From: a virus
DNA length: 64,000 nt
Strand: one strand, 5' to 3'
IMG/VR virus record: IMGVR_UViG_3300043466_002666
Below, piece by piece: positions 1 to 64,000 of the stretch. Position 1 is the first letter of the stretch, and each line of letters starts with the position of its first letter. Position numbers and translations under genes: made by a program. The notes below the pieces were generated by a model that saw nothing but the letters and a program-made list of their open reading frames with translations, ran no database searches and was not told where the DNA came from.

Positions 1-113
1 CTGTCTATGTATTTCTTTAAATGATCTTCACAACTAAACCAACAAACTTTACTTTCACCTTTATCAGTGTGCTCCAACCTATAGGGGAATCCTTCATATG
101 GAAAATCTGTCAT
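1..113 (-). CDS. hypothetical phage protein (partial, runs off window start)
   Basis: ATG at 113 overlaps the TGA of the 110..475 ORF (ATGA); the frame MTDFPYEGFPYRLEHTDKGESKVCWFSCEDHLKKYID stays open to the window edge. Confidence 0.6.
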   Translation of the reverse strand, partial: MTDFPYEGFPYRLEHTDKGESKVCWFSCEDHLKKYID

Positions 114-475
114 CGAATAATTTCTACATGTGTAATTTTACCATCTTTGAAACAAATACTACATCGTGGCCATTCTTCCCATTTTTGATGTGGATTTTGT
201 TCAGGATAAACTTCAATGCAATCCGTGATGTAAACTGGTGTTACTTTACCATGTTGACCATTTGGAATCCATTGAAATCGTGCCCATGGTGGAAGAGATT
301 CATCATCAACTTCCACAAAGTCTGCAGTATACGATTCATCAATCTCATATAATTCACCTGCAGGAGTAATCCAGTACTCAGCCATTTTATTGTCCAATCC
401 TTTAGTCTGTAAAGTATTGGTATTGAAGTGTTCATTGATTGGATATGAACAATGAACTCGGTCAAACATTCCCAT
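110..475 (-). CDS. hypothetical phage protein (MGMFD N-terminus)
   Basis: 121-aa ORF starting 2 nt after the ligase stop, same strand as its neighbours. Confidence 0.7.
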   Translation of the reverse strand: MGMFDRVHCSYPINEHFNTNTLQTKGLDNKMAEYWITPAGELYEIDESYTADFVEVDDESLPPWARFQWIPNGQHGKVTPVYITDCIEVYPEQNPHQKWEEWPRCSICFKDGKITHVEIIR

Positions 476-477
476 AA

Positions 478-1533
478 TTACCTATCCTTGTGCTTCAGTA
501 GATACGAGTTGGCAATTGCTTTGAAAGTGAAATCACTATCCCACGATTTGAATACAATACCTTCACGACGGGTTTGTGGGTTCAGCGACGGACCCTCAGC
601 AAAGTTAAGAAGGTCATCAATGGTTTCGTATTCTTGAGTGAGAAAAACATGTTGGTCGATGATAGGAACATACTCAATGTCAGCACCAAGCATTCTCAGT
701 TGGTCCAGAACAGCATAACGTTCAAAGGGTTTAAAATAACGACCTTCAGTGATACTGTAGATGTCAAACAGATAGAAACGCTGACCTTTGAGTTTCTCAG
801 GATTACCTTGAATACCCTCACCAATCAGTTCACCTTGAATGGCATACTCTTCACCCTTTTCTTTACTCAGTTCAAGCAAAGGTTCAATGATATTTTGATC
901 CCGTGCTGCTTTCCAGAAACTATTACCTTCAGTTTCTTTCAGATCAATATTCCGAGAACACACACCAATCTCACCATCTTTGATGTAGATAGTGGTGCTA
1001 CTACCATCAAGTTTGAGAGTTACTTCATAGGTGTCATCCTTGTGAGTTTCAAAGATGTCTTTACGAAGATTTTGGCAACGCTCCTGGTCAGTTTTAGGAA
1101 TGAAGTGTGGGAAGTTACCCTTCATCGTTCCCTGAAGTTGAGCAGGAATAGGTGGTTCCCACTTCTGAATATTCAAAATATGAGATACATCTTCGCCCAC
1201 AGAAGCATCATTAGCAATAGAACCGAGACAGTTCAATGGTAACAAAAGACCCTGACTAACTTGACCACGAAGTTTAACAGTGCGAAGACGTTCACCTTTC
1301 ACATCATTATATTCACGAGGTTCTTTGCCATTACTGAGAAATGGAGCCAGTTCATGTGGAACCCAACTATCAATCTCAAAATATACAGCAATATCACCAA
1401 CCTTATACTCATCTTTACGAATAACTACTGGCCAACCACCATCAACGATGGCACACTCAATAGCATCAGCACCCTCAATGGGTTTGATGTATGTGATAGG
1501 TTTGATCGAAGCAAGTTTACGCACAGTGTTCAT
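478..1533 (-). CDS. RNA ligase, DRB0094/Rnl5 family
   Basis: N-terminal OB-like module (RKLASI...VYFEIDSWVP...RLRTVKLRGQVSQGL), FIPKTDQER, motif I KLDGSS, QGELIG, FYLFDI, EGIVFK, FKAI. Confidence 0.9.
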   Translation of the reverse strand: MNTVRKLASIKPITYIKPIEGADAIECAIVDGGWPVVIRKDEYKVGDIAVYFEIDSWVPHELAPFLSNGKEPREYNDVKGERLRTVKLRGQVSQGLLLPLNCLGSIANDASVGEDVSHILNIQKWEPPIPAQLQGTMKGNFPHFIPKTDQERCQNLRKDIFETHKDDTYEVTLKLDGSSTTIYIKDGEIGVCSRNIDLKETEGNSFWKAARDQNIIEPLLELSKEKGEEYAIQGELIGEGIQGNPEKLKGQRFYLFDIYSITEGRYFKPFERYAVLDQLRMLGADIEYVPIIDQHVFLTQEYETIDDLLNFAEGPSLNPQTRREGIVFKSWDSDFTFKAIANSYLLKHKDR

Positions 1534-2027
1534 CAGAAGTCTCCTTTGCCTTGAGCAACGTCAAAAGTAAATATACCACGATCCTGCCACATTGTCAAGA
1601 CCCTTTTACGATCATCAAAGACTGCAAAGATTTCGTAATCTTTCTCAATAATGTCAGCAATCTCTGCCTTCACAATTGCATCATCACGATGGTCTTGATA
1701 CTTTCTCATATAGAGACCATTGTAATCATCCTCCATGATTCCATGCTCCTCTAACCACTTTACAGTTACATCACGATAATCATCAGATCGACCACTCACA
1801 AAGAAAACAGGAAAGAAATACTTCAATGAATGAAACATTGCAAGTACTTGCTTTACAGGTTCATCTTGACTGATTCCTTTGTTCCATGCATCCCAGTTTC
1901 TAGGTTTGGTTGCAACAAATTGACGACGATGTTTTACATCACAAAGAGTACCATCAAGGTCAAAAATGATGCACTTGTCTTTAGGAGTATTCGTAGAGGA
2001 ATCCATGATTAGTGGTGTAATGAACAT
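1533..2027 (-). CDS. HAD-family polynucleotide 3'-phosphatase (T4 PseT C-terminal-domain-like); true start may be ATG 2006
   Basis: IFDLDGTL (DxDxT), VSGR, MR..DHRDD..VK and FDDR motifs as in the PNK phosphatase domain. Confidence 0.85.
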   Translation of the reverse strand: MFITPLIMDSSTNTPKDKCIIFDLDGTLCDVKHRRQFVATKPRNWDAWNKGISQDEPVKQVLAMFHSLKYFFPVFFVSGRSDDYRDVTVKWLEEHGIMEDDYNGLYMRKYQDHRDDAIVKAEIADIIEKDYEIFAVFDDRKRVLTMWQDRGIFTFDVAQGKGDF

Positions 2028-2358
2028 GAGTAATACCAGCTTCTTTCAATGCAAGCTGACAAATAGGACATGGGCGGGCCATTCGTAGTTTACCTTGTGG
2101 ATTGACCCTTGCAACGATCACAGTATCAACTTCTTCACGACACTTAACAAGTGCTGCAATCTCTGCATGTAGATAGATTTTCTCTGCAAGTCCTACACGC
2201 TCTGCAAACTTGGCTTGAAGTGGATGTGATTTGGTTTCAAGATTAGTTGCACTTACAATTACTTTGTTCTTGTTCAGTAGGAGTGCTCCTACTTGTTTTT
2301 TAGAAGGAGAGCTTTTTGCAGTTGCAATTACTTGGTCAAATACCGAGTCAGAAATCAT
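1981..2358 (-). CDS. zinc-dependent cytidine/dCMP-deaminase-fold protein
   Basis: LHAEIAAL and ARPCPICQ (HxE...PCxxC) signature, N-terminal VGALL strand. Confidence 0.85.
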   Translation of the reverse strand: MISDSVFDQVIATAKSSPSKKQVGALLLNKNKVIVSATNLETKSHPLQAKFAERVGLAEKIYLHAEIAALVKCREEVDTVIVARVNPQGKLRMARPCPICQLALKEAGITHVHYTTNHGFLYEYS

Positions 2359-2858
2359 CAGGCCACCTGCAATTTAAGATGCGTACCATCATGTGTCATG
2401 ATGACATCAAAACCTTCATCTTCGGTTGGCATTTCAAATTGGTGATACATGCGAGTGATAACGGATCGTGGAATGAACTTGTTCGCTCTTTGCGAATTGC
2501 GAATGATAGCATCTTCCAATTTAATAGGAAGAACTACAATAGTCTTGGTATAGGTATCTGGAATTCTCTTGAGTTTCTGTTTGCGAGACTTCTTGGTTAG
2601 ATTAGTTTGATCCCAGAGAATTGACTTTTCATGCTGAATGGCATAGTCAAGTTGTTCAAACATCTTAGTAGTTGCTTCAGTAATTACATCATCAAATACT
2701 TCATTATATGATTTATCTACAGACCTTGCATACTCTTCAATGTAGTCGTCTGTAGATAGAATCACATACTCATCAAAAGTATCTGTGTTTTCAGTTCCTC
2801 TGCGAATGTAAGTAGACTTACCTGCACAGGGAATACCACACATCATAATCAGTTCCAT
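2358..2858 (-). CDS. P-loop polynucleotide-kinase-like protein (AAA_33 / PseT kinase domain, stand-alone)
   Basis: GIPCAGKST Walker A, LSTDD, WDQTNL, RNSQR lid, FEMPTEDEGFD C-terminus. Confidence 0.85.
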   Translation of the reverse strand: MELIMMCGIPCAGKSTYIRRGTENTDTFDEYVILSTDDYIEEYARSVDKSYNEVFDDVITEATTKMFEQLDYAIQHEKSILWDQTNLTKKSRKQKLKRIPDTYTKTIVVLPIKLEDAIIRNSQRANKFIPRSVITRMYHQFEMPTEDEGFDVIMTHDGTHLKLQVA

Positions 2859-4012
2859 GAAATACCTCCGAACATCCAGCGAGAATCGTTGAGTTTAGTT
2901 TGAGAAGTCAGAGACTTCTCGATTGAATCAATGAGTAGTTGCTTACACTCTTTACCTTGTTTCATGCCAAACATAAATGGACGATGAATAGGTAAAAGCA
3001 TTCGGTTTACAAATTCAACGGCAAACTCCTTTTTGTCTGGATACATCATATCACCACCTTTGAAGATCTTGGTGAGGTCTGAGGACACCTCATCAACTGC
3101 ACACCAGAACTTCTGTTGGAAATCTTTGAGTCGCTGGGCATCCTCAGAAGTTAGCAAAGGAATCATATCATCTACAGAATCATTGAGAATAACTTGAATG
3201 ATATTCTTCTCTGAGTTGATTTGTTCTTTTGAACGATGGCGTAGAATGTATTCATCTGCTTTAATCTTGACCATGTGACCGTCATCAAAACGAATCACTA
3301 CACCTTCACCATCATCCCATTTACGAATGTGATCTACAATCTTTTCGATATCAGTTTCATCACCAGCAATAGCCTTTACAACAGGAATAGCATAATTTTT
3401 TCCTGTTTCAACCATCTGAGAATATGGAATGTAATTTCCACTACGCATATCTCGCACAGCAGTTAAAATTAACTGGTCGTCTGAATAATCAACTACAATA
3501 CGATTCTTTCGTGAACACCATTCAAATATAGGTGTTAACCCACATGCAAAACTTGATTTAATAAACTTAGCATATTCTGGCTTATCTGCAACAAAATACT
3601 CTGCATTCATTGCAACATCAGTAATACCAGCTTTTGTGCCTAGTCGAAAACCTTCTGGTGTTGGAATGGGACGAATCATCGAACCATCTAGCTTTTCTAG
3701 AACTACATGAGGTTGAGTTAAATCAATCTTATCTAAATTAGTTTCTTCTCGCTCACCTACATTGAAGAACTTATGGTATGGGCGAGAAATCAAATTACCA
3801 GTAGCAGTATCAAAGATCATACCACGACATTCACGACGAATCTTCATATTATAATGACTACGCTCACGAACAAGTGAGAAAGTCTCTTCAAATGCTACCA
3901 TGTAATTGATAACAGTGTACCAATCTTTTTGCATCACTTTAAATTCTTGCCAATCCTCAATGTGTGGAATGACATCATCAATGTGATCAATTTCTGGAAA
4001 GTCGTAGTTCAC
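2849..4012 (-). CDS. rnlA: RNA ligase 1 (T4 RnlA-like)
   Basis: RECRGMIFD, SRPYHKFFNVGE, EKLDGSMI, FEWCS..NRIVVDY, EGVVIRF, KIKADEY motifs; GTG start. Confidence 0.9.
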   Translation of the reverse strand: MNYDFPEIDHIDDVIPHIEDWQEFKVMQKDWYTVINYMVAFEETFSLVRERSHYNMKIRRECRGMIFDTATGNLISRPYHKFFNVGEREETNLDKIDLTQPHVVLEKLDGSMIRPIPTPEGFRLGTKAGITDVAMNAEYFVADKPEYAKFIKSSFACGLTPIFEWCSRKNRIVVDYSDDQLILTAVRDMRSGNYIPYSQMVETGKNYAIPVVKAIAGDETDIEKIVDHIRKWDDGEGVVIRFDDGHMVKIKADEYILRHRSKEQINSEKNIIQVILNDSVDDMIPLLTSEDAQRLKDFQQKFWCAVDEVSSDLTKIFKGGDMMYPDKKEFAVEFVNRMLLPIHRPFMFGMKQGKECKQLLIDSIEKSLTSQTKLNDSRWMFGGISWN

Positions 4013-4191
4013 TGGTAATCTTCCTGTTCAAAGGTGAAGTATTCGTAGATTTGAGACATCACAGCTTCATCAATGTGCTGCATAATGGCACTTGGCAAAG
4101 GATTCTCTACATGTTTGTGTGCAAGATGCCAACCACGACGCACACCTTCTTCAATTGCCATTTCTAGTATAACACGGGTTTTAGGTTTCAT
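4009..4191 (-). CDS. hypothetical protein
   Basis: 60-aa ORF; its stop overlaps the rnlA GTG start. Confidence 0.7.
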   Translation of the reverse strand: MKPKTRVILEMAIEEGVRRGWHLAHKHVENPLPSAIMQHIDEAVMSQIYEYFTFEQEDYQ

Positions 4192-4372
4192 TTGATTGTT
4201 TTACAGTTTTTTGCACATCAGCTTTCCATGCTTCAAGTTTCTCAATCCTATTATGAAGTTCGGTGATGATATGTATCAAAGAACGATAATCAATGCTCTC
4301 AACATCATCTCCACCTTCCATATCATTATAATATGAGTATAGGAGTTCTTGTGTAAAGTTTCGGTCAATCAT
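4181..4372 (-). CDS. hypothetical protein
   Basis: start re-assigned to ATG 4372 (MIDRNF), which overlaps the upstream TGA. Confidence 0.6.
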   Translation of the reverse strand: MIDRNFTQELLYSYYNDMEGGDDVESIDYRSLIHIITELHNRIEKLEAWKADVQKTVKQSNET

Positions 4373-4584
4373 TCTGTTTGCTCCCAAAGTTTTTCACGCA
4401 TCATTTTAACACATTTATTCCATTGATAGTCATTTGTGGGATGCTCTGATGGCAACCATTCTTCAACGGCAGACACAATCTCATCACACATATCAATAGA
4501 AAATCCCAATTGAAACCTCATTACATTCCACAGTGATGGTGGGCGTTTGAAATGTTTTTCAAGTAGTTTATCAAGGTCAGTCAT
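4369..4584 (-). CDS. hypothetical protein (CD..V..WLP.E...WN.C module)
   Basis: 71 aa; shares a module with the C-terminus of 5860..6489. Confidence 0.7.
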   Translation of the reverse strand: MTDLDKLLEKHFKRPPSLWNVMRFQLGFSIDMCDEIVSAVEEWLPSEHPTNDYQWNKCVKMMREKLWEQTE

Positions 4585-4766
4585 AAGTCATAAGGTTGTT
4601 GTGGGTCTTTCTTCCAAACTTCTTTGTAGACAATCCAAGGTTCTTCTTGGTGGGTCATTTGAGCAGACCAATGGTATCCATTTTCATCAACGGCATCCAG
4701 ATAATGAATGCGTGTCTTTGGGTCAATCACTCGTGTGATAGTTTTGAATTTTACTCGTTCAGTCAT
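4581..4766 (-). CDS. hypothetical protein
   Basis: start re-assigned to ATG 4766 (MTERVKF), giving an 8-nt overlap with the upstream stop. Confidence 0.65.
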   Translation of the reverse strand: MTERVKFKTITRVIDPKTRIHYLDAVDENGYHWSAQMTHQEEPWIVYKEVWKKDPQQPYDL

Positions 4767-4965
4767 TTGAGTTCTTAAAAAGTTTGTAGATTGCGTCTGC
4801 GATTGCAAGTGCTTCTTCTTTATCCATACAAATATACTCACCTCGTTTACCATCTGCCCAAATAGAAATGGTGCAACCTTCACAACCTACATCAAGGTGA
4901 GTGTCTTCCACAGTATAGTAATAACCTTCGTGTTGTTGAATGCGAATTTGAGTGCTGATTTCCAT
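4759..4965 (-). CDS. hypothetical protein
   Basis: 68 aa, first gene after the promoter at 4991-5048. Confidence 0.7.
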   Translation of the reverse strand: MEISTQIRIQQHEGYYYTVEDTHLDVGCEGCTISIWADGKRGEYICMDKEEALAIADAIYKLFKNSND

Positions 4966-4990
4966 AAGAGGTTTCTGTGTGTATGAGAGT

Positions 4991-5048
4991 ATTATAAGGC
5001 ATCAGGAAGCACCTGTGGGATGCTCCTGTGCCAGTTCATCAAGTGTCC
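4991..5048 (-). promoter_or_regulatory. putative early promoter: TATAAT -10 with upstream dyad GGACAC-N8-CTGGCA
   Basis: minus strand GGACAC TTGATGAA CTGGCA, 32 nt, TATAAT, in the only intergenic gap between 4 and 9.5 kb; no canonical -35. Confidence 0.6.
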
Positions 5049-5303
5049 TCAAGGTTCATAAAACATAACCTCAAAGGTTATTGTTTTCAATGCTAGGTGG
5101 GCATTACTTTCCATACTCATACTGGATACTTGTGCCTCACCATTCTTGACTTGTTCTGCGATTTGTTGAAAAGAAATTTTCAAATCATCAAGGTCATAAG
5201 ATTTGAGTTTTGATAGTTTTGGTTTCTCTACTGGTTTTGGAGGTTCTGGTGGTTTTGGATTGTAGAGTTCATTATATTTTTCTATGAGAGGATTAGTCAT
5301 CAT
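5049..5303 (-). CDS. hypothetical protein
   Basis: 84 aa, Pro/Lys-rich N-terminus, ATGA-coupled. Confidence 0.7.
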   Translation of the reverse strand: MMTNPLIEKYNELYNPKPPEPPKPVEKPKLSKLKSYDLDDLKISFQQIAEQVKNGEAQVSSMSMESNAHLALKTITFEVMFYEP

Positions 5304-5863
5304 ACATCAACCCAACGGAAATCTAAAAGTTTATTCATAAAGAACCGAACAATCGCAGTCGGTTTCTTATTCATGTAATACTTTAAATATCCGTTACCAA
5401 AAGTATAATACCCAACTTCTTTACCACCTGATTTAATCACAAAACTGGAAGTAATATTACTACTACCAGTCGCAGTAAGTTTAGAGTAATCTAATGTAAG
5501 TTTGAGTGGAAATTGTCCGTGTTCCTTCGCATACTCAAAGTTCTCAAGAATTCTATTGAACTTTACTTGATAGTGATACTCTTGAGTATATCCAAGTTGA
5601 TTAAACTTTTCTTTTACTCTCTCAATTTGTTTATCAATCTTCTCGTCAAACTCTTGTGAGATTTCTTCTAATGATTTGCGTGGTAGTTCAAGTTTGAGTT
5701 CTTGTGGCTCATTTGGAAGTGTGAAGTATTCTTTGATGAGTTCATACTTTTCGTGGTCTTCTTCAGCATAAGAATACAAATTCATACACTCAAAGACATT
5801 CTTTACATCTGTGAGTGTTTTGATTTTACTTATATCTAATTTATGATTTAATGGTTCAGTCAT
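5300..5863 (-). CDS. hypothetical protein
   Basis: 187 aa, ATGA-coupled on both sides. Confidence 0.75.
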   Translation of the reverse strand: MTEPLNHKLDISKIKTLTDVKNVFECMNLYSYAEEDHEKYELIKEYFTLPNEPQELKLELPRKSLEEISQEFDEKIDKQIERVKEKFNQLGYTQEYHYQVKFNRILENFEYAKEHGQFPLKLTLDYSKLTATGSSNITSSFVIKSGGKEVGYYTFGNGYLKYYMNKKPTAIVRFFMNKLLDFRWVDV

Positions 5864-6489
5864 CGCAGTTTCGTCTTAATTTCATTCAAACAATCATTCC
5901 ATCCTTGAGTATATCCCATCTCATCTTCTTCATATTCTAACTCATCAGGCAACCAATCGGCAACAATATCACAAACAGTATCACAAATTGATACTAAACC
6001 TTTATTGTAAAACATTTCATAAAGTGTGGATGATGTTGTATCTTCCTCAAACTCATCAGTATATCTTCCCTTTCGCACATCGTTGAACCAAAGTCCTTCA
6101 AGAAGACGATGAGTTTCACCATCGGTAATGCGTTCTAACTTCAGATCCAAGTAGGTCTCATGACTAGTTCTTCTATACCAATAAACCTCATCAGGAAACT
6201 CAAAACGATAATAAGATTTTTTATTATAAGAGACAACTTCACACTTTCCATCAAATAGAAAGTTCATTCTTGGTTGAGATTTATGTGTCTCAATCTCTTT
6301 GAGGAGGTCAAGTTTCTTTTGAAGCACTTTGATTTCTGCTTCTGTTTTTTCAATATCAGATTTGAAAGTCATTTTTTTCAAGTAAGGAGTAGCATCCATC
6401 ACACCATCTTTAATTGCTTGTCTAAAAGCATTACGCAGACCTTCATCTACTTGCTCTGGTGTTTGTGGTATTGGTTGAAAGTCAGTCAT
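5860..6489 (-). CDS. hypothetical mosaic protein
   Basis: 209 aa; coiled-coil segment; C-terminal WLP.E...GWNDCLNEI module shared with 4369..4584 and 8220..8444. Confidence 0.75.
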   Translation of the reverse strand: MTDFQPIPQTPEQVDEGLRNAFRQAIKDGVMDATPYLKKMTFKSDIEKTEAEIKVLQKKLDLLKEIETHKSQPRMNFLFDGKCEVVSYNKKSYYRFEFPDEVYWYRRTSHETYLDLKLERITDGETHRLLEGLWFNDVRKGRYTDEFEEDTTSSTLYEMFYNKGLVSICDTVCDIVADWLPDELEYEEDEMGYTQGWNDCLNEIKTKLR

Positions 6490-6637
6490 TTTTCTTCTGT
6501 TCTAAAACACCACGAGCACGGTCAGCAATCTGTCTCAAACTAATGCGAGGGTCATTGTAAGAATTTGGGGTCCAATTATCACACCAACTATCAAGTTCAA
6601 TAATAACTCGTTCTAATGCTGATTGTGTTTTAGTCAT
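6482..6637 (-). CDS. small hypothetical protein (not in ORF track)
   Basis: MTKTQSALERVIIELDSWCDNW...EQKKND*, 51 aa, 8-nt overlaps at both ends. Confidence 0.65.
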   Translation of the reverse strand: MTKTQSALERVIIELDSWCDNWTPNSYNDPRISLRQIADRARGVLEQKKND

Positions 6638-6863
6638 ATGCTTTCACGGTATTACAAGGAATTGTTTGTGGTGGAGTGAGAGAATGAAGAGAAGTATAAT
6701 GAGAAGGAGTATAAACTAATGGAGATTTACTCAAATACTCTTCAAGGATATTACAATCCCAAGCATACTCATCATAATGCTTTTTACCATAGTTCATAGT
6801 ATCTTCCCGATTTGGAAATGCTACTACGAATGTGTCTTTATAATAGAGTGAATAAATTTTCAT
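6630..6863 (-). CDS. hypothetical protein
   Basis: 77 aa, coupled on both sides. Confidence 0.65.
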   Translation of the reverse strand: MKIYSLYYKDTFVVAFPNREDTMNYGKKHYDEYAWDCNILEEYLSKSPLVYTPSHYTSLHSLTPPQTIPCNTVKAYD

Positions 6864-7153
6864 TTACAATCCTCATTGGGGTCAAAGTTCAGGTATTCTA
6901 CCACAGGTTCTCTACAATACTCTTCATAATCGTCAAAATCTCTGGGTTCAGTATAAGGGTCTTCACAACCAGTATAGGCATACATTTTGTTATTCATCTT
7001 ATACCAATCGTGGTTGAGACAATACCAGAAGTCCATAATATACCAATCATAAAACCCCAAGTTCTCTTTGCTTTTGAGTGCCCACATTAGGGTTCTATCT
7101 GGAAGGGTCATCCAGATTTTCCATTTATCAAAGATTATTCGTGTGAGTTTCAT
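6860..7153 (-). CDS. Trp-rich hypothetical protein (FW..LN..W..M family)
   Basis: start re-assigned to ATG 7153 (MKLTRII); DFWYCLNHDWYKMN motif. Confidence 0.65.
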   Translation of the reverse strand: MKLTRIIFDKWKIWMTLPDRTLMWALKSKENLGFYDWYIMDFWYCLNHDWYKMNNKMYAYTGCEDPYTEPRDFDDYEEYCREPVVEYLNFDPNEDCK

Positions 7154-7368
7154 TTCACAAAATCTCCAATTACAGGAACAGTTCCACAAATTTCATTCAC
7201 TCGTCCTACTGTTTGGTCTTTGAGTGCTTGACGACACTCCAAGTTCTTATTGTATGTTTGTTGGAATAATACTCGTTGTTGTTGATCACTATAGGTAATA
7301 ACAGCAGCAGCAACGATTATAAAAATAGGGATAGTCAAAAATACCCAATCAAATCCATCAAATTTCAT
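7150..7368 (-). CDS. hypothetical membrane protein
   Basis: N-terminal hydrophobic helix WVFLTIPIFIIVAAAVITY; GGAGG RBS upstream. Confidence 0.7.
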   Translation of the reverse strand: MKFDGFDWVFLTIPIFIIVAAAVITYSDQQQRVLFQQTYNKNLECRQALKDQTVGRVNEICGTVPVIGDFVK

Positions 7369-7499
7369 AGTGCCTCCAAATCTCCATTAATAATGTCTTT
7401 GATGATACTATACTTAATTTTATCAATTTCTTCATTCACCCACTTCTTCACACCCTCATTCATACTTTTGAGTGTGGTTTCCCATTCTTCATCAGTCAT
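7365..7499 (-). CDS. small hypothetical protein ending GDLEAL (not in ORF track)
   Basis: MTDEEWETTLKSM...INGDLEAL*, 44 aa, ATGA overlaps at both ends. Confidence 0.6.
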   Translation of the reverse strand: MTDEEWETTLKSMNEGVKKWVNEEIDKIKYSIIKDIINGDLEAL

Positions 7500-7663
7500 C
7501 GTTCAGCAACCACAATAAAGTCATTCATAGAAATACTCCTCTTACTTTTAGCAAGAACTCCTTGATTGGGAAAATAAGGAACTGCTACAAGATTATAGAA
7601 TGGTCTCAACTGCTCATAGAGAGTATAAAGGTGTCCGTCTTTCTTGTATCGGTAGAGTTTCAT
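7496..7663 (-). CDS. small hypothetical protein (not in ORF track)
   Basis: MKLYRYKKDGHLYTLYE...VVAER*, 55 aa, GGAGG RBS, ATGA overlaps. Confidence 0.65.
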   Translation of the reverse strand: MKLYRYKKDGHLYTLYEQLRPFYNLVAVPYFPNQGVLAKSKRSISMNDFIVVAER

Positions 7664-7863
7664 AGTGCCTCCAATTCATCAGCAAGTTCATAAAGCAATC
7701 GAGCATCAACTACCATATCTTCTATATCCTGGTCTCTACAACACTGATAGTATTGATGTTCATTCACAATAGCACGAATAGCAGCAACAACTCCATCTTT
7801 TGGAAAGTTGTATGTATCCTCTGCTTCGTATGCTTCCATAATCTTTTTTGCTCGTTCAGTCAT
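7660..7863 (-). CDS. hypothetical protein, ELEAL paralog family
   Basis: MTERAKKIMEAY...AAIR...ELADELEAL. Confidence 0.75.
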   Translation of the reverse strand: MTERAKKIMEAYEAEDTYNFPKDGVVAAIRAIVNEHQYYQCCRDQDIEDMVVDARLLYELADELEAL

Positions 7864-8066
7864 AATGCCTCCAATTCATCAGCAATCTCATTCAGTTCTT
7901 GAGCAGTATGAGTAAGCCAAGGTTCATCTGCAAGAACTCCATCTCTATAAATGAGAGAAGAAATCACACGAATAGAAGATGCTAATGCTTCTTTCATATC
8001 ATCGGTTGCTGGTTGTGTAAGTTCTGCTTTGAATGTTTCCCAGATTTGATATGCGGTGTTAGTCAT
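7860..8066 (-). CDS. hypothetical protein, ELEAL paralog family
   Basis: MTNTAYQIWETF...SSIR...EIADELEAL. Confidence 0.75.
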   Translation of the reverse strand: MTNTAYQIWETFKAELTQPATDDMKEALASSIRVISSLIYRDGVLADEPWLTHTAQELNEIADELEAL

Positions 8067-8223
8067 TCTTCACTCCTATAAGTTCTGTTCTTAATTCATT
8101 CATTTTTATATCAAAATCATACTGTTGATGTAAAAGATATGCAACAAAAAATGTAGGAGATAGACAACAAGAAGTCCAAACTACCCAAGCACTATAATAT
8201 ACAATCCTATCTTTTAGTATCAT
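8059..8223 (-). CDS. small hypothetical membrane protein (not in ORF track)
   Basis: MILKDRIVYYSAWVVWTSCCLSPTFFVAYLL...VKND*, 54 aa, fills the gap with overlaps at both ends. Confidence 0.55.
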   Translation of the reverse strand: MILKDRIVYYSAWVVWTSCCLSPTFFVAYLLHQQYDFDIKMNELRTELIGVKND

Positions 8224-8444
8224 AGTTCTAAAAGTTCATCACAAATAGCATCAATCTCTTTGAGGCAGTCATCCCACCCACAATTATACATCATACCTTG
8301 CTCATCATAAAAATCAAGAACATTATTTCCTGATAGTTGCTTACGAAGATGTTGAAGAGTTTCTTGGAGCAACCAAGCAGGATTGTGTGCTTGACTTTCC
8401 CAGAAAACTTTTAGGAGTTCTTCTGCTCTTTCTTGGTTAGTCAT
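8220..8444 (-). CDS. hypothetical protein, ELEAL-related
   Basis: MTNQERAEELL...GWDDCLKEIDAICDELLEL. Confidence 0.75.
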   Translation of the reverse strand: MTNQERAEELLKVFWESQAHNPAWLLQETLQHLRKQLSGNNVLDFYDEQGMMYNCGWDDCLKEIDAICDELLEL

Positions 8445-8653
8445 TTTAGTTTCTCTTTGAGTTCCTCAATTTTCTTGGACATCATACCAATGGTTTCATA
8501 ACACCATTCTCTGTCTTTTTCCAAATCCTCAATCACCAAACGAGCAACTAAGGGCCATTCGTCCTTTGAGTTCTGCCACCAATCCTTATAATCTTTCGGC
8601 ATAACTTTTGAGAGTTCCTCATCGTATGCTTGTAGTCGTTCAAGGTCAGTCAT
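8441..8653 (-). CDS. hypothetical protein
   Basis: start re-assigned to ATG 8653 (MTDLERL), ATGA overlap. Confidence 0.7.
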   Translation of the reverse strand: MTDLERLQAYDEELSKVMPKDYKDWWQNSKDEWPLVARLVIEDLEKDREWCYETIGMMSKKIEELKEKLK

Positions 8654-8910
8654 TCTTCCCACCCATCAAAGTATTCTGTGAAAAAGTTGAAACTCAAACC
8701 AACCTTACCAACTTGAAAATCTACTCCAAATAAAGAATTAGTAAAGAATGAGAATAGGATGTGTAATCCACCATCACTAAAAACTAAACGACTGGGATTT
8801 TCATAATGAACCCAGAATAATGTTTTGTTGTTGATGATACCAAACTGCCAGGTGCGGTCAGCATCACCATCGTCCCAAACTTTTTTATCGTATTGGAAGA
8901 GTTTAGTCAT
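8650..8910 (-). CDS. hypothetical protein
   Basis: 86 aa, aromatic beta-rich, coupled on both sides. Confidence 0.7.
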   Translation of the reverse strand: MTKLFQYDKKVWDDGDADRTWQFGIINNKTLFWVHYENPSRLVFSDGGLHILFSFFTNSLFGVDFQVGKVGLSFNFFTEYFDGWEE

Positions 8911-9181
8911 ACTTTGCCTCCACTTCTTTCACTCGTTCCATAAAACTATCGGAACCGTGATCACCACTATAAAGATAATCAATATGCCTCATAATCTCTG
9001 CCATTTTACGCATCTGAGGCAGATAGGATTCCAGACACTCAATCACTTCTTCTGGAAATCCTTTGTAATATCCCCATTCATCATGCATGAAGTTGTTTTG
9101 AATCTCTTCTTCCAACTCATCTGCAAACTGTGATACCTTGTAATAATCATAACTGCAGTTACCGAAATGTCCGCCGCTCAT
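8903..9181 (-). CDS. hypothetical protein (MSGGHF N-terminus)
   Basis: 92 aa, coupled on both sides. Confidence 0.75.
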   Translation of the reverse strand: MSGGHFGNCSYDYYKVSQFADELEEEIQNNFMHDEWGYYKGFPEEVIECLESYLPQMRKMAEIMRHIDYLYSGDHGSDSFMERVKEVEAKYD

Positions 9182-9489
9182 GGTTGTGTCTCCTGATTAA
9201 TTGGGGGTGGGGGAGTTAGTGGGGGAAGAGGTACAGGTGGTGGCGTGGCTGGTTTAACCACTGTAGGTTCTGGAAGTGGTTCTTCAGGTGGTGGAGTTGT
9301 AGCAGTAGTTTGCTCTTTCAGATCAGAGAGTTCTTTTTGTAGTTCGGTGATGTGAGTTTCATACTGCACAGGAACTTCCACTGCAGGTTTCACATTACTT
9401 TCTTGTGCGAGTTTCCAACCTGCAGCACCAGCACCGAAAATACTAGCGAGGGCAGCAACGACAGAAATGGTTGATTGAAATTTGCTCAT
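9178..9489 (-). CDS. hypothetical membrane-anchored/secreted Pro-rich protein
   Basis: start re-assigned to ATG 9489, downstream of the promoter; N-terminal hydrophobic segment, coiled coil, poly-Pro tail. Confidence 0.7.
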   Translation of the reverse strand: MSKFQSTISVVAALASIFGAGAAGWKLAQESNVKPAVEVPVQYETHITELQKELSDLKEQTTATTPPPEEPLPEPTVVKPATPPPVPLPPLTPPPPINQETQP

Positions 9490-9510
9490 GATTGAATCTT
9501 GAACGAATGT

Positions 9511-9567
9511 AGTATAGGACAAAGGACTCAAGAGGTCAAGAAAAAATGGACAGCTCAGTTACTGTCC
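9511..9567 (-). promoter_or_regulatory. sigma70-type promoter TTGACC-17-TATACT with upstream dyad GGACAG-N8-CTGTCC (may also act as a terminator hairpin)
   Basis: -10 at 9511-9516, -35 at 9534-9539, inverted repeat 9545-9570 followed by T6 on the minus strand. Confidence 0.75.
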
Positions 9568-9771
9568 ATTCAGCTGCTCTAGCTCGTTGGTGAGTGCTAG
9601 TAAATCAGTTTTATCAATCACAGAAAGATTGTTGAGTTTCTGTGCTGTCATAGTTTTTACATGTTCTGTGGTTTTACGAATAATTGCAGCAACTAGCTTT
9701 TCTTCTGTATCTGCCCATGCATTGCGTTCTTGCCATATCTCAGACATTAATTGTTGTGCTCTTTGTGTCAT
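9559..9771 (-). CDS. hypothetical protein, ELEAL-related
   Basis: MTQRAQQLMSEIW...AAIIR...LTNELEQL. Confidence 0.75.
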   Translation of the reverse strand: MTQRAQQLMSEIWQERNAWADTEEKLVAAIIRKTTEHVKTMTAQKLNNLSVIDKTDLLALTNELEQLNGQ

Positions 9772-9772
9772 A

Positions 9773-10102
9773 TCAATCCCAAGGTGCCGGTTTTTTCATA
9801 ATCTCTTTTAATCTTTCAACTACTTTAGGGTCTGGTGGTTCATTCAAGCGTTCTACAAGTGCATCAAAGTTTTCTTTTGATAGAATAATCTTTTCTGGTG
9901 GATAAGAACCCTTACCCCAATACTCTTCAAACTTATGAACATAATTCATATGATCCCAACCATGATTGAGAGAAACCCAAAACTCTTCCCAAACATAATA
10001 ATCATCAAGGCGAAATCCTTCATGACTGATCAGACGATACCACCACCAGAATGGCGTATAACGGAGAAATCTATTTGAAATGATTAATTTATGAAAGTTC
10101 AT
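9773..10102 (-). CDS. Trp-rich protein with DUF1778/TacA-antitoxin-like C-terminus
   Basis: start ATG 10102; EEFWVSLNHGWDHMN motif; C-terminus KIILSKENFDALVERLNEPPDPKVVERLKEIMKKPAPWD. Confidence 0.6.
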   Translation of the reverse strand: MNFHKLIISNRFLRYTPFWWWYRLISHEGFRLDDYYVWEEFWVSLNHGWDHMNYVHKFEEYWGKGSYPPEKIILSKENFDALVERLNEPPDPKVVERLKEIMKKPAPWD

Positions 10103-10401
10103 TTCTTCGCCCAAGAATACTCATACATATACATCCAACCATCATTCATCTCACTCCACATCGCATAAGGAAGTTTATAAGAATACTTCTTATCTCTCAT
10201 CCAATAAGACCACGCCTCCCAAGCATTTGCTATATTTTGAAATCCCCAGATAAAGTGTCTCCACTTCTCATTATCATACACCCAGTCGTTGTTTGTATCA
10301 AATGGGTTCCACCTGAAGTGAGGTTCAAAATCACCATCATAGCAGTAACGATTATACTGCTTGCGGGTGTAGTTTTTATATCGTTGTAGGAGATTATCCA
10401 C
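10099..10401 (-). CDS. Trp-rich hypothetical protein
   Basis: probable GTG start at 10401 (8-nt overlap with the upstream TAA); AMWSEMNDGWMYM motif. Confidence 0.6.
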   Translation of the reverse strand: MDNLLQRYKNYTRKQYNRYCYDGDFEPHFRWNPFDTNNDWVYDNEKWRHFIWGFQNIANAWEAWSYWMRDKKYSYKLPYAMWSEMNDGWMYMYEYSWAKK

Positions 10402-10576
10402 AATTAGGCATCCAAATGGTAGAGAGTTTGTTTTTCTTTGCAGTGATGTTGAAATGATCAATCTGACCATTCTTATGATAGATTCCACACCAGAGGAACC
10501 CATCATCCATCATCTCAAAGTGTATCATATCAATGTCCCGAATGACAAGTTCATCAGGATTCTTTTCATCGTTCAT
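10394..10576 (-). CDS. hypothetical protein
   Basis: 60 aa, ATGA-coupled. Confidence 0.7.
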   Translation of the reverse strand: MNDEKNPDELVIRDIDMIHFEMMDDGFLWCGIYHKNGQIDHFNITAKKNKLSTIWMPNCG

Positions 10577-10794
10577 TTTGCCTCCCAGAATTTACCATCA
10601 GGACCACAAGAATAATCAAGTTCTTTCCAACATTTTGCTCTCAACATATCACAAAATCGTTGCTTATAACCACTTACAAGGTCATCAGTCGTATTTGGAG
10701 AGGCACACATATCATATTTGCTAGTTCTAAAAAAGATATGTTCTATCCAAGATTTACGATACCACTTACAATCCTTACAGAGTTTTTTGGTCAT
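10573..10794 (-). CDS. Cys-rich hypothetical protein
   Basis: CKDC...C...FCDMLR...CGPDGKFWE pattern. Confidence 0.75.
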   Translation of the reverse strand: MTKKLCKDCKWYRKSWIEHIFFRTSKYDMCASPNTTDDLVSGYKQRFCDMLRAKCWKELDYSCGPDGKFWEAK

Positions 10795-11057
10795 TGATAA
10801 GGGTTCTTGAGATTGTTCAGGATAGCATCAAAGAAAGCAATACGATCTTTGTCGTATTCTACATCAACACCATGTTTTTTGCAATAGTCCATGATAGATT
10901 TTTCTGTTTTAGTTGGAGAATAACAATAACGGAACCTAGCAAAAGTAATATGATCCTTGAACTCTTTTTTCATGATCTCAAAGAGTTGGAAGAGTTCTTG
11001 TTGTGTGAGTTCTACTTCCCGTTCAGTTGTTTGATGTCCTTTGAATTTGATGTTCAT
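10791..11057 (-). CDS. hypothetical protein
   Basis: 88 aa, ATGA-coupled. Confidence 0.7.
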   Translation of the reverse strand: MNIKFKGHQTTEREVELTQQELFQLFEIMKKEFKDHITFARFRYCYSPTKTEKSIMDYCKKHGVDVEYDKDRIAFFDAILNNLKNPYQ

Positions 11058-11353
11058 GAGTAATTAAAATGATAATGTGTTTCCCAAGTAAAGATTGGTT
11101 GATCACGCTTTTCAACCATAATCTTAACACGATCTGGAATTAGATTGTCATAGCGTTTAAAAAACTCTTCTTCAGTTTGTTCTTCCGAACATTGAAGATG
11201 GTATTCATGACCAACAAACTTTTCCCACTGTTCTTTCTCACGGTCTACACCATCATATGATTGATAGTTACGGCAGATCTTCAACCAAATAGATCTTCCT
11301 TCACCAGTGGCAAGATAATCTACTACAAAGAAGCGATAAAATGGTTCAGTCAT
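11054..11353 (-). CDS. hypothetical protein
   Basis: 99 aa, DYLATGEGR motif, coupled on both sides. Confidence 0.75.
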   Translation of the reverse strand: MTEPFYRFFVVDYLATGEGRSIWLKICRNYQSYDGVDREKEQWEKFVGHEYHLQCSEEQTEEEFFKRYDNLIPDRVKIMVEKRDQPIFTWETHYHFNYS

Positions 11354-11810
11354 TCTTTAAATTCCTCACTCTAACAAGAAACTCATCACTCTGTTTATAT
11401 AATCCTGCAATCAAATCCTTGATGTCATCAATTGCAATTGCATTGTACTCCACATTCATGTTTTCACAAATGAGAGCATCAATCATACATTCTAGTGCCA
11501 TTGCTTGCATATGCTCTGGTGTGATTGGTGTGCCATGTGGCATCCCAGAACATTCATCATTGTAGAAAGCATTATATCGTCGAAGAACAGTTTCACTTCG
11601 TTCTTTGCGTTCCCATTCTTCTTTTTCAATTGCTGCAAGTTGTTGAAGTGCATCACCATTTTCATCAGCAAGTTTATCTAAAGCGGTAAATGCTGCTTCT
11701 CGTCTTGCAGCTTCTTCAAGCATTTCTTCATGTGTCATTCGCTTTGCCCATCCTAAATTTGGCCAGGTGTCTCTAAAAATTTCGTTTAGTTTCTCGTTTT
11801 GGTAATACAT
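11346..11810 (-). CDS. hypothetical protein (start uncertain: 11810 or 11738)
   Basis: long open frame with an 8-nt overlap with the downstream gene. Confidence 0.65.
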   Translation of the reverse strand: MYYQNEKLNEIFRDTWPNLGWAKRMTHEEMLEEAARREAAFTALDKLADENGDALQQLAAIEKEEWERKERSETVLRRYNAFYNDECSGMPHGTPITPEHMQAMALECMIDALICENMNVEYNAIAIDDIKDLIAGLYKQSDEFLVRVRNLKND

Positions 11811-12000
11811 CAAAGCATACTGAGTTAAATTTACCTCTGACACCACGAAGTTCAATTTTAGTATGTTGCGAATGAACTTCTACATGCTCAACATAATAGG
11901 TATCACCAACAATTAGTATACCAGTAGGGTCATCATTATTACCCCACTTAACTTGCTCTGGGGTACACCCTAAAAACTTAACATTGTCTCCTGCTTTCAT
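11773..12000 (-). CDS. hypothetical phage protein
   Basis: 75 aa, EQVKWGNNDDP...HTKIEL...FNSVCF. Confidence 0.75.
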   Translation of the reverse strand: MKAGDNVKFLGCTPEQVKWGNNDDPTGILIVGDTYYVEHVEVHSQHTKIELRGVRGKFNSVCFDVLPKRETKRNF

Positions 12001-12146
12001 CTTTCTAGTTTGGTTTCTATGAATAGATTATTTAAAATGTCATCACAAACGCCATACTCTTTACCATTAAGTGGTACTTTATTCATTTGGTAGTACCGTA
12101 CAGCGTTAAAGATAATCTTCTTTTGTTCTAGTGTAAATTCAGTCAC
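11997..12146 (-). CDS. small hypothetical protein (not in ORF track)
   Basis: GTG start, (M)TEFTLEQKKIIFNAVRYYQMNK...KLER*, 49 aa; GTGACTGA and ATGA overlaps. Confidence 0.6.
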   Translation of the reverse strand: MTEFTLEQKKIIFNAVRYYQMNKVPLNGKEYGVCDDILNNLFIETKLER

Positions 12147-12324
12147 TGGCCCTCCATTGTGTAAGTTTAGTACGAGTAGATTGAAACTCTTCTACTGCTT
12201 GAAGAATCATTTGTGCAGATTCATTTGCATCTGATTCATCCCATCCATCATGGTTTATACCATGAGAATAGTAACCATACAAATGGTCTTTAATAGTATC
12301 AATCAGTTTGTCATAGTGTGTCAT
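12139..12324 (-). CDS. hypothetical protein
   Basis: 61-aa ORF. Confidence 0.7.
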   Translation of the reverse strand: MTHYDKLIDTIKDHLYGYYSHGINHDGWDESDANESAQMILQAVEEFQSTRTKLTQWRASD

Positions 12325-12329
12325 AATAG

Positions 12330-12352
12330 AAAAGGGAACTGATTAAGTTCCC
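12330..12352 (-). terminator. putative intrinsic terminator
   Basis: minus strand GGGAACT-TAATC-AGTTCCC hairpin followed by TTTT. Confidence 0.55.
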
Positions 12353-12361
12353 ATGGAAAGA

Positions 12362-12544
12362 TCAATACTCGTAATCGTCATAATCTCGGAAGGTGGATTC
12401 ATTACGATTCCATCGTTTGGTTCCAGAAATTTTGTAATTCTGGAATCCTTCATCATATTCAAGATCTTGAAGTGATGCATTCTGGCGAAGCTCAGAGAGG
12501 CTGCCAGTTTGAGATTTGTTTCCTTTACGAAATGTGCGTCCCAT
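12362..12544 (-). CDS. hypothetical protein (basic MGRTFRK N-terminus, acidic tail)
   Basis: 60-aa ORF downstream of the promoter at 12605-12633. Confidence 0.7.
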   Translation of the reverse strand: MGRTFRKGNKSQTGSLSELRQNASLQDLEYDEGFQNYKISGTKRWNRNESTFRDYDDYEY

Positions 12545-12553
12545 AGTTAGTAA

Positions 12554-12718
12554 TTAGTCTGCGTAGTCGAAAGTGTAATCGTAGTCGTGGTCTGTGGCGT
12601 AGTCATCATAGGACTCTTCATCGTACTTGTCAAGCCCCTTTTTGCGATAAATCTCATCAAGTTTGATTTCATCACGAATTTGATCCAGAATGGATCCTCG
12701 GTAACTTAAATAAGCCAT
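12554..12718 (-). CDS. small acidic hypothetical protein (not in ORF track)
   Basis: MAYLSYRGSILDQIRDEIKLDEIYRKKGLDKYDEESYDDYATDHDYDYTFDYAD*, 54 aa, GAGG RBS. Confidence 0.6.
   Translation of the reverse strand: MAYLSYRGSILDQIRDEIKLDEIYRKKGLDKYDEESYDDYATDHDYDYTFDYAD
12605..12633 (-). promoter_or_regulatory. sigma70-type promoter TTGACA-17-TATGAT (inside a CDS)
   Basis: consensus -35, 17-nt spacer, near-consensus -10. Confidence 0.65.
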
Positions 12719-12743
12719 AGACGAATCCTCGTTTAACTGTAAT

Positions 12744-12772
12744 AATATATATGAGATTTATGGATTTGTCAA
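12744..12772 (-). promoter_or_regulatory. sigma70-type promoter TTGACA-17-TATATT
   Basis: intergenic, upstream of the 12718 start. Confidence 0.7.
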
Positions 12773-12794
12773 GGGGTTCGGTGATCAGTAAAAC

Positions 12795-12932
12795 TTATGA
12801 ATCTAATAAATGAGTTTGATTTTTTAGATCAGTGTCTGCAATGTGCATCATAAGAATAATCTTATTGACTAACACTTGCAGTTCTTTGAGTTGGGTTTCA
12901 ACAGATTCTATTCTGTTGGCCAACTCTGACAT
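12795..12932 (-). CDS. small coiled-coil hypothetical protein (not in ORF track)
   Basis: MSELANRIESVETQLKELQVLVNKII...*, 45 aa. Confidence 0.45.
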   Translation of the reverse strand: MSELANRIESVETQLKELQVLVNKIILMMHIADTDLKNQTHLLDS

Positions 12933-13060
12933 ACTGCTATCCATTCATCAAACTCCTCACCAATTGAAATTGCATCTTCATAACGACCTTCTTCAAGTAA
13001 TTGTTGAAAACGGTCACAACGTTCTCTAAGAATTTTATCGAGAATTTTAGTTTTGTTCAT
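12908..13060 (-). CDS. small hypothetical protein (not in ORF track)
   Basis: MNKTKILDKILRERCDRFQQLLEEGRYEDAISIGEEFDEWI...*, 50 aa, ATGA-coupled. Confidence 0.6.
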   Translation of the reverse strand: MNKTKILDKILRERCDRFQQLLEEGRYEDAISIGEEFDEWIAVCQSWPTE

Positions 13061-13329
13061 GATACTTTACCCCATTTGCCAATAGGACATGATCCAGTTT
13101 TGAGTCTGGTTTTTGCACTCATAAAGCATCCACATCGACGACATTGTGTAGTTTTGGCATTGAAGTCTTCACAGGATCTACAGGTAGACATTCTTGCCTC
13201 CTGTACTTTGGATTCTACAAAGATGGACTTGCCCTTGGCAAGCTCTCCGATAGAATCTGTAACAGTATCGGAGAGCCCCTTGAGTTTGTCCATCAATTCA
13301 TTTCTGATGTCATTGGGGTTAGACATCAC
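13057..13329 (-). CDS. Cys-rich putative metal-binding protein (DUF6171-like)
   Basis: R..TCRSC...QCRRCGCFM..K......CPIGKW. Confidence 0.75.
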   Translation of the reverse strand: MMSNPNDIRNELMDKLKGLSDTVTDSIGELAKGKSIFVESKVQEARMSTCRSCEDFNAKTTQCRRCGCFMSAKTRLKTGSCPIGKWGKVS

Positions 13330-13532
13330 TCAGATACTACTTCAGTTTCTGATAGTTCAGATGCAACTTCTTCTTCTGGAGTTAGAAGAGTCAAACCTTC
13401 AATAGCTCCTTGAAGTTTTACAAAAAGTTCTTTCTTTTGATTTAATTCGATTTCAAGTTTACGAATTTCATCCATAGTCTGAGCTTGCTGAGACTTGAAG
13501 TTTTCTAGTAGTTGTTCAGGTGTCATTGTCAT
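13326..13532 (-). CDS. coiled-coil hypothetical protein
   Basis: 68 aa, KLQGAIEGL heptads. Confidence 0.75.
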   Translation of the reverse strand: MTMTPEQLLENFKSQQAQTMDEIRKLEIELNQKKELFVKLQGAIEGLTLLTPEEEVASELSETEVVSE

Positions 13533-13560
13533 TTGTGTTACCTAGAATGGTGAAAGGGTA

Positions 13561-13589
13561 ATCGTAACATATTTATCATGGTTTGTCAA
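13561..13589 (-). promoter_or_regulatory. sigma70-type promoter TTGACA-17-TACGAT with a late box GATAAATA (13570-13577) in the spacer
   Basis: read directly from the sequence upstream of the 13532 start. Confidence 0.65.
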
Positions 13590-13594
13590 GGGGG

Positions 13595-13623
13595 TTGACA
13601 GGGGTAACCGAACCTGCTATAAT
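13595..13623 (+). promoter_or_regulatory. perfect sigma70 promoter TTGACA-17-TATAAT (extended -10 TG), antisense orientation
   Basis: ttgaca ggggtaaccgaacctgc tataat; no + strand gene follows. Confidence 0.7.
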
Positions 13624-13630
13624 AACCATG

Positions 13631-13942
13631 TCAGGGTTCAGAAATTAGGTCTTTAGAGTCATTTAGAGATTCAGATGTCTCTTCCTCTGTAGGTTCAATT
13701 GTTTCTGGTGGAATAATGTCAGTTGGATCAATAAATGTAACTGCATTTACTCTTACTTTATTTTGTACTCCACGAAGCTGACCTTCAAAGATTTCTTGGA
13801 GGTAGTCTTCATCAATAGTATTTTCATCAATATAAGGAATGTTAACCTGCCTCTTATGAACTAGTCCATTGTCATCAGTAAAGATCATTTCTGCAGTTTT
13901 ATCTCCAACTTGATATTCGGAGACTTCATATGTTATTGCCAT
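13631..13942 (-). CDS. acidic hypothetical protein downstream of the tail fibre (possible fibre-associated protein)
   Basis: 103 aa, late box GATAAATA at 13971-13978. Confidence 0.7.
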   Translation of the reverse strand: MAITYEVSEYQVGDKTAEMIFTDDNGLVHKRQVNIPYIDENTIDEDYLQEIFEGQLRGVQNKVRVNAVTFIDPTDIIPPETIEPTEEETSESLNDSKDLISEP

Positions 13943-13973
13943 GAGTAATATGATTGTAGATAATCAAACATAT

Positions 13974-16900
13974 TTATCTGACTAACCATATATCAATATA
14001 TTCATTTAAAGATTTAATTTTTATCCAATTTGGAGCAGTTGGTTGATCTTTAAAAATTAATAACTGTCCTAATATTCCTATAGCAGCCCATTCTTTACGT
14101 TTTGATCTTGGAATATATTCTAAAGTTGGATCATAATTTGGATTAATAACCCAAGCTTCGTGTAATATTCCATTCTCATCAGCAGTGCTAATTTCAGTAT
14201 TAATAGCATCTTCAGGAAACTCAAATGAATCTGAGTTATCAATTAAATGACTATATACTTCTTGTTTAATGTAAACAATATTATTATCATCATCAAGAAT
14301 TGGTTCTCCTTGTTGGTTTAATTCTGGAATTTCATATTTGTAAATTGTAAAATTCTGTGTTTCATAATCTCCCCAAATATTTCTGAGATATTTTCCAGAC
14401 CATTCTTCTTCAAATCCGTTTCCTACAATTGAAGGATGTGGAGACACAGCCCCAAATGGAATATCCCCATCAGTTGCCAAACGTATTTTACCAGTAACTT
14501 CATCAAATATAACCGTTTTTCCACGTCGATCTTCATTGGTGGGGTTCCCATCTTCCCATTCAAACATTTCAGCAAAGTCAGCAACGTTCTGATTTTGAGA
14601 AATTGTGGATCTGATAAATAACGCTCCAGAAGCATAAATCCTAGCTAATCCGACGTTGGATCCTGATTGACTTTCCCAGAACGTAAATGAACCAGCAGGT
14701 CCAGTACTTGATCTATGATTGTAAAAATCTGTAGAACCACTACCAGAATTGCCATTCCATGCAACTGCTCCTCCACTAGATGGGGGAGTGATGGATCCAT
14801 TATGATTCCATGTCAATTGTCCACTTTCAAATCTTCCAGTAGTTCTTTGAAATGTAAACCTAGTTGTAGTATTATCTCTGACAATTAAGTTGCCAACATT
14901 AAGATCCATGTAATTATGGACCCCATCGTGGAATAATTCCCAATCATCACTTGTACCAAATCGTAATATATCACTATCTTCAAGGTCAATTGCACCACGA
15001 ACATTAAGTGTGCTGTCAATAGTTAAGCTTGTAAATTGGCCGTTACTCCATGTAGATGCTGCACTACCAACAACTCCTGTATTATCAGTGGCTGGATAAA
15101 TGCCATTTGAACTAACAATACTTGTAGTTACTCTCAAAGTCCCTTGAGTTACATTTACATCACCATTACCACCTTTTAGAGTAATTCCACTGCCACTTAA
15201 TGTTCCTCCATCAATTTCAGTTCCACCGCCATTGAATAATCTTACACCACCACGTTCAATTTGGGATCCACCAGCCCTTATTGTTATATCTCCGTTGGGT
15301 CGAGCTATAGTTCCACCAGAATTTGTAAATTCTAATGTTCCAATAGTAGCATTATTCATGGTAATTGCATTGGCGCTAAAGTTGCCAGAAGCATCTCTAG
15401 CAACTATAGTAGAACCAGTGTTTGCTGTTGTTGCATTAAGCCCATCAAGTAAATCAGCATCTAAACCACTTCCTGCACCATGATTTCCAGCGTGCCAAAC
15501 CCTTCTCCATGCTTGCCAACCTACATCGACTTTTGTTCTGAAGTAAAATTCTTGATTGCCCCCACTTGAAGTAAGGAGTTGAGATCCACGACCAGCATTA
15601 TCTCCCAATCCAATCGTGAATAAATAACCATTTCCAGTATGATTATCTGTAGGATCTCCAACTACACTAGCACCTCCAGCAGGATAAAATACACTAGCAC
15701 CAACAACATCATAGTTAGTATCTAAATTTGCATCTGTTATGTATGCAGATTGCCCAAGAGTATTACCAAAATTGTTTGGCCTATGTTGTCCGTCCCACAA
15801 ATCAGAATCAAGATTACTTCCAGCACCATCATTAAATGTGGAGAAGATCGGGCCATCATTGCCATCAGCATTTCTCATTCTCAATGAGTTAATGCCATAT
15901 CCAGCGTGATAAAGTGCTGTTGCAGTATGTCCTGATCTATGGAATCCTAAAATAGGGTTAGAAGCATTTGAAGTTCTAAGTTCGATATGGTTCTGTCCTG
16001 TGCTATATGAACTATTGTTAATTGCTGGAGTGTCACCTGATATTAAATTACTAATTGAATTAATTGTAGTACCACCAGCAAATGTCTGTCCATTACTTGA
16101 TAATAATCTACCACTAGTTAGATTAATTTGTAATGGTCTTAGTGTGTTCCAGGTTCCTGATGCAGTTGTCCCAGCATCTGATAATAAGAAATAGTAATCT
16201 GATCCATCATTACGATGAATAACAGTTGGAACACTTGTTCCAGTGTGAAGTAAAAGTTGATTTCCAGCAATTGTTATTACAGTAGGTTCGTAAATATCAA
16301 CCTGAGTATTTGTAATATTAACAACCTCTTGATTATTTGCCCAAAGTTCTAGTTGACCATCACCATTTTGAGCAATACCAGTATCATTATCACCCAACGC
16401 AAGAGCAGCTGCTCTAGCTGAAAATGCCCCACCTGGAGCAACACCAAGACCAACTTTATTCTGGTTAAATATTGCAACACCTCCAGAATTTAAAGTTAGC
16501 ATTGAGGTTCTAGTATCAGTTCCTCTTGCAACACTATTTGCGGTTACTGCGAATCTTAATTCCGAACCACCATTGGTTTGATAAATGGCATGTATATGTG
16601 CTTTGGTAATTCCCAGTTCATTTCTGAAGTCAACAAAAGAACCACCTTCTAAAGTCGCAGATGTATAAGTATTCTGATGTATAAATCCAGTCCAATAACC
16701 AGAATTTTGGAAAACTCTAATCCCCTCAGAAACAGTCTCAAATCTAGGTAGATTGTTAAAAAGCAACTGAACAACACTGTCACGATACATTATGATTGCA
16801 TTGTGAAATGAAGTTGAGTCATGATTGACCAACCTCATATGAGCGGCAAAATTTGATCCTCCAGAGTTTTTAGTATAGAAATCAATATACTTATTACCTG

Positions 16901-19900
16901 GAGTTCCAATAAAATTAAGTTCTGTGCCAAGAGTTATTTCACCAGAAACAGTTAAAGAGCCCCCAACGTTACCAGTACCTCTAGATCCCCAACCACCATC
17001 TCGTGTATTGATCCAGAAAGCATTTTCACCCTGAGGAACTGTTTGACCAGTAATAGATGGACCAAAACCAATACCAAACCAAGATTGAAGTTGTAAATTA
17101 GATAATGTGCTACTTGCACCGTCTTGGTTTCTTCCACGAATAAATGTACTTCCTGCACCATTAAAGTCTATACCGCCACCAGTGGCATTGTTATTTTGTG
17201 GAGCACTAAAAGCAGCACTAAATGTATTATTGCCACTCCAAACATTGTTTGCACTTAAAATTGGAATTGTGTTACCTGAAGTTCCTACATGGTATCCATC
17301 AAGTAAATCAGCATCTAAACTACTACCAGCACCATCATTACTTCCATTCCAAATAATACCACCAGTGCCAGTTAAATTAAATGCCTGACTATTAGTTCCA
17401 TCACTTCTTATCTTATGGAAAGTTATTTGTTGTGACCCGTCACTATAATGAAGATTTCCAAAACTTATAATTTCTGTAGTTGTAGAGCCAGTGCAGCGTC
17501 CTTTGACGATTGCCTGGTACTGAGAGCCAGTCTGGGAGAACGTATTGTAGAAAGGAGCATTTACATTATGTTGTCCAGCGTATGATTGACTTGAATTAGT
17601 TAAATTGGAAATATATTCAGTTGCATGAATTGGTCTATATGAACTTCCAGCACTATTTTGAGAAATAAATCTAATAGATCCATCATTATACATCTTAATA
17701 GCAGATGCTGCTACATTTCCCCAATGGAATGTAATTCCTGGAGCATATGAACTTGGATTGTTAGCTATGCTGTTTCCTACTTGATTAATTTCACGAATTT
17801 CAATACATCCTCCCCAAACATCATCACTGGCAGCAGTTCCTGTTGCAACAATAGCATTATCTGCAATAAATCTTGCCTCGCCAGCAACATCTAATGTGGA
17901 TCCTGGGGATCTTCTTGATGGTCCAATTCCAACTCTTTTGTTATAACCATCGAGAGTCATTACGCAATCAGTGGCATTAATATTTGAATGTGGGTTGGTT
18001 CTGCCAAGAGTGTCAGAATATCCAAAATCTAAGTATCCTGATCTGGTTCCCCAGTTTCCTTGGTTGATTACAAATTTCTTGTACTCAGTAGAGACTGTTG
18101 GATTATAAGTTGCAAATGTTAATGTACTTCCGTGGTCATTATTTCCTTGACTAGAAGCAATAACTAAGTCACTATATGAAGAAGATAATACAAATTGACC
18201 TCTTCCATTGCCACCAGAAGGAGCATCTAATCCAGTGAAAGTATTTTGTCCGCCACCGGTAGAATTTTTCTTATGGAAATGAACTCTTCCTCCTCGTGGA
18301 TATAACCACAAATCATTCGTTGGTTCTAGTGCAAGATTATCATTTGCAACGGTAAATCCATCGTTTTCAGTTCCGATTCTTAGGCAACCATTTTCTGCAC
18401 TATCTCCTGATCCACCAGTATTATAAGTATTGTTATCATTATCCCAAGTGATATAACCATAATCATTGCCACCAGTATCGGATCCACCAAAAGACTCTTC
18501 CCTACCGAAGAATAATGATTGACCAGCATCAAGACCAACTAAACCAGTAAATCTAGTGTTTCTTTCAATTTGGAACCTATTACCTGATGGCGAATAATTC
18601 CATATGTGCCTAGTGTTGGTGCCATCAAACATTCCAATATTTCCACCACTTGCAGAAGTTTGTCCATAGATATAAACATCAGTAGTTCCATTATTAAAGG
18701 CAATTTGTCTTTCTGCTGCAGATGTATTAAAGACAAGCCTTGTGGATAAAGAAACAGTAGAACCTTCAAGAGTTGTAGTAAAACTTCCACTACCAAGTCT
18801 TAATGGACCTATATCATTTCTTATTGTGTAAGTATTAGCACCACCATCAACAGTTCTTGTTGAAGAGTTGATAAAATGAACTGCACCATTGCCTGCATCA
18901 TTTTGACCAACCAAAAAGTAATTAAATGAGTTTGCTAATGCAGTAACTCCATCATTTCTCCAAACTCCTTGGAAATGAACTACATTTTGATACGAATTAG
19001 AATAAACAGTTCTTCCAAAAAAAGCATCATTATTAGTCAGACTAATTTCAAATGGCCATGTGCCGTCTACTTGTGCCCAACTAGCAGTATTTGCAGCATT
19101 TCGTAAAATATAAAATGTATTTGAATTTACATGAAGGCTAGCAGTCGCATGATCTGTGTCTATTAGAGCAATTGTTGGACTAGATCCAGTTAAACGTAAA
19201 TCATTTTCTAGATAAAGTGCTCCCCCCTGAACTTGCAAGACATCATCACCAGATCTGATAATTCGCATATCAAAATCTTCTGTTGCATTTGCAAAGTCAA
19301 TATGTGGGGTACTTCCGACTAATTGAATTTGACCATCTCCACTACCACTTTGTCCAACCCAAACTCCATTAGTAGCACCACTTGGAGAGTTTCCAATATT
19401 TCCAGTGAATAACTGTGATCCACTCCAAGTATTAGCACCGTCAAGTAAGGGAATAGTATTACCTGATGTTCCTGTATTTTTTCCATCAAGCAAGTCAGCA
19501 TCTAGACCACTTCCAGCACCATCATTTAAATTAGTCCAATATTCTTGCCATGTCCGCCAATCAGAAGCATTAAATTTTGATCTTACCCAATGTCCAGTTG
19601 TATCGTGTGTGTAATAATTTTGAGTAACTATAGTTCCATTTGTTGTTACTACTAATTGTCCATAAGGATATGCCGAAGTTGGACCATTTGTAGAACCAGT
19701 CCAAGTATTATTTCCAGAAACGGTATAAGTTCCTGGTGTAGTAATTGTATTAAAATCTGTAGCATTCGTACTTACTGTAGTAGATCTTGTTAGAACAATA
19801 GCACTGGAATCAAATCCATCCAATAAATCAGCATCAAGAGTACTTCCTGCGCCATCATTGTTTGCGTGCCATAACGTTGATTGAGATCCACAACCAGTAA

Positions 19901-22571
19901 TATTTAAAAGTACCCCTCTAAAAGCGCCACCATTTTCAAATATTCTTAAATTATTTCCGTTAATATCGAATATAATATTGCCAGAAAGACTTCCAATATC
20001 CGATTTTGCAAGAACAATTTCTCCTCCTTCACCACCAGCAGCATTTTGTGCAGTAACAGACAAATAATTTGCAGTAATTATACCAGCATTAAAGTTTCCA
20101 GAAGCATCTCTTGCTACGATTGTAGAACCAGTATTTGCTGATGTCGCATTAAGACCATCAAGCAAGTCAGCATCTAGACCACTTCCAGCACCGTCATTAC
20201 CAGTATGCCAAACATCAACAAAAGAAGTATATGCAGAAGCAGAGTTCCAACTTTGTTGCCATATTCTCATTCCTATGGCATCTTTACGGAACATTACAAG
20301 ATTATCATTTCCACCTGTTGCATCTGTGTAAGATCTTAAATGTAGATAATCTGCATATGGTGTAGTATTATTATTTGCCCAAGAAGTAAATCCAAATTGC
20401 AATCTGTTAGTTGTTATTGAATTTGGTTCTATTATTCTATCGTCTTTGCCTGTATTTTGACCACTAGTTCCATTTACAATAGTTGCGGAATTTGCAGATG
20501 AGGCATTGCCACTCAAAGTAGCAGTAATCGTACCAGCACTGAAGTTTCCTGAGGCATCCCTTGCTACTATTGTTGATACGGTGTTTGCTGTTGCGCTATT
20601 AAGACCATCAAGTAAGTCAGCATCTAGACCACTTCCCGCTCCATCATTACCAGAAGTCCACATAGTACTTCCATTCATCCTAAGGTCGCCAATTCCTTCT
20701 GCACTGAGTCTGACATCGTAATCACTTGTTCCAACATTTGACGTATGGAAATCAATGTATCTACCGATCTCCATCACTCCATCGCCGCCAATTAATCCTA
20801 CACCTCGGTGCCAATTGCCACTCACTGGGGATAATAGTTGAGCTACAGGAAGAGTGCCCGTAGTTATATTGCTTGCATTAGTGTAAAAAGATCCTTGTTG
20901 CCCATCAAGCAAGTCAGCATCTAGACCACTTCCAGCACCATCATTTCCAGCGTGCCATGCAGTGTTACTATTAATAGATACCGATCCAGTTCCGCTATTT
21001 AAATTTAATGTATATCCAGTTGCCGTTTCAATAGTTCCATCAGTATGAAGTTTCAAACAGTCGGGATCATTAATTCCATGAATTGAAATGTAGTCTCCAT
21101 ACCCATTGTCATCAGATGGAGCTAAATGCAATACACCTTCATTTCTTTCGTCTGGTGATGTTGCATTACTGGTTTCGTGCATGATGAAACCAGGATCATT
21201 AGAATCATTTGGATTACTAAAGTAAATATACTTCTTGTCAGTTGTTGTATCTGTGAAAGTATCTGCGATCTGTGCAGTTCCACTTTCACAATAGAAGTTC
21301 ATGTAAATATCTGTATCAGTTCTATGTCTGATTTGGAATGTATCAGTGGAATTTGTATTTGAACTTATAACTACACCACGAGCATTATTGTTTAAGAATA
21401 AATTTCCCCCCGCAGTAGCAGTTATCCAAGGTCCAGGACTTCCAGTAGTATCCCATAATTGCCATTGCCCACTACCCTGAACATCAAAGGAACTTTCCCC
21501 TGAAATGTAAATATTTTGAGTATTATTCCAAGTGATATGACCAGCCCAGGTTTGTGCTCCTAAAGTAGTTGTTCCTAAAGTAGTTGTCCCTGTGACATTT
21601 AAAGTACCTGGAATACTTACTCCAGTCTCACTCATACTCAATACTTCAGTTAATCCTACAGGTGTATTGGTTACTGTACTATTTTTCAGATAAAATGCAA
21701 ATCTTGCTGTTGGTGAATCTACATCACATACGAGTCTTCCAGATGAACCTGTTGCATCTGGAGTGCCAGAAACATGATTAAAAGCAAGATTTGCATTTCC
21801 CTGACCATCATTGGTTACCAGTGCAACGCTACCCGACCCTTTACCTGCTTCGATAATCGTAGCAGAAGTTCTAATTACGCCAGTAGCAGAAGTGTTATCT
21901 GCATCAGATCTTAAAAAACTTACAGAAGAAAGACCATCAAGTAAATCTGCATCTAGACCACTACCAGCGCCATCATTACCTGCGTGCCAATAAACACTGC
22001 CGAGATTATCTCCGCTACCTTTCCATAAATCCCCATCTGGCCCCATCCATGCAACGTTAGTATTTAAACCGTTACCAAATGCAACACCAGCAGTTCCAGC
22101 GTAAAAATTTAAATAAGTTGCATTTCCAGTTGCAGCATCTATATGAAGATTGCCATTTGTTGTTGCTATATTTGCAGTGGTGGCATTTCCAACATATCCA
22201 TTTCCGCCTATTCTTAAATATCTAGACCAAGTAGTATTTGGTCCAAATGTAATATGGTTATCACCAGAATTACTTAAATTTCCACTGAAAGTATCATTAG
22301 CATCAGAACGCAAGAAACTGTCACTGTCTAAACCATCAAGTTGATCTACATTTAAATTTGCAACTTTAGTTGTTGATGTTACTGTAAGTGGTGAAGTTCC
22401 AGTCGAAACAGATAATCTTAGTGTACTTGATTGAATAACTCCATTAACATCTAACTCATATCCTGGAGTGGAAGTTTTAACTCCCACTCGATTATTAACT
22501 GCATCTACATGTAAAGTATTTCCGTCAACTTCTAATCCGTTTTTAACTACAAAATTTTTGTTAGTAGCCAT
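13974..22571 (-). CDS. long modular tail fibre protein with C-terminal peptidase-G2-type autoproteolytic chaperone domain
   Basis: 2865 aa, G/S/T/N-rich; 9 NDGAGSxLDADLLDG repeats; gp37-like motifs (LGDNDTG...GQLELWAN; RNDG..YYFLL...WNTLRPL; YIDFH...DYDVRL); knob-like segments; C-terminal ADFAEMFEWEDGNP..EDRRG...YIPRSKRKEWAAIGILGQ. Confidence 0.85.
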   Translation of the reverse strand: MATNKNFVVKNGLEVDGNTLHVDAVNNRVGVKTSTPGYELDVNGVIQSSTLRLSVSTGTSPLTVTSTTKVANLNVDQLDGLDSDSFLRSDANDTFSGNLSNSGDNHITFGPNTTWSRYLRIGGNGYVGNATTANIATTNGNLHIDAATGNATYLNFYAGTAGVAFGNGLNTNVAWMGPDGDLWKGSGDNLGSVYWHAGNDGAGSGLDADLLDGLSSVSFLRSDADNTSATGVIRTSATIIEAGKGSGSVALVTNDGQGNANLAFNHVSGTPDATGSSGRLVCDVDSPTARFAFYLKNSTVTNTPVGLTEVLSMSETGVSIPGTLNVTGTTTLGTTTLGAQTWAGHITWNNTQNIYISGESSFDVQGSGQWQLWDTTGSPGPWITATAGGNLFLNNNARGVVISSNTNSTDTFQIRHRTDTDIYMNFYCESGTAQIADTFTDTTTDKKYIYFSNPNDSNDPGFIMHETSNATSPDERNEGVLHLAPSDDNGYGDYISIHGINDPDCLKLHTDGTIETATGYTLNLNSGTGSVSINSNTAWHAGNDGAGSGLDADLLDGQQGSFYTNASNITTGTLPVAQLLSPVSGNWHRGVGLIGGDGVMEIGRYIDFHTSNVGTSDYDVRLSAEGIGDLRMNGSTMWTSGNDGAGSGLDADLLDGLNSATANTVSTIVARDASGNFSAGTITATLSGNASSANSATIVNGTSGQNTGKDDRIIEPNSITTNRLQFGFTSWANNNTTPYADYLHLRSYTDATGGNDNLVMFRKDAIGMRIWQQSWNSASAYTSFVDVWHTGNDGAGSGLDADLLDGLNATSANTGSTIVARDASGNFNAGIITANYLSVTAQNAAGGEGGEIVLAKSDIGSLSGNIIFDINGNNLRIFENGGAFRGVLLNITGCGSQSTLWHANNDGAGSTLDADLLDGFDSSAIVLTRSTTVSTNATDFNTITTPGTYTVSGNNTWTGSTNGPTSAYPYGQLVVTTNGTIVTQNYYTHDTTGHWVRSKFNASDWRTWQEYWTNLNDGAGSGLDADLLDGKNTGTSGNTIPLLDGANTWSGSQLFTGNIGNSPSGATNGVWVGQSGSGDGQIQLVGSTPHIDFANATEDFDMRIIRSGDDVLQVQGGALYLENDLRLTGSSPTIALIDTDHATASLHVNSNTFYILRNAANTASWAQVDGTWPFEISLTNNDAFFGRTVYSNSYQNVVHFQGVWRNDGVTALANSFNYFLVGQNDAGNGAVHFINSSTRTVDGGANTYTIRNDIGPLRLGSGSFTTTLEGSTVSLSTRLVFNTSAAERQIAFNNGTTDVYIYGQTSASGGNIGMFDGTNTRHIWNYSPSGNRFQIERNTRFTGLVGLDAGQSLFFGREESFGGSDTGGNDYGYITWDNDNNTYNTGGSGDSAENGCLRIGTENDGFTVANDNLALEPTNDLWLYPRGGRVHFHKKNSTGGGQNTFTGLDAPSGGNGRGQFVLSSSYSDLVIASSQGNNDHGSTLTFATYNPTVSTEYKKFVINQGNWGTRSGYLDFGYSDTLGRTNPHSNINATDCVMTLDGYNKRVGIGPSRRSPGSTLDVAGEARFIADNAIVATGTAASDDVWGGCIEIREINQVGNSIANNPSSYAPGITFHWGNVAASAIKMYNDGSIRFISQNSAGSSYRPIHATEYISNLTNSSQSYAGQHNVNAPFYNTFSQTGSQYQAIVKGRCTGSTTTEIISFGNLHYSDGSQQITFHKIRSDGTNSQAFNLTGTGGIIWNGSNDGAGSSLDADLLDGYHVGTSGNTIPILSANNVWSGNNTFSAAFSAPQNNNATGGGIDFNGAGSTFIRGRNQDGASSTLSNLQLQSWFGIGFGPSITGQTVPQGENAFWINTRDGGWGSRGTGNVGGSLTVSGEITLGTELNFIGTPGNKYIDFYTKNSGGSNFAAHMRLVNHDSTSFHNAIIMYRDSVVQLLFNNLPRFETVSEGIRVFQNSGYWTGFIHQNTYTSATLEGGSFVDFRNELGITKAHIHAIYQTNGGSELRFAVTANSVARGTDTRTSMLTLNSGGVAIFNQNKVGLGVAPGGAFSARAAALALGDNDTGIAQNGDGQLELWANNQEVVNITNTQVDIYEPTVITIAGNQLLLHTGTSVPTVIHRNDGSDYYFLLSDAGTTASGTWNTLRPLQINLTSGRLLSSNGQTFAGGTTINSISNLISGDTPAINNSSYSTGQNHIELRTSNASNPILGFHRSGHTATALYHAGYGINSLRMRNADGNDGPIFSTFNDGAGSNLDSDLWDGQHRPNNFGNTLGQSAYITDANLDTNYDVVGASVFYPAGGASVVGDPTDNHTGNGYLFTIGLGDNAGRGSQLLTSSGGNQEFYFRTKVDVGWQAWRRVWHAGNHGAGSGLDADLLDGLNATTANTGSTIVARDASGNFSANAITMNNATIGTLEFTNSGGTIARPNGDITIRAGGSQIERGGVRLFNGGGTEIDGGTLSGSGITLKGGNGDVNVTQGTLRVTTSIVSSNGIYPATDNTGVVGSAASTWSNGQFTSLTIDSTLNVRGAIDLEDSDILRFGTSDDWELFHDGVHNYMDLNVGNLIVRDNTTTRFTFQRTTGRFESGQLTWNHNGSITPPSSGGAVAWNGNSGSGSTDFYNHRSSTGPAGSFTFWESQSGSNVGLARIYASGALFIRSTISQNQNVADFAEMFEWEDGNPTNEDRRGKTVIFDEVTGKIRLATDGDIPFGAVSPHPSIVGNGFEEEWSGKYLRNIWGDYETQNFTIYKYEIPELNQQGEPILDDDNNIVYIKQEVYSHLIDNSDSFEFPEDAINTEISTADENGILHEAWVINPNYDPTLEYIPRSKRKEWAAIGILGQLLIFKDQPTAPNWIKIKSLNEYIDIWLVR
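15442..21990 (-). repeat. nine dispersed ~45-60-bp coding repeats (W..xNDGAGSxLDADLLDG) in the tail fibre gene
   Basis: copies near 15.46, 15.81, 17.32, 19.50, 19.84, 20.18, 20.63, 20.92 and 21.96 kb; 19483-19527 and 20902-20946 are identical over 45 nt. Confidence 0.9.
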
Positions 22572-22611
22572 AGATCTCCTCGGGGTTCACTTTCCCCCCT
22601 TATAGTATAAG

Positions 22612-22619
22612 TATTTATT
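22612..22619 (-). promoter_or_regulatory. T4-type late promoter AATAAATA
   Basis: 40 nt upstream of the tail fibre start. Confidence 0.65.
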
Positions 22620-22622
22620 AAA

Positions 22623-25600
22623 TTATACTTTAATTGCAGTAAGTGAAATGTTAAATGTAGTAGAACTTGCAGTTGATGGAGTTGCAAGTAGTCTTAAATT
22701 ATTTGTTGAAATATCTAAATCAAATGTAGCCAATACCCCATTTGTAAGTATAATACCATATGTAGTGGTATATACTGTAGTTCCATCATGAATTGCAAGA
22801 ATTTTTTCCATGTGATAGTTTGATCCTTGAGATATTTGAACTAATATTTCAACAGATCTATAAGTTACTGCAGAAATTGATAGAATAGATGTTTGTGTTG
22901 TTGATGTAGTTGATGCAGTATATGAACCTTTTAGACTATTTGCATCAAATATTTCATTATCAGTTAAAGTAAGATCACCAGTAATTATTACACCAGAAGT
23001 TGTTGTTTCTAGTTTTTTACTATTATCATAATAGAGTTCAGATGCACCATCGGTAAGAAATCTTCCTAGAACTTCTCCACCCTGCTTTTGTAATATAACT
23101 CCAGTGCCATTACTTTCTAAACTTAGATATCCAGTTCCAACATCACTAATATAACTATTAGATCCATCATGGAAAATTCTTAAATCATTACTATTTCCAA
23201 AATATGCAATGCTGTTATCTTGAAAATATGCATCGTCATTAAAACTGGATCCACCAGTAACTCTAAGAGTACCAGTTATATCTAAACTATAATCTGGAGT
23301 TGAATCATTAATTCCTATTCTATGATTGATATCATCAACATATAACGTATCTCCACTATTAACATTTTTATAATATTCAATTCCACTCGTACCAATAGTA
23401 AATCCAGTTTTTACATTTGACTTCCAAAATGTAGTATTTTCGGGAGATCCTTGCTGCACTAAAATATATCCAATACCAAGTTCGGCAATGCTATCCGAAA
23501 TAGTTGGCCTTGTTAGAATATATGAAGTAGATACACTTCCTACATTAGTTACTTCATATACACCATTATGTGCTTTAGTTGTTTGGTCATTAATCAATAC
23601 TTTATCGCCAACAGATAAAGTTACTCCATCAAATGTGGGTAAAACACCAGATGAAGAACCAGTAAGAGTTGCACCAACACCAGAAGTTCCATTTGAATAA
23701 GTTGCAGCTAAATTAGTAGTTGTTTTTGCTTTAACTACTACAATACCAAGAGTTGACCAAACTGGAACTCCACTTCGTACAGTTAATACTTCAGATTCAT
23801 TTCCAATACCTAATTTAGATAAAGTATTTACTGCATTTCCATATAAAATATCACCTTTCGCATATGATGTGATATTTGTACCGCCTTTTATAACTGGAAC
23901 TGGAGAATTAAAGTTTGCTGGATTTAGATAATATTGATCGTTATTACCATTTAAAGTAATAGCATCAACTACAAGAGGTCTAATAGTTACATCGCCATCA
24001 TTTGTAACTTCAAACTGAGTTTTGTTGAACGCAGATACACCTGTCTGAGTAAATCCAGATGTTCCAGTAGTATTTCCTCCTGCTTTATTAATACCAAATC
24101 TAATTCTGTTGAAATATACAGTATCCGCACCATCAACATAATTATCCCCAGCCAGTGTTAATGGTGAACCAGTTTCTTCCGTAATTCCTTGTACAGCTCG
24201 TGCCCAAACTTGATCACCACGAAGGAATGTTTTATCAGTTGCAGATCCAGAATATGCAAGTCTTGCAGGATCCAATACACCAGAAACAATGTTCGCCGCA
24301 TCCGCACTTGCACCAGAAAGTACCGCCCAATTAGTAGAGTATTGAGTAGAAGTACTTATAGATCCAGCGATGGTGATATTTGCTTCTGTGAGAGTAGTTG
24401 TTCCAGATCCTACATCGGTAAGATCCATTGGAGATATAGTTGTGCCACCTACAGAAGAAGTTGCAGAAGCTTTTGTTGCATGAAGCGTAAATGTATTCTG
24501 AGTTACAGATCCAACAAAATAATACTCTGTGTTTACTAACCCACCTGGAACATCAGCTCCTGTTACTTTTACTGGAGCTGATGTAGTAAATCCATGAGAT
24601 GGAAGATAAAATCTATTATTTGATGTACTTAAATGGTTTAATGTAAAATTGTGAGTTCCACTAGATGATGATGTGAAATTTATTTTATTCGCAGGATCCA
24701 AACCATAATTAATGTAAAGCTCAATTGTGGAAGAATCTATTACCTTAACATAATATAGTTGATTGTTGAGTAACCCACCAATTGCAATATTTGGTGATGA
24801 ATCATAAATTAGATAATCTCCATTTGCTAGACCATGTGATGAAATTGTAATGCGAGAATTTAAATAATTTACATCTGCACTAGCATTAAATGATAGTGAA
24901 GTTGTAGATGTCGTGTTTATAGTTTTTACTGATGCATTTGCATCTGCAATATAATCTGGGTTTGTTGTAGTAGCATTGAATTTAATTCTCTCACCAGTTA
25001 AATTAATATATAATCTATTTTGAATTGCAGTTATAGTGAATTGGAATCCTGTTCCAGTTCCTCCAATAGCAGCCGCATTGGCACTCAATACATTATTAGT
25101 TGCATATCCAGATCCTCCTCGTGTTAAGTCAACATTTACTATAACTCCTCCAGTTATAGTAATGTCTGCCTTTGCCCCTGATCCAGATCCACCTGTTAAG
25201 CTGACATTAGTATATACTTGACTTCCAGACAATGGTGTGTAACCACTTCCAGCACTTGTAATTATACCTCCATAAGCTACTCCAGATTGTAATCCATTAG
25301 TTCCTTTTGTAGTATCAATTGTTCCAGTAGCTCCAGAAATGACTCCTTCAACTGAAGTCATTCCTGTTATATTAATAGTTTGAGTTGGTTCAATTACAAT
25401 AAATTGTGAAATATTATCTGCTTGTAAAATATAGCTAGTATCAACTCCAGATACAGTTTCGGTAACTAAATCTCCAGCTCCAGCATCAATTGCAGGAATA
25501 TCTAAATATAAATTATATCTGGAATCTAATCCTGAAGTTTTATATGTATTAAAATTTCTAATAGGAGGAATAATTTCAAGATTCAGTTTTCCTGCAGAGT

Positions 25601-28127
25601 TTAACTGAACAACTGAGTTTGGAACAGAGTTAATACTTACATTCTTATCAATGAAATCTCCTAGTCTATTATTTAAAAAGTCTCTAGTAGCTTTTTGAGT
25701 TGAAATTCTACTGTGTGCAGCACCACCAATTTCATTATCTCCCAAACCAGCATCTTTTGAAAATTCATCAATAGTAATATCTGAAATTGATAGCTTTAGA
25801 GAAGATAGTTCTCCAATAACTACTCTTTGAGAGAAGCTAATCTCTCCGCTTCTATTTTCTGCTCTAATAAATCGTCCAACTTTAAAATCACCCAGTTCAT
25901 CAGTACCAGAACTATATACTCTTCCTGGATAATCCTCGTATTGCTCATAAGCTTCTACTTTTTGACCTCCATTTTCTGGAAGAGCATTATAATCAATACC
26001 AGAGCCGATGAATTCCCATGTGTGTCCAGATGAGTTTACAACTGATGGTCTATGAAAAGTAACTAATTTTCCTACAGTACCAGATATATTTTGAATTGTA
26101 TTTCCTAAAATTGTACTAGAAACATTAAATTCTGTAGTATATAAATCTGTTCTGGATTCGCAAGTTCCAATGAATAATGGTTGTGGAGTAACAGAATGAT
26201 CTTCAATTGTCATTCCAGGTGTGAATATATTCCTAACCTGAATATCTCCAATTTGTACTTTATTTACAGATACAACTAATATTCTACTATCTGCATCCCA
26301 GGAATAAACCGTTCCATTAGCTGTAGTTGGCCCAGTAATTCCAATAATCTGTTGACCTACATTAAAAACATATGAACCTGATGGAATTGTAATATTTTGA
26401 TAGCTATTGTGGTGATTATCCACATTATCAACAAAGAAGTCTTCTACACTATTATAAAAATAATGTGTTCCCGATGAAGTAGAAGTTAAATTAACTTTAT
26501 ATTGTAGAGATTCATCTTCATATAATTGAATGGTATTATCATCAATATATTTTACAAAATATACTGTATTATCAATTAATCCCCCAATTGGAGCATTTCC
26601 ATTTGCATCATAAAGAATACTATCTTCATTCAATAATCCGTGTAGAGATATTGTAATATAATCATCTATAATATTAACAGCTGTAGATGAAACAATACTA
26701 TATTGGGTTCCTGCAGTTTTAAAATCGGATGTTATTTCTGTTCTGCGTAAAATTCCATTGGCCTCGGCAGATACAAATGTATGTGTGTACTGATCATTTG
26801 GGCCAGATGGTCCGACGTTTACAGTAAAAGTGTTTGTGGTTGTAGATAAAATTTTCAGCCAAGTATTATTAGCTGGATCAGTTGCACGAGGATGTGCTAA
26901 TTGAGTAGCATTTCCATTTGACGAACATGTAAATACTAAAGATTCTTGTTTAATTAAAATCTCCTGCCCTGCAGTAAATCCATGATTAGCAATCGTAATT
27001 GTAGATACGCCAGTTGCTGGATTATATGTTGCGTTGGTTGCAGTATGGGAAGTAGTATTATATAATCTCAATACATAATGGTTGATTACTGGTCGTAGAG
27101 TACCAATAATTTCAAGTGCTTGCTTATTTAAAATTAACTTTTGATTTGATACGATACCTTGGTCAAATATATAATATTCATCTCTGTAACCAGAACCTCT
27201 TAACGCATAGATACCAAAGTTTGATGCCGAGTTTGTAATTGATGCGTATCCACCAGATTGGGCATATACACCATGCTTACAAAAAATCTGAAAGCACGAA
27301 ACTAATTGTGCGTATGCATCATTGATAATGTGCCAAGCAGTACCACCAAAAGAAAGAATGGTAAAATATGCTGCAACCATTGATTTGCCCTGCACTGGAG
27401 CAGCTCCAGCTACAGGAAGTTCTACTTCACTTTGATTTGGAGGGGTATTAGTTTGTGCAATTCTACTACCATCAATTAATGCTCCATTCCCTCCTAAAAA
27501 GGAAATAATTGAACAATCTTTAATGTATGGAGATGTTGAAATAACTGGTTTTGCAGATGAAAGTCCAGTATATGGAACTCTGCTTACATTAGTATCTTCG
27601 ACATCATCAAATGCAATAGCATATCTCCAGGTATAATCTGCATTTCCATTATTATCTAAGTGATCTCTGAAAACAACTCCTTCGATTAATACTTTATTTC
27701 GTATTCTAAAAATATCTTTATTTGCATTGAGTGGGCGAATAATAGCACCCCTTAAATTATCACCAATAATTGAAATATTATCGTTTACAATGATTGGATT
27801 ATTTTCTATATAATCTCCAGTTGCAACGTAAATCGTAACTGGTTTTGGCATTCCAGATGCGACAATACATGCTTGCCTAATTGAAGCAACTGGAAATTCT
27901 ATACCGTCATTGGAATCATTTCCATTAGCAGCAGATACATAAACTCTATTACCACCATACCTATCAACTGGATTTAGTGATACTATTTTTTCATTTTCGC
28001 CCTGTTTACGTTTAATATACGCTTGTCCATCATACGTATTAAGTCCTACTTCTCCCAGATCCAAATCTGTAGTAGTTGGAATACGTCCAGGAACTGCTGA
28101 TCTTTTGAGCTTAATATTTGATGCCAT
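22623..28127 (-). CDS. large virion structural / fibre protein (1834 aa)
   Basis: MASNIKLKRS...DLGEVGLNTYDG fibre-type N-terminus, YVSAANGNDSNDG beta-helix-like head, repeated ITI..HGL...LxY.....IGGL....YFV domains, Gly/Thr-rich. Confidence 0.75.
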   Translation of the reverse strand: MASNIKLKRSAVPGRIPTTTDLDLGEVGLNTYDGQAYIKRKQGENEKIVSLNPVDRYGGNRVYVSAANGNDSNDGIEFPVASIRQACIVASGMPKPVTIYVATGDYIENNPIIVNDNISIIGDNLRGAIIRPLNANKDIFRIRNKVLIEGVVFRDHLDNNGNADYTWRYAIAFDDVEDTNVSRVPYTGLSSAKPVISTSPYIKDCSIISFLGGNGALIDGSRIAQTNTPPNQSEVELPVAGAAPVQGKSMVAAYFTILSFGGTAWHIINDAYAQLVSCFQIFCKHGVYAQSGGYASITNSASNFGIYALRGSGYRDEYYIFDQGIVSNQKLILNKQALEIIGTLRPVINHYVLRLYNTTSHTATNATYNPATGVSTITIANHGFTAGQEILIKQESLVFTCSSNGNATQLAHPRATDPANNTWLKILSTTTNTFTVNVGPSGPNDQYTHTFVSAEANGILRRTEITSDFKTAGTQYSIVSSTAVNIIDDYITISLHGLLNEDSILYDANGNAPIGGLIDNTVYFVKYIDDNTIQLYEDESLQYKVNLTSTSSGTHYFYNSVEDFFVDNVDNHHNSYQNITIPSGSYVFNVGQQIIGITGPTTANGTVYSWDADSRILVVSVNKVQIGDIQVRNIFTPGMTIEDHSVTPQPLFIGTCESRTDLYTTEFNVSSTILGNTIQNISGTVGKLVTFHRPSVVNSSGHTWEFIGSGIDYNALPENGGQKVEAYEQYEDYPGRVYSSGTDELGDFKVGRFIRAENRSGEISFSQRVVIGELSSLKLSISDITIDEFSKDAGLGDNEIGGAAHSRISTQKATRDFLNNRLGDFIDKNVSINSVPNSVVQLNSAGKLNLEIIPPIRNFNTYKTSGLDSRYNLYLDIPAIDAGAGDLVTETVSGVDTSYILQADNISQFIVIEPTQTINITGMTSVEGVISGATGTIDTTKGTNGLQSGVAYGGIITSAGSGYTPLSGSQVYTNVSLTGGSGSGAKADITITGGVIVNVDLTRGGSGYATNNVLSANAAAIGGTGTGFQFTITAIQNRLYINLTGERIKFNATTTNPDYIADANASVKTINTTSTTSLSFNASADVNYLNSRITISSHGLANGDYLIYDSSPNIAIGGLLNNQLYYVKVIDSSTIELYINYGLDPANKINFTSSSSGTHNFTLNHLSTSNNRFYLPSHGFTTSAPVKVTGADVPGGLVNTEYYFVGSVTQNTFTLHATKASATSSVGGTTISPMDLTDVGSGTTTLTEANITIAGSISTSTQYSTNWAVLSGASADAANIVSGVLDPARLAYSGSATDKTFLRGDQVWARAVQGITEETGSPLTLAGDNYVDGADTVYFNRIRFGINKAGGNTTGTSGFTQTGVSAFNKTQFEVTNDGDVTIRPLVVDAITLNGNNDQYYLNPANFNSPVPVIKGGTNITSYAKGDILYGNAVNTLSKLGIGNESEVLTVRSGVPVWSTLGIVVVKAKTTTNLAATYSNGTSGVGATLTGSSSGVLPTFDGVTLSVGDKVLINDQTTKAHNGVYEVTNVGSVSTSYILTRPTISDSIAELGIGYILVQQGSPENTTFWKSNVKTGFTIGTSGIEYYKNVNSGDTLYVDDINHRIGINDSTPDYSLDITGTLRVTGGSSFNDDAYFQDNSIAYFGNSNDLRIFHDGSNSYISDVGTGYLSLESNGTGVILQKQGGEVLGRFLTDGASELYYDNSKKLETTTSGVIITGDLTLTDNEIFDANSLKGSYTASTTSTTQTSILSISAVTYRSVEILVQISQGSNYHMEKILAIHDGTTVYTTTYGIILTNGVLATFDLDISTNNLRLLATPSTASSTTFNISLTAIKV

Positions 28128-28143
28128 AAGACGGTATATACCT

Positions 28144-28182
28144 AAAAAAATAGAGGGATATATATCCCTCTTTCTATTTATT
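28144..28182 (-). terminator. perfect 20-bp palindrome with T-tract, immediately downstream of late box AATAAATA
   Basis: AGAGGGATATATATCCCTCT at 28152-28171, A7 at 28144-28150, tatttatt at 28175-28182. Confidence 0.6.
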
Positions 28183-28184
28183 GA

Positions 28185-28655
28185 TTAATCTCTCGATGGA
28201 TTATATGTTCCGTCTTCTCCAACTTGAGGCATATTAAAGGCATATTCATTTTTTATGTTTGCCAGACTCATTTCAACGGGATTATTTTGCTCTGGAAGAA
28301 AGACTTCGGTTTCAGTTAATTCAAGCTCGGAATCTTCTTTAATTTCTTCTCTTTCTGTCTCATCAATAATATCTATTCGGGAAGGATCATGAATAGCTTC
28401 TGAAACTCCAGATAGATGGTGGTGGGCATAAATTCTAGTTCCATTTTCAATAGGAGTAAATGAAACAGAATAATATCCAATTTTTGGATCAAAGAAAGGA
28501 AGTGGTGAATCAGACTCTATAGTTTTTTGAATCAGTTGTTTAAACTCAGGGGGAACTTTCTCCCCCTGAAGTTGTTCTTCGCAAACTTTGCGATTTTCAC
28601 GATCTAGAAATTGATTTAATTTGATCTCTTGATCTTCATTCAGGAAAAATGACAT
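28185..28655 (-). CDS. hypothetical protein
   Basis: 156-aa ORF with GGAG RBS, between the two giant structural genes. Confidence 0.75.
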   Translation of the reverse strand: MSFFLNEDQEIKLNQFLDRENRKVCEEQLQGEKVPPEFKQLIQKTIESDSPLPFFDPKIGYYSVSFTPIENGTRIYAHHHLSGVSEAIHDPSRIDIIDETEREEIKEDSELELTETEVFLPEQNNPVEMSLANIKNEYAFNMPQVGEDGTYNPSRD

Positions 28656-28668
28656 AGGTTACTCCAAA

Positions 28669-31600
28669 TTAAATGTATACAGTATCAACAGCAATTGTTG
28701 AAGGTTCCGCCGAAACTGTTACGGTAGATTCTAGGTGAACCTTCTTGTTGAATCTAGTCATATTTATGTTCATTAGAGACCATTCAAATGCAGATAGATC
28801 ACCAAATGTAGGTCTTACGGAGAGATGTGCAATATCTTTGGACCACCACCACCATCTGTTGCCGATTGGCTGGACTTGATTTTCGGTATTAAGTAGTGGT
28901 GTCGTGTTATAACTTCTACGTCCAATGTTGAATGCGAAGTTGTAACCATTTGCACCTGCCATTTCGGAAGACATTACATTATCACCTTTGAGGTTTGTTG
29001 TTCCTCTATTTGTTACTGGATTATCAAACTGAACCTTCTTTAGACCTCTTGTTCTGAGGATCCATGCCTCACTTGAAGCAGGAACTGCAGGACCAGGGGC
29101 AGTTAGTCTGACTCTGTTGAAGTCGATTAGATGCAATACAAATCCAACAAAGACATAGTTTGAACCACTCTTATAATATAGTGCATCACCTCTTGCAATC
29201 TTAGCACTTGCGTTGATAAATGTTGCTCCTCCAGTTGGAGATCCAGCTGAAGTTGCAGTGAATAGAGTTCCAGCATTATTATTTGGAGCACCGTATTGGG
29301 TGAAGTCAGTTCCAGATATTGCAGTTCCAGGTACAGAACCAACAGATCCAATAATATAATCAGTACCTACAACAATTGCGTTTGATCCATTTGCAGTTAA
29401 TTCATAACCATCTAGAATATGACCATTACCAGATCCACTGAAAGTAATATCAGTTTGACCAGCAGTTAGTGAGAATGTATAGTCACCGACTCTCTGATAA
29501 ATTGAAGATGTATATGCACCTGGAGTATATGACTGTGCATAATTAATGATCATGGTTTCCTGTAGTCTGGTATTATTGCCAGTTCCCCAGCGAATATCTC
29601 CCCACTTACCAGATACTCCACCTCTGTATTTGAGATCTTGATATCTCCAGGTAATTGTATTGAGTTTTTTGATTCTGCTATTGGAGATAGAATTGAATGT
29701 GCTAGACCACTTATATGGTTGATATGTGAGAGGACCGATACCACCTTCATGATACCAACCTGCCCACCATCTATCATCAAGTAGTTTCTCACTTGTATGC
29801 ATTGAGAGATAAATGTTCTCAGTATTGAGATTAGTATGTTGTACTGGGTTTGGTTGTGAAGAGCCAGTGAGTGCCTGGTTATTCTCCATCAGATAGATTG
29901 GTTGTGAAGAACTGAAGAATGTATCAGTTCCATTGCCATGGAAGTATCTGAAGCTTGGTGAGAATGCCTGTGTATTATAATCTGGAGAATCAGTTAGACC
30001 AAAGTGTGTCCATGCTGGACGAACAGGTTGTGCAGCCAACCAGATACTGTTACCTCTCTGTCTACCCCAGTTGATATTTAAAGCGCCAGAAGATGATAGA
30101 CCAGTTACCTTGACACCATCAACTGTTCTTCCGAAGTTGCCTACCCAGCCAAAGCTACCATAGATACCCTTACCATTGTTTAAAGTACGATTTTGATACC
30201 AGGAATTCCAAACCCTAAATTGTGCAAACTCGACAGATCCACCGAACTCACTGTGCATAAATCTCATTGCAACAGGTCCATCATACTTGAATAGATCACT
30301 TGAATGTGCAACAAGAATATCACTAACTGATAGCCAATCAGATGGAGTTGAGTGTTCTGAATATAGAATATTATCTGGAGAATCAAGAGTTACAGTTGAA
30401 TATCCATCTGGGTCTAACAATGCATTAGTTACAGTGAGTACAGTTCCTGATACCAATTTGAGTGATGGTTTTGGCACAGAGAATAGTAGTCTCTCGCCAT
30501 TTGTAAATCCACCAATATAGTTTACATCATATTCAAATGTCTCTCTTGAGGTTGGTGAATTGGTTGTTAATCTTGCCTTCAAATAAATATCATTTCCACC
30601 AATATTTTCAATATAAATTGTCTCATCTGGCAGATTTGTTCTGAAGGTTAGTGCCTGTCCGTTTGTCAATCCAGTTGAAGTGATATTTGCACTTAGAGTA
30701 ATCTGAGTTGATGTTATGTTTGTAATGGTTGTATTTGGAGGAATATTGTTTCCAGAAACACCATCTCCAACATTCAATCCACTTGTAGAAGACATAGACA
30801 CAACTGCTTGACCAGCAGCTGCTGTTGCATTTGTATTGATTGTTCTATTGTAGAAGAATACTGTACTATTAAAGTCATAATCTACATATCTAATATCAGC
30901 AGAATTTACAGTATTTCTGAGTTCTAGTCTTGGTACAAAGGATACAATTCCACCACTCTGATTAACTTCAGAGACATAAAGAACTAGGTCTTGTGGATAT
31001 CTTGGGTTATCATAGTTAAATACTGCACCTCTAATGATTAAGAAGTCATTCATTGCATATCCAGAACCTGGAGTATCAATAGTTAATGCAGTTACTTCAC
31101 CTCTAGAATCAATTGTGAAGGATACAACTGCACCTACACCAGTATTTGCGGCACTGCCACCTAGAGTTACAAGTGATCTTCTCCATGGATCAGATGTATT
31201 TTGTAAAATTTGACCTGCGTTATTATAGTATACACCAAACTCACTAATAGGTTGTGCAATTATACCCGCATAAGTCGCATCAGGAGTAAGATTTCCTACA
31301 GTAGGTGTAATACCGTAGTCAACATAATAAGTTGTGTTATTATAGACATATGATGTAATTGGAGCTACTGTTGATAGAGTATTTTCATCGGTAATGAATG
31401 AGTGTGAACCACTTGTGTTGCCGAATACATAATTATCACTTTGAGCACCAGTCTTATCAGTATATCTTCTGTGAGTAACTGTGTATGTTCCAGGTCTTCT
31501 GAATCTATCTTCACTACCATAGTAGCTGACTGCAGATCCAATGAATCCCTTGAGTGCATCTCCTTCATTGAGTGAAATATTTCTGATATTGATATATCTT

Positions 31601-34600
31601 CTATTTCCACCTACAAATCTTGTATCTCTTCCAACTCCTTGGATTAGAGTATTTGCTTCATATGTATATTTGACAGTATCACCAGATTGAATTCTTCCAG
31701 ATCTATTAGGAAGTCTGATTTGATTTTGGTTTGTAGTTAGAAGTGGTAAGTTGGAGTTTAGATAACTACCACCACTTCTTGGATATGACCAACCACCCAT
31801 ATTGATGGAGATAAATCCGAAGTTTCTTGAATCCTCATGTGATAGACACTCTGGGTTTGCACCTGAGCCATCAACTGCAGTTCCACCATAACTAATTGGA
31901 TCTGATAGATGTAGTCTGACTACATTACTTGCACTAACTTTTTCAATATCAGAGATTCTTGACTTGAATACATTAGTAAATCTATCCCATGGATGTCCCT
32001 CAGTATTAAATGCAGGGATAATATAAAATTCAGTTCCTGCAGTTAGATTTGTAAGTAGTGGGTTAGAAACTACGAAGGTAATTTCTTCATTTGCAGTAAA
32101 TTCTACTGATTGATTACTGATTGCAGCAGTAGCATTTTGGTTTAACGTAATTGTATAGGTGAAGTTAGGTGAAGTGCCAGTTCTGTTAACAGAAGAAATT
32201 CTGGTTCCAGTTGGAATACTTGAATGTATTACTCTAATTCCAGGAACAAGTCCGAATGCAACTGATGCAGCACCTGTGAGAGTAAATGTATTTGAACCAC
32301 TTGCAATTGTAATGTTTGCAGTTCCAACACCAGTTGTCTGATTACCAGTTAGAGGAATACCATTTAGTCTATCAAGACCTCTGGTTGATTCAATGATTGA
32401 TAGAGGATCAACAACTCCAAAAATTGCTTGTTCTGATCTATTATTAATAAATGTATTTACATTATTGGCAACTTGATGTGGAGCAGCAATATTTTGGAAG
32501 ATAATTCTTCCTGAAGTTTCATTAGTTTGATCATTAAAATCAGCAGTTGCTCTCTTGGTGTTAATGATTTCACCAAAGATTAGGTTATCTCCAATTCTAT
32601 TTCTAGATGATGGGGTAGCAGCAGTTCCACTTGCAGTACCAACTCTAAACTTGTAGAGTTTTGGCCAGGAATCAAATGTATCATTTGTTCCTCTTCTATA
32701 CCAGCTTTGAGCTATATTTCTATGTGGTAGGGAAACAATTTGACCCACTTCAAACTTCTCAGCATCTTCATTTAGAGTGTCTGCAGAGCTAGTGACATCT
32801 ACATATGCTCTATTGGTTGTAGTAATACCAGTGTGAGTTAGATATGAAGTGGATAGAGTTGTGTAACCGATTGCAGCAAGTCGCTTATATGTTGATGCAG
32901 TTGTATCAACTGGATCTGCAAGTTTAATTTCAGTAGCAACTAGGTTGTTAACAGAAATTGTTGGAGTTGCAACAGTTGGGTTAGTTGGATCGCCAGGCTG
33001 TAGATTCTCAGTAATATCAAGACCATCCCAATCATGAATATATGAAGGCCAATACTTGGTATTACTTCTAGTAATAGTTAGTCTATAACCAATTAGATTA
33101 TTCACAAATATTTTATTAAAGTCACAAAGTTCTAGTTCACCGATTTCACATCTACCTGCAGATGGCCAGTATCTTAGAATATTATCATCTTCAAATAGAT
33201 CAAATCTTGATACTAATTCGCCATTTGCAAGTGTTCTGTTATATGTAATATTATATGATTCTTCTTCTAGTCTTACTACTAGTGAAGTTCTGATATCCTC
33301 TGGATTTGCTGGGTTTGCATACTGATAGATGCCTAGATATGGCTTTCCAAGAGTACTCTTAGCAATCTTATAGTTTTGACCACCATACTGAATGTAGTTT
33401 CCTGGAGCAATAATGGACTTAGCACGCTGTAGTGCTGCCTTAATACCAGTTAAACTTGTTTCGATAAAGTTATTTACAATAAATGTGTTGTTAGCAACTG
33501 CAGAGATGATTTCACCTGGCTCAAACATTTCATAATCAACATCAGTGATGTTTGTTCTAACTCTTGCAGTTTCTAGAACTGTAATTTCATAGTAATCATT
33601 TCCAGTTACAGGGTATCTTAGAACATCATTTTTATTGTTATTAAGACCTAATGAAATGATATCGAAGGAAAGAATATTTCCGGCCCCATCTGTCTCTAAT
33701 AAGGCTTTAATCTTATCTCCAGATGTTTGTGTCTTATTTGTATTGGTGAATTCAATTACATTTAAACTTGATCCAGATACTCTTGGAAGAGTTGCAATTC
33801 CATTTCCTCTCTTGACAATAGACACATCTTTTGGATTTGCAAAGATTGATTTCTTTTGTGCAGAATCAAAACCTAGTTCATACTTGGAATAAGTGGTTCC
33901 GTCAGCATTTGCAATCTTCTTGTATCTAGTTGTTAGAGTTGCAAGATAGTTAAATCTCTGTGATGGAATAAAGTTGGTTAGAAGTTGTAGTTGGAAACCA
34001 GACCAGTCAGTAATATTCGCAGTAGAATCATAGTTATTATATTCAATATTTCCAGAATATGTAATTTCAAAGTATGCAGTAGTTCCCTGCTTATAGAAGT
34101 TAAATGTTAAAACAATAGCAAGTACTGAGTCTACATTACCACCTCTTACAATTTTGGTGTAGTTAGGATAAACGTTTTTAGCAATTAATTCTGCTTTATC
34201 CTTTTGAGTTTGAGTATCATAAGGTAAGGTGAACACAAGTGTCTTGGAATTTAAAATCTTACTTGAGTCAGGATGTCCACCAGATACTCCTGCAGCAATA
34301 TTAATAAATGTATTATTAAATCTTAAATTATTTCCATCTAGACTTGAAGAAGTGCTTCCACTATAAGAAATATTCTGAGTTGTAAACTTCTCATCTAGAA
34401 TAACAGTTGTCTTGAATGATGTATTATTGGAATCATATTTAGGAATTGCAGAAATAGTTTGAATTGGGAATGTTCTGGAGTCATAGTCAACCCTCTTGCC
34501 TGATGGCAGGAAGTTTGGCTCGATGTAAAGATTATTAGACTTAGAGAATGTGGTATAATACTTGAAGAGAATATCATCTCTACTTACATTAATTCTCTTG

Positions 34601-37600
34601 AAATCATTATTTCCAATTGCATTAATAACAGTAGTTCCTCTTGGCTCAATGAGATCTACAGAGTGACCATATCCAAACTTATTGGTTGCAATGAGTCTAT
34701 TTGCAAGTGGTGAAGTTGCAGAATTATCATTTCCAGAATATAATAATGAAGACCAATCAAGAGTTAGATTTCCTCTAATTCTTACGCCATTAATGAAGAT
34801 TTGACCATTATTTGTGGAAATGATGCCACCATGATATGCACCGCCATATGTGTTTGAAACATCTGATGCGTCTGAGAATGCACCAATTGTAACATCAGAA
34901 AGTCTGATTTCATTGGTACTACCAGGAATTCCATTGATCTTGATTAAGCTTGCACCTAGATTTCCTACTGATGGAGCTGCAGTAGTTGGGAACTTCTTAC
35001 GAGTTACTCTATAGCTATTTGCATAGTTGATAAATACCTTTCTACCTCTTGTATCCATTCCAGAGCCACTAAGTCTATAACCAGAGCCAGCTTGAGATAG
35101 GTTGTACTTAGCAATTCTTTCAAATTCTTGGTCACTTACGAATCCAGTAGTTCTTCTTCTATCTTGACCAATTGTAACACCATCAATTGTAAATACCTGA
35201 CCATCAAGTAATGCATAACCATTAATATCTGCATAGCTAAATCCAGAGAATGCACCGAGAACTGAAGAATTTGCTCCAGAGTTATCTGGGTGTGATGCAA
35301 CTGCAGAAGCATTCACTTCAAGTAGATAGTATCTTTCATTCTGCCTACCATAAAGTCTTCTAAAACCGTTGGGGAATACTGGAACTGTTATACTATACTC
35401 TTCATTATTATTTCCAATTTGTACAGTGATTGAAGTATGCTTTGCCATATCAAACCACTGTGGGTAGATCTTCTTGGCAGGAACAATTGAACCAACTGTA
35501 ATTGTAATGTTATTTGAAGAGCTTCCTCCGAGTGAGGTGCCTGGAATTGTTAGAATATCTCCAATTTTATATCCAGAACCTGGAGTTGCAACTGTTACTG
35601 ATGTATATGCACCACCACTTCTAGTTACATTAAAGGTTGCTCCTGTTGAACCTGCGGTGCCACCTGTAGCAGCAACTGCAAGATAAGTTTGATCTCCAGT
35701 AACTGCAAAACCAAGTCTGCTGAAGGAGTTAACTCCGCCGAATGATGCACTTGGATTTAGGTCAATTACGAGGTTGATTGTATCTCTCTGATATCCCGCA
35801 ACGATACCAAAGATTTCTGGAGTATCGAATTCTGTATCATCATAACCTTCACCAGATGAAGTATATGACTTGGGTAGGAATTCTCTTCTCTTCTCTAGAC
35901 ACCAGTTGTAAGTTAGTGAAACAAACTCATCACCATCACGGTTGGTAAATACTAGATATACACCATCAGATAGATTGGTTGCAGATGTAAAATCAATATC
36001 CTCATCAGCAGAAGATCTTCCATCAGTTGGATCATATAGAGCACAAATAAGTTCAATTCCTGTCAAAGTAGAACCACTAATTACTTTTTTGACATCAAGA
36101 ACTTTTGTCTTCTTGGTTGATGCAGTTACACTTCCGGTTGTTGCATTTGGGAAGTAATACATGGTTGTGCCAGGAATTACATAATCTCTTAACCAATTAA
36201 ATTTCTGTAAATCAGAAGAAGTTGTGAAGTTAGATGCAGTGAATACAAACTTGATAAATCTTGAATCTTTTGAAATAAAAGTTGTTGAGTCTACAGTTGG
36301 ATTTACAATAGCACCAGAAGCATCAGTTAGAGTTTGATTATTCACATAGTATGAGAACAGACCCTTACCTGCAGATGCAGAATTATAAGTTGTATGGAAT
36401 GCAAGACCACCTTGAATATTTGCAGTTGATGCAGGGAATCCAGCAGATTGTTTTACATACCATGCCTTTCTAACTCTTCTTCTTGCAACGATTGTTGAAG
36501 GATCTGATGAGTAAGAATTATCAAGAATTTCATTTCTTGTAATTGCTTCGTTTAGACCTAGGAAGTGAATATTGGAAATGTTTAGTCCGCCAGTCGAGGT
36601 AATGTTGTCTCCAATGCTTGAAACATAGAGGTTATCAGTTCTTCCTCCCCAGGTATTTGAGAATCCAGGACTTCTGAAGAAGCTTACAGAGTCTCCAGAC
36701 TTAACTTCACTTAGGGAGTATCCGCCAATTCTACCAGCAGATCTCTTAGCGAATTCTTTAGAGTACTGTTCACTAGTTGATTGTACACCGGAACCATTGA
36801 TGACTAGTTTACATGGGAAGTTAGCACCAGTTAGTCTGTAATATCCAGGCTTCATGATGAGTTCCACTTCATCATTTGGACCAAATGATTGATCAGTTGC
36901 AAATTTAGCAACCTGAGTTAGATTTTCAAATGGTTGGAAAGTCTTAACAGCACGCTTAGTTTGTAGGTTTGCACCTAGAGCCTTAGATGTAACTGGGTTT
37001 GGAACAATTGAATCTGTATACTTAGTATCAATATCGCCAGTGTATGGAACTGGTTTCTGTGGTAGAGTATATAGAGTTGCACTTTCAATGTCTACATCTT
37101 CACTGATTGATTCTACATCTGGAATAAATGCAGTCTCAAATGTCCACTTATCTCCATAAGATGCATAAGTTTGACAACCAGTAAAGAAGATTTTGGTAGC
37201 TGAATCATCAATATAAGTTACATTGTTATCTCCACTTGATTGAGTATCAACTCTTCTGAGTAAGCAAAGTTGATTTGCAAAAGATGAAGTCTTGAAGTAG
37301 ATGAATGTAGTATATCTTACATTTCCAGAAACACTGTTTCTGATTGTTACTGCACCTCTTGTTGGAATTGCATTCCAGAAGTTTGAATCAACGGAGATTC
37401 TTACCGAGGTATCTCTTACAGGAGTGTCAACAATATTAGATGCAACATTTTGACCTAAAGTTCCTCTTACATATTGTGTATCAGCAATTGCAACATCATC
37501 GCCAATTACTGAAAGTACAGATGAATAATTCCTTAGAATTGTATGTAGATTGTACTGTGAAGATTTTGGAAGTACACTAGTTACATAGTCATAATATGAC

Positions 37601-40600
37601 ATGTAGTTTTGTGTTGATGAAATACTAATAGTATTATTAGTGTAATCTATATCATCATACTGTAGAGAAATATTAATTGTTGGATTGAAGTAGTACTTAA
37701 CTCCACCAACAGTTACATAGTCTTCAGAAGTAACTTGAGCAAGAGTCATTTCAAGATCAATTCTACCAAATGGAGGCATACCACTTGTATCAACAAGTCT
37801 TAGTCTATCAATTGCATAGAATGTTCCATTAGATACTGTGGAGAATGTAGCTCCAGTTAGAGTTACTTGAGTTCCACTATCTACTGTTGCAATGGTTGCT
37901 TCTCCAACGATGCCTACACCAGTTAGATTTGCAATCTTCATTCCAGGATACATTGCTGCAGTGCTTGAAATACCACTTAGAATACCACCAGTGGTTAGAC
38001 TTGCATTAAATGTAGTTGGAACAGTTAAACCAGTTACTGAGTCTAATTGAACAGAGTTTAGGAATGTTCTGCTTAATGGTTCAATATAAATTCTATTGTT
38101 GTCTAGGTTCACATTAGATGCAGATAGAATCTTCTTCTTGATTCTCCATGCATCGAGGAACTTAGGTGAAACATAGAGTCGATCATTGGTATCAGTTGCA
38201 ATATATCCAGTTTTCTCTGGTCTTGCACCCTTAGTGAAACCATAACCTTCTGGACCACCTTCTGGGAACTTCTCGCCATTGAGAATCTTATTGTTCGCAA
38301 TGAACATTCTATCTGTTACATACAGAGTCTGAATGTTAGCTCTGTCAGAAACAGTCAGTCTTGCAGTAGTAAAGAAGTTTGATAGGCCCTTGAGTAAGTT
38401 CTGTGATGCAGTGTTTCTTGCAGTAGTTGCAATTACATTGATAACAGTGTTGGCAATTCTGTTCTCAATATCTGATACATCAACACTATTAGATTCTGAA
38501 GATTTACGAACCTTAGGAACATTAAGTGTAGTGGATGACTGACCACCTGCCTGAATAACTTGGTTTCCAATGTAGAAGTCACCTTGAGAGTTTGTACCAG
38601 ATGAAGCAACGAAACCACCTGCGTTTTCGTAACCTTGAACGATGAACTGTTCGTATGCTTTGAGAACTCTAGTCTGTAGATTTGGGAAACCAGTTGAGTA
38701 GTTACCGGGACCAATACCGATATATTCCCAAGTGTGTGAAGAAGCACGGAGAATAGATGGTCTATAAAGTGGTATAGTTGGTGCAAGTGAGAGTAAAGTA
38801 TCTGATTCGTTGTCTACTGTAGCTCCGCTAGAAATTGATGTGGTGCTTGAAAATACACAAACAATCTTTCTTGATTCTTCATCAGATTGAATACCATAAG
38901 CGTTATCATCTGCAGATGCACTAAATGTTCTGCCAGAACCAATTCTATAACTGCTTCCATAGGTATTGAATGAAGTTGAGATAGTTGAGAAGCTGGCCTT
39001 ACCACTTCTGCTATCCCATGCAGCAACTGGTGCGACATCAATTGAAGTAGTAGTTGCAGCGTCTCTGGTTGCATAGCAAAGATTGAGTGCTCGTACAAGT
39101 CTATGGGCTGCTTCTGCAGTTACAGAAGTCATTGCAGGAACTTCTGCAAATGGAGTACCAGACTGACCACTATGATAATACTTTTTGTTTGGAACAGAAA
39201 CATCTTTTGCTCTATATCCACCAGTATTTGCACCATTGCCAAATACATATTCAACCATACAACGGGAATCCATTTGTGGTGGGTTCCAGAGTACTCTTGG
39301 GTTGGTAATATTTCCTTCTTCGTTGGTTGATGGATATAAGTAGTTTATATTAGACTGTACTCTATAATTGTTATCATTTCTGTAAAGCTCAGAAAGATTA
39401 TCTGCAACAATTGTCTGAAATTCGTCATCACGGGTGATAGTGACAGGAGTATTCTTGTAATTTCCAATGTCTCCATCAACAAATCTATCAATATCTGCTC
39501 TAAGAATAGTTAGATAGTATACTCCATCACGAATTCCTCTTTCCCAAGAATCAATTTCTTGGACATCATAAACCATGAAACGATAATTTGCATATGGAAT
39601 TCCATCTGGATCATTTCCGCCAGCAGTTCCTTTAATGATAAATCTTTTTTCAGGTGGCTTTGGAGTTACTGCAGTGGTTTTAGGAATTACATACTTAACT
39701 CTCCAGAGAAGATCATTTGGAACAGATCCTCTGGTATCTACAAACTTAGCAGAAGTCACTGAGCCAGGGAATGATTCCCAATAGGTTAGAACATTAATAT
39801 CTTCAGTAACTGAAACTACTTGGCTGCTTCCATCAGCAAGAGTTTCAGTTTTGGTGGTAAATTGAGTTTCAATAGTTTGTGAGAATAGGAAGTCAGAAAC
39901 ATATGTTCTTGATGAAGCATATGTAGGATTAATTTTTAGATATACTTTCTGTCTTGCAGGATCCCAGAAATAACCAATACGCTGATTATTATTTGGAACT
40001 TGGGAAGTTGAATCTCCAGTACCAGCAGTTAGCTGTAGAACTGCTTCATAAGTTGAAATGCCACCATTAGCATTGTCTACTTGGTTTGCAATTTTACAAT
40101 CTGCTTCTGCAAGTAAACCAGTTGCAGTATAGTATTCTCTGAAGAGATTGTAGTTATTGTTTGCACCGAAGGTTAGGAATCTCTTGGTTATAGTAGAACC
40201 ATTATTAACATCAGTGGTTTCAATTACAAGTTCTGGAATGTCATCTTCGCTGAGAACTCCAGGAATATCCAGATATACTTTAAATGAGTTGCCAGTTGCT
40301 GAGCTAAAGTTAATTTTTGCTTGCTTCCAATCTTGTTCTGCCTTTGTAGCAGATTCACCTAGGTTTGCTCTCCAAGTCTCTGTAGCATTAATTGGGTATA
40401 ATTCAGTGAACTGTGAAGTTCTATTGATACCTGCAGGTGGAATGAGTGCAGTAATCTTACCAGATGCAGATGGAGGATCGACCTGGAACTTATTACCAAC
40501 TGCTCTGAGTGAAATTTGACCGAAGTTGGAGTTAGAGTTGGTGATAGACATATCACCACCATTAACTGCCAAAAATTGATCAGCGTAACCAACAGCAAAA

Positions 40601-42516
40601 ACAGATACTACCTGAATGAAAGCTCCGTTGGATGCTTTGATGTGGAAATGTCTCCAATCATGCTTATACTCAGCATCTGGATCTGCATAGATTGGACCTC
40701 TGTTTGATGCAGAATCATCTTGAGTTGCGATGTTGCGTACTGTATCACCAGCTGCAAATGTAGTTCCAGAATCTGTGTAAACCTTACCAGTTGCGTTTCT
40801 TGGTTGCCAGTATGCAGTTGGATCTTTCTGTAGTGAGATACCAGTGAACTGAGCAACAACCATGGACTTGAAGCTACTCTCTTTTACTTTACTGCCATCG
40901 GTATGCATACCGCAAAGACCGAGGACAGAGCGAAGTGAGCAGTTGAAGATGTATGGTGAGCAAGAGTTTACAGTATCAATAGTAGTCTTTCTTGAAGAAT
41001 CTCCAACGATTTCGTATTCTTCAGTTCGTACTTCTCTTGTACCAGTTTCACCTAGAGCTTGTGCCCAAGCATCAATTCTCTTATAATATCTTTCTAGTTC
41101 ACCATCAGTAGTTCTTTGGTCTGCATATGTAAATGCAACTACTCTATGGTGAGAATAGTTTGAATTTGCTGCATTAGTGAATGAAGGAATGCCGCTTCCG
41201 CCATATGTTACAGAATTGATAGGAGTTGTAGCAGAATCTTTAAATGTCATCTGCCAGAAATAACAACCACCAGTTACCTTGAAGATTGAAGTCTGGTAAC
41301 CGACACCCACTACTTTTTTGTAGAGTGAAGTATATGTATCTGGGTTGTCGATAATGCCAGTAACGATACCCATGAGGCTTGCAATTGCAGACTCTGCAGT
41401 TGCACAACCCGCATCATAGGTATTTCCGGTGGAATAATCTACGCCAGCAGTAAATGTTGGCCTGTTAATTGTCTTGCCAGATGTAATTTCAGTATACTCA
41501 TACTGATCAGGAGTATTAGCATTACTCCATGCATTGATGGCAGAGATCATGATATCTCTTGCCTTGTTAAATGCTGCAATAGTAGCAGCCTTTTCATTGG
41601 TTCCAGTAATGTGCTGAAGAGCAGTACCGTTGGTATAGAATTCACCCGCTACAAATGAATTTGCGTTGCCACCCTCTCTAAGGTCTCCAATTACTGCGTC
41701 TACAATATATCCAAGGTCTCTCTTGCATGTTTCATTTATTTTTGAAACAGATGGATATTGTTGTTGTGCAAATAGGAATGCTTGTTCTACAATATATCCT
41801 CTTGACTTTTCAACCATATTAGCAGCATCATATATGACACCGCTAATTACATAGTTATCGCTTGAAATGCTTCCGTCATTAGAAACTGGAGATGGAACAT
41901 ACTTAGGACGAATTACAGTTTTTCTAAGATCATAACCGACGATAGAAGTACCTCTTGGTACGATAACACCACCGTTTCTTGGGTTGAATCTGTAAACTTC
42001 ATTACTAATATCAGTTAGCCCAGTAACTGGGTTTGTGACTACATCATATCCAGGTCTGTTATCAATGGTGTAATCACCCGGAAGAACCATAATGGTGTAT
42101 GCTTCAAACTTATCGTTTGCTGCACCAGCAACATAGCTTTTTCTGGACGCTTCAAGAAGTGCTCTCTCAATTGTTTTAAATGGCTGGTTAAGGTTACCAC
42201 CATTATTGCTTAAAGCGTCAGTAGCATTTTTGTCTGACTGGCTAACATATAGAACTACATTTCTGGAGTTTTCAAAATCTGGGTTAGTACCACCAAGAGC
42301 AGTATTATTTCCTGTAACAATACTTCCGTCTGCCTTAAAAGTTAATCTAGGTTGACCTGCAGTAGAAATTGAAAGTTCATTTGTCCCTGGGCTGTAGATA
42401 CCAGTCTGAGGACTACCTTCAAAACTTATAGCAGGAGCTGTTGGAGTATTATTACTATCGAACTTAATTACTATACCTTCCGCAATGCCACCAGATGTAA
42501 TTCTAGTTAGAGCCAT
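28669..42516 (-). CDS. giant virion structural protein (4615 aa)
   Basis: MALTRIT start, APAISF...TGIYSPG..ELSISTAG fibre motif, PFKTIERAL, KCxRD-like CKRDLGYIVDA, GSGY repeats; exact late promoter upstream. Confidence 0.8.
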   Translation of the reverse strand: MALTRITSGGIAEGIVIKFDSNNTPTAPAISFEGSPQTGIYSPGTNELSISTAGQPRLTFKADGSIVTGNNTALGGTNPDFENSRNVVLYVSQSDKNATDALSNNGGNLNQPFKTIERALLEASRKSYVAGAANDKFEAYTIMVLPGDYTIDNRPGYDVVTNPVTGLTDISNEVYRFNPRNGGVIVPRGTSIVGYDLRKTVIRPKYVPSPVSNDGSISSDNYVISGVIYDAANMVEKSRGYIVEQAFLFAQQQYPSVSKINETCKRDLGYIVDAVIGDLREGGNANSFVAGEFYTNGTALQHITGTNEKAATIAAFNKARDIMISAINAWSNANTPDQYEYTEITSGKTINRPTFTAGVDYSTGNTYDAGCATAESAIASLMGIVTGIIDNPDTYTSLYKKVVGVGYQTSIFKVTGGCYFWQMTFKDSATTPINSVTYGGSGIPSFTNAANSNYSHHRVVAFTYADQRTTDGELERYYKRIDAWAQALGETGTREVRTEEYEIVGDSSRKTTIDTVNSCSPYIFNCSLRSVLGLCGMHTDGSKVKESSFKSMVVAQFTGISLQKDPTAYWQPRNATGKVYTDSGTTFAAGDTVRNIATQDDSASNRGPIYADPDAEYKHDWRHFHIKASNGAFIQVVSVFAVGYADQFLAVNGGDMSITNSNSNFGQISLRAVGNKFQVDPPSASGKITALIPPAGINRTSQFTELYPINATETWRANLGESATKAEQDWKQAKINFSSATGNSFKVYLDIPGVLSEDDIPELVIETTDVNNGSTITKRFLTFGANNNYNLFREYYTATGLLAEADCKIANQVDNANGGISTYEAVLQLTAGTGDSTSQVPNNNQRIGYFWDPARQKVYLKINPTYASSRTYVSDFLFSQTIETQFTTKTETLADGSSQVVSVTEDINVLTYWESFPGSVTSAKFVDTRGSVPNDLLWRVKYVIPKTTAVTPKPPEKRFIIKGTAGGNDPDGIPYANYRFMVYDVQEIDSWERGIRDGVYYLTILRADIDRFVDGDIGNYKNTPVTITRDDEFQTIVADNLSELYRNDNNYRVQSNINYLYPSTNEEGNITNPRVLWNPPQMDSRCMVEYVFGNGANTGGYRAKDVSVPNKKYYHSGQSGTPFAEVPAMTSVTAEAAHRLVRALNLCYATRDAATTTSIDVAPVAAWDSRSGKASFSTISTSFNTYGSSYRIGSGRTFSASADDNAYGIQSDEESRKIVCVFSSTTSISSGATVDNESDTLLSLAPTIPLYRPSILRASSHTWEYIGIGPGNYSTGFPNLQTRVLKAYEQFIVQGYENAGGFVASSGTNSQGDFYIGNQVIQAGGQSSTTLNVPKVRKSSESNSVDVSDIENRIANTVINVIATTARNTASQNLLKGLSNFFTTARLTVSDRANIQTLYVTDRMFIANNKILNGEKFPEGGPEGYGFTKGARPEKTGYIATDTNDRLYVSPKFLDAWRIKKKILSASNVNLDNNRIYIEPLSRTFLNSVQLDSVTGLTVPTTFNASLTTGGILSGISSTAAMYPGMKIANLTGVGIVGEATIATVDSGTQVTLTGATFSTVSNGTFYAIDRLRLVDTSGMPPFGRIDLEMTLAQVTSEDYVTVGGVKYYFNPTINISLQYDDIDYTNNTISISSTQNYMSYYDYVTSVLPKSSQYNLHTILRNYSSVLSVIGDDVAIADTQYVRGTLGQNVASNIVDTPVRDTSVRISVDSNFWNAIPTRGAVTIRNSVSGNVRYTTFIYFKTSSFANQLCLLRRVDTQSSGDNNVTYIDDSATKIFFTGCQTYASYGDKWTFETAFIPDVESISEDVDIESATLYTLPQKPVPYTGDIDTKYTDSIVPNPVTSKALGANLQTKRAVKTFQPFENLTQVAKFATDQSFGPNDEVELIMKPGYYRLTGANFPCKLVINGSGVQSTSEQYSKEFAKRSAGRIGGYSLSEVKSGDSVSFFRSPGFSNTWGGRTDNLYVSSIGDNITSTGGLNISNIHFLGLNEAITRNEILDNSYSSDPSTIVARRRVRKAWYVKQSAGFPASTANIQGGLAFHTTYNSASAGKGLFSYYVNNQTLTDASGAIVNPTVDSTTFISKDSRFIKFVFTASNFTTSSDLQKFNWLRDYVIPGTTMYYFPNATTGSVTASTKKTKVLDVKKVISGSTLTGIELICALYDPTDGRSSADEDIDFTSATNLSDGVYLVFTNRDGDEFVSLTYNWCLEKRREFLPKSYTSSGEGYDDTEFDTPEIFGIVAGYQRDTINLVIDLNPSASFGGVNSFSRLGFAVTGDQTYLAVAATGGTAGSTGATFNVTRSGGAYTSVTVATPGSGYKIGDILTIPGTSLGGSSSNNITITVGSIVPAKKIYPQWFDMAKHTSITVQIGNNNEEYSITVPVFPNGFRRLYGRQNERYYLLEVNASAVASHPDNSGANSSVLGAFSGFSYADINGYALLDGQVFTIDGVTIGQDRRRTTGFVSDQEFERIAKYNLSQAGSGYRLSGSGMDTRGRKVFINYANSYRVTRKKFPTTAAPSVGNLGASLIKINGIPGSTNEIRLSDVTIGAFSDASDVSNTYGGAYHGGIISTNNGQIFINGVRIRGNLTLDWSSLLYSGNDNSATSPLANRLIATNKFGYGHSVDLIEPRGTTVINAIGNNDFKRINVSRDDILFKYYTTFSKSNNLYIEPNFLPSGKRVDYDSRTFPIQTISAIPKYDSNNTSFKTTVILDEKFTTQNISYSGSTSSSLDGNNLRFNNTFINIAAGVSGGHPDSSKILNSKTLVFTLPYDTQTQKDKAELIAKNVYPNYTKIVRGGNVDSVLAIVLTFNFYKQGTTAYFEITYSGNIEYNNYDSTANITDWSGFQLQLLTNFIPSQRFNYLATLTTRYKKIANADGTTYSKYELGFDSAQKKSIFANPKDVSIVKRGNGIATLPRVSGSSLNVIEFTNTNKTQTSGDKIKALLETDGAGNILSFDIISLGLNNNKNDVLRYPVTGNDYYEITVLETARVRTNITDVDYEMFEPGEIISAVANNTFIVNNFIETSLTGIKAALQRAKSIIAPGNYIQYGGQNYKIAKSTLGKPYLGIYQYANPANPEDIRTSLVVRLEEESYNITYNRTLANGELVSRFDLFEDDNILRYWPSAGRCEIGELELCDFNKIFVNNLIGYRLTITRSNTKYWPSYIHDWDGLDITENLQPGDPTNPTVATPTISVNNLVATEIKLADPVDTTASTYKRLAAIGYTTLSTSYLTHTGITTTNRAYVDVTSSADTLNEDAEKFEVGQIVSLPHRNIAQSWYRRGTNDTFDSWPKLYKFRVGTASGTAATPSSRNRIGDNLIFGEIINTKRATADFNDQTNETSGRIIFQNIAAPHQVANNVNTFINNRSEQAIFGVVDPLSIIESTRGLDRLNGIPLTGNQTTGVGTANITIASGSNTFTLTGAASVAFGLVPGIRVIHSSIPTGTRISSVNRTGTSPNFTYTITLNQNATAAISNQSVEFTANEEITFVVSNPLLTNLTAGTEFYIIPAFNTEGHPWDRFTNVFKSRISDIEKVSASNVVRLHLSDPISYGGTAVDGSGANPECLSHEDSRNFGFISINMGGWSYPRSGGSYLNSNLPLLTTNQNQIRLPNRSGRIQSGDTVKYTYEANTLIQGVGRDTRFVGGNRRYINIRNISLNEGDALKGFIGSAVSYYGSEDRFRRPGTYTVTHRRYTDKTGAQSDNYVFGNTSGSHSFITDENTLSTVAPITSYVYNNTTYYVDYGITPTVGNLTPDATYAGIIAQPISEFGVYYNNAGQILQNTSDPWRRSLVTLGGSAANTGVGAVVSFTIDSRGEVTALTIDTPGSGYAMNDFLIIRGAVFNYDNPRYPQDLVLYVSEVNQSGGIVSFVPRLELRNTVNSADIRYVDYDFNSTVFFYNRTINTNATAAAGQAVVSMSSTSGLNVGDGVSGNNIPPNTTITNITSTQITLSANITSTGLTNGQALTFRTNLPDETIYIENIGGNDIYLKARLTTNSPTSRETFEYDVNYIGGFTNGERLLFSVPKPSLKLVSGTVLTVTNALLDPDGYSTVTLDSPDNILYSEHSTPSDWLSVSDILVAHSSDLFKYDGPVAMRFMHSEFGGSVEFAQFRVWNSWYQNRTLNNGKGIYGSFGWVGNFGRTVDGVKVTGLSSSGALNINWGRQRGNSIWLAAQPVRPAWTHFGLTDSPDYNTQAFSPSFRYFHGNGTDTFFSSSQPIYLMENNQALTGSSQPNPVQHTNLNTENIYLSMHTSEKLLDDRWWAGWYHEGGIGPLTYQPYKWSSTFNSISNSRIKKLNTITWRYQDLKYRGGVSGKWGDIRWGTGNNTRLQETMIINYAQSYTPGAYTSSIYQRVGDYTFSLTAGQTDITFSGSGNGHILDGYELTANGSNAIVVGTDYIIGSVGSVPGTAISGTDFTQYGAPNNNAGTLFTATSAGSPTGGATFINASAKIARGDALYYKSGSNYVFVGFVLHLIDFNRVRLTAPGPAVPASSEAWILRTRGLKKVQFDNPVTNRGTTNLKGDNVMSSEMAGANGYNFAFNIGRRSYNTTPLLNTENQVQPIGNRWWWWSKDIAHLSVRPTFGDLSAFEWSLMNINMTRFNKKVHLESTVTVSAEPSTIAVDTVYI

Positions 42517-42549
42517 ATATTTACCTTGAGAGAGGCTAAAAACTAGATT

Positions 42550-42557
42550 TATTTATA
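42550..42557 (-). promoter_or_regulatory. T4 late promoter TATAAATA
   Basis: exact gp55 consensus 33 nt upstream of the 4615-aa gene. Confidence 0.8.
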
Positions 42558-42567
42558 CAATTTATTC

Positions 42568-42903
42568 TTATCTATCGAAGCAATTCATGCTATATTCTGT
42601 TGGTTTTAGGAAGTTTATGATGTGTAAAAGGGCTAAATCTGGCTTGGAATTTCCGCAGGTAAAAACGTCTAATGCGACACTACCATCTTCTGGCCAAGTA
42701 TGTATTGAAATATGACTTTCGGACAATAAAGCAACAATTGTTACTCCTTGTGGAGTAAATTTATGTGAAGATATTTCTAAAAGAGTTGCTTCTGCAATAT
42801 CTATAGATTCTCGTATTAGTTCTTTTAGAACCTTTTCATCATCGAGAATAGTATGGTTGCAGCCATATAATTCTGCAACACAATGCTTTCCTAACTTTTT
42901 CAA
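42568..42903 (-). CDS. speD: S-adenosylmethionine decarboxylase proenzyme (pyruvoyl-dependent, class 1B)
   Basis: GKH...ELYGC, HKFTPQGVT, LSESHISIHTWPE (E/S autocleavage site), DVFTCG; TTG start; late box AATAAATA at 42929-42936. Confidence 0.92.
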   Translation of the reverse strand: MKKLGKHCVAELYGCNHTILDDEKVLKELIRESIDIAEATLLEISSHKFTPQGVTIVALLSESHISIHTWPEDGSVALDVFTCGNSKPDLALLHIINFLKPTEYSMNCFDR

Positions 42904-43013
42904 GCTCTTACTAGTATAACGGATAATTTATTTATTACCAAAAAACCTCAATGAATAAAAATTCTGGGGAATTTTTTTGGGGCTATTTGGTAACTAAAAG
43001 TCAATTTTGATTT

Positions 43014-43199
43014 TTAGTATGTGTACTTGATCATATCTTCGGTTAGTGAACCATTGATAAATGCACACATGTTAGTAAAGTCTTGGGCGTCTGGTTCATG
43101 TAGCTTTAGGTATTCACCATCGTCTCCATGAAGATGGATAGTCCTTGATAGCATGTCCACTTCAACACGATTTAGAGTTGAGTTATCTCGGATGTTCAT
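43014..43199 (-). CDS. small hypothetical protein
   Basis: start re-assigned to ATG 43199 (MNIRDNST), since the track's TTG start lies in the promoter -35. Confidence 0.65.
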   Translation of the reverse strand: MNIRDNSTLNRVEVDMLSRTIHLHGDDGEYLKLHEPDAQDFTNMCAFINGSLTEDMIKYTY

Positions 43200-43221
43200 A
43201 CAAAGTCTCCAGTACCAACCT

Positions 43222-43250
43222 AGTATAGCACGATACCTGGCGGCTGTCAA
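43222..43250 (-). promoter_or_regulatory. sigma70-type promoter TTGACA-17-TATACT (extended -10 TG)
   Basis: intergenic between gp5 and the small ORF. Confidence 0.75.
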
Positions 43251-43262
43251 GCCCCCCTCGGA

Positions 43263-45710
43263 TTATGTATCGAAGATGGCTGGTGCTTCTCTCATGCACA
43301 GAGAAGAACTTACATCTAATAATGGTCCTTCTGTAATTCTAGATTCTGGAGCTGCAACAGTGCAGAATTTAGACCCACTAACGGTTTCTAATTCTAACGC
43401 TAATCTGTTACTTGAGGATATTCCAGCAGTTGTATCATTATTAATTGATAATCTAGTAACATTAGTCACTCCCATTATACTAGTATTAGATAATCCACCT
43501 TTCCAAACATTTTCTGCAGCGGCTTGAAATTTATTTGAAACACCAGTTCCAATATCTGTATTGGTTCCTGCACGAAGATTAATTCTGTTGCCGCCAATCA
43601 AACAGAACTTGTTTAACCCAATGTACTTATTTTCATACATTGTAGTCAATGTCCATGAACCAGATACTAAATGATTTTGTTCTGTGCAATTTGTACTAAA
43701 TGATGGAGCATAAAGATCAAGTTGACCAGATGCAGTTAATCCTATTTTAGATCCGGCAATGGCCAGTCCATTTCCAGCACTTAACATAGCATCATTTTTG
43801 TAGATAGATGTATGTTCTCCTGCGTATGTTATTTCGCTAATTTTATTAACGTTTAAATTATAATCTCCACCTACCTGTAAATGATAATTACCACCTACTT
43901 TCAAATGATAATTTCCTTTAACTGATATATGTGCATCTCCCATTATATTAATTTCTTGTTTACCAAATGTAACTTCTACTTTATTGTTACTATTGGTCAC
44001 ACGAATATTCCCAGCATCATCTACTTGGAATCCAGTTCTACTTCCTGCAGCTTCAATAACCAATCTATTATTATATGGAGTATCATCCATAACGATGATA
44101 TGTCTTTCACTTGCTTGGATAAACTGCTTAGAATATTCTGGATTCCATTTCCCTGCAATATTATTAGTTACTCTAAAATTAAATGGATTGCAATTATTTC
44201 CAGTTAATTGACATTCATTCCAATCAATTTGAATTGGAGATTCAGTAGTTCTATTACACCCAATTCCCAATATGTTCAATACAAACGCTACAATGTTTCC
44301 AACATTTGCTAGCATATTTGCATTGACATATCCATTGCTATCAAATAACTCTCCCATATCAGCAATATTGCCAACATTTTTGATGAGATCTATTATACCT
44401 TTAATAGCACTAGCAATCTCAGTTCCAACTGAAACAATTTCAAATATAGAACCAAAAATATTATTTACGCATTCTTCTGCAAATTGAATATACTTGTCTG
44501 CTTGAGCAAGTAAATCTGCAGCCATGTTCTCAACAAAGTCAACAATAAATCCTTCAATTCCATTCATTAGTGCATCTACTAATGCTTCATCAATAGTACA
44601 TGAAATTGTTCTGAGAATTTGAATGACAACTTCGGTAACTGTTTTTACAAAATATGGTATTGGACTACTGGCTGCCAGACCAATGGCATTTAATATTTTA
44701 GTAACTTCAGCCATTAGCCAAGACTTAACTTGGTTAACAATATACCAAACTAAGTTTCTAATTACATTGATACATCTATCTACAGCACTCTTTAAATCTA
44801 CAACTTTATTAGTATATCTTCCATAGATTTCAATCGGAGTATCTGTTTTTTTAATATACCTTACGGAAGAATTTATTGGGTGTGTTGATGGCTTAGTTCC
44901 ATCTGCACCTCGTTTTACATTAACTAGCGATTTTTCATTTTTTCCATTATATCCAATTATCTCATTTCCTATTTTAATTTTTCCTATTGGTGGAAATTGT
45001 GATACATTACTTACAGTAACATACTGCTCTTCAATTGACAAATCCCTAGTCAATATTGGATTTCCAGCATTTGGATTATATACAACCCCGGTTTTAAAAA
45101 TATTTCCAAGTCCTTCAATACAACGTTTGATATCTTCTACAATTGTTTTTGCTGGGCCATCTTTTCCATCAGCAATTGAAGTTGCACCCAAATTTCCAGA
45201 TGGATTTGACGGAGATGCAGGTAATGATGCAGCAGCAACTGAATCTGATGCTAGACCACCTTCATCATTGGTTCTTTCTGAATCTTGTGGCTGACCTGTT
45301 TTACTTTTGTTGGGAGATATAGCATTAACTGCACCTGGATTATTTGCAGCTGCAACTGTATCTGGTTCTATAAATATTGGTCTAATTTGACTATAAAATG
45401 ATCCCATTACTACAGGTTGCTGGCAGTCTGGATAATCAAGAAAAAATCCCATCACAAAACTACCAGCTTTTAATCCTCCATTAGCTGCATTGCCAATTCC
45501 ACTGACTGCAGCGTTTGTAGTTGGCTGCAAGACAAGTGCCCATGGAAGATTCTCTGGTTTCTCAAAAGGATCATGAAACCCAAGAATCTTTACACGTACT
45601 CTTCCTAACTTTGCATCTCGATCATCTGGGTTCTCAACAGTCCCCAGCCACCAAGTGAAATCATTATTACCAAGAAATGCTGAGTTTTGTAATGTAGGAT
45701 TAATTGACAT
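43263..45710 (-). CDS. gp5: baseplate hub / central spike protein, T4 gp5-like (OB-fold N-terminus, beta-helix C-terminus, no evident lysozyme)
   Basis: FTWWLGTVE...LGRVRVKILGFH...LPWA...VMGFFLD..CQQPVVMGS; MDDTP...RL; V.GNYHL.VGG repeats. Confidence 0.85.
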   Translation of the reverse strand: MSINPTLQNSAFLGNNDFTWWLGTVENPDDRDAKLGRVRVKILGFHDPFEKPENLPWALVLQPTTNAAVSGIGNAANGGLKAGSFVMGFFLDYPDCQQPVVMGSFYSQIRPIFIEPDTVAAANNPGAVNAISPNKSKTGQPQDSERTNDEGGLASDSVAAASLPASPSNPSGNLGATSIADGKDGPAKTIVEDIKRCIEGLGNIFKTGVVYNPNAGNPILTRDLSIEEQYVTVSNVSQFPPIGKIKIGNEIIGYNGKNEKSLVNVKRGADGTKPSTHPINSSVRYIKKTDTPIEIYGRYTNKVVDLKSAVDRCINVIRNLVWYIVNQVKSWLMAEVTKILNAIGLAASSPIPYFVKTVTEVVIQILRTISCTIDEALVDALMNGIEGFIVDFVENMAADLLAQADKYIQFAEECVNNIFGSIFEIVSVGTEIASAIKGIIDLIKNVGNIADMGELFDSNGYVNANMLANVGNIVAFVLNILGIGCNRTTESPIQIDWNECQLTGNNCNPFNFRVTNNIAGKWNPEYSKQFIQASERHIIVMDDTPYNNRLVIEAAGSRTGFQVDDAGNIRVTNSNNKVEVTFGKQEINIMGDAHISVKGNYHLKVGGNYHLQVGGDYNLNVNKISEITYAGEHTSIYKNDAMLSAGNGLAIAGSKIGLTASGQLDLYAPSFSTNCTEQNHLVSGSWTLTTMYENKYIGLNKFCLIGGNRINLRAGTNTDIGTGVSNKFQAAAENVWKGGLSNTSIMGVTNVTRLSINNDTTAGISSSNRLALELETVSGSKFCTVAAPESRITEGPLLDVSSSLCMREAPAIFDT

Positions 45711-45713
45711 CTA

Positions 45714-45929
45714 TCACACTTCGTATATACGGCATTCAGGAGCATCTGGATTTTCATCGCAATATAGCTCTAGTGGAGTTGGATCACTTGTTTGATTTGG
45801 GTGATTCTCCTTATATTTAATTAAAGATTCCAGTTCACTTTCTAGATATCTGCGTCTTTGTGAATTGGTGTTGCCATCCAACAATTCATTTTTGTTTTTA
45901 TTGATGTGTTGGTCTATGTTCTGATCCAT
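45714..45929 (-). CDS. cp12: CP12 Calvin-cycle inhibitor (cyanophage type)
   Basis: C-terminal PTPLELYCDENPDAPECRIYEV (C-x8-C); N-terminus IDQHI...QRRRYLESEL of the phage form. Confidence 0.9.
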   Translation of the reverse strand: MDQNIDQHINKNKNELLDGNTNSQRRRYLESELESLIKYKENHPNQTSDPTPLELYCDENPDAPECRIYEV

Positions 45930-47236
45930 TAAAACGTTGCTCCGCTAGGGACATTAGTTTGTTTAATTTCATTGCCACCAAATGAATCTCTTGTTAATGT
46001 AGCAATAGTTCTAAGTTCAGTTCTATTTAGGATGGTATGCTTAACTGAATGAACTATATATCTTCCACTAATTCTAGTATCTTCTTTAATTCTACCATCT
46101 TTACCTTTTTTGGGAGATGGTATCGAAATATTGATTACATATCCTGGCTGCAATTTTAAATCTCCTGGAATTGCTATTTCTAGTTTGTTATATTCTAAAA
46201 AGTAATATCTATAAATTGACTTTTCGTAATTTTTATTTACTTCATCTACATGATTTAATTTTTCGATTTCATCATTCGATAAATCTTTCCAGCCAAATGT
46301 AGATATTGTTGTTGGTCTATAGATTAATCTAGAGGGCTTTAATAATAATTCATTATCTTGAAATGGAGTCATCTTATTTAAATGACTCATATCTTTCCAG
46401 TATGTAGATGCATTTGTATTCCAATTTTGAAAATTTCTATTATTGATATCTACATATAAAGCATTATGTGCGAATGCACCATTACGAAGATCATCCAGAA
46501 TATCAAATGCTTTTGGAGAGGAGTAATTTAGTATTCTATAGTTGTTTAATTCTGTTTTCGATACTTTAGTATTTCCCTGAATAAAAGTATATTTTGTTCT
46601 TTTATTTGGATATGCATCTGCGTCAAATAGTACATCTAGTGATTTGTAATTATATCCATCAACCGTCTCATAGAAAAGATATCCCACGGAGGATTTATTT
46701 TTTACAGGTACACTTCTTCTTGACATCCAAATTGCAGCATCAAACAATCTCCAATTTGGGACATACATATCAAACGGATATAACGTTTCGTCTACATTTT
46801 TAAATTGTTTATCAGAAATTGATTTAATTTTTTCTTTCAAAAATACTTCTGCTTTTTTTCCATCAACTCTTTCACGAATTCTGGTGTATTCATTATCCAA
46901 AACTTCTTTGCTGACTGCATGAATTACATATGCCTGATTTTTTTCTTGCATCACTCGACCATCAATCTTGTGAATATAGAAATTTAAGGTGTAATTTGCA
47001 GCTAGTGTTGATAATACAAGTTGAATTTGCTCTCTTCCAATCAAAGGTAAAGTTTCAATTAAATTTTCCCCGATATCATTTATAACTAATTGACAGTATA
47101 TACTCGACGAAATAATACTTTGATAGAAAGTAACTTCATGCACTAACTCTTTAATGTCAAGTTTACTTTGATTGGCATTTAGTGGGTATAGAAATACAGA
47201 TTTTAGAGAAAAATCTCCAGTAAATTCTTGATTCAT
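45929..47236 (-). CDS. baseplate hub protein (gp27-like)
   Basis: 435 aa directly upstream of cp12/gp5; LPLIGRE, YLFYETVDGYNYKSLD, IPGD..L.PG, SGRYIVHSVKH hub motifs. Confidence 0.7.
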   Translation of the reverse strand: MNQEFTGDFSLKSVFLYPLNANQSKLDIKELVHEVTFYQSIISSSIYCQLVINDIGENLIETLPLIGREQIQLVLSTLAANYTLNFYIHKIDGRVMQEKNQAYVIHAVSKEVLDNEYTRIRERVDGKKAEVFLKEKIKSISDKQFKNVDETLYPFDMYVPNWRLFDAAIWMSRRSVPVKNKSSVGYLFYETVDGYNYKSLDVLFDADAYPNKRTKYTFIQGNTKVSKTELNNYRILNYSSPKAFDILDDLRNGAFAHNALYVDINNRNFQNWNTNASTYWKDMSHLNKMTPFQDNELLLKPSRLIYRPTTISTFGWKDLSNDEIEKLNHVDEVNKNYEKSIYRYYFLEYNKLEIAIPGDLKLQPGYVINISIPSPKKGKDGRIKEDTRISGRYIVHSVKHTILNRTELRTIATLTRDSFGGNEIKQTNVPSGATF

Positions 47237-50190
47237 TAGAGTCTTGTCTTGAGGTTAAATGCTAGTGAACTATCTATTGAAGAATATGATCCTGCAGAAT
47301 AGTCTGGAAATTCCACTGGAGTTATCAGGTTGGTGTTTGTTATTGTATTGGTTCCGCTCATCATAATGTATGTATCTGAATATGCAGTAACATCTTTAGC
47401 TGCTTGAAGATATTGCATACTGTCCTTTTCCATTTGTGCTCCATTAAATTTAGCTGGAGCATTTAACATTTGATATAATTTTCCAAGACTTTCTGATACT
47501 TTAATAGGATCAAATGCTGGTTGTTGATCTTGAGTAGATTCTTCAGCAGGAGCCACCCTATCAGCTTCAACTGTTGGTGTTTGAGCTGCTGGAGATGTTG
47601 CTTGACCAGGAGTTCCACCTTTTCTCAGTAATGAAAACAATCCTTGAGTTAATGGATCAACCTTACCATTTAAAGTTTCTGCTAAATCTTTTTTTGTAGT
47701 GTGTTGTTCTAGGTGTAAATGTGCTCCACCAGATCTTCCTGCACCAGGAGTTTTTGGCACACCTCCACTCATTGCAATTACAGAATTAGGATTAAAATTT
47801 TGACCCTCTTTTACCCAAGAAGGAATAGAACTTAAATGTGCAAGTCTAGCAATCTTTCCATCAGTTAATTTAACATCCATATATTGACCATAGCCACCAT
47901 TAGCTTCTTTTTCTACACTAGAAGTTCTACTAATTTTCATAAACTGTCCACCCAGCGTAAATGATAATGGAGTTCCAGACCCAAATGCAATATCTATTCC
48001 TTCATGTGCATGTTTTCGGAATGATTCTTTCTTGCCAAATTTACTAGTAATATCTCCTCTAGACACCAATCCACCAGTTTGCATTTTTGCAACACCAGCA
48101 GTGTTGAAAGTATGTCTCTTATAATTTGTTTCGTTTACTTGTTGAGAAGTATCTATACCTGCACCCGCAGAATAATTTCTAAATCCAGTTGCATTGATCA
48201 AATACTTAATAGTATTTCCACTTAGACCTTCAGCTTCTAATGCAGATTTCAATTTAGATTTATCCATGCCCATTGCTAGGGCTTTTTCTGCAAGATCTAA
48301 AGATCCTTTACCCCATTGCTTATTAATATTACCATTACTAACTGGAGTGTATTGTCCTGGGCCATATATAATTCCACGAATACTTTTATCATTTGCACCA
48401 TAGAATCCTGCTGATTTGCCAGAATCTAATATTCTCTTTCTATTGAGTACAGAATTTACAACTAGTGCCATACCAACAACACCTTCACCAGCAGCTTCTG
48501 CAAGTGCAAGTTGTTTTAGTAAAGTTCTATCATCAGCAGAAGATAAATCTACTTCACCAGTAAGGTCACCAATATCTTCAGCAGGATCTCCTGGTCTTCT
48601 TTTATTTTTAGATTTTTTAGTAAAATCTAGATTAATAATATTGTTTAAAATGTCTGCAAGTATTTCACGAATACTATTGCCAGAATTATATCTTGCTTTC
48701 TTGGATTCTTCTGATGATTCTTTCTTTGCAATGATATTTAAAGTTTTATTTAAACCAAGTACCTTTTCAAGTTCTGAATTAGATGATTGTTTCTTTTGAT
48801 CAATATTAAACCCACCTGTTGTTCCACCAATATCAGATGTAAATACATAATTACTTGACCCAAATTCTCTTCGATAAGGTGATAATAAACTAGATGCATA
48901 TGGACGAATTGTTAATCCAATAGGTCCTAGAGAAGATATGACAGCATCAATTCCACCAATCATTGAGGATGCAACTACTCCCATAGGAGCATTTAATATA
49001 GTCCCATCGTAAATTCTAGGCAGAGGAATAACTGCTTCTGGTCCTGCTTCACCAATAAGTGCTCTAGTTGGTTTTGTTACAATACCACCCACTGCAAGAG
49101 CAGGTTCTTTTGGTGCAGAAAATCCTTTAAAGAATCCATATAATTTATCTCCAACCCAATCACCAAGTAATCCACCAACAACAGCACCAAACGTAGCACC
49201 AGCAGCAGTACCAGCAAATGGAATGATACTTCCCAATGCTCCCATGACAATACCACCAAGCCATGCACCAATGCTAGATCCAATCAGCTTTACTGCAGCT
49301 TTATCTAATGGATCTCCAAAAATTAAGTTGAGTCCAAATCCAATAACAGGACCAATCAATGGAATTTTACTTAATGGTTTTGCTGCAGTTTTTATTGTAT
49401 TTTTTACAAATTCTTTTGCTGAAGCAAATCCAATTTTAGATGCTACTTTTACTAAAAACTTTAATGCGTTCTTTCCAAATACTTTAAGTATAACTCGTTT
49501 AATTCCAGCAGTTAATCCTTTGGAGTATGCAATATAGAGATTAGGATTTAATAATTTAAATATTCCTTCAATAGCTTCTTTGAATTTACCAGATCCTATA
49601 TTTGTAAATACCTTACCAATATTCTTACCATTCTTTAGAATCCATACAATGTCTTTTAATATCTGACCTGGGAATAATAACCTCTTGATGATAAAAAATC
49701 CACCAATAGCTTTAAATACACCAAAGAATCTTTCTAAAAAACTACCTCCAAATAAAACACTATGCAATCCACCAAGAACACCTTCGACACCAACTCCAGC
49801 AATAAAGTCAATCATCTTGAATATATTTTTCATTGCCTTAGCAATTTCACCAAGAGACTTTACATTCTCTGGCTGAGACATCCATTGAAGAATTTTATAC
49901 CCTGCAAAAAATTTGAACAAGTCATATAATTTCACTGACTGTTCTTTTATTTTACCTCGTACAGCACCCGAAACTGTATTAGACTTTTTTAATTCTTGAC
50001 TTCTTTCTCTTTCTGATATTGCAGATCTATCAATTGATTCTTTTTGAATTTTGAAAAATTTTTTCTCTAAGTCAAAATTTTTCTTTTTCTGTAATACTAA
50101 ATTTTTGGCAACACCATGTACCGTCTTCAACTCTTTGAGACGAGTATTACCTATAATGGAAGCTGGTCTAACTGGTGTTAAATTTTCCAT
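47236..50190 (-). CDS. tape-measure/gp29-like tail protein with SleB-like hydrolase and M23 peptidase domains
   Basis: helical/hydrophobic N-half; GGIVTKPT...GEAGPEA; LAEAAGEG..GM.LV..SVLNR (Hydrolase_2-like); HEGID...GYGQY...AHL...GAHLHLE (M23). Confidence 0.75.
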   Translation of the reverse strand: MENLTPVRPASIIGNTRLKELKTVHGVAKNLVLQKKKNFDLEKKFFKIQKESIDRSAISERERSQELKKSNTVSGAVRGKIKEQSVKLYDLFKFFAGYKILQWMSQPENVKSLGEIAKAMKNIFKMIDFIAGVGVEGVLGGLHSVLFGGSFLERFFGVFKAIGGFFIIKRLLFPGQILKDIVWILKNGKNIGKVFTNIGSGKFKEAIEGIFKLLNPNLYIAYSKGLTAGIKRVILKVFGKNALKFLVKVASKIGFASAKEFVKNTIKTAAKPLSKIPLIGPVIGFGLNLIFGDPLDKAAVKLIGSSIGAWLGGIVMGALGSIIPFAGTAAGATFGAVVGGLLGDWVGDKLYGFFKGFSAPKEPALAVGGIVTKPTRALIGEAGPEAVIPLPRIYDGTILNAPMGVVASSMIGGIDAVISSLGPIGLTIRPYASSLLSPYRREFGSSNYVFTSDIGGTTGGFNIDQKKQSSNSELEKVLGLNKTLNIIAKKESSEESKKARYNSGNSIREILADILNNIINLDFTKKSKNKRRPGDPAEDIGDLTGEVDLSSADDRTLLKQLALAEAAGEGVVGMALVVNSVLNRKRILDSGKSAGFYGANDKSIRGIIYGPGQYTPVSNGNINKQWGKGSLDLAEKALAMGMDKSKLKSALEAEGLSGNTIKYLINATGFRNYSAGAGIDTSQQVNETNYKRHTFNTAGVAKMQTGGLVSRGDITSKFGKKESFRKHAHEGIDIAFGSGTPLSFTLGGQFMKISRTSSVEKEANGGYGQYMDVKLTDGKIARLAHLSSIPSWVKEGQNFNPNSVIAMSGGVPKTPGAGRSGGAHLHLEQHTTKKDLAETLNGKVDPLTQGLFSLLRKGGTPGQATSPAAQTPTVEADRVAPAEESTQDQQPAFDPIKVSESLGKLYQMLNAPAKFNGAQMEKDSMQYLQAAKDVTAYSDTYIMMSGTNTITNTNLITPVEFPDYSAGSYSSIDSSLAFNLKTRL

Positions 50191-50191
50191 T

Positions 50192-52861
50192 TTATGGTGC
50201 TATCGGATAGTTAATTAATGGATTTGGTGGAGTTGTATTTCCAAGTGCCGCAGTCATTGGCTGTGAAGTTGTTTGTGTAATAGTTTTATTTGGTTGTCCC
50301 AGTGTAATAACATTGCCACCAGTTTTGGATTGGCTTCTAGATTGACTTTGAAGTTGTAAATTTTCTTTTTGAACTCTCTGTAAATTTCCAGATGATTGTG
50401 AAACAGTCTGGGTTATTTTTGGTGGTGTTGCTGGCTTTGGTGTTGAAGTTAATTCTTGATTAGGTGAAGGAGCATTCAACATCTTGAATAATTTCCCAAG
50501 ACTTTCTGCAGCAGATGTTGCCATTTCTGCAGTAAATTCTGATGAAGTATTATTTTGATCTTGATTTGTCGTATCTGTAGCTGCAGTTGAAGATGTTTGC
50601 CCACTTACAGAGGGAGTAGCTTTACCTTTTGTCCATGCAATTGGTTCTACTTTTCCCCCAATTGTTCCATTCCAAGAACTTCCAATCTCCCAATGTAAGT
50701 GTGGACCAGTACTTCTTCCCCCACCATGTTGATGTCCACTAGAAGCAACTTGTTCTCCAGTTTTTATCAAATCTCCTTGTTTCTTGGCATACGAACTGAC
50801 ATGACCAAACAATGAGAATATTCCATTATTACTTTTTAGAACAATATAATTTCCCCATCCACCAGGATTTTTATTAATCTCATGAACTTTCCCATCAAAA
50901 GGAGATAGTAATGGAGTTCCCACAGGCATTGGTAAATCTCTTGCTGTATACCCATGTTCAAGACCTCTACCCATCACAACTCCTTTAGAGTCTTCTGGAA
51001 CTGGTGCCCAACCACCGCCAAGTTTCAGAAACTTTCTAGTTGCCACTGGACCACCACTACCAAATCTAGGATATAATCCATAATTAATTTGATCGAGAAC
51101 CTTTGGTCCTCCCATTCCATTAACTGCATTTTTATTCAACACATATTCGTTTGGTTCTAATAGTGCAGGAATCTTATCTCCGACTCCTTGGCCGGGAACC
51201 GCACCAGAGGTAGAAGATCGGTCAAATATTGGAGAGATGGAAGGGGCAGCAGATGGAGCCGCTGGAGCTGCTGGTGGAGCTGCTGGAGTGGCTGCTGGTC
51301 CAGGTGGAGTGGTAGCTGAGGGTACAGTGGCAGACTTATTCTGTTTACTTATCAAAGCACCCAATATATTTCCAAGCAATCCTTTGACAGTTGTATCTCT
51401 ACTAGCATTGAAATCTTCACCTTTCTGTTGATTTATATTGATCTCTTGTTTTCCAAATAATTCTGCAACATCTCCCATTCCAGACGTTACCATCTCACCA
51501 ACACCACCAACAAAGCCAGTCATTCCAGACACTAATCCAGGTGGCAATCCAAATCCAGATGCAATATTAGAAATCAAAGGTTTTATAAATTGACCAATTC
51601 CAGGAATTTTTCCTACAGTAGATGAAATTAATGCTAATATTCCAGCTCCAATAATCTTAAAAGGTAACGTCAATAACTTCATGAATTTAGGAATTACCTT
51701 ATTGGTAGTTGCCTTGAATCCATCAATTCCAAATGAACCCAATTTGTCTAATGGAAGGATTGCTTCTGGACCAGCCTCACCGACGATAGCTTCAGTTGGC
51801 TTTGTTACAATTCCACCCTTTGCTAACTTTGGAAGTTCTTCTTGAGACTTACTTCCTGTAAATAATGACTTGATAGATCCACCAATTTTTGCACCGATGT
51901 CAGTAGCAATATCTATTCCTGGGAATAGAGTTTTTAAAATATTTTTGCCAATATTTGATAGAGATTCTTTTGCCTTTTCTCCTAAATCTCCTTGCCCAGT
52001 TTTATCAGATTCTGCAGATGTTTCTGCTGGAGATTCTGCTGGCTTTTTAGTATCTACTGATTGCTCAGCTTGACCTTGAAGTTCTTTTTGTCCACCAAGC
52101 AATCCATTGGTTAAAACAGATTCTAGAAAATTTGGTAATAGATTAGTTAAAAATTTTACTGTCAGTGAAATTGCATTTGGAATGCTTGCAAAGACTGATG
52201 TTACATCCTCTATAGTTTTAAGTAGCCATTCGACTCCACCACCAATCCATCTAAAACTAAAAAACTCTGCAACCTTACCGACAAAATCAAATACCCCATT
52301 GATTACCTTAGAAGTAACCGTAATGGTTTTCATTAATACATCAACACCAAATTCAGTGACTGCACTAATGAATTTAAATATCTTTGTGAATAAAGTTACA
52401 AAGTCCTGAATTTTTTTTGAGTTTGCTGGGTTGGATGCCCACTGAAGAACTTTGTATCCAACAAAAAATTTCAAGAGATTCTTAAAGAATTCTCCAATCA
52501 TAGAAAGGTCAGACTTTGCCTTTTCTACAATAGAATTTGCATTTGATTTTTTTCCACCTCTTCCTCTACCTTCTTCTTGTAATCTTTCTCTTTCTCTAGA
52601 TTTTCTTCTTTGTTCTTCCTTTGCAAAGTTTAAAATTCTATCTCCAAGAAAACTATAATACTTTTTCTCGATGGCAAGTAAAGTTCCAAGGGTTTTTCTA
52701 ATCTGACCTAATTCTTCAATCTCTTTTTTGGCGATAATATTCCCAGACAATCTAATAGGTCTCCCCCCAGTAATAGCTGATGGATTTACTGGGGAAAGTC
52801 TTCTAGATCGGAGAGACTCAGCAAATGATTGCATTGATGTCTGGGTTTGTCTTTCTGCCAT
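50192..52861 (-). CDS. tape-measure/gp29-like tail protein with M23 peptidase domain
   Basis: paralog of 47236..50190; GGIVTKPT...GEAGPEA; DKIPALLEPNEYV; GWGNYIVL...FGHV...STGPHLHWE. Confidence 0.75.
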   Translation of the reverse strand: MAERQTQTSMQSFAESLRSRRLSPVNPSAITGGRPIRLSGNIIAKKEIEELGQIRKTLGTLLAIEKKYYSFLGDRILNFAKEEQRRKSRERERLQEEGRGRGGKKSNANSIVEKAKSDLSMIGEFFKNLLKFFVGYKVLQWASNPANSKKIQDFVTLFTKIFKFISAVTEFGVDVLMKTITVTSKVINGVFDFVGKVAEFFSFRWIGGGVEWLLKTIEDVTSVFASIPNAISLTVKFLTNLLPNFLESVLTNGLLGGQKELQGQAEQSVDTKKPAESPAETSAESDKTGQGDLGEKAKESLSNIGKNILKTLFPGIDIATDIGAKIGGSIKSLFTGSKSQEELPKLAKGGIVTKPTEAIVGEAGPEAILPLDKLGSFGIDGFKATTNKVIPKFMKLLTLPFKIIGAGILALISSTVGKIPGIGQFIKPLISNIASGFGLPPGLVSGMTGFVGGVGEMVTSGMGDVAELFGKQEININQQKGEDFNASRDTTVKGLLGNILGALISKQNKSATVPSATTPPGPAATPAAPPAAPAAPSAAPSISPIFDRSSTSGAVPGQGVGDKIPALLEPNEYVLNKNAVNGMGGPKVLDQINYGLYPRFGSGGPVATRKFLKLGGGWAPVPEDSKGVVMGRGLEHGYTARDLPMPVGTPLLSPFDGKVHEINKNPGGWGNYIVLKSNNGIFSLFGHVSSYAKKQGDLIKTGEQVASSGHQHGGGRSTGPHLHWEIGSSWNGTIGGKVEPIAWTKGKATPSVSGQTSSTAATDTTNQDQNNTSSEFTAEMATSAAESLGKLFKMLNAPSPNQELTSTPKPATPPKITQTVSQSSGNLQRVQKENLQLQSQSRSQSKTGGNVITLGQPNKTITQTTSQPMTAALGNTTPPNPLINYPIAP

Positions 52862-52865
52862 TTAC

Positions 52866-53060
52866 TTACAACGATGTTGTTGTTTTATTTTTGAGATTCT
52901 CTTCTTCAATGTAATCTACCAACATTTGCACATATATTTCTCTTTCCCACGGAAGCATATTTTCAATTTCTGAAAGAGCCCACTTATGATGTTGAAGTAA
53001 TATAAAATTAATTCTGAAGAAATTTTCTAGCGACTCATGTGCTAGGGCTATGCGAAAAAA
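52866..53060 (-). CDS. gp51: gp51-like baseplate hub assembly protein, no own start codon; predicted -1 frameshift extension of gp26
   Basis: 65-codon frame FFRIALAHESLENFFRINFILLQHHKWALSEIENMLPWEREIYVQMLVDYIEEEN...; absent from the ORF track; begins at slippery T TTT TTC. Confidence 0.8.
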   Translation of the reverse strand, partial: FFRIALAHESLENFFRINFILLQHHKWALSEIENMLPWEREIYVQMLVDYIEEENLKNKTTTSL

Positions 53061-53758
53061 GACGCAAGACCCTCCAATACAACATCACTTTCAACATTAG
53101 TTACTGGGTTAGTAACTTTAACCGTATGAGATAGTTTTGGCATAGTCTCAAAGAATTTTTGAATTAACAAAAACTGAGCCGTGTCTAAACTATCTAGAAA
53201 CTCATTGATTTCCTTTTTACTGAAACTCTTTGTTTCATATACATCTTCACCTTCTACAACTTGTTCAATACAAGATGCTGCAATTTCAAATACATCTTCA
53301 GTTTTTGCATTGGCAGTAAAGTTTGTTTTGACAAACATCTCCATGCTAGGATATTTCATTACAACAGAAATAGTATCATTCAATGAAATAATTCTGGAGT
53401 GATCTTCAAATTTTTGAACTTTAATATCTTCAACATTGAGTTCAAGAGGAACTGTAGTTTCTCCATCATCTGGACATGTAATATTTAAATCAATCTGTTC
53501 TCCAACAGACTTTGCACGGATATTGAGAAACAAATACTCAATATCAAATACAGCAAGATCATCAACTTTAATTTTAGATATAATGCAGTTCTTCAGAATA
53601 GTCTTGACTGCATTGATCATTTGATTTTCATCTTCAGATTCCATAGCCATGAGAAGAACTTTCTCTTCTTTTACTAGGAATGGTCTGTATTTAATTAATT
53701 GATCAGTTGATGGTAAACGCAATTCATACGTCGGAGTTACAATTTTTGGTAAAGGCAT
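53048..53758 (-). CDS. gp26: baseplate hub subunit / assembly protein
   Basis: MPLPKI.TPTYEL.LPST...YRPFLVKEEK.LL.A, FDIEYLFLNIRAKSVGE, CPDD, FFETMPKL, LEGLASFF. Confidence 0.92.
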   Translation of the reverse strand: MPLPKIVTPTYELRLPSTDQLIKYRPFLVKEEKVLLMAMESEDENQMINAVKTILKNCIISKIKVDDLAVFDIEYLFLNIRAKSVGEQIDLNITCPDDGETTVPLELNVEDIKVQKFEDHSRIISLNDTISVVMKYPSMEMFVKTNFTANAKTEDVFEIAASCIEQVVEGEDVYETKSFSKKEINEFLDSLDTAQFLLIQKFFETMPKLSHTVKVTNPVTNVESDVVLEGLASFFA

Positions 53759-53788
53759 AGTGAATACTATAATATAATCTAAAATTAT

Positions 53789-54610
53789 TTAGGTGATGTC
53801 CGCCCAAGATGTTGTTATTTTAGTAGAGTTTTCTCCAGTCTGAGATGATGGTACTGCAAGTTCGTATTCAAAAGTAACCTGAACTTTTACTAATTGTGAT
53901 GATCCACTGGATAATGGTATTGCCGATATTGTTGTTGGGAATGCATTTCTCAATCTAACTGAGTATGTTGCAAATGGTTTACCAAACCCAGAAATATACT
54001 TAAGTCCAGAGTCTGGAATAATTTGATCACTGATATAAAAATTAGATTGAGAGTCTAATTGTATAGTTTTTAATCTAGTATTTTTTCTACTACTTCTATG
54101 TCTTTCAAGTTTAATTACAATTATATCACAACAATAATCATCTCTATATCTAGTTCTACCCAAATCAACACTTTGATTCATATTAATGTTTGTGTTTATG
54201 GTATTTCTACCTGATAATGAAACCCCAGTATAAATGTAATTGCCCCAGGAATCAAAAATTCTTCTAATTTCAGAATCTGCATCCAAAATAAATGAAATAG
54301 TAATCTCATTGTTTACAATTCCATATGCATATTTCATCGTAGGAGTATTTGTAATTCTATAATCTCCTGTAGAAATAGAATACCCAGGGATAGAACACTC
54401 ATCTGCATACACTCTCACAAGTCCTTGCATAAAAGATTCATCATTAGTATTTACATCTCCAGTCATGCCAAGGGTAAATAAATTTTTTAATAATTTACTG
54501 CTATTGACAAGTTCAAATTGAATATCATAAAAATTACTTAGAGAAAAACCATATCTCTCTACATATCCTCTAAATTCTTTAAAATTTTTAGGAATCGTAT
54601 TAATACTCAT
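53789..54610 (-). CDS. baseplate-tail tube initiator (gp54/gp19-like fold)
   Basis: SIPG...T....YAYG...ITISF..D....RRIFDSW...YRDDY...LRNAFPTTI...L......KVQVTFEY; position between gp2 and gp26. Confidence 0.65.
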   Translation of the reverse strand: MSINTIPKNFKEFRGYVERYGFSLSNFYDIQFELVNSSKLLKNLFTLGMTGDVNTNDESFMQGLVRVYADECSIPGYSISTGDYRITNTPTMKYAYGIVNNEITISFILDADSEIRRIFDSWGNYIYTGVSLSGRNTINTNINMNQSVDLGRTRYRDDYCCDIIVIKLERHRSSRKNTRLKTIQLDSQSNFYISDQIIPDSGLKYISGFGKPFATYSVRLRNAFPTTISAIPLSSGSSQLVKVQVTFEYELAVPSSQTGENSTKITTSWADIT

Positions 54611-55170
54611 CTACTACTATCTCCCCAAACAAAGGACTTATTAACTCGTTTGTATGATCCTTTCTGCCTACTCACGAAACTTTCCAACGGCAAAAAGATA
54701 GACTTCATCCAATCTTCACTATTTATTTTAAAAAGCGGTGTATCAAGACCTTCATAAACATAATTATGAAAGCACTGTTTTGGAATTGTTGGTCGTCCAT
54801 CTTGAATGCTTTGTAGTACTTTATATCTAGTTGGAAGATTTAGATAGTGTAAATTTGCTCCAAAAAATTTTCTTCCACCTTGTAACATATAAACTAATGG
54901 AAACTCATCATAGTATGGAAGTTTCTTTGCCCATGTTGCACTGTATTCAAACAGATAAAGATTTCCTCCAGATGGAATTAATGTCTCATCTAGAGTTACC
55001 AGTGTTTTATAAATATCATTTCTTCTTGCAACTTCAGCAACTGTATCTTTATACCAGCTATATGATAGAGCATAAAATCCACGTCTTTTTTTATTGGCAA
55101 TCTCATCAACTTGCTGGAATATATTTAACTGAGGTTGATTTTTAGTTCTTGCCGATACTTCTCTTCTCAT
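54607..55170 (-). CDS. gp2: DNA end protector protein
   Basis: GNLYLFEY....KLPYYDEFPLV...GANLHYL...IFLPLESF; adjacent to gp4. Confidence 0.8.
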   Translation of the reverse strand: MRREVSARTKNQPQLNIFQQVDEIANKKRRGFYALSYSWYKDTVAEVARRNDIYKTLVTLDETLIPSGGNLYLFEYSATWAKKLPYYDEFPLVYMLQGGRKFFGANLHYLNLPTRYKVLQSIQDGRPTIPKQCFHNYVYEGLDTPLFKINSEDWMKSIFLPLESFVSRQKGSYKRVNKSFVWGDSSR

Positions 55171-55604
55171 ACCTTTAACTCCGATTCTGTGAGTACTTTA
55201 AATTTCCACATTCTATCTTCACAGAATTGTTTAGCTGCCTCCCATTTGGCTTGATTTTTTACATATTCAGTCACTTCATAGATATAACTTTTGGTTTGTC
55301 TTTGTGGTTTTTTGGGAGGAACAGTTTGTTTGCTGGGTTTTATCTCAATCAAATACTTGACAATAGTACCATCACTCTCTTGAATTTTGGCATAAAAATC
55401 CACAAAATATCTATGGATTCTATTATCTAATGGAGATCTGTATGGAACAACCACTTCTTCTGATGCCCACTCTAATACATTTGGTCTAGTGTCACAATAC
55501 TTCATGAACTTCAATTCCCATGAAGATCTATAAATTATATTTCTATAATCTCCCTTGTATTTTTGAATATTTTTTGGGACAAATTTTCCCTTTAAAGTAT
55601 TCAT
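55167..55604 (-). CDS. gp4: head completion nuclease
   Basis: KYKGD...IIYRSSWE.KFM..CD...WASEE..VPY.SP.D...HRYFVDF...EIKP..QT...NQAKW.AA. Confidence 0.93.
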   Translation of the reverse strand: MNTLKGKFVPKNIQKYKGDYRNIIYRSSWELKFMKYCDTRPNVLEWASEEVVVPYRSPLDNRIHRYFVDFYAKIQESDGTIVKYLIEIKPSKQTVPPKKPQRQTKSYIYEVTEYVKNQAKWEAAKQFCEDRMWKFKVLTESELKV

Positions 55605-55642
55605 AAATACTTTTATAAAAGGCGTATCATAAGATATTTATG
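55602..55642. promoter_or_regulatory. pair of opposed late promoters CATAAATA (+ 55602-55609 for gp48; - 55635-55642 for gp4)
   Basis: each box contains the start codon of the opposite-strand gene. Confidence 0.65.
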
Positions 55643-56641
55643 GGAGCTGCTAGTAAAAGTTATAATAGTGAATATCAAAAGGGCCAATTTGGCAAGGATT
55701 TATATTGGCCAGATAAACAAAATATGTTTGATATGTTGCAGATGGATGTATTAGAATACGTTCCCATATCAAAGGCAGTATCTACCAGTACCGCAACAGA
55801 ATTTACTGCATTAACTGATATTCAAAGTGTTGATACAGTATATAATATAGTAGATGGTTCTAGAAAACCGGATGGCAGAAAAAAATTAAATACAATTTTA
55901 CTTCCAATTCCAAATGATATTAATTATTCAGATCAATTAGATTGGTCAACTAGCCAGATGAACATTTTAGGAAAAATGTTACCAGCATTGGCAGGTGCAG
56001 CTGCAAATGGTCAAGGAAATGTAGGAGAATTAATTTCAAAACTAGCTCGTGGTGGAACTCCAGAATTCATATTGAATGCAATAAAAAATGTTCCTGGTGC
56101 TCCGCCAGCCGAAGCATTGACTCAAGGAATTGGCGGAAAAATCCTTAACCCATATATTGAACAAGTATTTAAAGGTATTGGCATGAGAGAATTTAATTTT
56201 TCCTGGAAGTTAGTACCAAGAAATTCAAGAGAACAAGGAAGAATTCATAATATTATTAAAGCATTACGATACTATTCACTGCCAAATTATAGCACTGCTG
56301 GTGTGGTAAATATGTCAACAGATCCAGCATTCCAAGGATTTGAGGAAAGTGTAAACTTAAAAGATAGATGGTTAACTGTTCCAAATATCTTTAAGCTAAC
56401 TTGGAGACAAGCCGGAACTGAAAGGTTAGAAATACAATCTTTACCAAGAATAAAACCTTGCGTATTAAAAAATATTCAAGTCAACTATACTCCAGATAAT
56501 GTATGGGCAACCCACATTAATACCAGTAGTGTAGGATTAAGTGGCCCAGCTCCAGTCGCATACAATATAACTATAACATTTGCAGAAACAGAAATCATTA
56601 CTGGCCATGAAGTTATTCCTGGAATAGATGGAGGATACTAA
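55640..56641 (+). CDS. gp48: baseplate tail tube cap
   Basis: ILLPIP, G.ILNPYIEQVFKG...REFNFSWKLVPRN..E...I..II, P.IF.L, PCVL.NI.VNYTPD, ITFAETE; divergent from gp4 as in cyanomyoviruses. Confidence 0.85.
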   Translation: MGAASKSYNSEYQKGQFGKDLYWPDKQNMFDMLQMDVLEYVPISKAVSTSTATEFTALTDIQSVDTVYNIVDGSRKPDGRKKLNTILLPIPNDINYSDQLDWSTSQMNILGKMLPALAGAAANGQGNVGELISKLARGGTPEFILNAIKNVPGAPPAEALTQGIGGKILNPYIEQVFKGIGMREFNFSWKLVPRNSREQGRIHNIIKALRYYSLPNYSTAGVVNMSTDPAFQGFEESVNLKDRWLTVPNIFKLTWRQAGTERLEIQSLPRIKPCVLKNIQVNYTPDNVWATHINTSSVGLSGPAPVAYNITITFAETEIITGHEVIPGIDGGY

Positions 56642-56643
56642 AA

Positions 56644-57294
56644 ATGTTTTTTGATGCACAACCAAATTTTTACTATCCATATAAAGGTGGATTAAAATTA
56701 TCTAAAAATCTATTTCGTAGAGTTAGATTTAGAGATAACCTAAATGCCCTATACGTAGCATCCACCAAATATACTATTCAGCAAGGAGAAACTCCAGAAC
56801 AAATTTCAAACAGAATATATGGTTCAACAGATTGGTATTGGACAATATTATTGATCAATAATATTATTGATATGAATAACGATTGGCCAGTATCAGATTA
56901 TGAATTAGATATTTCGATTGAAAACAAATATGGCAATGATCAAGATAAAATTCGTTTTTGGGAAACTAAGCAAATTTTTGAAGGAAATAATCTCGTATTG
57001 CAAGGTGGAATAATCATAGAGTATAATCAGAACACTACACTCCAACAAGTGCCTGGGTATTATCCTACAACATATTCATTCCGCCAACCTAATGGAACTT
57101 TATTGACAGGTGCTCAAGTTATGACTCCAGTTACAAACAGAGAATTTGAGTATAGAGAAAACGAAAAGAAAAAAGAAATATTTTTAATTAGACCAGCATT
57201 CTTAACTACCATGGAAGAAGAGATTAATTCTTTATTTGCATATGATACTGATTATAAAATTGATTCTGCTGGAGTTAGATTTTCCGAAACATAG
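56644..57294 (+). CDS. gp53: baseplate wedge subunit (LysM-like)
   Basis: KNLFRRV, YTI..GETPEQIS..IYGS.DWYWTILLINNIID...DWP, VTN.EFE...NEKK. Confidence 0.88.
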   Translation: MFFDAQPNFYYPYKGGLKLSKNLFRRVRFRDNLNALYVASTKYTIQQGETPEQISNRIYGSTDWYWTILLINNIIDMNNDWPVSDYELDISIENKYGNDQDKIRFWETKQIFEGNNLVLQGGIIIEYNQNTTLQQVPGYYPTTYSFRQPNGTLLTGAQVMTPVTNREFEYRENEKKKEIFLIRPAFLTTMEEEINSLFAYDTDYKIDSAGVRFSET

Positions 57295-57298
57295 ATAT

Positions 57299-57323
57299 AA
57301 AAAAGGGGGGTCTATGACCCCCC
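57299..57323 (-). terminator. intrinsic terminator of gp32, between convergent genes
   Basis: GGGGGGTC-ATA-GACCCCCC hairpin followed by T6 on the minus strand. Confidence 0.8.
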
Positions 57324-57330
57324 AAGTATA

Positions 57331-58227
57331 TCAGTCTTCTTCAGCTAGTCGAGCAAAGTAACTTAGAGTATCATCTTCATCATCACTACTGGTAGAGCGT
57401 GAAGAGAATGAAGGAGTGGCACTAGCAGCAAAGGATTCCACTGTAGTAGATTCTTCATCCTCATAAGTCTCACGATCAATACGTTGAGTTGGACGTGAGT
57501 TCAGAACATCAGTTAGACGTTTTTGAAGTTCATCATAAGTTTTGAAGTTATCTCCAGAAGTAAACTGAACTAGGCTATGAGTCTTAGAATAGATCTGCTC
57601 TAGTTGATCATCATCAAAATTACCGAGTGTACTAGGGCTAGAGAACTCAGACTTGTCATAGTTCCAGTAACCTTCAACTTTACGAAGCTTGATTTTGAAA
57701 TCTGCACCAGTCCAAAAGTCGAATGGATTGATAGGAGTTTCATCTGCAAATGCAGGTTGCATAGCTTCAGTGATTTTGTCGAAGATCTTTTTGCCAAACT
57801 TGTAAAGGAATACTTTACCTTCGTTTTCTGGATGAGCAGGATCTGTTACAACGTAAATGTTGGTGTAGTAGGATAGCTTACGTTTTTGTTTGCGAGCAAC
57901 TTCTTTGTCTTTCTCGCTGCCGCTATTCCAGAGTTGACGATTGAGATCCCCTACAGGATCCTTCTGGTTGAGAGTGGTTAGAGAGTTCTCGATATACCAA
58001 CCACCAGGACCTTGGAAAGCATGACTCCACACCTTTGCCCAAGGAACATCTTCACCTTCGGGAGCGGGGAGGAATCGGATTACAGCATAACCATTACCTG
58101 ACTTGTCCATCTCAGGCTTCCAAAACCTTTCGTCAGCACCACCTTCAGTGGCTGACATCTTTTCGATTTCTTGAGTTAGCTTTTCAAAAGAATTGTTTGA
58201 ATTACGCTTTAGTGTTGCAAAAGACAT
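57331..58227 (-). CDS. gp32: single-stranded DNA-binding protein
   Basis: DERFWKPEMDKSGNGYAVIRFLP, HAFQGPGGWYIENSLTT, FLYKFGKKIFDKI, acidic tail ending YFARLAEED. Confidence 0.97.
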   Translation of the reverse strand: MSFATLKRNSNNSFEKLTQEIEKMSATEGGADERFWKPEMDKSGNGYAVIRFLPAPEGEDVPWAKVWSHAFQGPGGWYIENSLTTLNQKDPVGDLNRQLWNSGSEKDKEVARKQKRKLSYYTNIYVVTDPAHPENEGKVFLYKFGKKIFDKITEAMQPAFADETPINPFDFWTGADFKIKLRKVEGYWNYDKSEFSSPSTLGNFDDDQLEQIYSKTHSLVQFTSGDNFKTYDELQKRLTDVLNSRPTQRIDRETYEDEESTTVESFAASATPSFSSRSTSSDDEDDTLSYFARLAEED

Positions 58228-58289
58228 GCGGATTCTCCGTATTAGTTGGATTGTTTGGATTTGGCTTGTGAACCCGAACCCATGAGACT

Positions 58290-58318
58290 ATGGTAGCAGG
58301 TTCAGACAGATTTGTCAA
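58290..58318 (-). promoter_or_regulatory. sigma70-type promoter TTGACA-17-TACCAT (extended -10 TG) for gp32
   Basis: overlaps the end of the upstream CDS, about 60 nt above the gp32 start. Confidence 0.7.
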
Positions 58319-58637
58319 GCCCTTCCTTGGCAGTGGCGATGTCCTCTTTCATCTGGATGAAGATTTGTGACACATCAACATTGGAAGGGACTCCAAGAAA
58401 TGTAGCAGATGCACGAATCATTTCTACGAATTCTTCGGCTTCTTTATCACTAGAATACTTTGCTCGGAAGTAAAGTAACTCTTGAAGTTCAACAAGTCTT
58501 TCTAGTTTATCTAGACATTCTCTACGTGTCTCCTCAGTTTTACCATCGGGACCATACATCATTCTAGCAAGTGTTTGATATAATGATGTCATCTCTTCTA
58601 ATTCATCACGAATTAATTCTTGCTCAAAGAAAGACAT
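58302..58637 (-). CDS. conserved cyanophage protein (DUF1825-like)
   Basis: MSFF..E.IR.ELEEM...L.ELQE.LY.R...S.D.EA; position between gp59 and gp32. Confidence 0.7.
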   Translation of the reverse strand: MSFFEQELIRDELEEMTSLYQTLARMMYGPDGKTEETRRECLDKLERLVELQELLYFRAKYSSDKEAEEFVEMIRASATFLGVPSNVDVSQIFIQMKEDIATAKEGLDKSV

Positions 58638-59224
58638 TAGTTTTTAACCTTTGACAAAAGTATCTGCTTATATTTAGGTTTGTCCACCGAAAGGAATGGT
58701 TCGTATTTCACGACTTTCTTTTTTATTCCTGGCCAAACCAAAGGATCCACAATGGTAGTATCAAAATCTTTGATAAAGTTTAACAATTGATTAAGAATAA
58801 CCAGTGTTTCTATAGATATTGAATTGGATAGATACTTCTTTAATAATGGAGGATGAGTAGATGTAACTTTGAAGATATCTTCAAAGCTATTGTCATTGAG
58901 TAAAGTATCTACATCATTTGCAAATACAAAACTCATACTCTGAATTTTTTTAATCCATTCAGTATACACAGAAGTATTCTGTAATTTGTAGATATCTCCG
59001 ATCCAAGTATCTTCATTCTGCACAAAATGTGATACAAAATATTGTATCAATTCTTCTTGATTAAATTTTGTGCCTAGCTTTTTAAAAAAATATTTGTCCC
59101 TTCGTTTTTCAAAAGATTGAAGGGTAGTTCTTGTCTTTCCGTTAAAAATAAAATAGTTGTAGCTATCTGAAGTGAAATGTAATTTTATGGCAAGATAAAG
59201 TTTATAAACTTCAAATCCATTCAT
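58637..59224 (-). CDS. gp59: helicase loader
   Basis: FEVYKLYLAIKLHFT...Y.YF..NGK......SFEKRRDKYFFKKL, HPPLLK.YL...ISIETLVIL. Confidence 0.9.
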   Translation of the reverse strand: MNGFEVYKLYLAIKLHFTSDSYNYFIFNGKTRTTLQSFEKRRDKYFFKKLGTKFNQEELIQYFVSHFVQNEDTWIGDIYKLQNTSVYTEWIKKIQSMSFVFANDVDTLLNDNSFEDIFKVTSTHPPLLKKYLSNSISIETLVILNQLLNFIKDFDTTIVDPLVWPGIKKKVVKYEPFLSVDKPKYKQILLSKVKN

Positions 59225-59565
59225 AAAGGAAGTCTTGCACGAGAAGTTCGTTTCATAAAGTTCATACGCTGTGCATCAACTTTAAGTTTTTCTTTTAGTG
59301 GTTTTGAAATTAGTTTAGAAACATTTTCTAATTCAATTTGGTTTTCTTCACAGTATACCAGTACTGCATCAATATAGTTGAGACCACCTTGATTGGTTTT
59401 GACGATCTCTTCTACTTCCATAGAAAATTTAGCTGCGGTCATAAATTTATCTTCAATAAGTTGATCAAAACATTCAGATGCATATGGAGAATTTTTGTAA
59501 AAATGTTCATTTCGTACTGGACCTTTACCAGACTTTTTTAGCTGTTTATTAGAATCCATATGCAT
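59221..59565 (-). CDS. gp33: late promoter transcription co-activator
   Basis: KFS.EVEEIV......YIDAVL.YCEEN.IE.E.V.KLISKPLKEKLK.DA...NFMK. Confidence 0.9.
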   Translation of the reverse strand: MHMDSNKQLKKSGKGPVRNEHFYKNSPYASECFDQLIEDKFMTAAKFSMEVEEIVKTNQGGLNYIDAVLVYCEENQIELENVSKLISKPLKEKLKVDAQRMNFMKRTSRARLPL

Positions 59566-59571
59566 CTAAAA

Positions 59572-60234
59572 TTAGTGGGTATTATTCCAATGGTCAATAT
59601 AAGTCATGAGAACTTTCATGTATTTCATGATGTCGTACTCCTGGAAGACTTGAATTTCTCCATCTTCACAGGCAATTAAAGTAACAAGTTTCTTTACTTT
59701 GATACCAGTACGTTCATAATACATCATTGCATATGCACATTCCTGTGCAATGTAATTCTCAATCCATTCTCGTTTCTTTGGTTCAGTGGAAGATTTAAAG
59801 TCTATGATTGCCAGCTCATTTTCATATTCGGCAATACAATCAACTCTTCCAGCAAGTTTTAATTTATCACTATACAAGGCACCTTCTAGAACATGGATGT
59901 TGTTAATTTTGTCCAGAAAGGGCTTCAAGTGTTTAAACATGAATAGAGGAAGTACTTTGGTTTTATACTTCTCTTCATCGAATACATTATTTAGGTAATC
60001 TTCATTCATGGAATGAAGACTAGTACCTCTAGAAGCTGCCCTAGAAGAAATACGATTTGCTTCTGCTTCACCTACACGTTTTCTCCATTCCAGAATTGAT
60101 TTCTTTGATTTTGCACCAATAACAGTTGTAACGGAAGGATACTTGTTACCTTCTGGAGTAACATACATCCTTCCACTATCTGTAGTCTCTGCGACCAAAT
60201 CAATCAAATCAGCATTATTTAGATGTACAAACAC
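59572..60234 (-). CDS. PD-(D/E)XK exonuclease
   Basis: YPSVTTVI, WRKRVGE.EANRIS..A..RGT..H, AGRVDCIAEY...LAIIDFKSS, Q..AY. Confidence 0.88.
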   Translation of the reverse strand: MFVHLNNADLIDLVAETTDSGRMYVTPEGNKYPSVTTVIGAKSKKSILEWRKRVGEAEANRISSRAASRGTSLHSMNEDYLNNVFDEEKYKTKVLPLFMFKHLKPFLDKINNIHVLEGALYSDKLKLAGRVDCIAEYENELAIIDFKSSTEPKKREWIENYIAQECAYAMMYYERTGIKVKKLVTLIACEDGEIQVFQEYDIMKYMKVLMTYIDHWNNTH

Positions 60235-60236
60235 TA

Positions 60237-60992
60237 TCAGAATCCCAAATTCAATTTACTAATTAGATAACTCCTGATTAGGCCAGAACGAACAATGTCT
60301 TCAATTCCAAATTCTACCATAGAGAACTCTTCCATAGTTTGAAGAATACTCATAAAATTAAGAATACCATTTCTTTCGTTGGTCTTTACTAGATCAGTTT
60401 GTTGAACATCCCCACAAAAAATAATTTTAGAATTTTGTCCTACACGAGTAATAATAGAATCTAATTCATGAAAGTTTAGGTTCTGACTTTCATCCACAAT
60501 GATAATACAATCATCTAGGGTTGTGCCTCTAATGAATGATGTACTCCAGAAACTAACTGTTCCTTGACCTTTTAGATTCCCATATAGAGCTTCAAAGGAA
60601 GCATCATCTGGCATCTCAAACATGTACTTTACCATATTCTTATATGGAATCTGATAAAGTGAAGACTTATCTTCATGATCCCCAGGAAGGAAACCAATCT
60701 CCCTAGTCGAAACTAGAGATCGAACCATATACACTTTTTCATATGGTGTCTTTTCATTCATTACATCTCTTAGTGCAAGATATAAACTGACAAAAGTTTT
60801 ACCAGTTCCTGCAGCTCCATATAGGAAAAGATTTTTCTGCTTTGAATATTCTTCAAATACTTTTTCCTGGGCTGGAGTTAAAGGAGCAATCTCCTTCATG
60901 TGATCTGAATTAATTGGCTTTTTACGTCTCATTTTTTTATTAGAGATATCTGCAAATGATGGTTCGATTTTCTTTCTGCGGGAACTTGTCAT
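60237..60992 (-). CDS. phoH: PhoH-family ATPase
   Basis: GAAGTGKT, REIGFLPG, SFIRGTTLD..IIIVDESQN, ITRVG..SKIIFCGD..QTDL, DIVRSGL. Confidence 0.95.
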   Translation of the reverse strand: MTSSRRKKIEPSFADISNKKMRRKKPINSDHMKEIAPLTPAQEKVFEEYSKQKNLFLYGAAGTGKTFVSLYLALRDVMNEKTPYEKVYMVRSLVSTREIGFLPGDHEDKSSLYQIPYKNMVKYMFEMPDDASFEALYGNLKGQGTVSFWSTSFIRGTTLDDCIIIVDESQNLNFHELDSIITRVGQNSKIIFCGDVQQTDLVKTNERNGILNFMSILQTMEEFSMVEFGIEDIVRSGLIRSYLISKLNLGF

Positions 60993-61222
60993 ACTTCAAA
61001 TGTGGAATTAGGATATGATTTTTTGATGCGTCCTAGAACGTCTTTAAATGAGCCAGGAACTTTGGTATTTTTCCAGTCTCCGACTTCACTAACAGAAGAC
61101 ATTCCAGTAGGAACCTGAGTAATGTGTGGATTTTCTTTTAGATAAGGTTCCCTTTCTGCCATATACATCCACTTCTCAAACATTTCACCAGTATTGTTAT
61201 CTAGGAATTTATACGTTGGCAA
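60989..61222 (-). CDS. FmdB-like small putative regulatory protein
   Basis: MPTYKF....TGE.FE...M...E.YLKENP pattern upstream of phoH; TTG start with GGAGG RBS. Confidence 0.7.
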   Translation of the reverse strand: MPTYKFLDNNTGEMFEKWMYMAEREPYLKENPHITQVPTGMSSVSEVGDWKNTKVPGSFKDVLGRIKKSYPNSTFEV

Positions 61223-61224
61223 AG

Positions 61225-61770
61225 TTATACCTCCATTTGTTCAAACCATTCGGGAATTATTGCTGGAGATTTCCATTTCGCAAAAGAAACTTTTTCTCCA
61301 ATATAATAGTTGCGATATGACTGAATTGAATCAGTTTGCTTGTATTTATCGGGCATTGCCGGAGGGGGTTCAGTCCATCCAAGCTCTGGAAGATTGTTAG
61401 GAATATTCTGCAAATATCCTTTTAGAGATTCAGTAGCATGAAACTTGCCATATCTCCTGGTGTATTCGATACAACATTGTTCAAAGAGTTCATAGAGCCA
61501 TTTGTAATGTGATCGAGAACTCCTAACCCACACAGCAGAAGGGTGGTTGATATGACAAGCTTTATAGATATTTGATTCTCTGGGTTCATCGAGTTTGAAT
61601 CTCTTGACTTGTCGATTCTTACTAGAAAGTTCGTAATAACCAATACCGTCAAGAACTCGATGAGCAGTTGAAAGAAGTTGTGCATACTCAACAATCATTT
61701 TAACAACATGTTTATCACAATGTTCTTGAGCACACACAACTGGATTGTAGTTCAAATAAAAGATGTTCAT
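61225..61770 (-). CDS. pyrimidine-dimer DNA glycosylase / endonuclease V-like protein
   Basis: MNIFYL..NP..CA..HCDKHVVKMI.E.AQLLSTAH, HINHPSAVW, EYTRRYGK.H, PPAMPD.YK...YRNYY. Confidence 0.82.
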   Translation of the reverse strand: MNIFYLNYNPVVCAQEHCDKHVVKMIVEYAQLLSTAHRVLDGIGYYELSSKNRQVKRFKLDEPRESNIYKACHINHPSAVWVRSSRSHYKWLYELFEQCCIEYTRRYGKFHATESLKGYLQNIPNNLPELGWTEPPPAMPDKYKQTDSIQSYRNYYIGEKVSFAKWKSPAIIPEWFEQMEV

Positions 61771-61789
61771 AATATAAGGGGAGATCAGA

Positions 61790-62452
61790 TTACCAGTCTA
61801 ACGCTTCGGCAAGGTCAGGGAAAGCAGTTTTAAATACTTCTTTACATTCATTGGCAATGTCCATGTGCTCCTTTTGAGTGCCGTGGGCAGAGCGAAGATT
61901 AATATAATGAATCCATGACCTGGCTGAGCCCTTCATATAGATTCTAGTTGGAGTTGATAATGGAAGTACAAACCTTGCACATTCCTTAGCAACACCCTGA
62001 CTCAGAAGACTGTCATAAAGTTGTTGTCCTCGTTCAAAGTATTCTTGAATTTCTCCTTGCATCTTGAGCTTTACATAATCACCAAAATCATCAATAGAGT
62101 TTTGGCGATTCTTGTCATCTTGTCTGCGAAGATCAGGAATCACAGGACGATCAGAAAGAAGTTTGGTATCAGCATACCTCTGTGAAAATTCTTGAAATGT
62201 GAAGCTCCTATGTCGAAGCACTTGGGCTGCGATTCCTCTAGTAGTATTGATCTCTAGAGTCATATCAGCTTGTTCAAAAATTGACCAGTGATTCTGACGA
62301 ATACAATAACGAAGAAGTTTAGCTGCAGTATCAAAATTTTCTTGATTTGCTGGATTACTTACACGAGCAGTATAAGTAATCACTTCTTGAGCAGACTTAC
62401 CTTCTAGTTTGCCTGCACCTTGACTGAGTGAAATCAAATAAACATTGCTCAT
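61790..62452 (-). CDS. thyX: flavin-dependent thymidylate synthase
   Basis: ARVSNP, HWSIFE, QVLRHRSFTFQEFSQRY, KECARFVLP, RSWIHYI.LR....TQKEH. Confidence 0.97.
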   Translation of the reverse strand: MSNVYLISLSQGAGKLEGKSAQEVITYTARVSNPANQENFDTAAKLLRYCIRQNHWSIFEQADMTLEINTTRGIAAQVLRHRSFTFQEFSQRYADTKLLSDRPVIPDLRRQDDKNRQNSIDDFGDYVKLKMQGEIQEYFERGQQLYDSLLSQGVAKECARFVLPLSTPTRIYMKGSARSWIHYINLRSAHGTQKEHMDIANECKEVFKTAFPDLAEALDW

Positions 62453-62454
62453 AA

Positions 62455-62712
62455 TTACTTTTTCTTTTTAGGTTGCTTTGGTTCAACTCCCCATAGCTTG
62501 GGGTTTACTTTTCCGTCTGTCCAACAAATGTTTTTCAGACCTTCTCGATACTGATCCCAGTACATGTCGAAGATCTGAGCCCGCTTGTTACATACCACTA
62601 TATCATACTTTTCCTGGTTGTCAAGTAGATAGGTGACCAGATATGAATTCAGAGGAAGAGATTTATCTTTTGCTAGTTCTTTACTACAGTCTTTATGTAC
62701 AATTTTACACAT
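62455..62712 (-). CDS. conserved cyanophage hypothetical protein
   Basis: start re-assigned to ATG 62712; LPLNSYLVTY...YDIV...IFD.YWD...G.VNPKLW. Confidence 0.7.
   Translation of the reverse strand: MCKIVHKDCSKELAKDKSLPLNSYLVTYLLDNQEKYDIVVCNKRAQIFDMYWDQYREGLKNICWTDGKVNPKLWGVEPKQPKKKK
62597..62624 (-). promoter_or_regulatory. possible sigma70-type promoter TTGACA-16-TATAGT upstream of thyX
   Basis: intragenic, extended -10 TG, short spacer. Confidence 0.4.
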
Positions 62713-62713
62713 A

Positions 62714-63166
62714 TCACGACCTATTTCCCCACTGGATTTCGGGATATGCCTCCTCCACACATGCTCTGGTAATCTTATACTTTTTACCTAGAGTTTTATC
62801 TTTTACCATACAAAGCACCTTTGCTTCATCTTGGTGAAGTCCTTCCAGTAACTGAATGAACATGACCTCTCGTTTGCTAGTTGATAGACCATCATTACCA
62901 CCCTTTACGAAATTGTATAGAATTCTGTATTGGTGAAGTAAGCGAGTGTGTTCAGTATCTGCAGGAGCTTCGTTAGGAGTATATGGAACTTCTCCCTCGG
63001 GTAAAAGACTAATTACACTATCATCAAAATTCCAAATTAAAATTGATTGTAGTGCTGCAGTTTTATACCTATGCAGTAATTCAATTTTTTCTTTTTTTGT
63101 TTTTGCATTGGAAACTTTTTGCAATACTTCAGAAAGCAAAAGTCTCTCTACTGGTAGTTCAGCCAT
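62714..63166 (-). CDS. conserved T4-like phage protein (DUF6433-like)
   Basis: LLSEVLQKVSNAKTK.EKI, IWNFD......LPEGEVPY, KRE.MFIQLLEGLH.DEA. Confidence 0.8.
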   Translation of the reverse strand: MAELPVERLLLSEVLQKVSNAKTKKEKIELLHRYKTAALQSILIWNFDDSVISLLPEGEVPYTPNEAPADTEHTRLLHQYRILYNFVKGGNDGLSTSKREVMFIQLLEGLHQDEAKVLCMVKDKTLGKKYKITRACVEEAYPEIQWGNRS

Positions 63167-63169
63167 GAG

Positions 63170-64000
63170 TTAAAAATCCTCCAATTCATTTAATAATGAG
63201 ACTAGTTTATTTTCAATGAAATAATTCATTGAAACCTTATTAGGTTTACTACTATTTAATAGATTAAATTCGGTGACAATTTTATCTTCTATTTCAGATG
63301 GAATTTGCGTAAGATCAATTAGTTTTAAATTCCGATGGTAGTTTGATAATTGTTCTTCATTACAATAAGTTTCTGGTTCTGAATGAATCCACTTAGCAAT
63401 GTTCTTTTTACTAATTGGTTTTTGTCTTTTGCCAGTGACAAAAGTATCAGAAGCAGATAAAAAGTTAGGAATGCCATCAGACCTATCACCTTTAATTACG
63501 TGTTCTTTTATATAAAGTTTTGGATTTATGTCGGCATTGACATATTTCTTTTGGGTAGGATTATACTGAGATACACAAGGATACTTTAATAATTGAATGA
63601 AGTCCTTATCTCCAGATAAAATTAAAACTTTTTCGGTGGATAGATTTTGTTTTTGTCGTTGAATGTTCTGTGTAGCAACAAATTTAGATAATGCTGCGAT
63701 TATATCATCTGCTTCTGCTCCATACACTTCCATAACAACGTATGGAAAATTGTCACGAATTTCATCACGTATTTTGTTGAGAATGTCAAAAATTTGACTC
63801 CAATCAAATGATGATTTTTCTCGGTCTTTTTTTCTGTTTTGTTTATAATATGGGAAGTATTCTTTTCTCCAATAGTGTTTGCTATCGTAACAAAGAACTA
63901 AATTCCCATATTCGGCATGAAATTTCTTTTTGTATGATTTGAGAGATGTAAGTACCATGTGACGGACCATATTTTCATCAAGTCCGTCACTCAGTCTAGT
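63170..64000 (-). CDS. rnh: T4-type RNase H / 5'-3' exonuclease (5' end probably outside the window)
   Basis: YWRKEYFPYYK.NRKK, EADDIIA, ILSGDKDFIQL, GDRSDGIPN, RNLKLIDL; frame open to the window edge and N-terminal motifs missing. Confidence 0.92.
   Translation of the reverse strand, partial: TRLSDGLDENMVRHMVLTSLKSYKKKFHAEYGNLVLCYDSKHYWRKEYFPYYKQNRKKDREKSSFDWSQIFDILNKIRDEIRDNFPYVVMEVYGAEADDIIAALSKFVATQNIQRQKQNLSTEKVLILSGDKDFIQLLKYPCVSQYNPTQKKYVNADINPKLYIKEHVIKGDRSDGIPNFLSASDTFVTGKRQKPISKKNIAKWIHSEPETYCNEEQLSNYHRNLKLIDLTQIPSEIEDKIVTEFNLLNSSKPNKVSMNYFIENKLVSLLNELEDF

Follow-up and report, generated by a model that had tools for sequence, protein, structure and literature searches.

A small minus-strand gene of a cyanophage was found to encode a protein whose last ~40 residues are, judging from sequence comparisons, very probably homologous to the toxin-binding tail of the TacA/DUF1778 antitoxins, and whose N-terminal region is a tryptophan-rich helical domain rather than the ribbon-helix-helix (RHH) domain of those antitoxins. 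All positions refer to the window, that is, the whole 64,000-nucleotide stretch of viral DNA that was analyzed (IMG/VR record IMGVR_UViG_3300043466_002666). We propose that this gene, hereafter the tail gene, may be an orphan antitoxin module that neutralizes TacT-type toxins of the host, a proposal that we consider evenly poised between right and wrong. Because the tail looks like a real TacA tail and is accompanied by neither a DNA-binding domain nor a partner toxin, the proteins disarmed by the phage product would likely be host GNAT toxins.

The tail gene and its product

The tail gene (9773–10102, minus strand) encodes 109 residues, beginning with an ATG at 10102 and ending with a stop codon at 9773–9775, as evident from the list of open reading frames (ORFs) and their translation. 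A longer ORF of the gene (9773–10114, minus strand), which starts with a less likely TTG at 10114, provides the 113-residue numbering used here. We preferred ATG 10102 to TTG 10114 because the N-termini of the homologues, which read M(N/V)(F/L)(H/N)K in the alignment, align there, and on this sequence evidence the ATG is probably the true start. The ORF at 9773–10114 ends in EKIILSKENFDALVERLNEPPDPKVVERLKEIMKKPAPWD, and the translation was identical to the protein end quoted in a preliminary description of this DNA; positions 9773–9895 correspond exactly to those 40 C-terminal codons and the stop codon. We found 375 homologues of the tail protein (E ≤ 1e-3), all of ~110 residues. In the alignment of 26 of them, the tail was kept in every member.

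Structural features of the tail and its similarity to TacA antitoxins

The TacA-like tail (9776–9901, minus strand; residues 72–113), as identified with Pfam, the PDB, hhalign and AlphaFold, is organized in the following order: a short strand (IIL), a helix (KENFDALVERLNE), a PPDP linker, a second helix (KVVERLKEIMKK) and a terminal PAPWD. The AlphaFold model placed the two helices at residues 80–91 and 96–107, one on each side of PPDP. Upon alignment of the 26 homologues, we found that the conserved columns (I76, L78, D84, L86, P93, P96, P111 and W112) were largely those that are also kept in host TacA tails.

A profile search of the last residues against DUF1778, which had been put forward as a check in the preliminary description, was positive, with the Pfam score itself below the cut-off. 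In particular, PF08681 (TacA1) was the sole Pfam match of the window protein and covered the tail only, at positions 46–76 of the 80 in the profile. The whole protein scored 15.2 bits and the tail alone 17.9 bits (E 0.0031), both below the TacA1 gathering threshold of 21 bits. Sixteen of the 26 family members matched TacA1 on their own, with a best E of 1e-4. A profile built from the 26 tails was then compared with all PDB sequences, and the top match was the DUF1778 chain 7f37_C (E 4.7e-5), to whose last residue the alignment runs; a second TacA-type chain, 7ak7_C, was matched at E 0.056. In both chains, the in-register alignment reached the extreme C-terminus. When the phage family was compared with 19 picocyanobacterial TacA proteins, hhalign revealed a probability of 94.4% and an E of 9e-8, pairing phage residues 75–113 with TacA residues 53–91, and the probabilities ranged from 90 to 94% across comparisons of the phage family with host TacA. 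As a specificity control, an HMM of the host TacA proteins was applied to the 924 six-frame ORFs of the window, where it matched only the tail ORF (E 8e-5); the next-best ORF gave an E of 1.9. The likeness of the C-terminus to the neutralizing segment of DUF1778 antitoxins, as initially described, was thus supported by Pfam, by the PDB profile search and by hhalign.

The tail profile was additionally searched against 1.84 billion representative proteins at E ≤ 1e-3, which revealed 146 matches. Among them were RHH-bearing TacA1 proteins (P0182, E 2e-6, and P0256; the TacA1 assignment was precomputed), and TacA1 in turn matched 72 of the 131 short hits, with a best E of 1e-17.

These comparisons bear on an alternative that we regard as unlikely, in which the tail is a short helix-PxxP-helix-PW hairpin of a general binding type that arose by convergence or was long ago re-purposed, and its partner is a protein other than a GNAT toxin. 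The sub-threshold Pfam score of the window protein is in line with such a hairpin, as are the shortness of the similarity to TacA, which extends over only ~39 residues, and the two extra residues that most of the phage tails have after the linker compared with host TacA. A similar motif, D.D.L...L..P.DP...EIL....PWDD, was found at the N-terminus of the acetone carboxylase gamma subunit (5m45_C and 5svb_C, residues 17–49; E 0.007 against the tail profile). This likeness is due either to chance or to a recurrent helix-PxxP-helix-PW hairpin, and because acetone carboxylase gamma is unrelated, convergence on such a hairpin is conceivable. The reciprocal profile matches, including the retrieval of an RHH-bearing TacA1 protein at E 2e-6, argue against the hairpin reading, and so do the in-register alignment to the C-terminus of both PDB chains and the confinement of the host-TacA HMM to the tail ORF within the window.

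The toxin-binding region of KacA consists of a strand (residues 52–56), a helix (57–70), a PPAP linker (71–74) and a second helix (75–86); this C-terminal region wraps around the toxin, interferes with the binding of acetyl-CoA and keeps the toxin from dimerizing, and the R77A substitution abolishes neutralization (PMC6698736). The strand-helix-PxxP-helix layout is common to KacA and the phage tail. In a manual register, KacA W61 would be matched by F83 of the phage protein, V64 by L86 and R77 by position 101, which is mostly basic.

The N-terminal domain

The tryptophan-rich helical domain (9902–10102, minus strand; residues 5–71) occupies the place of the RHH domain. Its invariant residues in the 26 homologues were W23, W25, R27, H31, D38, F45, W46, Y58, F62, E63, W66, G67 and G69. 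AlphaFold predicted residues 1–71 to be entirely helical without a leading strand, in a model of the tail protein with a pLDDT of 71.6 and a pTM of 0.33. We found no RHH domain: TacA1 positions 1–45 were not matched, hhalign paired the tail only, and no RHH family matched. The suggestion that a tryptophan-rich domain replaces the DNA-binding domain is consequently upheld by the Pfam coverage, hhalign and AlphaFold.

The N-terminal domain had no match in Pfam, PHROG or NCBIfam, and the whole protein had none in PHROGs, NCBIfam or PADLOC. Foldseek revealed nothing at E ≤ 0.001 for the AlphaFold model against the PDB, and the best match of VIA-align among 48,161 chains had a Z-score of 4.5 and consisted of generic helical hairpins. 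The ESM Atlas, searched by features, gave no match to the model; searched by shape, it gave viral hypothetical clusters only (TM ≤ 0.41), and TacA1 was present in 13% of the members of one of these clusters. The nulls of these fold searches on the N-terminal domain are no sign of a new fold.

The tail as a module on many scaffolds

The matches to the tail profile were mostly small proteins that carried the tail at the extreme C-terminus behind many unrelated N-termini, and the carriers were found in phage-like contigs and in isolated phages. The scaffolds included the tryptophan-rich domain of the window protein, several further tryptophan-rich variants and a short acidic leader (MTxEELEDFKKM), while tail-only proteins contained 37–60 residues. 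In a metagenomic protein (P0224; L235, 437–865), a dCMP/cytidine-deaminase-like domain was fused to a tail that scored 26.8 bits, and its contig contained small overlapping ORFs. A relative, P0147, reached a TacA1 score of 25.4 bits, which is above the cut-off. ORF73 of Yersinia phage vB_Yru_GN1 (L233, 1144–1329), which is 62 residues long, has a short leader and the tail without an RHH domain and also scored above the cut-off at 21.8 bits; the tail-only design is therefore not confined to cyanophages. S-PM2p014 and S-SZBM1_102 (126 residues) presented the tail on yet another tryptophan-rich domain, with S-PM2p014 ending in PRD and not in PW.

In S-PM2 (L236, 380–872) and S-SZBM1 (L121, 1480–1972), a conserved 54-residue ORF corresponds to the first half of the window N-terminal domain and stops after ...FWWSINGKV. 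The 126-residue gene, encoding a tryptophan-rich domain and the tail, follows it in another frame, with an overlap of 53 nt in S-PM2. This arrangement might be the scar of a recombination event, a site of frameshifting or simply a pair of separate genes. Long matches to the tail profile (>500 residues) with multiple matching stretches were rejected as unrelated repeat proteins; one protein that was scanned (P0217, 294 residues) was TPR-like.

We tentatively suggest, at somewhat less than even confidence, that RHH-less proteins with a TacA tail constitute a large modular class of phage counter-defense genes, in which a toxin-gripping module of ~40 residues is shuffled among scaffolds or acts by itself as a peptide of 37–60 residues, both in cyanophages and in one or more enterobacterial phages. 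If this is true, phages would commonly face TacT/AtaT-type GNAT systems as an abortive-infection barrier and would have to disarm them.

Genomic context of the tail gene

The window derives from a T4-like cyanomyovirus, as evident from its gp32, gp59, baseplate, tail-tube, PhoH and ThyX genes, and has a GC content of 36%. Its sole DNA relatives among phage records were Kyanoviridae of Synechococcus, none of them close, and the tail gene is missing from the nearest virus record (45 kb). A scan of bacterial genomes for the family returned a single phage-like contig, which had been assigned to an Acetobacteraceae metagenome-assembled genome (MAG). In this MAG from Lake Mendota, two short contigs (L002 and L008) showed a tail-protein homologue of 69% identity and a cyanophage-like ThyX of 71% identity; they are probably cyanophage contigs that were mis-grouped in a bacterial MAG.

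The tail gene belongs to a block of small minus-strand genes, most of them joined by overlaps of four bases. The upstream gene (10099–10401, minus strand; ~100 residues, with a likely GTG start at 10401) encodes a second tryptophan-rich protein without a tail, and its GTG overlaps the stop codon of a preceding 60-residue ORF as GTGGATAA. Over the N-terminal 92 residues of P0133, a 137-residue metagenomic protein with a TacA-like tail at its end, the upstream protein showed 45% identity (E 3e-23). The downstream gene (9559–9771, minus strand; 70 residues) has a weak match to phrog_303, of unknown function, and is the last before a terminator-like hairpin (9544–9571, minus strand), which a consensus scan recognized, as a pattern match only, from an 11-pair stem followed by a T run. 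This hairpin probably ends the transcription unit that contains the tail gene. Strong, near-consensus sigma-70-like promoters, likewise pattern matches only, were found upstream of the tail gene at 12633, 12772 and 13589 on the minus strand, within 12605–13589; promoter-like sites numbered 32, compared with 16 in shuffled sequence. Early expression would fit this pattern of promoters and hairpin.

The order of the genes also raises the question of whether the tail protein is the antitoxin of a phage-borne non-GNAT pair, for example with the upstream tryptophan-rich protein, and serves addiction or superinfection exclusion. We consider this highly improbable. The stop codon of the upstream gene and the ATG of the tail gene share the bases ATGA, an overlap of the kind seen in coupled pairs, and the two-ORF arrangement recurs in S-PM2 and S-SZBM1. 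However, the coupling of the two genes is not specific, because four-base overlaps join most genes of the block, and P0133 has the tail in the same polypeptide, which fits domain shuffling and not a toxin-antitoxin pair. Moreover, no toxin family in Pfam or PHROG matched the upstream protein, and the S-CREM1 gene just downstream of ORF106, the homologue of the tail gene in that phage, was unrelated to the upstream gene of the window; this was the sole neighbor of ORF106 that was compared. The upstream gene was accordingly rejected as a toxin partner, given its tail-fused homologue P0133 and the generality of the overlaps.

The preliminary description had placed the tail gene within a tRNA-protection theme set by a nearby RNA-repair operon. 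The RNA-repair block is indeed present (478–4012, minus strand) and contains, from 478 upward, genes for an OB-fold RNA ligase, a PNKP-type HAD phosphatase, a dCMP-deaminase-like protein, a P-loop kinase (AAA_33/Zeta-toxin-like) and a T4 Rnl1-like ligase. It lies ~5.8 kb from the tail gene, with some 25 small genes in between. In S-CREM1 as well, an RNA ligase is located a few genes away from ORF106. The shared theme is weak: the link between the tail gene and the operon is circumstantial because RNA repair and toxin neutralization would counter different tRNA lesions.

GNAT toxins were not found in the phage genomes searched and are present in the host clade

No GNAT toxin gene adjoins the tail gene, whose neighbors are small genes without a GNAT match; in related contigs, the neighbors are small hypothetical genes. 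A TacT query revealed no homologue in the complete genomes of S-CREM1, S-SZBM1 and S-SRM01, while the same query gave four and six matches in two host genomes as a positive control. The earlier observation that a GNAT toxin is not adjacent therefore held for the neighboring genes and extended to three complete related phage genomes.

We examined a sample of 401 genomes from the GTDB family to which Prochlorococcus MIT 9302 belongs; this family comprises Prochlorococcus, Synechococcus and Cyanobium. PF08681 was found above the cut-off in 121 of the genomes, in up to 9 copies, and the picocyanobacterial genomes that bear TacA1 were mostly 2.1–4.1 Mb in size. Among the named carriers were Synechococcus sp. 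WH 5701, a number of strains from fresh or brackish water, and Cyanobium sp. BSA11S, in which a TacT homologue is encoded at 837681–838181 of NZ_CP154799.1; other toxin subtypes occur at the loci L094, L113 and L117. All 19 host TacA copies that were inspected had a co-directional ORF just downstream; 18 of these ORFs are, by sequence, full-length TacT-like GNAT toxins and one looked degraded. Comparison of one host toxin with solved structures matched TacT, KacT and AtaT at E 1e-33. In a second scan, with another host toxin as the query, few cyanobacteria were among the matches listed.

At one locus (L117; genome G081, contig C1, 1431500–1437800), three TacA-GNAT pairs of different subtypes were located within 6.3 kb, one of the toxins looking degraded, and at another (L096) the TacA locus lay among Phd/YefM-like and RHH antitoxin genes. 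These regions thus look like toxin-antitoxin islands. The TacT of Cyanobium sp. BSA11S shared 74–82% identity with homologues from many Beta- and Gammaproteobacteria; such identity across phyla suggests a recent horizontal spread of the TacA-TacT pair.

No PADLOC model matched the host TacA-TacT pair, and we found no report in the literature of GNAT toxin-antitoxin systems restricting phage. This leads to a further interpretation, which appears distinctly improbable to us, in which the target is a GNAT acetyltransferase outside toxin-antitoxin systems, or a host toxin that is held for the phage's own use, for example to tune the shut-off of host translation. The known partners of the tail family have the GNAT fold, TacT-type systems have yielded no evidence of phage defense in the literature that we found, and fusions such as P0224 suggest that the tail can act as a docking device for other activities, all of which would agree with a role outside defense. 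In contrast, the characterized partners of DUF1778 tails are all TacT/AtaT/KacT-type toxins, the three complete related phage genomes contain no GNAT gene, and the tail-only proteins have no other activity to deliver.

A possible mechanism of toxin neutralization

The proposal of an orphan antitoxin module is built on what was observed, namely that the sequences are related, that the RHH domain is missing, that the phages show no toxin and that members of the toxin family occur in the host clade. According to this proposal, the last ~40 residues would have been descended or copied from the toxin-binding segment of a DUF1778/TacA protein, with its strand, helix, PxxP, helix and terminal PW, and a phage-specific tryptophan-rich domain would have replaced the RHH domain that serves DNA binding and dimerization. 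The tail gene would be transcribed early from host-type promoters, and its product would bind picocyanobacterial TacT-type GNAT toxins in the manner of the cognate antitoxin tail. By analogy with KacA and KacT, the toxin would be wrapped, acetyl-CoA binding would be blocked and toxin dimerization would be prevented. Once the labile antitoxin of the host disappears in the course of infection, aminoacyl-tRNAs would therefore escape acetylation, and phage translation would continue. We infer the binding, the neutralization, the timing of expression and the defense role of the toxin.

The constancy of the tail while the N-termini vary was counted in favor of this mechanism, as was the position of the gene block behind sigma-70-like promoters. 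Several points were counted against it. The mechanism gives no part to the N-terminal domain, although this domain is strongly conserved. A TacA tail usually recognizes only its own toxin. Additionally, the authors of the S-CREM1 paper report that CB0101, the host of S-CREM1, lacks a TacA-TacT pair (PMC9964418), which would also agree with the generic hairpin discussed above.

Comparison with known phage proteins and antitoxins

The closest described relative is ORF106 of S-CREM1, which belongs to the same protein family and lies in a similar genome region to the tail gene. BLASTP aligned it to the window protein with 62% identity across 85 residues, and tblastn with 59% across 106 residues. 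ORF106 is annotated as a 'Tac antitoxin peptide' from an internal Met, and the tblastn similarity continues upstream of that start. In 2023, it was listed as TacA and suggested to counter host toxin-antitoxin systems (Viruses 2023, PMC9964418). The counter-host idea is thus already published for ORF106 and is not wholly new. To this the present analysis contributes four points: the tail occurs without an RHH domain, it has spread as a module over many scaffolds, no toxin was found with it in the phages, and the toxin family exists in the host clade. The missing RHH domain, the breadth of the family and the host TacT genes are not mentioned in the accessible part of the S-CREM1 paper (PMC9964418), and in the accessible parts of the other phage sources we likewise found no mention of the first two.

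S-SZBM1_102 has been labeled a 'DUF1778 domain-containing protein', and a 2023 table lists the Klebsiella phages VAC13 and VAC66 with DUF1778 proteins. These proteins and S-PM2p014 are RHH-less or DUF1778-labeled and have the same tail, whereas their N-terminal domains differ from that of the window protein; they are known from annotation lines. No experimental test of RHH-less phage proteins with a TacA tail was found in the literature.

Compared with the DUF1778 antitoxins of the GNAT-RHH type II systems (TacA, AtaR and KacA), the phage protein shares the C-terminal strand-helix-PxxP-helix-PW segment. It differs in that it has no RHH domain and no adjacent GNAT gene, is encoded by a lytic phage, scores below the Pfam cut-off and, in most members of the family, has two extra residues after the linker. 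Dmd of T4 is a phage antitoxin against RnlA and LsoA. An antitoxin mimic of ICP1 acts against DarTG, and DarG-like NADAR enzymes of T4-like phages act against DarTG1 (PMC11257639). In each of these cases, a phage gene without a toxin supplies the neutralizing activity, as proposed here for the tail gene. In contrast to them, the toxin class of the tail gene would be the aminoacyl-tRNA acetyltransferases, the binding tail alone is kept on varied N-termini, and the protein is known from its sequence.

Few type II toxin-antitoxin systems are as common as the GNAT/DUF1778 pairs, and those of the TacT/AtaT type have so far been studied mainly for persistence. A widespread phage gene that carries only the toxin-binding tail would be indirect but strong evidence that GNAT toxin-antitoxin systems restrict phages. 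If this is true, aminoacyl-tRNA acetylation joins the tRNA-directed defenses that phages must counter. Being short, conserved and carried by many different scaffolds, the tail would further offer a compact natural inhibitor to studies of the TacT family and of toxin-antitoxin specificity. For cyanophage genomics, the proposal offers a testable function for one of the many unnamed genes of the early block.
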